Positions 1 through 7,229 of a DNA stretch of 7,229 nucleotides are shown here, one piece after another (positions within the stretch are counted from its first letter, which is position 1; each line of letters starts with the position of its first letter). Under the pieces are notes generated by a model, which searched no databases, was not told the DNA's origin, and saw nothing but the letters and a program-made list of their open reading frames with translations. The position numbers and the translations under genes are program-made. This stretch comes from a virus. The stretch is taken from the IMG/VR virus record IMGVR_UViG_3300008251_000119, one strand, 5' to 3'.

Positions 1-123
1 GAGCGATACCAAGACAAAGAATCATCATCAATATTTTGCTCTAATTTCTTGTTATAAATACGCCAATAAATTTGGCTTGTTCTTTTTCCAACTCTCAACA
101 TTTCTTGAGAATAAATATGATTA
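1..123. repeat. Direct terminal repeat copy 1 (circular assembly overlap)
   Basis: Compared base by base, it is identical to 7107-7229 (gagcgataccaagacaaaga...ataaatatgatta). Confidence 0.97.
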
Positions 124-842
124 AATTTATCGTCATACGTAAAAATATTATCAGGGTGACAACTTAAAGGCCGACAAGCCTTTCCAACTCTAAAGAAACC
201 ATCTTTATAAGCAGCAAGCGCATATTCACAATTAAAATTATTGTCATAATCATCACGCGCTAAATCTATACGAGATAATTTAGTAATACCCAAGACTATT
301 GAAAGCCAGTAATGCAATTTATATAAATCAATATGCGCTAATAAATGTTTACAACCTGAGCCAGTAATTTGAATATAAGCAGTGTTATTTTGACCACCAA
401 TCGCAACGAACCCCGCAACAACCCCATCACTTGTTAAAAGATTCATTGAATTTGAATATCCGAAGAAACCTTTATCAGATGGTAAAGACAATTCAAAACC
501 AAGAACGCGAGATACAAACGCTTTTAAACACGTTTCATAGAAATCCTGTAATTCACCTTGAATACGAACACGCTCTTTTTCAATATCATCTAAATTAAGT
601 ACTTGAGTATTTTTAACGACTGGCGGAGCAGGAAACGGACTTTTTGCATGGCAAATATCAGTTTTCTTACCATGTTTAACAGGTAAATTTAAAATCTCTG
701 ATTTATGACAGTGACGAAGTTGAGGTAATGAAATTGTAAAAGCTAAAAAATCCACTTTAATATTTTGGCTAGACTTAACACGAGTCTCTAAAAGACGTGT
801 AGCAGTATTATTGTAAAGTTTACAGAAAGGCTTATTTAACAT
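1..842 (-). CDS. Rolling-circle replication initiator (Rep_trans / RstA-like, pII functional analog), N-terminal 280 codons; the gene continues across the circular junction into 7106..6773 for 391 aa in total
   Basis: My hand translation from ATG 842..840 is open all the way to base 1, and the nearest upstream in-frame stop is at 851..849. It is in frame with the 144-aa track ORF through the junction (842-101=741=3x247). The protein starts MLNKPFCKLYNNTATRLLETRVKSSQNIKVDFLAFT and contains RIDLARDDYD and GKRTSQIYWRIYNKKLE. From memory, these resemble conserved blocks of Rep_trans-type initiators. This ORF is not in the supplied track because it runs off the window edge. Confidence 0.8.
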   Translation of the reverse strand, partial: MLNKPFCKLYNNTATRLLETRVKSSQNIKVDFLAFTISLPQLRHCHKSEILNLPVKHGKKTDICHAKSPFPAPPVVKNTQVLNLDDIEKERVRIQGELQDFYETCLKAFVSRVLGFELSLPSDKGFFGYSNSMNLLTSDGVVAGFVAIGGQNNTAYIQITGSGCKHLLAHIDLYKLHYWLSIVLGITKLSRIDLARDDYDNNFNCEYALAAYKDGFFRVGKACRPLSCHPDNIFTYDDKFNHIYSQEMLRVGKRTSQIYWRIYNKKLEQNIDDDSLSWYR

Positions 843-1036
843 TAGATTTCACCCTGTTCAACAAGCTGTCTGTAATTGCTATCCGTTATTTCAATAACTT
901 CAGCATTTGAAAACTCATCAGAAATCCACATCCAAAAAAATGACAATGTAGATAAAGAATCATAAGTACGCTCACCGTCTAAATCGTAAGTTACTAAAAT
1001 TCCAATATGTGGCACATTCTGATAATAAATTTTCAT
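842..1036 (-). CDS. Hypothetical 64-aa protein, first gene of the minus-strand operon, translationally coupled to rep
   Basis: Its stop overlaps the rep start as TAATG (844..840). A weak SD (acGGAtatATG) precedes it. I see no recognisable motif and no TM segment. Confidence 0.5.
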   Translation of the reverse strand: MKIYYQNVPHIGILVTYDLDGERTYDSLSTLSFFWMWISDEFSNAEVIEITDSNYRQLVEQGEI

Positions 1037-1170
1037 ATATCCGTATATCTAATTTTATTAGAAATTATTTTATGAGCCGATACTATTTTATAATAAATTA
1101 TAAATCAAGAGGCTAATTTTATTGGTTTATAATAAATTAGATTCAAACAACTAAAAAAGGTTAGAAATAA
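1037..1170. promoter_or_regulatory. Divergent AT-rich control region between the rep operon and the 62-aa plus-strand gene, carrying two pairs of direct repeats (candidate operators/promoters)
   Basis: The 14-bp repeat tttataataaatta occurs at 1087-1100 and 1126-1139, and each copy contains a perfect TATAAT on the plus strand. The 11-bp repeat ctaattttatt occurs at 1049-1059 and 1113-1123. A minus-strand TATAAT lies at 1102..1097. I could not find convincing -35 boxes. Confidence 0.5.
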
Positions 1171-1359
1171 ATGCCCGCTAAACACATAGATGACGCGACT
1201 TGGAGACTAATTGAAAAGGAAACTTTAAAAGTAGTTTTAAAGACTGAAAAAATTTTCAAAGAAACTGAAATTTTAAAAGCACTTTTGTTAAAAGGACTAA
1301 ATACAATAGATGTTTATGAATATGAGGAGATCTTAAAAAAAGCAAAAAAGGGAAAGTAA
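1171..1359 (+). CDS. Small (62 aa) putative DNA-binding regulator, positional analog of inovirus repressors (RstR-type position), possibly ribbon-helix-helix-like
   Basis: It is the only plus-strand gene and is divergent from rep. It is followed by a clean intrinsic terminator. The residue pattern suggests a short N-terminal strand (KHIDD) followed by two amphipathic helices (ATWRLIEKETLKVVL and ETEILKALLLKGL) and a Lys-rich tail. The SD is weak (AAGG 10 nt upstream). Confidence 0.45.
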   Translation: MPAKHIDDATWRLIEKETLKVVLKTEKIFKETEILKALLLKGLNTIDVYEYEEILKKAKKGK

Positions 1360-1433
1360 AAAAAATAAAAAGGTCAAAAGATTAAAACACTTCTAGTACT
1401 AATTAAGCTCAAAGCTAGATTAATTAGCAGAGT

Positions 1434-1463
1434 AAACCCACGTAATACAGCACGTGGGTTTTT
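1434..1463 (+). terminator. Rho-independent terminator for the 62-aa gene
   Basis: A 10-bp perfect stem pairs aaacccacgt (1434-1443) with acgtgggttt (1452-1461) around an 8-nt loop. The stem runs into ttttt (1459-1463). Confidence 0.75.
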
Positions 1464-1551
1464 CTCCGTTCTTCATTCTCGTCGTTGCTCAGGCTTCGCC
1501 CTCCTACGTCTTCATCACTCAATAATAAATAAAAGAAAAAAGTTTCATTAA

Positions 1552-1579
1552 AAGACCCATAAATACCATTATGTTACGG
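1552..1579 (+). other. dif-like (XerC/XerD-type) recombination site candidate, module A
   Basis: AAGACCCATAA-ATACCA-TTATGTTACGG, compared with E. coli dif GGTGCGCATAA-TGTATA-TTATGTTAAAT. The XerD-arm TTATGTTA and the inner XerC-arm CATAA are conserved at the canonical 6-bp spacing. Confidence 0.45.
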
Positions 1580-1648
1580 CTAAAACACGCTTTCAGCGCA
1601 AGCGGTTTTATTGGCCCTATGCTCCGCATTTTAGGACCAAAAAGCACA

Positions 1649-1686
1649 AAGCCCCTGTTTGCTTCGCACAATTTTAACAGGGGCTT
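1649..1686 (-). terminator. Long hairpin, possible terminator of the minus-strand operon and/or part of the structured ori/attP region
   Basis: An 11-bp perfect stem pairs aagcccctgtt (1649-1659) with aacaggggctt (1676-1686) around a 16-nt loop. On the minus strand it is followed by tgtgcttttt. It lies just downstream of the 43-aa ORF. Confidence 0.35.
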
Positions 1687-1687
1687 A

Positions 1688-1716
1688 CTCAACATAACGC
1701 TGCTCCCATTTATGGG
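1688..1716 (-). other. dif-like module B, inverted relative to module A
   Basis: The minus strand reads CCCATAAAT-GGGAGCAGCG-TTATGTTGAG. It shares CCCATAAAT and TTATGTT with module A, but the spacer is 10 nt instead of 4 nt. Confidence 0.4.
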
Positions 1717-1841
1717 CTATTAATAATATGTTCGGGTTTAGATTTATAACCCCAATAAAAAACAACAGCAACTGGCGAGCTAATCAAAAGCACCCAATTA
1801 ATTACAAGCATATAAATAATTTCCATAACATCACTTGTCAT
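1710..1841 (-). CDS. Small hydrophobic membrane protein, 43 aa (MTSDVMEIIYMLVINWVLLISSPVAVVFYWGYKSKPEHIINSP), not in the ORF track
   Basis: I translated it by hand. A strong SD (AAGGTGAtttATG) precedes it. It has one clear TM segment followed by a basic stretch, and the 1649-1686 hairpin follows it. Confidence 0.5.
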   Translation of the reverse strand: MTSDVMEIIYMLVINWVLLISSPVAVVFYWGYKSKPEHIINSP

Positions 1842-2095
1842 AAATCACCTTAACTGTATAAATGTCCAGTACTATCAAGTATCGGACTTAAATCATTGAT
1901 ACTAAAAGAATGTTTATCATGGGAGAAATGAAAACTTTCTTCTCAAATATAATTTTGTGGCTCACCATCATCTATGCACTTGACGAATTCCGACAATGAC
2001 CCGTCTTGACTATCTTCAATTCAAACTAACAGTTTACCGATATTTCAACCATCACGGACACAGGCTTATCATGGCTACGCCATCAAAAACAACAA

Positions 2096-3472
2096 TCACA
2101 ACTCAACATTCAAATCACCCTCTGAACTCTCAACAGACTCAACCTCAGAATATTTAACAGGAGCAAAAGGCACAAACTTGAAGCCTGAACCATCCGAAAC
2201 TTTCACAATAGATTCAGACAAATACTCCAACTTATACCCCATATTTACCAAATCATCACCCGAAACATAAAAATCATCACCATCGATTTTTAACACAAAT
2301 AAAAAACTATAAGTAATAGAACTGACAACCTCCACCAAACCACTAACAACCTTAAAAACTTTAGGTTTATAAGTCTTATTTATTGCAGTTAAATAAATAG
2401 AATCTGCATCAAAAGGAATCACTAAAGCACTAGGAGCTTTAAAAACAGCCTCAGAGCTAACATTACCATTAATAAAACCATTACTTTTTTGAACACCTTT
2501 AGAATCAACTTGAGCAGAAACTTGAACTTGACCATTAGATAATTGAACAGCTTGTACTTTTTCAACTGGTTTAGAACTAGAAGCGCTAGACGTACGAAAG
2601 AACACCACGTAAATAATAAAAACCGCAGCGGCAATAAAAACGGCAGAGCCAAGTAATAAAGACAAAGTAATAGGCGAGTTGCCAGCACCTGAATTTGTTG
2701 ATTGCCCTGTGGCAGTTGATTTATAGATTTTAAAGACATCAAGAGGAATTTTCCTAAAAGTTGTTATATCACCCTTTTTTACAGAATTACCATTAGAACT
2801 AGGCAAATGCTCAAGGACACGAGGACGGCGTTTAAAGTAAGGGATTGGGACAGAATCTTTAGAGCTATGAGCATAGGCAATCTCACAAACCGAGCGAATA
2901 AACCCCGCAACCTCTTTAATATCAGGAGTTGCCAACACAATATCCCAGTTAAAATGACGATGACGCATAAACGATTCACGCAAGGTCGGAGGGTATTTAA
3001 TATAATCACGTTCATCAAAAATACTTAAACCGATATCATCTTCATAATCTGCAATATTTACATTTTGCTTAATTACCCTTTGCTTTTCGTGGTACAGCTC
3101 AATAACGTCTTTGGGTAACTCACTATCAAAAAAACCCTCTTCTTTATAATCATAATCAGAAGCTTTAAAAGTTCTATCGTTTGGATAAATATCCTGAATT
3201 TCATCAATAAAGATAAAAGCCCCAATCGGCAACCAATGATAAAAACACCGCATAAGTTTACGACCCGTATCATTATTAGAAGATATACGAACTAATCGAG
3301 CTGAAGCAGGAAAAACAACATTTAACTCAGAAGAAATTTCTTCAAGCGTTTTTATGCCTTGAAGATTAGTAACAACTAAACGCCCTGCTTTTAAAGCTTC
3401 CAGTAATTCAAACCAACAAACAGTAGATGATTTATAGGAACCTGGTGGGCCGTGAAATATTTTAGTAGCCAT
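2096..3472 (-). CDS. zot: Zot-family / pI-like phage assembly ATPase (458 aa)
   Basis: It has an N-terminal Walker A (GPPGSYKS, aa 8-15), a Walker B-like FIFIDEIQ, and a single central TM (ITLSLLLGSAVFIAAAVFIIYVVFF) followed by a ~150-aa C-terminal domain. It sits right after the pVI-like gene, with SD GGTGG before the ATG. Confidence 0.9.
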   Translation of the reverse strand: MATKIFHGPPGSYKSSTVCWFELLEALKAGRLVVTNLQGIKTLEEISSELNVVFPASARLVRISSNNDTGRKLMRCFYHWLPIGAFIFIDEIQDIYPNDRTFKASDYDYKEEGFFDSELPKDVIELYHEKQRVIKQNVNIADYEDDIGLSIFDERDYIKYPPTLRESFMRHRHFNWDIVLATPDIKEVAGFIRSVCEIAYAHSSKDSVPIPYFKRRPRVLEHLPSSNGNSVKKGDITTFRKIPLDVFKIYKSTATGQSTNSGAGNSPITLSLLLGSAVFIAAAVFIIYVVFFRTSSASSSKPVEKVQAVQLSNGQVQVSAQVDSKGVQKSNGFINGNVSSEAVFKAPSALVIPFDADSIYLTAINKTYKPKVFKVVSGLVEVVSSITYSFLFVLKIDGDDFYVSGDDLVNMGYKLEYLSESIVKVSDGSGFKFVPFAPVKYSEVESVESSEGDLNVEL

Positions 3473-3475
3473 AAA

Positions 3476-3868
3476 TTACCACCCCATCATATCTAAAATA
3501 AATCGAGTCAATAAAGCCTCGATAACTAACTGAGCAGAATCAAAAAAACGAATATCAATTAAGGTTTGAACAATATCAGAATCTAAACGCCCTATAGACG
3601 AATTAATCAACTGAGTAATGTTTAAAGACTGCATAACTTCGATAGCAATAGAATAAGCAAATTCGGTAGTATGAATTAAAGTTGTAAACTTCAAAAGTAC
3701 GACATATTTAATAATATAAGCAAAAATACGACCAAAAAAAGCGGGTATATCTACTGAAATAAAAACCCAAATAGATTCAAAAATAGAACCTATTGTTGAA
3801 ATAAATTCAAAATCAGCAGCAAAAACAGTAGGCGAAAAAACAAGTGCTAATAAAATAAAATAACGCAT
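3476..3868 (-). CDS. pVI-like minor coat / Ace-position membrane protein, probably 130 aa starting at ATG 3868 (the track calls 3904)
   Basis: It lies between the pIII-like gene and zot. It has several hydrophobic segments. The ATG at 3868 has a strong SD (GAGGGAGAttttaaaATG) and sits 1 nt after the pIII stop, whereas the 3904 start would overlap pIII by 35 nt and has no SD. Confidence 0.65.
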   Translation of the reverse strand: MRYFILLALVFSPTVFAADFEFISTIGSIFESIWVFISVDIPAFFGRIFAYIIKYVVLLKFTTLIHTTEFAYSIAIEVMQSLNITQLINSSIGRLDSDIVQTLIDIRFFDSAQLVIEALLTRFILDMMGW

Positions 3869-3869
3869 T

Positions 3870-5648
3870 TTAAAATCTCCCTCTAAATAAAATTGATAGC
3901 GCAATAAATCCCGCTAAAGCAAAAACAATAGTGCCAATAGCCGGAAAGTATTCAGAGAACCTTGACCATGAAATATCATAACTTTGATTTTTAATTACAA
4001 GAGAATTACTCTTATAACCAGAAGAACTTGGGGAAAGTTGAAAAGCTAAAAGTAACTCTGATTTGTGATCGATAAGATTCTGCCTATACAGAGTTTTAGC
4101 ATTAGTAATTGCAGAATCTAAAGCTAATAGAGCGTTTTCATCAAAAAGACTGTTAAAAATAGAATTATCACGAACAACAAAAGAACCACTAACATTTTTA
4201 GCACTATTATCATTAATAGCATTAACAACCGCTTGCGTATCAACATTTTCACCATCAAGACCATTTAACCCTGCAATACCTTGAATTCCATCTAAACCAT
4301 TTGTACCATCACGGCCATCAACACCATTTGTACCATTTGTACCATTTATACCATCACGGCCATCTGCACCATCAGCACCTTTTTCACCATCTATACCCGC
4401 AATACCATCAGCACCTTTTTCACCATCTATACCCGCAATACCATCAGCACCTTTTTCACCATCTATACCCGCAATACCATCAGCACCTTTTTCACCATCT
4501 TTACCATCAATGCCTTTTCTATGAACAACTCTTGGGCCTTCAGGACAGTCCCAATAATCGATTCCTTTTAGTTCATCAACATGAGTAACAACACACTGCT
4601 TTTCTTTCCATTCTTGCCAAACTGAAAATAAATCTAAATCAGCATTCCCTCCACCCTCACAATTAATAGACCAGTGCAAAGTGCCATTATTAGACAATGA
4701 GCAGCTATCACCCTCAGCACCTTTCAAAGACAATTTTTCTGAATCCGTCAAATCAGAAAACCTTAACTTATCCCCTTTTAAACCTTGAATACCTTGAATA
4801 CCTTGGACACCTTGAGAACCCTGAGAACCATCTATACCCGCAATACCTTGGGAACCATCTATACCATTTGAACCATCACGACCATTAATTCCATTAATAC
4901 CATTTGAACCATTTGAACCATTTAAACCATCTATACCATTAGTACCATTTGTACCATCAATACCATTTGTACCATCAGCACCTTTTTCACCATTTGTACC
5001 ATCAGCACCTTTTTCACCATCTATACCATCAGCGCCTTTTTCACCATCTATACCATCAGCGCCTTTTTCACCATCTATACCATTAATACCATCAGCACCT
5101 TTTGCACCATTACTACCACGATAAAATGCCGTAGCCTCAGTTAGAGAACCAGATTGACCCGCACCAGAACCATCAGGAGGAGGTGGGGATTCGATAGATT
5201 GACAATCAAAACGCCAATTTAAAGGATCAGGAAATTCCCAATTAACAACGCGAGCAGAACCACAAGTTTCAAGCGAATAAGAAATACAAGAAGATTCACT
5301 ATTACATACTAAATTACATACAAAACTTGAACCGGAAGCATAACAATCATCGCCAACAGTAAAGGGCACACTCGTTATAATAGGGATAACAGACCCATTA
5401 TAATGATATAAAATAACAGGCACTTTTAATGATGTTCCTGATATGTAAGGATTACCATTAGTTTGATAACCATTGCGACCCCCTGCACACCTTTCTGATG
5501 AAGTGGCACCAGAGATCATAGATTCAGGAGTCGAATAAGCCCCTGAATTGATATAACACAATGTAGAATTGATAAACATTTCAGCGCGAGAATTAAAACT
5601 TAAAAACAAAAACGAAAATATAAAAACAAAATTAATATAATGCTTCAT
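3870..5648 (-). CDS. pIII-like adsorption/minor coat protein (592 aa) with two collagen-like Gly-X-Y domains
   Basis: It has a signal peptide (MKHYINFVFIFSFLFLSFNSRA/E) and a Cys-rich N-domain (8 Cys, aa ~24-150) ending in PPPPDGSGAG. Then come 39 GXY triplets (aa 178-294), a 4-Cys middle domain (aa 295-378) and 30 GXY triplets (aa 379-468). The C-terminal domain ends in a TM anchor plus basic tail (FPAIGTIVFALAGFIALSILFRGRF), like Ff pIII. The SD is GAGG, 8 nt upstream. Confidence 0.8.
   Translation of the reverse strand: MKHYINFVFIFSFLFLSFNSRAEMFINSTLCYINSGAYSTPESMISGATSSERCAGGRNGYQTNGNPYISGTSLKVPVILYHYNGSVIPIITSVPFTVGDDCYASGSSFVCNLVCNSESSCISYSLETCGSARVVNWEFPDPLNWRFDCQSIESPPPPDGSGAGQSGSLTEATAFYRGSNGAKGADGINGIDGEKGADGIDGEKGADGIDGEKGADGTNGEKGADGTNGIDGTNGTNGIDGLNGSNGSNGINGINGRDGSNGIDGSQGIAGIDGSQGSQGVQGIQGIQGLKGDKLRFSDLTDSEKLSLKGAEGDSCSLSNNGTLHWSINCEGGGNADLDLFSVWQEWKEKQCVVTHVDELKGIDYWDCPEGPRVVHRKGIDGKDGEKGADGIAGIDGEKGADGIAGIDGEKGADGIAGIDGEKGADGADGRDGINGTNGTNGVDGRDGTNGLDGIQGIAGLNGLDGENVDTQAVVNAINDNSAKNVSGSFVVRDNSIFNSLFDENALLALDSAITNAKTLYRQNLIDHKSELLLAFQLSPSSSGYKSNSLVIKNQSYDISWSRFSEYFPAIGTIVFALAGFIALSILFRGRF
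4368..4500. repeat. Perfect 36-bp tandem repeat, ~3.7 copies, in frame (12 codons, GEKGADGIAGID)
   Basis: The unit caccatctatacccgcaataccatcagcaccttttt occurs at 4385-4420, 4421-4456 and 4457-4492 with no mismatch, and partial copies flank these. Confidence 0.95.
4961..5103. repeat. 27-bp tandem repeat, ~5 copies (two identical, the others near-identical, the last with a 9-bp insertion), in frame (9 codons, GEKGADG-I/T-D/N)
   Basis: Units lie at 4961-4987, 4988-5014, 5015-5041, 5042-5068 and 5069-5103. Units 5015-5041 and 5042-5068 are identical (caccatctataccatcagcgccttttt). Confidence 0.9.
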
Positions 5649-5812
5649 CTTGAGAACCTCATTTTAAGCCAAACAAGACAATGTAATTTAATGAGTAAAT
5701 CTTGATATTCTTTAATATCAACTCTATTGGGAACTGACTGAAAACATAAAATAGCTTGTCTTATTTTTATAATTTCAATCTGAACATTTGTTAATAGTGA
5801 GCAAGTACGCAT
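5645..5812 (-). CDS. Hypothetical 55-aa protein in the coat-pIII gap (the track's 60-aa version starts at a TTG inside the terminator T-run)
   Basis: The ATG at 5812 is preceded by GGAG 9 nt upstream. Its stop overlaps the pIII start as ATGA (5648..5645). It is not hydrophobic and has no recognisable motif, so it could be a non-coding leader. Confidence 0.3.
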   Translation of the reverse strand: MRTCSLLTNVQIEIIKIRQAILCFQSVPNRVDIKEYQDLLIKLHCLVWLKMRFSR

Positions 5813-5825
5813 CAAAAAAAACTCC

Positions 5826-5851
5826 AAAAAAAAAGCGCCTGTTAAGACGCT
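5826..5851 (-). terminator. Rho-independent terminator downstream of the major coat gene
   Basis: The minus strand reads agcgtc-ttaaca-ggcgct (a 6-bp stem including one G-U pair) followed by nine T (plus-strand A-run 5826-5834). This is the position of the strong terminator after gene VIII in Ff phages. Confidence 0.7.
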
Positions 5852-5921
5852 CTAATACCAGATGTAAATCCCTCTACCATGCAATAGTAAAGGGCAACCG
5901 CAAATAAAACGGTTGTAACCA

Positions 5922-6137
5922 TTAGCGCTTAAACCAACCAAGCATGTGACCAACACCAAAACCAAGAATAGCGAGACCAATAACAGCAGTAATTACAGCC
6001 GTCACATTTACACCACCTTCTGTACTAGCTGCCGTGATTTCCGTAGTGTAATCAGCAGCAAAAGCAGAACCAGAAGCAACAACAGAAGAAGCAACAACAC
6101 CCGCAGCAGCTAATTTATTTTTTAAAATATTTTTCAT
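5922..6137 (-). CDS. pVIII-like major coat protein precursor (71 aa; predicted mature 44 aa)
   Basis: The signal peptide MKNILKNKLAAAGVVASSVVASGSAFA/AD has an A-x-A cleavage site. The mature part has an acidic N-terminus (D, E, E), a hydrophobic core (VTAVITAVIGLAILGFGVG) and a basic C-terminus (GWFKR). A strong SD (AAGGAAatgtcATG) precedes it and a terminator follows it. Confidence 0.9.
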   Translation of the reverse strand: MKNILKNKLAAAGVVASSVVASGSAFAADYTTEITAASTEGGVNVTAVITAVIGLAILGFGVGHMLGWFKR

Positions 6138-6155
6138 GACATTTCCTTTATATAT

Positions 6156-6410
6156 TTAATATTTACCAAGCCATCGAACCATTCGACCAGCATAGTGAGA
6201 AGTTAAGAAAGCTAAAATTAAAGCCCCCTCGATAATACCGAACACCTCATAATCAAAAGCAAACAATAGATTTAGAGTCTGTTCCATTTGTTGCAGTGAA
6301 CCCGATTGAAGATTTTCAAACTCTACTGGATTCAACAATACAAAATCTGTACATGTAGTTTCAGTAGTTGCCTTTAAAAAACCATCACCATCTAAAACCA
6401 CACATTTCAT
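6156..6410 (-). CDS. Small membrane protein, 84 aa, putative minor virion/assembly protein (pVII/pIX positional analog)
   Basis: It lies between the ssDNA-binding gene and the major coat gene. It has a C-terminal TM (FGIIEGALILAFLTSHYAG) followed by the basic RMVRWLGKY. The SD is AAGG, 6 nt upstream. Confidence 0.55.
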   Translation of the reverse strand: MKCVVLDGDGFLKATTETTCTDFVLLNPVEFENLQSGSLQQMEQTLNLLFAFDYEVFGIIEGALILAFLTSHYAGRMVRWLGKY

Positions 6411-6412
6411 AA

Positions 6413-6769
6413 CTAACCTTTATATTCTTGTAATGACTTTCTAAAATGTTCAGCCAACTTTGGATCAACTGGGATTATTTCAACAACTTCATTATCAAAA
6501 GTATCAACATTAAAATCGAATTTAAGCTCATACTCTTTATCTTTAACAAAAGCACCAGAACGACCAATTTTCTGAGCATAATCAACATTCATAACAATGG
6601 CATTTTTACCAAAAGGTACATCTGTAGTAGTACCCCAAGACTCACGCTTAAACTTTGGCGAATCAACATTTTCATATGGATATAAAACTTTCATTTCACA
6701 AACTTTCTTTTCTGGATTCTTTGATTCAGGAAAGCTAGTAACACCAAAACCCGCAATTATAATTCCCAT
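6413..6769 (-). CDS. Putative ssDNA-binding protein (gene V / RstB positional analog), 118 aa
   Basis: It lies immediately downstream of rep. The SD GGAG sits 6 nt upstream and overlaps the rep stop (GGAGTAAAAAATG). Its size suits a pV-like OB-fold protein, but I recognise no motif. Confidence 0.5.
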   Translation of the reverse strand: MGIIIAGFGVTSFPESKNPEKKVCEMKVLYPYENVDSPKFKRESWGTTTDVPFGKNAIVMNVDYAQKIGRSGAFVKDKEYELKFDFNVDTFDNEVVEIIPVDPKLAEHFRKSLQEYKG

Positions 6770-6772
6770 TTT

Positions 6773-7229
6773 TTACTCCAATACATGATCTATTAATTTT
6801 CGATAAGTGGGGGGTATACCCATCTTTCCGACTGTTTCTGTAACTTCATCAGGCAACAAATAACCTATAGCGGTTTCCATATCACCCCCCGAAAACTCCA
6901 ACAAATCAGCAAGCGCTTTACCCGCTGACCTCCTAAAATGTCTAACACGACTTATCAAATCTAAAGCCGCCTCTTGTGATTCAGACTTAAAACGAGTCAC
7001 AACACCTTTACAATCAGAAAGAGACTTTGAAAACTCATTCAAACCCGCAAAAACATCATCAACATTTAACAACGCATCTACTGACCACTTTTTCAATTCA
7101 ACTTCTGAGCGATACCAAGACAAAGAATCATCATCAATATTTTGCTCTAATTTCTTGTTATAAATACGCCAATAAATTTGGCTTGTTCTTTTTCCAACTC
7201 TCAACATTTCTTGAGAATAAATATGATTA
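6773..7229 (-). CDS. Same replication initiator gene, C-terminal part (stop TAA at 6775..6773); 7107-7229 duplicates 1-123
   Basis: The frame stays open from 7229 down to 6773. The track's start at 7207 (MLRVGKR...) is an internal Met with no convincing SD (tcaagaaATG). The region contains YWRIYNK, a candidate catalytic-Tyr block. Confidence 0.8.
   Translation of the reverse strand, partial: NHIYSQEMLRVGKRTSQIYWRIYNKKLEQNIDDDSLSWYRSEVELKKWSVDALLNVDDVFAGLNEFSKSLSDCKGVVTRFKSESQEAALDLISRVRHFRRSAGKALADLLEFSGGDMETAIGYLLPDEVTETVGKMGIPPTYRKLIDHVLE
7107..7229. repeat. Direct terminal repeat copy 2 (circular assembly overlap)
   Basis: Identical to 1-123. It lies inside the rep reading frame, so it duplicates coding sequence rather than being a biological repeat. 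Confidence 0.97.

Follow-up and report, generated by a model that had tools for sequence, protein, structure and literature searches.

An attP formed by folding of a single strand is usually treated as an oddity of the cholera-toxin phage and a handful of its relatives in enterobacteria, and the attP(+) of CTXphi in Vibrio cholerae reportedly goes back to Val et al. 2005. CTXphi is a CTX-type IMEX (reviewed in PMC3089051 and PMC3442271), a type whose integration relies on catalysis by XerC with XerD bound and does not need FtsK. Its attP is composed of a pair of modules, AGTGCGTATTA-TGTGGCGCGGCA-TTATGTTGAGG and AATGCGTATTA-TACGCCA-TTATGTTACGG, and in the CTX-G variant the short spacer is 6 nt long (PMC3089051). 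IMEX of the VGJphi/f237 type are also filamentous, dependent on host Xer and devoid of integrase, but their attP is a single duplex site, its centre measures 7 bp and their integration is reversible. The integron attC likewise becomes a site only after one strand folds, with a single strand exchange completed by replication; its recombinase, however, is IntI, and its sequence is of another kind, unrelated to dif.

The window, i.e. the whole stretch of 7,229 nt that was analysed, contains the circular genome (7,106 nt) of a marine filamentous inovirus. We present this phage as a new example of the CTX-type IMEX, a known class, and consider that its region 1552-1720 is a CTXphi-type attP(+) with a probability of about 0.85 (Table 1). 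From the comparisons below we infer its Xer dependence, catalysis by XerC only and the identity of its host. Neither the ORF list nor domain searches detected a recombinase, integrase or transposase domain in any window ORF, in agreement with the original prediction that integrase and transposase genes are absent.

Table 1. Position of the candidate attachment region, neighbouring elements and replication genes in the window
Feature	Position	Strand	Details
RstA-type replication initiator (Rep), N-terminal part	1..848	-	PF02486; full protein 391 aa
62-aa ORF, divergent, putative regulator	1171..1359	+	CTXphi rstR position; phrog_5219 (unknown function)
Putative plus-strand origin, ori(+), hairpin	1437..1458	-	CCCACG-TGCTGTATTA-CGTGGG; homology to CTXphi hairpin
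Module A, short spacer	1552..1579	+	XerC arm 1552-1562 AAGACCCATAA, centre 1563-1568 ATACCA, XerD arm 1569-1579 TTATGTTACGG
Inter-module insert, 107 nt	1580..1686	.	three hairpins forming the fork of the hairpin
Module B, long spacer	1687..1720	-	XerC arm 1720-1710 ATAGCCCATAA, centre 1709-1698 ATGGGAGCAGCG, XerD arm 1697-1687 TTATGTTGAGT
43-aa hydrophobic ORF	1710..1841	-	called as a gene on an identical metagenome contig
Motif P, near-palindrome	1864..1887	-	GTCCGATAC-TTGATA-GTACTGGAC; 143 nt upstream of module B in the coding direction
ssDNA-binding protein, DUF1293	6413..6769	-	occupies CTXphi RstB position

On re-reading, the sequence statements of the original prediction were all confirmed. 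Module A has the dif-like architecture described, and this architecture is rare, CATAA-N6-TTATGTTA occurring once in the window for 0.06 expected. The motif CCCATAAAT is present in exactly two copies, inverted with respect to each other (1556-1564 on the plus strand and 1708-1716 on the minus strand), where 0.18 are expected. The heptamer TTATGTT, found at 1569-1575 (plus) and 1691-1697 (minus), is by itself not rare (4 in the window vs 3.5 expected). Module B is best read from its sequence as an 11-12-11 site, a refinement of the earlier reading, and lies inverted to module A across a gap of 107 nt. Even a loosely defined pair, [CT]AT[AT]A-N5-8-TTATGTT facing an inverted [CT]AT[AT]A-N9-14-TTATGTT at 40-250 nt, turned up only once when the genome was shuffled 3,000 times with its dinucleotides preserved.

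We compared these modules with the CTXphi attP pair as given in JN545745.1 and in Table II of PMC3089051. The two phages share the 12-nt centre of the long-spacer module and its XerD arm TTATGTTGAG, and the XerD arm of the short-spacer module, TTATGTTACGG, is identical. The short-spacer centre measures 6-7 nt across the two, and the spacing is about 90-107 nt, the CTXphi gap measured in the same way being 89 nt (JN545745.1). The sole difference between the modules concerns the XerC arms, of the CCCATAA type in the window and GCGTATTA in CTXphi. At the sequence level, the window site is thus a homologue of the CTXphi attP pair, and shared architecture, XerD arms, spacing and genomic position support its initial interpretation as a CTXphi-style folded attP.

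A forked hairpin is predicted for each strand. The minimum-energy DNA folds of the two strands reach -33.6 and -39.2 kcal/mol (z = -5.8 and -6.0), a stability equalled by none of 200 shuffles. Both contain the three enclosed hairpins that had been proposed (about 1582-1609, 1611-1640 and 1649-1686), and the asymmetric 4/10-nt bubble was found again as 1565-1568 facing 1698-1707. In the predicted stem the central regions are of 12 and 6 nt, the extra bases being unpaired on one strand. CTXphi, folded as a positive control, displays the same topology, with two hairpins in the fork instead of three and with 10 of 11 XerC-arm positions paired, vs 7-8 of 11 in the window.

The module pair recurs, with covariation, in dozens of related marine inoviruses (among them L022, L040/L080/L086, L058/L071, L072, L073, L075-L084, L111-L114 and, from Vibrio, L041/L052), module A being conserved in L022, L040, L072, L075 and others. 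The consensus fold of 8 relatives retains both stem segments; the first central base (4 A-U, 3 U-A) and position 10 of the XerD arm (5 G-C, 3 A-U) vary in a compensatory manner, while positions 8-9 remain mismatched. All three inner hairpins also show compensatory changes in this consensus structure, and the alignment of relatives reveals a conserved loop containing TAAAAT, together with a TTTGTGGTTTT tract, in the insert. The insert 1580-1686 may also contain the minus-strand origin, and its hairpins may have a further part in replication or packaging, which is compatible with an attP role.

The gene order is common to CTXphi and the window: attP, ori(+) hairpin, divergent small ORF, RstA-type Rep and ssDNA-binding protein, with attP immediately upstream of the ori(+) hairpin and no integrase in either. 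The Rep ORF spans the circular junction, continuing into 7106-6773, and its product shares 36% identity with CTXphi RstA. The ssDNA-binding protein belongs to a Pfam family (DUF1293) other than that of RstB (PF07459). The 62-aa ORF is syntenic in relatives and gave no HTH Pfam match, whereas CTXphi RstR does give one. Since the RS2 module of CTXphi is defined as rstR-rstA-rstB and only Rep is RstA-like here, the window genes are, as judged from their sequences, positionally analogous to this module yet not of the same family as defined. The window phage also differs from CTXphi by the absence of toxin genes and the presence, upstream, of a collagen-repeat pIII and of the palindrome P. In the CTXphi hairpin, CCCCCGT-CTAGTATTA-CGGGGG, the RstA nick has been mapped between G and T in the apical loop (PMC4439123). 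By homology, Rep would putatively nick between G and T of CTG/TATTA, i.e. at 1448/1447. Almost every RstA-type relative has the same ori(+) hairpin. Judged from the direction of this hairpin in the window, the minus strand is presumably the packaged one; gene sense and hairpin orientation both place module B on this strand, as in CTXphi.

Pair-bearing relatives sit at dif with hybrid junctions, as expected if the original prediction was correct. In the occupied site L150 the left junction reads ...ACTACCTATAA/TTTGTACGAGGCG-TTATGTTGAGT, followed by an intact module A, and the right junction ...ATAGCCTATAA/TTTATA-TTATGTTAAAT (the slash marks the crossover). The empty sites L140 and L118 are ACTACCTATAA-TTTATA-TTATGTTAAAT, and ATAGCCTATAA is the XerC arm that the free phage L075 itself carries. 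Similarly, in the P. rubra prophage L022, the left arm ACTTCCTATAA joined to the right TTCATA-TTATGTTAAAT restores the empty dif of L125. The tandem array L072 ends, in L148, with the phage arm ACTGCTCATAA-ATTATG-TTATGTTAAAT, the same signature as the CTXphi array, in which the host arm is found at the leftmost copy only; no usable host marker was found in the left flank of L072. Thus, in integrated relatives the crossover falls exactly at the boundary between XerC arm and centre of the long-spacer module, and dif is regenerated on the right. Taken alone, these junctions fit recombination of folded ssDNA and a double-stranded reaction at module B alike.

Based on these data, integration of the window phage could proceed as follows. 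In the packaged minus strand, module B (1720-1687) would anneal with the complement of module A (1579-1552), forming the stem of the forked hairpin; in this folded attP(+), module B would be the top strand and the module A complement the bottom one. The XerC-binding arm would be paired over CCCATAA and the XerD-binding arm over TTATGTT, with outer positions 8-9 mismatched as in CTXphi; between them, the top strand would carry six extra unpaired bases (12 vs 6 nt). Host XerC and XerD would bind this structure and the chromosomal dif, XerC would cut the top strand at the 1710/1709 boundary, exchanging it with the dif top strand, and, without catalysis by XerD, the pseudo-Holliday junction would be resolved through replication. 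The predicted left junction is the host XerC arm followed by ATGGGAGCAGCG-TTATGTTGAGT, with the inverted module A intact about 110 bp inside the prophage, and the right junction would be a regenerated dif, ATAGCCCATAA plus the host centre plus TTATGTTAAAT. The 43-aa ORF ends in a TAA that doubles as the final three bases of the XerC arm in module B, and this ORF would consequently be intact in both the circular and the integrated forms.

Which dif could be the target? The XerC arms follow the host, being GCGTATTA in Vibrio phages and CC[CT]ATAA in these marine phages. The dif of chromosome II of P. haloplanktis TAC125, an atypical one, is ACAGCCCATAA-ATTACG-TTATGTTAAAT, and another published P. 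haloplanktis dif is ACAACCTATAA-TTTATA-TTATGTTAAAT (PMC2731167 supplement). Aligned with the former, module B matches 10 of 11 XerC-arm bases and the first two central bases (ATAGCCCATAA-AT vs ACAGCCCATAA-AT), i.e. 12/13, and the inner XerD arm TTATGTT is common; the resemblance to a candidate-host dif that the original prediction called for does exist. The outer XerD arm is AAAT in the Pseudoalteromonas dif vs GAGT and ACGG in the window phage, the centre of module B is of another length, and central-base agreement with this best candidate is limited to two (AT). The chromosome II dif also recurs, unchanged, in L117. The XerC arms and the AT opening both centres predict, from sequence, a host dif resembling that of Pseudoalteromonas chromosome II. 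The G+C content of the window phage is 34.7%, probably lower than that of typical Pseudoalteromonas genomes.

When the whole window genome was compared at the level of near-identity with the phage collection, no match appeared, and an exact look-up of its Zot protein gave none either. IMG/VR contained no match to the module B centre and, when scanned with the Rep protein, only Vibrio-type loci at 35% identity. No relative above 54% Rep identity was found. Among genomes, the nearest relatives by Rep are prophages of Colwellia and Thalassomonas, some of which adjoin integrases, and a search of these prophages for flanking direct repeats and dif-like sites gave no module-type site. In P. espejiana L010 and Colwellia L016, a tyrosine integrase adjoins dusA. 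Without modules, and in some cases with an integrase, the Colwellia and Thalassomonas prophages are uninformative as a guide to the window attP. Colwellia psychrerythraea, moreover, reportedly lacks XerCD and dif (PMC2731167).

Upstream of module B lies a conserved near-palindrome, P, whose consensus is (T)ATGTCCGATAC-N6-GTATTGGAC(AT). The window copy, with one mismatch in an arm and a spacer of its own (TTGATA), is not expected by chance. In many Pseudoalteromonas-type genomes, P is found on the XerC side of the chromosomal dif, at distances clustering at about 31, 42-43, 50-53 and 62 bp, roughly in step with the helical repeat. The prophage L060 is flanked by copies of P and its homology to the free phage L162 starts at P, which is thus the crossover site of these inoviruses, devoid of both integrase and module pair. 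In the window phage, P may serve as an additional attachment site or have an accessory role. It could represent a new target of a host recombinase or, alternatively, a dif accessory site that controls integration or allows release of a single prophage. We only tentatively suggest, and hold it rather doubtful, that CTX-type hairpin and P make up a bipartite attachment region in a manner undescribed for any Xer-exploiting element; if true, the window phage would be able to enter or leave the chromosome in two independent ways. Other identities of P were considered. Rfam gave no match to a tRNA or another RNA gene, and a literature search for the sequence returned unrelated primer matches only. 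A general packaging signal is unlikely since several pair-bearing relatives (L040, L086 and the L022 phage) have no P. A pseudo-origin nicked by Rep is speculation only: G/TATT is common with the ori loop, but it lies in the stem of P.

The phage could integrate via P with another host enzyme, the pair being unused or restricted to certain hosts, or it could be purely episomal. In favour of such a course, P is the crossover in L060, whose kind manage without integrase or module pair, the window carries P with a single arm mismatch, and the copies of the window phage that were found are circular or fragmentary metagenome ones only, no integrated copy having been detected in the phage collection, IMG/VR or metagenomes. 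However, L150 is of a phage type with P as well as the pair and entered dif by way of the pair, with a host P lying 52 bp away, and pair-bearing relatives without P still integrate (L022, L080). In addition, no host P matching that of the window, with its own spacer and mismatched arm, was seen. We consider this course improbable. The points that count against the CTX-type reading are the lack of an integrated copy and of relatives above 54% Rep identity, the G+C content, the affinity of Rep to module-free Colwellia and Thalassomonas prophages, the reported absence of XerCD and dif from Colwellia psychrerythraea, the shorter paired XerC arm, the two matching central bases, an ssDNA-binding protein outside the RstB family, the second candidate site P and junctions that would also fit a double-stranded reaction.

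Even less probable in our view is a scheme of the VGJphi type, in which module A alone (11-6-11) is a double-stranded attP in the replicative form and module B a relic or a regulatory copy. Module A does resemble the attP of these elements: its centre is of the canonical 6 bp and, taken by itself, it mimics dif better than module B does. A lone dif-like duplex serves as attP in many Vibrio phages (PMC3089051 Table III). Yet every integrated pair-bearing relative keeps the short-spacer module intact and internal, about 100 bp inside the prophage, the crossover being in the other module, and homology to free phage begins in the module B XerC arm. Furthermore, unlike VGJphi, the window has a second, inverted module whose presence, 9-13-nt centre and inversion are conserved in distant phages and which covaries with A, which would be unexpected in a relic. 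Least credible of all is that the fold is mainly a minus-strand origin or packaging signal with an incidental resemblance to dif: filamentous phages do place such hairpins in the same intergenic region, the inner hairpins are structurally conserved with their TAAAAT-like loop and TTTGTGGTTTT tract, and in integrative Xanthomonas phages short hairpins act as packaging signals (bioRxiv 10.1101/2023.12.30.573655), but the outer stem is conserved in sequence as XerC and XerD arms, varies with the host dif type and is exactly where integrated relatives recombine, and origin functions of the inner hairpins would be additive rather than alternative.

Under the CTX-type reading, the same device, down to non-consensus bases of the XerD arm, is present in an uncultivated marine inovirus and dozens of relatives from Pseudoalteromonas-type genomes and metagenomes. 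That the XerC arm has been adapted to a host dif of divergent sequence suggests a lysogeny module that is old and portable and not special to Vibrio. An orphan metagenomic phage thereby gains a concrete prediction of host and chromosome, and the variants of arms and centre that occur naturally could be of use in studying Xer site selection. Motif P beside dif offers a fresh lead on the control of these elements, or of dif itself. The junctions also provide a simple sequence rule for delimiting such prophages, often mis-called by automated tools. None of the Alteromonadales sites was picked up by a scan with the canonical E. coli/Vibrio dif consensus, their XerC arm being CC[CT]ATAA, and published dif tables resolved them.

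The 7,229 bases of the window correspond to a circular genome of 7,106 nt (G+C 34.7%) with a terminal overlap of 123 nt from assembly. The structural and replication genes are all on the minus strand, and no recombinase was found among the ORFs of the window, in line with the original prediction of a phage devoid of integrase; from this gene content, the window is an inovirus. The Rep shares 36-42% identity with those of Vibrio phages, CTXphi RstA included. Identical Rep is present on three JGI metagenome contigs, and neither the phage collection nor IMG/VR contains a close relative of this phage; these searches turned up no integrated copy of it. The putative adsorption protein displays two long collagen-like G-X-Y blocks (GADGIDGEK units) from near-perfect DNA tandem repeats, and such repeats are common to L035, L112, L153 and L155 (L-numbers designate loci of related phages, prophages or empty host sites).

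Features of the window phage, with window coordinates
Feature	Coordinates	Strand	Sequence or size
Module A (short-spacer dif-like module)	1552-1579	+	AAGACCCATAA-ATACCA-TTATGTTACGG
Module B (long-spacer dif-like module), best delimitation	1720-1687	-	ATAGCCCATAA-ATGGGAGCAGCG-TTATGTTGAGT
Homologue of CTXphi ori(+) hairpin	1458-1437	-	CCCACG-TGCTGTATTA-CGTGGG
Motif P, 143 nt upstream of module B	1864-1887	-	GTCCGATAC-TTGATA-GTACTGGAC
Divergent ORF	1171-1359	+	62 aa
Hydrophobic ORF	1710-1841	-	43 aa
Rep_trans initiator, RstA-type	spans circular junction	-	391 aa
Single-strand binding protein, DUF1293		-	
Small protein		-	84 aa
Major coat protein		-	
Putative adsorption protein, collagen-repeat	3870-5648	-	592 aa
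Minor coat protein, Ace-like		-	
Assembly ATPase, Zot/pI		-	

Modules A and B, each composed of XerC arm, central region and XerD arm, face each other across a 107-nt insert, the fork (1580-1686). Upon re-check of the window, all statements initially made about this sequence proved correct, and ssDNA folding of both strands of 1540-1730 gave the predicted fold (z-scores -5.8 and -6.0). The CCCATAAAT copies form an outer stem of 9-10 bp followed by an asymmetric bubble, while the TTATGTT copies form an inner stem of 7-9 bp enclosing three hairpins. Under a much looser definition, an inverted pair occurs in one of 3,000 dinucleotide shuffles. The 43-aa ORF has as its stop codon the TAA closing the XerC arm of module B (1710-1712), so that integration at the predicted cleavage point would keep this ORF intact; its counterpart in the sister phage L058 stops earlier.

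Read with the same pattern as the window, the CTXphi/RS1 array of JN545745.1 displays AGTGCGTATTA-TGTGGCGCGGCA-TTATGTTGAGG and, 89 nt further, the inverted AATGCGTATTA-TACGCCA-TTATGTTACGG, which are the published attP1 and attP2 (PMC3089051 Table II). CTXphi and the window share a long spacer of 12 nt, a short spacer of 6-7 nt (6 nt in the CTX-G variant, as in the window) and the head-to-head orientation, and their two non-consensus XerD arms are alike almost base for base. The modules differ solely in their XerC arms, CCCATAA in the window and GCGTATTA in Vibrio phages. The order on the coding strand is also common: long-spacer module, fork, short-spacer module, origin hairpin, divergent small gene, Rep and single-strand binding protein. 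Folded with the same parameters, the CTXphi region adopts the topology of the window. The folded single-strand mechanism has been demonstrated experimentally in CTXphi (PMC3442271, PMC3089051) and, by homology, would apply to the window. This common architecture, the fold and the junctions of related prophages support the CTXphi-style folded attP of the original prediction: judging from sequence, the site is very probably (about 85%) a true folded attP of the CTX type, belonging to a new phage.

In the CTXphi origin hairpin, CCCCCGT-CTAGTATTA-CGGGGG, the RstA nick falls in the apical loop, between G and T (PMC4439123). Such hairpins were found in almost all RstA-type relatives. The position of the window hairpin on the minus strand, together with the sense of the genes, suggests by homology that this strand is displaced and packaged, in which case module B, as in CTXphi, would provide the top strand of the fold. 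Viewed on the plus strand, the 1437-1458 hairpin and its T-run also resemble a terminator of the 62-aa ORF. Within the fork (minus strand, ~1640-1650 and 1655-1675; alignment A2 columns 58-92), the first hairpin keeps a TAAAAT-containing loop, followed by a TTTGTGGTTTT tract conserved across lineages, and the stems covary; loop and tract are a possible minus-strand origin or priming signal.

With a Rep-homologue profile, 44 loci were found in genomes and 52 in metagenomes, and further loci were added by DNA pattern scans of IMG/VR. At least six distinct lineages of marine phages have the inverted pair upstream of Rep, and the CTX-like Vibrio prophages L041 and L052 have it as well. Since L111 and L112 carry it with unrelated replication genes, the pair seems to move between phage backbones. 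In an alignment of eight sites, the consensus structure retains the three inner hairpins together with the two stem segments, and compensatory changes are seen in 17 of 40 pairs. At the first central base, four sequences pair A-U and three U-A; at XerD-arm position 10, five pair G-C and three A-U. Positions 8-9 of this arm are mismatched in every case, as in CTXphi. The CTX-type folded attP device appears widespread outside Vibrio. In f237-like prophages of Vibrio and Photobacterium (L025-L053), an inverted pair ~0.7-1.4 kb upstream of Rep consists of a perfect dif, AGTGCGCATTA-TGTATA-TTATGTTAAAT, facing xxxxxTTATTA-GGTATT-TTATGGTAAAT ~70-100 nt away, which suggests that use of a fold-back site may extend beyond CTXphi proper.

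The Rep-closest genomic relatives, Colwellia and Thalassomonas prophages (48-51% identity), were scanned for modules and carry none. L010 (P. espejiana; 17248-19424) and L016 (Colwellia sp. TT2012; 3-818, 19607-20662) possess a tyrosine integrase adjoining dusA beside the prophage; both are integrase-dependent inoviruses of the same Rep lineage as the window. The Colwellia case fits the report that Colwellia psychrerythraea lacks XerCD and dif (PMC2731167). Since such Rep-close relatives have no modules and some have an integrase, replication and lysogeny modules assort independently, and Rep similarity is a poor host guide. Beside Colwellia prophages, we also observed arrays of 50-120-nt repeats (L016 1197-7878, L017 16214-17277, L023 16255-18996), spaced by ~1.0-1.4 kb and some with GTGCGCATT-like cores, which may represent cassette arrays or a further family of mobile elements.

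As predicted, related prophages sit at dif with hybrid junctions, in three independent CTX-type cases (L150, L022 and L072). L150 holds a complete prophage of the type of the free phage L075. At the empty sites L140 and L118, the sequence is P-52 nt-ACTACCTATAA-TTTATA-TTATGTTAAAT-flank. On the left of the occupied site, P-52 nt-ACTACCTATAA is joined to TTTGTACGAGGCG-TTATGTTGAGT, then fork, intact module A and phage genome; on the right, ATAGCCTATAA, the own arm of L075, is joined to TTTATA-TTATGTTAAAT and the same flank. Host homology breaks inside CCTATAATTT. In L022 (Pseudoalteromonas rubra S2676), the left junction is ACTTCCTATAA-TGTGAGAGCGGCG-TTATGTTTAG, with intact module A at 8120-8148, and the right one ATATCCTATAA-TTCATA-TTATGTTAAAT; the left arm and the right centre and XerD arm are those of the empty dif of L125. 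At L080, the syntenic locus of a related host, a different phage is present. Starting at the XerC-arm CATAA, copy 2 of the L072 tandem array matches copy 1 with 100% identity, the outer arm bases differing, and the array ends on the same contig (L148) in ACTGCTCATAA-ATTATG-TTATGTTAAAT, a dif of chromosome II type in which ACTGCTCATAA is the phage's own arm. In the CTXphi array, likewise, the host arm AGTGCGCATTA is found at the leftmost copy only. Ahead of the L072 prophages lies a 1.7-kb mini-element (L072 1661-3327) with no phage structural genes and its own pair, AAAGCCCATAA-ATTTAAGCCGCG-TTATGTTTAGA / ACCCCCCATAA-ATCCCA-TTATGTTACGG; this element may be a satellite of the kind of RS1 or TLC.

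In the relevant passages of the PMC2731167 supplement, the dif sites of P. haloplanktis TAC125 are ACAACCTATAA-TTTATA-TTATGTTAAAT (chromosome I) and ACAGCCCATAA-ATTACG-TTATGTTAAAT (chromosome II), and this species provides the only gammaproteobacterial dif matches to CCCATAA/CCTATAA in those passages. The expected resemblance to a candidate-host dif was found: module B and the chromosome II dif agree at 10 of 11 positions of the arm and at the first two of the centre, suggesting that the phage XerC arm is matched to the type of dif in the host, as that of CTXphi is to V. cholerae dif. In integrated cases, the first 1-3 central bases of the long-spacer module are those of the target dif (TTT in L150, ATT in L072, TGT in CTXphi, T only in L022). 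With central regions starting ATG and ATA in the window, this rule predicts a dif centre beginning with AT. The target would resemble the chromosome II dif, and the host is probably Pseudoalteromonas-like.

Recombination of double-stranded DNA at module B would yield the same junctions. Xer core sites normally have centres of ~6-8 bp, so that the 12-bp centre needed here would be unusual, and the conserved, covarying inverted partner would be left unexplained. Were the fold purely an origin or packaging element, neither the host-tracking Xer arms nor the crossover position would be explained; its inner hairpins could still act as minus-strand origin. A VGJ-type reaction at module A alone is contradicted by all integrated relatives, where module A is intact and internal.

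Motif P is a near-palindrome of consensus GTCCGATAC-N6-GTATTGGAC, to which the window copy has one mismatch (0 expected by chance). Found also in L022 (7918), L080 (8933), L060 (8819 and 16524), L075 (3678) and L115-L151, it occurs in three settings. Among phages, the window, L058/L071 and the L075 group have it upstream of module B; in ~20 IMG/VR loci from isolate genomes, it is on the XerC side of chromosomal dif. There, the P-dif distances are 42-43, 50-53 or 62 bp (31 bp at the L150 right junction), roughly in step with the helical repeat. Where dif is of chromosome II type, P is ~700 bp to the XerD side. Finally, P borders both flanks of the L060 prophage, a phage with neither module pair nor integrase. 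Homology to the free circular phage L162 starts exactly at P and the flanking copies differ in the right arm only, as expected for attL/attR; P appears to be the L060 crossover site. Several phages with the module pair lack P, and the L150 phage carries both, integration having gone through the module pair. P may serve host recombinases as a second target, act as an accessory site of dif or allow the release of single prophages; an RNA gene was ruled out. Another conserved motif, TGTAAGGGGTTGTTCATTTCTAGAAT, is located 20-60 nt to the XerD side of dif in many genomes (L115, L118, L122, L125, L132, L134, L135, L137-L139), is duplicated in L138 and is found at the edge of predicted 35-47-kb proviruses; it may be another attachment site beside dif.

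Follow-up and report, generated by a model that had tools for sequence, protein, structure and literature searches.

The window, i.e., the whole stretch of DNA that was analyzed (7,229 nt, from IMG/VR virus record IMGVR_UViG_3300008251_000119), carries a gene module in the order ssDNA-binding protein, small ORF, major coat protein, a 592-aa ORF, Ace/pVI-like protein, and Zot/pI. All features described below are on the minus strand unless stated otherwise. The major coat protein gene (5922..6137) encodes a precursor of 71 aa that matches phrog_1859 (E 1.6e-18) and, weakly, Phage_Coat_B. The Zot/pI assembly ATPase gene (2096..3472) matches Pfam Zot (E 1.9e-44), and its product is 33% identical to Vpf461 of phage VfO3K6. 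Between them, the pVI/Ace-like minor coat gene (3476..3868; phrog_306 “Ace-like,” E 4.4e-19; weak match to DUF2523) begins 1 nt past the stop codon of the 592-aa ORF, which is the sole large ORF in the interval from the major coat gene to the genes for the Ace/pVI-like protein and Zot/pI. This ORF (3870..5648) is a complete coding sequence of 592 codons plus the stop, as given by the ORF list, the translation, and a feature script, with GAGG 9 nt 5' of its ATG. A terminator-like hairpin followed by a T-run (5832..5853), found by a consensus scan alone (1 found versus 0.4 expected), separates it from the major coat gene. In Ff phages, a terminator-like hairpin also separates gene III from the coat gene.

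The 592-residue protein and the pIII slot

The domain layout read in the first-pass annotation (signal peptide, Cys-rich N-domain, Cys-containing middle part, membrane-anchored C-domain) matches the translation. The signal-peptide-like N terminus (aa 1-22, MKHYINFVFIFSFLFLSFNSRA; 5583..5648) comes from direct reading of the translation, and all orthologs have equivalent hydrophobic N termini. It is followed by an N-terminal 8-Cys domain (aa 23-177; 5118..5582), presumed to be the receptor-binding head; a script run on the translation of the 592-aa protein located eight Cys between aa 31 and 149 and four more between aa 316 and 368. Two collagen-like arrays (aa 178-294, 4767..5117; and aa 379-468, 4245..4514) enclose a middle segment (aa 295-378; 4515..4766), in which a 15-residue Gly-free insertion, LRFSDLTDSEKLSLK, precedes two GXY triplets (GAE GDS) and a 4-Cys knob. 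The C-terminal domain (aa 469-592; 3873..4244), which by homology would anchor the protein in the virion, comprises helices, a beta-hairpin, and a transmembrane (TM) helix according to alignments, an AF2 model, and hhalign. The TM helix (aa 568-588; 3885..3947) was identified in the sequence, corresponds to helix 101-121 of the C-domain AF2 model, and is followed by RGRF. The protein has the end features of the pIII type, namely, an N-terminal signal-like segment and, at the C terminus, a membrane helix plus short basic tail, the former from reading the sequence and the TM helix also from the AF2 model.

Gene position and the C-terminal domain support the assignment of the ORF to the pIII-type proteins, as judged from sequence. 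The gene order around the pIII slot is common to VfO3K6, CTXphi (cep-orfU-ace-zot), and M13. With Vpf504 of Vibrio phage VfO3K6/f237 (Versovirus) and OrfU of CTXphi, the protein shares the slot (major coat, this protein, pVI/Ace, Zot), a signal peptide, a Cys-containing N-terminal domain, and a helix-rich C-domain with a TM anchor at its end. In hhalign, the profile of the C-domain aligns with the C-end of Vpf504 (94.7%, E 5.8e-8) and, weakly, with the last 31 residues of the experimentally defined pIII of CTXphi (OrfU; 41.5%, E 2.7e-4). The pIII-position protein also matches phrog_1698, “receptor binding,” at E 0.0055. Among the orthologs, one (L013) adjoins DUF2523, Zot, and secretin genes, and another (L014) is on a 7.4-kb contig with Zot and Rep. 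The connection between head and anchor differs: in Vpf504 and OrfU it is made of Pro/Asp/Glu-rich linkers and helical segments, without Gly-X-Y arrays. No similarity to Vpf504 was found for the N-domain of the window protein.

The initial description as a pIII-like adsorption protein stands on the gene slot and on the C-domain homology to Vpf504, but homology to Ff g3p could not be upheld: there was no match to a Pfam g3p family, hhalign against M13 g3p gave a probability of 0.3%, and Foldseek returned no match for the N-domain or C-domain model. What the protein shares with Ff g3p (f1/M13/fd) is the functional layout: behind a signal peptide come one or more N-terminal receptor domains, two spacers that contain Gly, and a C domain in which helices and a beta-hairpin are combined with a membrane helix, the last as predicted for the 592-aa protein by the AF2 model. 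In this model (pLDDT 75) the helix / beta-hairpin / TM order is like that of the f1 pIII C domain (PMC10175506), and Foldseek gave no match to the PDB at E <= 0.001. Profile searches of PDB sequences with the C-domain returned coiled-coil noise alone, Pfam scans of 26 C-domains gave no consistent family, and hhalign alignments of type-A and type-B C-domains to M13 g3p were not significant. The top one of these nonsignificant alignments sets the type-B motif FSY..CD on FSIDCD of g3p, which we mention as a lead only.

The ORF could alternatively be phage-carried cargo, a membrane-anchored collagen-like surface adhesin that benefits the lysogen and is not part of the virion. Bacterial collagen-like proteins are often adhesins, according to the discussion section of the work on EPclA (PMC3368898). 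In the NCBI annotation, the Colwellia ortholog is called just a hypothetical protein, and the placement in the virion rests on synteny and homology. Yet the ORF is in the pIII slot, packed closely against the genes for the pVI-like protein and Zot, in a module without another candidate for adsorption and termination. The pIII-position protein of VfO3K6 and array-free relatives from this slot have C-domains homologous to that of the ORF product, and a C-terminal inner-membrane anchor would not expose an adhesin on a Gram-negative surface. We regard the cargo explanation as very unlikely.

Two collagen-type arrays and their repeats

In the 592-aa ORF, a Gly recurs at every third residue in exactly two stretches, both uninterrupted and Pro-free. 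A script run on the minus-strand ORF confirmed to the base the two arrays of 39 and 30 triplets that had been described, and Pfam and repeat analyses identify the same regions. The search with Pfam Collagen (PF01391) that the first-pass annotation had suggested gave 116 bits for the 592-aa protein (E 5.5e-34), well above the gathering threshold of 27.2. The X and Y positions had been described as Pro-free and rich in D/E/K/N/Q/T; the former is correct, but X is mostly Ile, Ala, Ser, Glu, or Thr and Y is mostly Asp, Asn, Lys, or Gln, so that the arrays are not polar throughout. The arrays have net charges of -10 and -13 and, if triple-helical, would be ~33 nm (array 1) and ~26 nm (array 2) long.

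The best PHROG matches are to collagen regions of tail fibers (5073, 819, 6320, and 1806, which are collagen-like minor tail or tail fiber PHROGs), and the similarity to collagen-like fiber proteins is limited to the repeats. Long unbroken Gly-X-Y arrays are shared with EPclA, with the collagen-like tail PHROGs, and with streptococcal Scl2, and in phage and prophage collagen-like fibers, too, small modules of globular or coiled-coil type flank or interrupt the arrays. These proteins, in contrast, are from tailed phages or from the surfaces of cells and lack the membrane-anchored inovirus C-domain, and the window arrays differ from them in having no Pro and mostly Asp/Asn at Y. Phage B5 is also said to have a collagen-like motif. 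The Orf6 of this filamentous phage of a Gram-positive host (Propionibacterium) shares the pIII slot and a short run in which every third residue is Gly; however, the run has just nine GGX triplets, with two Gly each, which makes it a Gly-rich linker and not an array of the collagen type, and the protein is otherwise unrelated.

Both arrays contain near-perfect tandem repeats, as identified by Tandem Repeats Finder. Array 1 includes 4.5 copies (96%) of a 27-nt repeat encoding the unit GIDGEKGAD (4962..5083), and array 2 includes 3.8 copies (99%) of a 36-nt repeat encoding the unit GIDGEKGADGIA (4368..4505). Every period reported is a multiple of 9 nt. Because the repeats are near-perfect and in tandem, with such periods, their exact copy numbers could be affected by the assembly. 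Related metagenomic contigs end at GXY arrays. The His/Tyr-rich ORFs on the plus strand within the arrays (4301..4588 and 4949..5086) were rejected as mirror-frame artifacts of the repeats.

The nonapeptide GEKGADGID can be read differently, as an RTX-type Ca2+-binding beta-roll instead of collagen. By inspection, it overlays the motif GGxGxDxUx at G1, G4, D6, and the hydrophobic position 8; Asp and Asn are abundant, and seawater contains much Ca2+. This reading was rejected, and we give it hardly any credence: HemolysinCabind (PF00353) had no match at E <= 0.1, the second Gly of the motif is missing, the unit of array 2 has 12 residues (36 nt), and most of both arrays is periodic at 3 residues only, which is incompatible with the 9-residue register of a beta-roll.

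Relatives and domain combinations

We found at least 15 proteins with the same N-domain, from Colwellia prophages and marine metagenomes, and all of them have GXY arrays. These proteins carry two different C-terminal anchor domains, always in an inovirus context; relatedness between C-domain types A and B was not detectable. The C-domain of the window protein is also found with other N-terminal and central regions, in relatives without arrays (P0128, P0129/L005, P0134, and L002/L008). They share with it the C-domain and the slot 5' of the pVI-like and Zot genes, but their central part combines another Cys domain with linkers (acidic or rich in Thr) and with repeats (helical or 11-mer).

The domains differ in their conservation. 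Identity to the closest relative is 25% in the N-domain versus 57-65% in the middle and C domains. Seven Cys of the N-domain are invariant in 10 orthologs (alignment A2), and the domain is homologous to the first domain of P0134, a GXY-free protein (hhalign 89%). Its AF2 model has a pLDDT of 63, and the failure of Foldseek to match it to the PDB at E <= 0.001 is a weak negative, given a low-confidence model. It was not found in any of 50,697 GenBank phage records. The 4-Cys knob is kept in five other proteins (L004, L019, P0008, P0023, and P0055), and a search for solved homologs found none. The motif FSDLT..EK..LKG of the middle segment also lies between the GXY arrays of two noninoviral collagen-like proteins (P0018 and P0109). 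For the C-domain, an exhaustive phmmer search of 1.84 billion representative proteins gave 22 credible relatives, more than the profile search (A1), which returned only five fragments; a word-indexed protein search with the C-domain of the window alone had no match.

Looking up the exact sequence of the 592-aa protein gave no record, the whole window had no megablast match among GenBank phages, and a search with the whole protein for related loci in IMG/VR found none. In tblastn against GenBank phages, the whole protein gave only repeat-driven matches to tail fibers of tailed phages, and none of the 40 matches listed was inovirus-sized. Neither the literature searched nor the GenBank phages contain a description of a collagen-like pIII of this type. 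The possibility raised initially, that such proteins are already common and characterized, is not borne out, the arrays being confined, as far as found, to one small clade of marine origin. At the level of sequence, the collagen-type arrays in the pIII-position protein are a real and recurrent feature.

Array length varies even between two prophages of a single strain. The orthologs L001 and L003, both in the genome of Colwellia sp. RE-S-Sl-9, differ by two single-triplet indels in array 1 and are nearly identical in the remainder.

Triple-helical stalk or flexible tether

We think it reasonably probable that the ORF encodes a pIII-type tip protein of a Colwellia-type marine inovirus, with the Gly-X-Y arrays forming a triple-helical stalk. 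The composition of the arrays bears on the second part of this reading. We counted the residues at 1428 X/Y positions, from 714 triplets in 13 orthologs. Extra Gly occupies 2 of these 1428 positions, versus a background of 6.3%, and Trp, Tyr, and Cys are absent. The two positions have distinct preferences in these orthologs: Asp is found 313 times at Y versus 23 at X, Ile 133 times at X versus 13 at Y, and Glu 84 times at X versus 2 at Y. This makeup, with virtually no extra Gly, few aromatics, and position-specific preferences, is compatible with a triple helix. The Gly register is intact through 20 to 56 triplets in diverged orthologs. The near absence of extra Gly and the X/Y asymmetry argue for a structural constraint, presumably that of a triple helix, over a floppy linker. 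Amplification of the repeats, rather than selection, could account for part of the positional bias.

Other features are less typical of stable collagens. The arrays lack the stabilizing imino acids and favorable charged triplets, with Pro at zero in both. On the host-guest scale of Persikov et al. (2000), Asp and Asn are reportedly among the least stabilizing Y residues. A rough host-guest stability score gives ~27 for the arrays versus ~35 for Scl2. In the 592-aa protein itself, no recognized trimerization domain was identified. Segments between the arrays of other orthologs contain little Gly and Pro and have a hydrophobic periodicity of 3.5 residues, which is rarely matched by shuffled sequences in two of four of them (shuffle fractions of 0.015 in L001 and 0.002 in P0022). 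This heptad signal is absent from the Cys knob and from the start of the C-domain of the window protein (shuffle fractions of 0.19 and 0.86, respectively). In EPclA, from an Escherichia coli O157 prophage, a trimer made of collagen and coiled-coil parts was established experimentally (PMC3368898).

These data must be weighed against another interpretation, in which the protein is of the pIII type but the arrays are long, acidic, unstructured or PPII-like tethers similar to the Ff linkers, resized by slippage, on five independent chains per tip. The near-perfect 27- and 36-nt repeats indicate recent slippage, the Pro-free arrays with Asp/Asn-rich Y positions have a low predicted helix stability on the host-guest scale, and their net charges fit an extended polyelectrolyte. 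The f1 tip, the sole inovirus tip that was solved, has five copies of pIII in five-fold symmetry with the heads on flexible linkers (PMC10175506), an arrangement in which tethers would pose no symmetry problem. However, a floppy linker needs no strict Gly at every third position over so many triplets in diverged orthologs, nor does it need to shun extra Gly or to keep an X/Y asymmetry. Known flexible linkers of pIII also look different. Those of Ff are short and of the GGGS type, the longer one reaching at most about 14.8 nm (PMC10175506), versus 117 and 90 residues of strict Gly-X-Y in the window protein, and that of B5 Orf6 consists of GGX triplets. Finally, the inter-array motif is common to other collagen-like proteins, and several orthologs have coiled-coil-like segments between the arrays. 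We regard flexible tethers as a possible but doubtful explanation.

If the arrays form a triple-helical stalk, the protein could work as follows. As other pIII-type tip proteins, it would act in adsorption and in the termination of assembly. The signal peptide would export it, and the C-terminal helix would hold it in the inner membrane, as in other pIII. Synteny and C-domain homology suggest that the C-terminal domain would then be incorporated, with the pVI/Ace-like protein, at the trailing end of the virion. The ancestral center, with its second Cys domain, acidic linker, and helical repeats, would have been replaced by the two arrays and a small disulfide knob. Three chains would zip into Pro-free triple helices of ~33 and ~26 nm, forming one thin segmented stalk. 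Such a stalk would present three clustered, fast-evolving 8-Cys N-domains ~60 nm ahead of the filament end, in a manner resembling a tail fiber. Because the arrays are encoded by tandem repeats of 9n nucleotides, slippage could change the stalk length by whole triplets while leaving the frame and the Gly register intact.

A three-chain stalk misfits the five-fold tip of f1, so leftover chains or a different stoichiometry would be needed. One could go further and propose that trimers of pIII, zipped by their collagen parts, are built into the virion (three or six chains per tip), or that three of five chains zip and two are left; that the stalk is ~60 nm long, with a length tuned by triplet slippage, for example so that receptors can be reached through the thick exopolymer of cold-marine hosts; and that the N-domain and collagen stalk form a host range cassette moving between inovirus lineages with different anchors and replication modules. 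We put forward this extended scenario as speculation that is unlikely to hold in all its parts.

To our knowledge, Ff and CTXphi are the source of all that is known on host recognition and entry by filamentous phages, with monomeric receptor domains, short flexible linkers, and a five-fold tip. If the stalk is real, the ~200 residues of strict collagen repeat would make this pIII a stiff, multivalent, and length-adjustable device of a kind otherwise found in the fibers of tailed phages. The generality of the Ff pentameric tip among inoviruses would also become directly testable; for all chains at once, a five-fold cap is incompatible with a three-chain helix. If the arrays are floppy tethers, the finding amounts to no more than linkers of unusual composition in a single marine clade. 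A pIII that is by nature a trimeric rod could also serve as a new display scaffold. The low predicted stability of the Asp/Asn-rich triplets may be tolerable for the phage of a psychrophile, and such Pro-free, cold-adapted collagen sequences would be of interest for the design of recombinant collagens.

Gene order and pIII-type identity

Judging from its sequence, the minus strand of the window reads as an inovirus gene set. It opens with the C-terminal third of a Rep_trans/phrog_453 replication initiator (6773-7229; profile positions 288-433 of 447), whose reading frame stays open to the window edge. The N-terminal part of such an initiator is absent from the other end, so the window represents part of a longer prophage or contig, not an entire circular genome. 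Then follow, on the same strand, a ssDNA-binding protein (DUF1293/phrog_1410), an 84-aa ORF (phrog_969), the 71-aa major coat precursor (phrog_1859, E 1.6e-18), a terminator-like hairpin found by scanning, the 592-residue ORF (5648..3870), an Ace/pVI-like gene starting 1 nt past its stop codon (phrog_306, E 4.4e-19), and Zot/pI (Pfam E 1.9e-44). The same order is found in the Vibrio phage VfO3K6, in CTXphi (cep-orfU-ace-zot) and in M13 (VIII-III-VI-I), and the 592-aa ORF is the sole candidate for the pIII slot. Downstream of Zot, two small ORFs of PHROG families with unassigned function (842-1036, minus strand, phrog_2419, E 1.9e-12; 1171-1359, plus strand, phrog_5219, E 1.4e-16) have a divergent layout that recalls how other vibriophage-like inoviruses arrange their regulatory region.

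The family to which the C-terminal 124 residues belong is a rare one: of 1.84 billion representative proteins, searched exhaustively with phmmer, 24 matched at E <= 0.001, and two of these, both RRM proteins, are spurious. A profile built from 26 sequences aligned with the C-terminal 91 residues of Vpf504, the pIII-slot protein of VfO3K6 (94.7% probability, E 5.8e-8), which is the kind of homology on which the first-pass annotation had made its reading depend. It also aligned with 31 residues at the very end of CTXphi pIII, a protein defined by experiment (41.5%, E 2.7e-4). In an AlphaFold2 model of this domain (pLDDT 75), helices are followed by a long helix, a beta-hairpin, a short helix and finally a TM helix, the element order described for the pIII C domain in the cryo-EM structure of f1 (PMC10175506); a Foldseek search of the PDB with the model gave no significant match. 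Because of gene position and C-domain homology to vibriophage pIII-slot proteins, we file the 592-aa protein as pIII-type, a predicted identity in which we have high confidence. The first-pass observation is confirmed and its interpretation partly supported. We do not place the protein in the Ff g3p sequence family; the C-domain profile does not align to M13 g3p.

Gly-X-Y arrays and their distribution

The layout described in the first-pass annotation is borne out by the translation: a signal-like N-terminal segment, eight Cys at aa 31-149, four Cys at aa 316-368, and a C-terminal hydrophobic helix (aa 568-588) followed by RGRF. A script walking the translation found two runs, and no more, in which every third residue is Gly, both unbroken, both without Pro, and both agreeing to the base with those first noted: array 1, of 39 triplets (aa 178-294, nt 4767-5117, minus strand), closed by a 15-residue Gly-free insertion, and array 2, of 30 triplets (aa 379-468, nt 4245-4514, minus strand). 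The Pfam Collagen HMM, suggested as a check, matched with 116 bits (E 5.5e-34; cut-off 27.2). Thirty-nine consecutive in-register glycines cannot have arisen by chance. X residues are for the most part Ile, Ala, Ser, Glu and Thr and Y residues Asp, Asn, Lys and Gln, so the arrays are acidic (net charges -10 and -13), yet not uniformly polar as had been implied. At the DNA level, part of array 1 is a near-perfect tandem repeat of 27 nt (4.5 copies, 96%) and part of array 2 one of 36 nt (3.8 copies, 99%); the array DNA outside them is more degenerate and older. Long His/Tyr/Leu-rich ORFs opposite the arrays (4301-4588 and 4949-5086, plus strand) were rejected as genes, being mirror-frame by-products of the ACC-rich repeat.

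Searches with Zot brought up relatives in two prophages of Colwellia sp. RE-S-Sl-9, one Colwellia MAG and IMG/VR contigs. The closest Zot, at locus L004, is 73% identical to that of the window, where G+C is 29-41% (500-nt windows). The most likely host is Colwellia or a close relative of it. The proposed survey of pIII homologs revealed arrays in L004 (56 + 35 triplets), L007 (36 + 21), L001 (30 + 11 + 7) and L003 (32 + 11 + 7), and none in seven other tabulated loci (L002, L005, L006, L008, L010, L011 and L012). Searching with the whole protein yielded more full-length orthologs (P0006, P0008, P0009, P0011, P0014, P0016, P0093, P0022, P0023 and P0055), and a metagenome scan added the contigs L019-L021. 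These contigs, which encode close relatives, start or stop within or just ahead of the arrays (L021 shows 99% identity over aa 1-163, then ends). Short-read assemblies thus break there, so that metagenomic protein catalogues probably contain too few such genes or contain them truncated.

In a local phmmer cross-tabulation, arrays occurred in all proteins with a window-type N-domain (15/15), and this N-domain-plus-array unit was joined either to the C-domain of the studied protein (type A) or to a second anchor (type B), which ends LLLAFTWISA.VLYFRSL and for which hhalign found no relation to type A. Type-A proteins without a phmmer match to the window's N-domain had no arrays. The collagen arrays are a clade feature, not a singleton. 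Both C-domain types have an inovirus context: downstream of the type-B protein P0022, contig L013 encodes DUF2523, Zot and a secretin, and the 7.4-kb contig of P0006 carries Zot and a Rep_1 initiator. L013 also encodes, on the opposite strand (6365-8714), a phage integrase and a SEFIR/TIR_2-domain protein, the latter perhaps carried by a filamentous prophage as defence-type cargo. The type-B C-termini of P0022, P0023 and P0055 share a motif, C-P-x(8-10)-G-S-x-V-x-F-S-Y-x-P-x-C-D-L-A, followed by a TM helix, resembling the Cys-bracketed beta-hairpin and M helix of Ff g3p (G-K-P-Y-E-F-S-I-D-C-D-K); the top hhalign alignment places one motif on the other, without significance (E 0.27).

Homology also links the N-domain profile to domain one of the array-free type-A protein P0134 (89%, E 2e-6). 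The arrays therefore seem to stand in for the central region of an older pIII architecture, where array-free relatives have helical repeats, an acidic linker and another Cys domain. In L002 (5843-7594) and L008 (3594-5345), array-free relatives in the same slot, a Cys-bracketed unit (CPTGQSLDSNGVCQDDVIQ) occurs four times in this region and the 11-residue LDDNSTSLLNK about five times, the latter resembling a helical rod of hendecad type. Between the window and L004, its closest full-length relative, identity is 64.5% in the C-domain, 57% in the knob and 25% in the N-domain, the last of which fits a fast-evolving, predicted receptor-binding head. The RE-S-Sl-9 chromosome (CP182631.1) carries a related inovirus prophage twice. 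The pIII-slot proteins of the two copies (L001 5873-7588, L003 5855-7588) are nearly identical outside array 1, within which two separate one-triplet indels and three substitutions set them apart. All repeat periods reported for the array DNA are multiples of 9 nt; slippage therefore resizes arrays with reading frame and Gly register intact. If the arrays form a stalk, it would be a rapidly adjustable spacer.

The adsorption-protein class and the collagen-like fibre motif are already known. Joined as a shuffled module on a predicted inovirus tip, the two seem to be undescribed so far: collagen-like pIII proteins, which might have proved common and characterised, were not found so in the literature searched or among GenBank phages. 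The N-domain is absent from GenBank phage records, the collagen matches listed there include no inovirus-sized record, and a Colwellia ortholog is annotated merely as a hypothetical protein. Literature on collagen with filamentous phage, Inoviridae, pIII or Zot yielded nothing relevant, in a search largely outside subscription journals, where an earlier mention is possible; papers on cold-marine Pseudoalteromonas and Alteromonas inoviruses do not mention collagen.

Triple helix or linker, and tip symmetry

The arrays could be just linkers, i.e., floppy tethers. Yet a tether needs neither exclusion of extra Gly nor position-specific residue use, and across 714 triplets of 13 orthologs we found Gly at 2 of 1428 X/Y positions (6.3% outside the arrays), no Trp, Tyr or Cys, and strong biases between Y and X (Asp 313 vs 23, Asn 161 vs 3, Ile 13 vs 133, Glu 2 vs 84). 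The flexible linkers of Ff pIII (GGGS-type) and of phage B5 Orf6 (nine GGX triplets) are also unlike Gly-X-Y arrays. The core of the insertion closing array 1, FSDLT..EK..LKG, reappears between the GXY arrays of collagen-like proteins that are unrelated. In several orthologs, the arrays flank a Gly/Pro-poor segment of 70-90 residues with a 3.5-residue hydrophobic periodicity (shuffle fractions 0.002 and 0.015 in two, 0.07 and 0.12 in two others), and the collagen and coiled-coil arrangement of the prophage protein EPclA is experimentally trimeric (PMC3368898). This indirect evidence favours a triple helix. Against it, the window's arrays lack Pro, and their inter-array segment is a disulfide knob without heptad signal. 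On the host-guest stability scale, Asp and Asn rank low at Y, and a rough score comes to ~27, against ~35 for the streptococcal Scl2. Colwellia grows at near-zero temperatures, where a marginally stable helix may be adequate. Overall, these are very probably genuine collagen-type arrays under structural constraint, and the predicted triple-helical stalk is somewhat better supported than not.

The most interesting consequence is a symmetry mismatch between a three-chain helix and a five-fold cap. The f1 tip has five pIII and five pVI chains (PMC10175506), and three-chain helices could not use all five. The tip stoichiometry of these phages may differ from that of f1, three chains only may zip together, or the arrays may not trimerise. 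The literature search surfaced inovirus tip structures from Ff only, and we consider a non-pentameric tip rather unlikely. If helical, the arrays would span ~33 and ~26 nm, whereas the longer Ff linker spans at most ~14.8 nm (PMC10175506).
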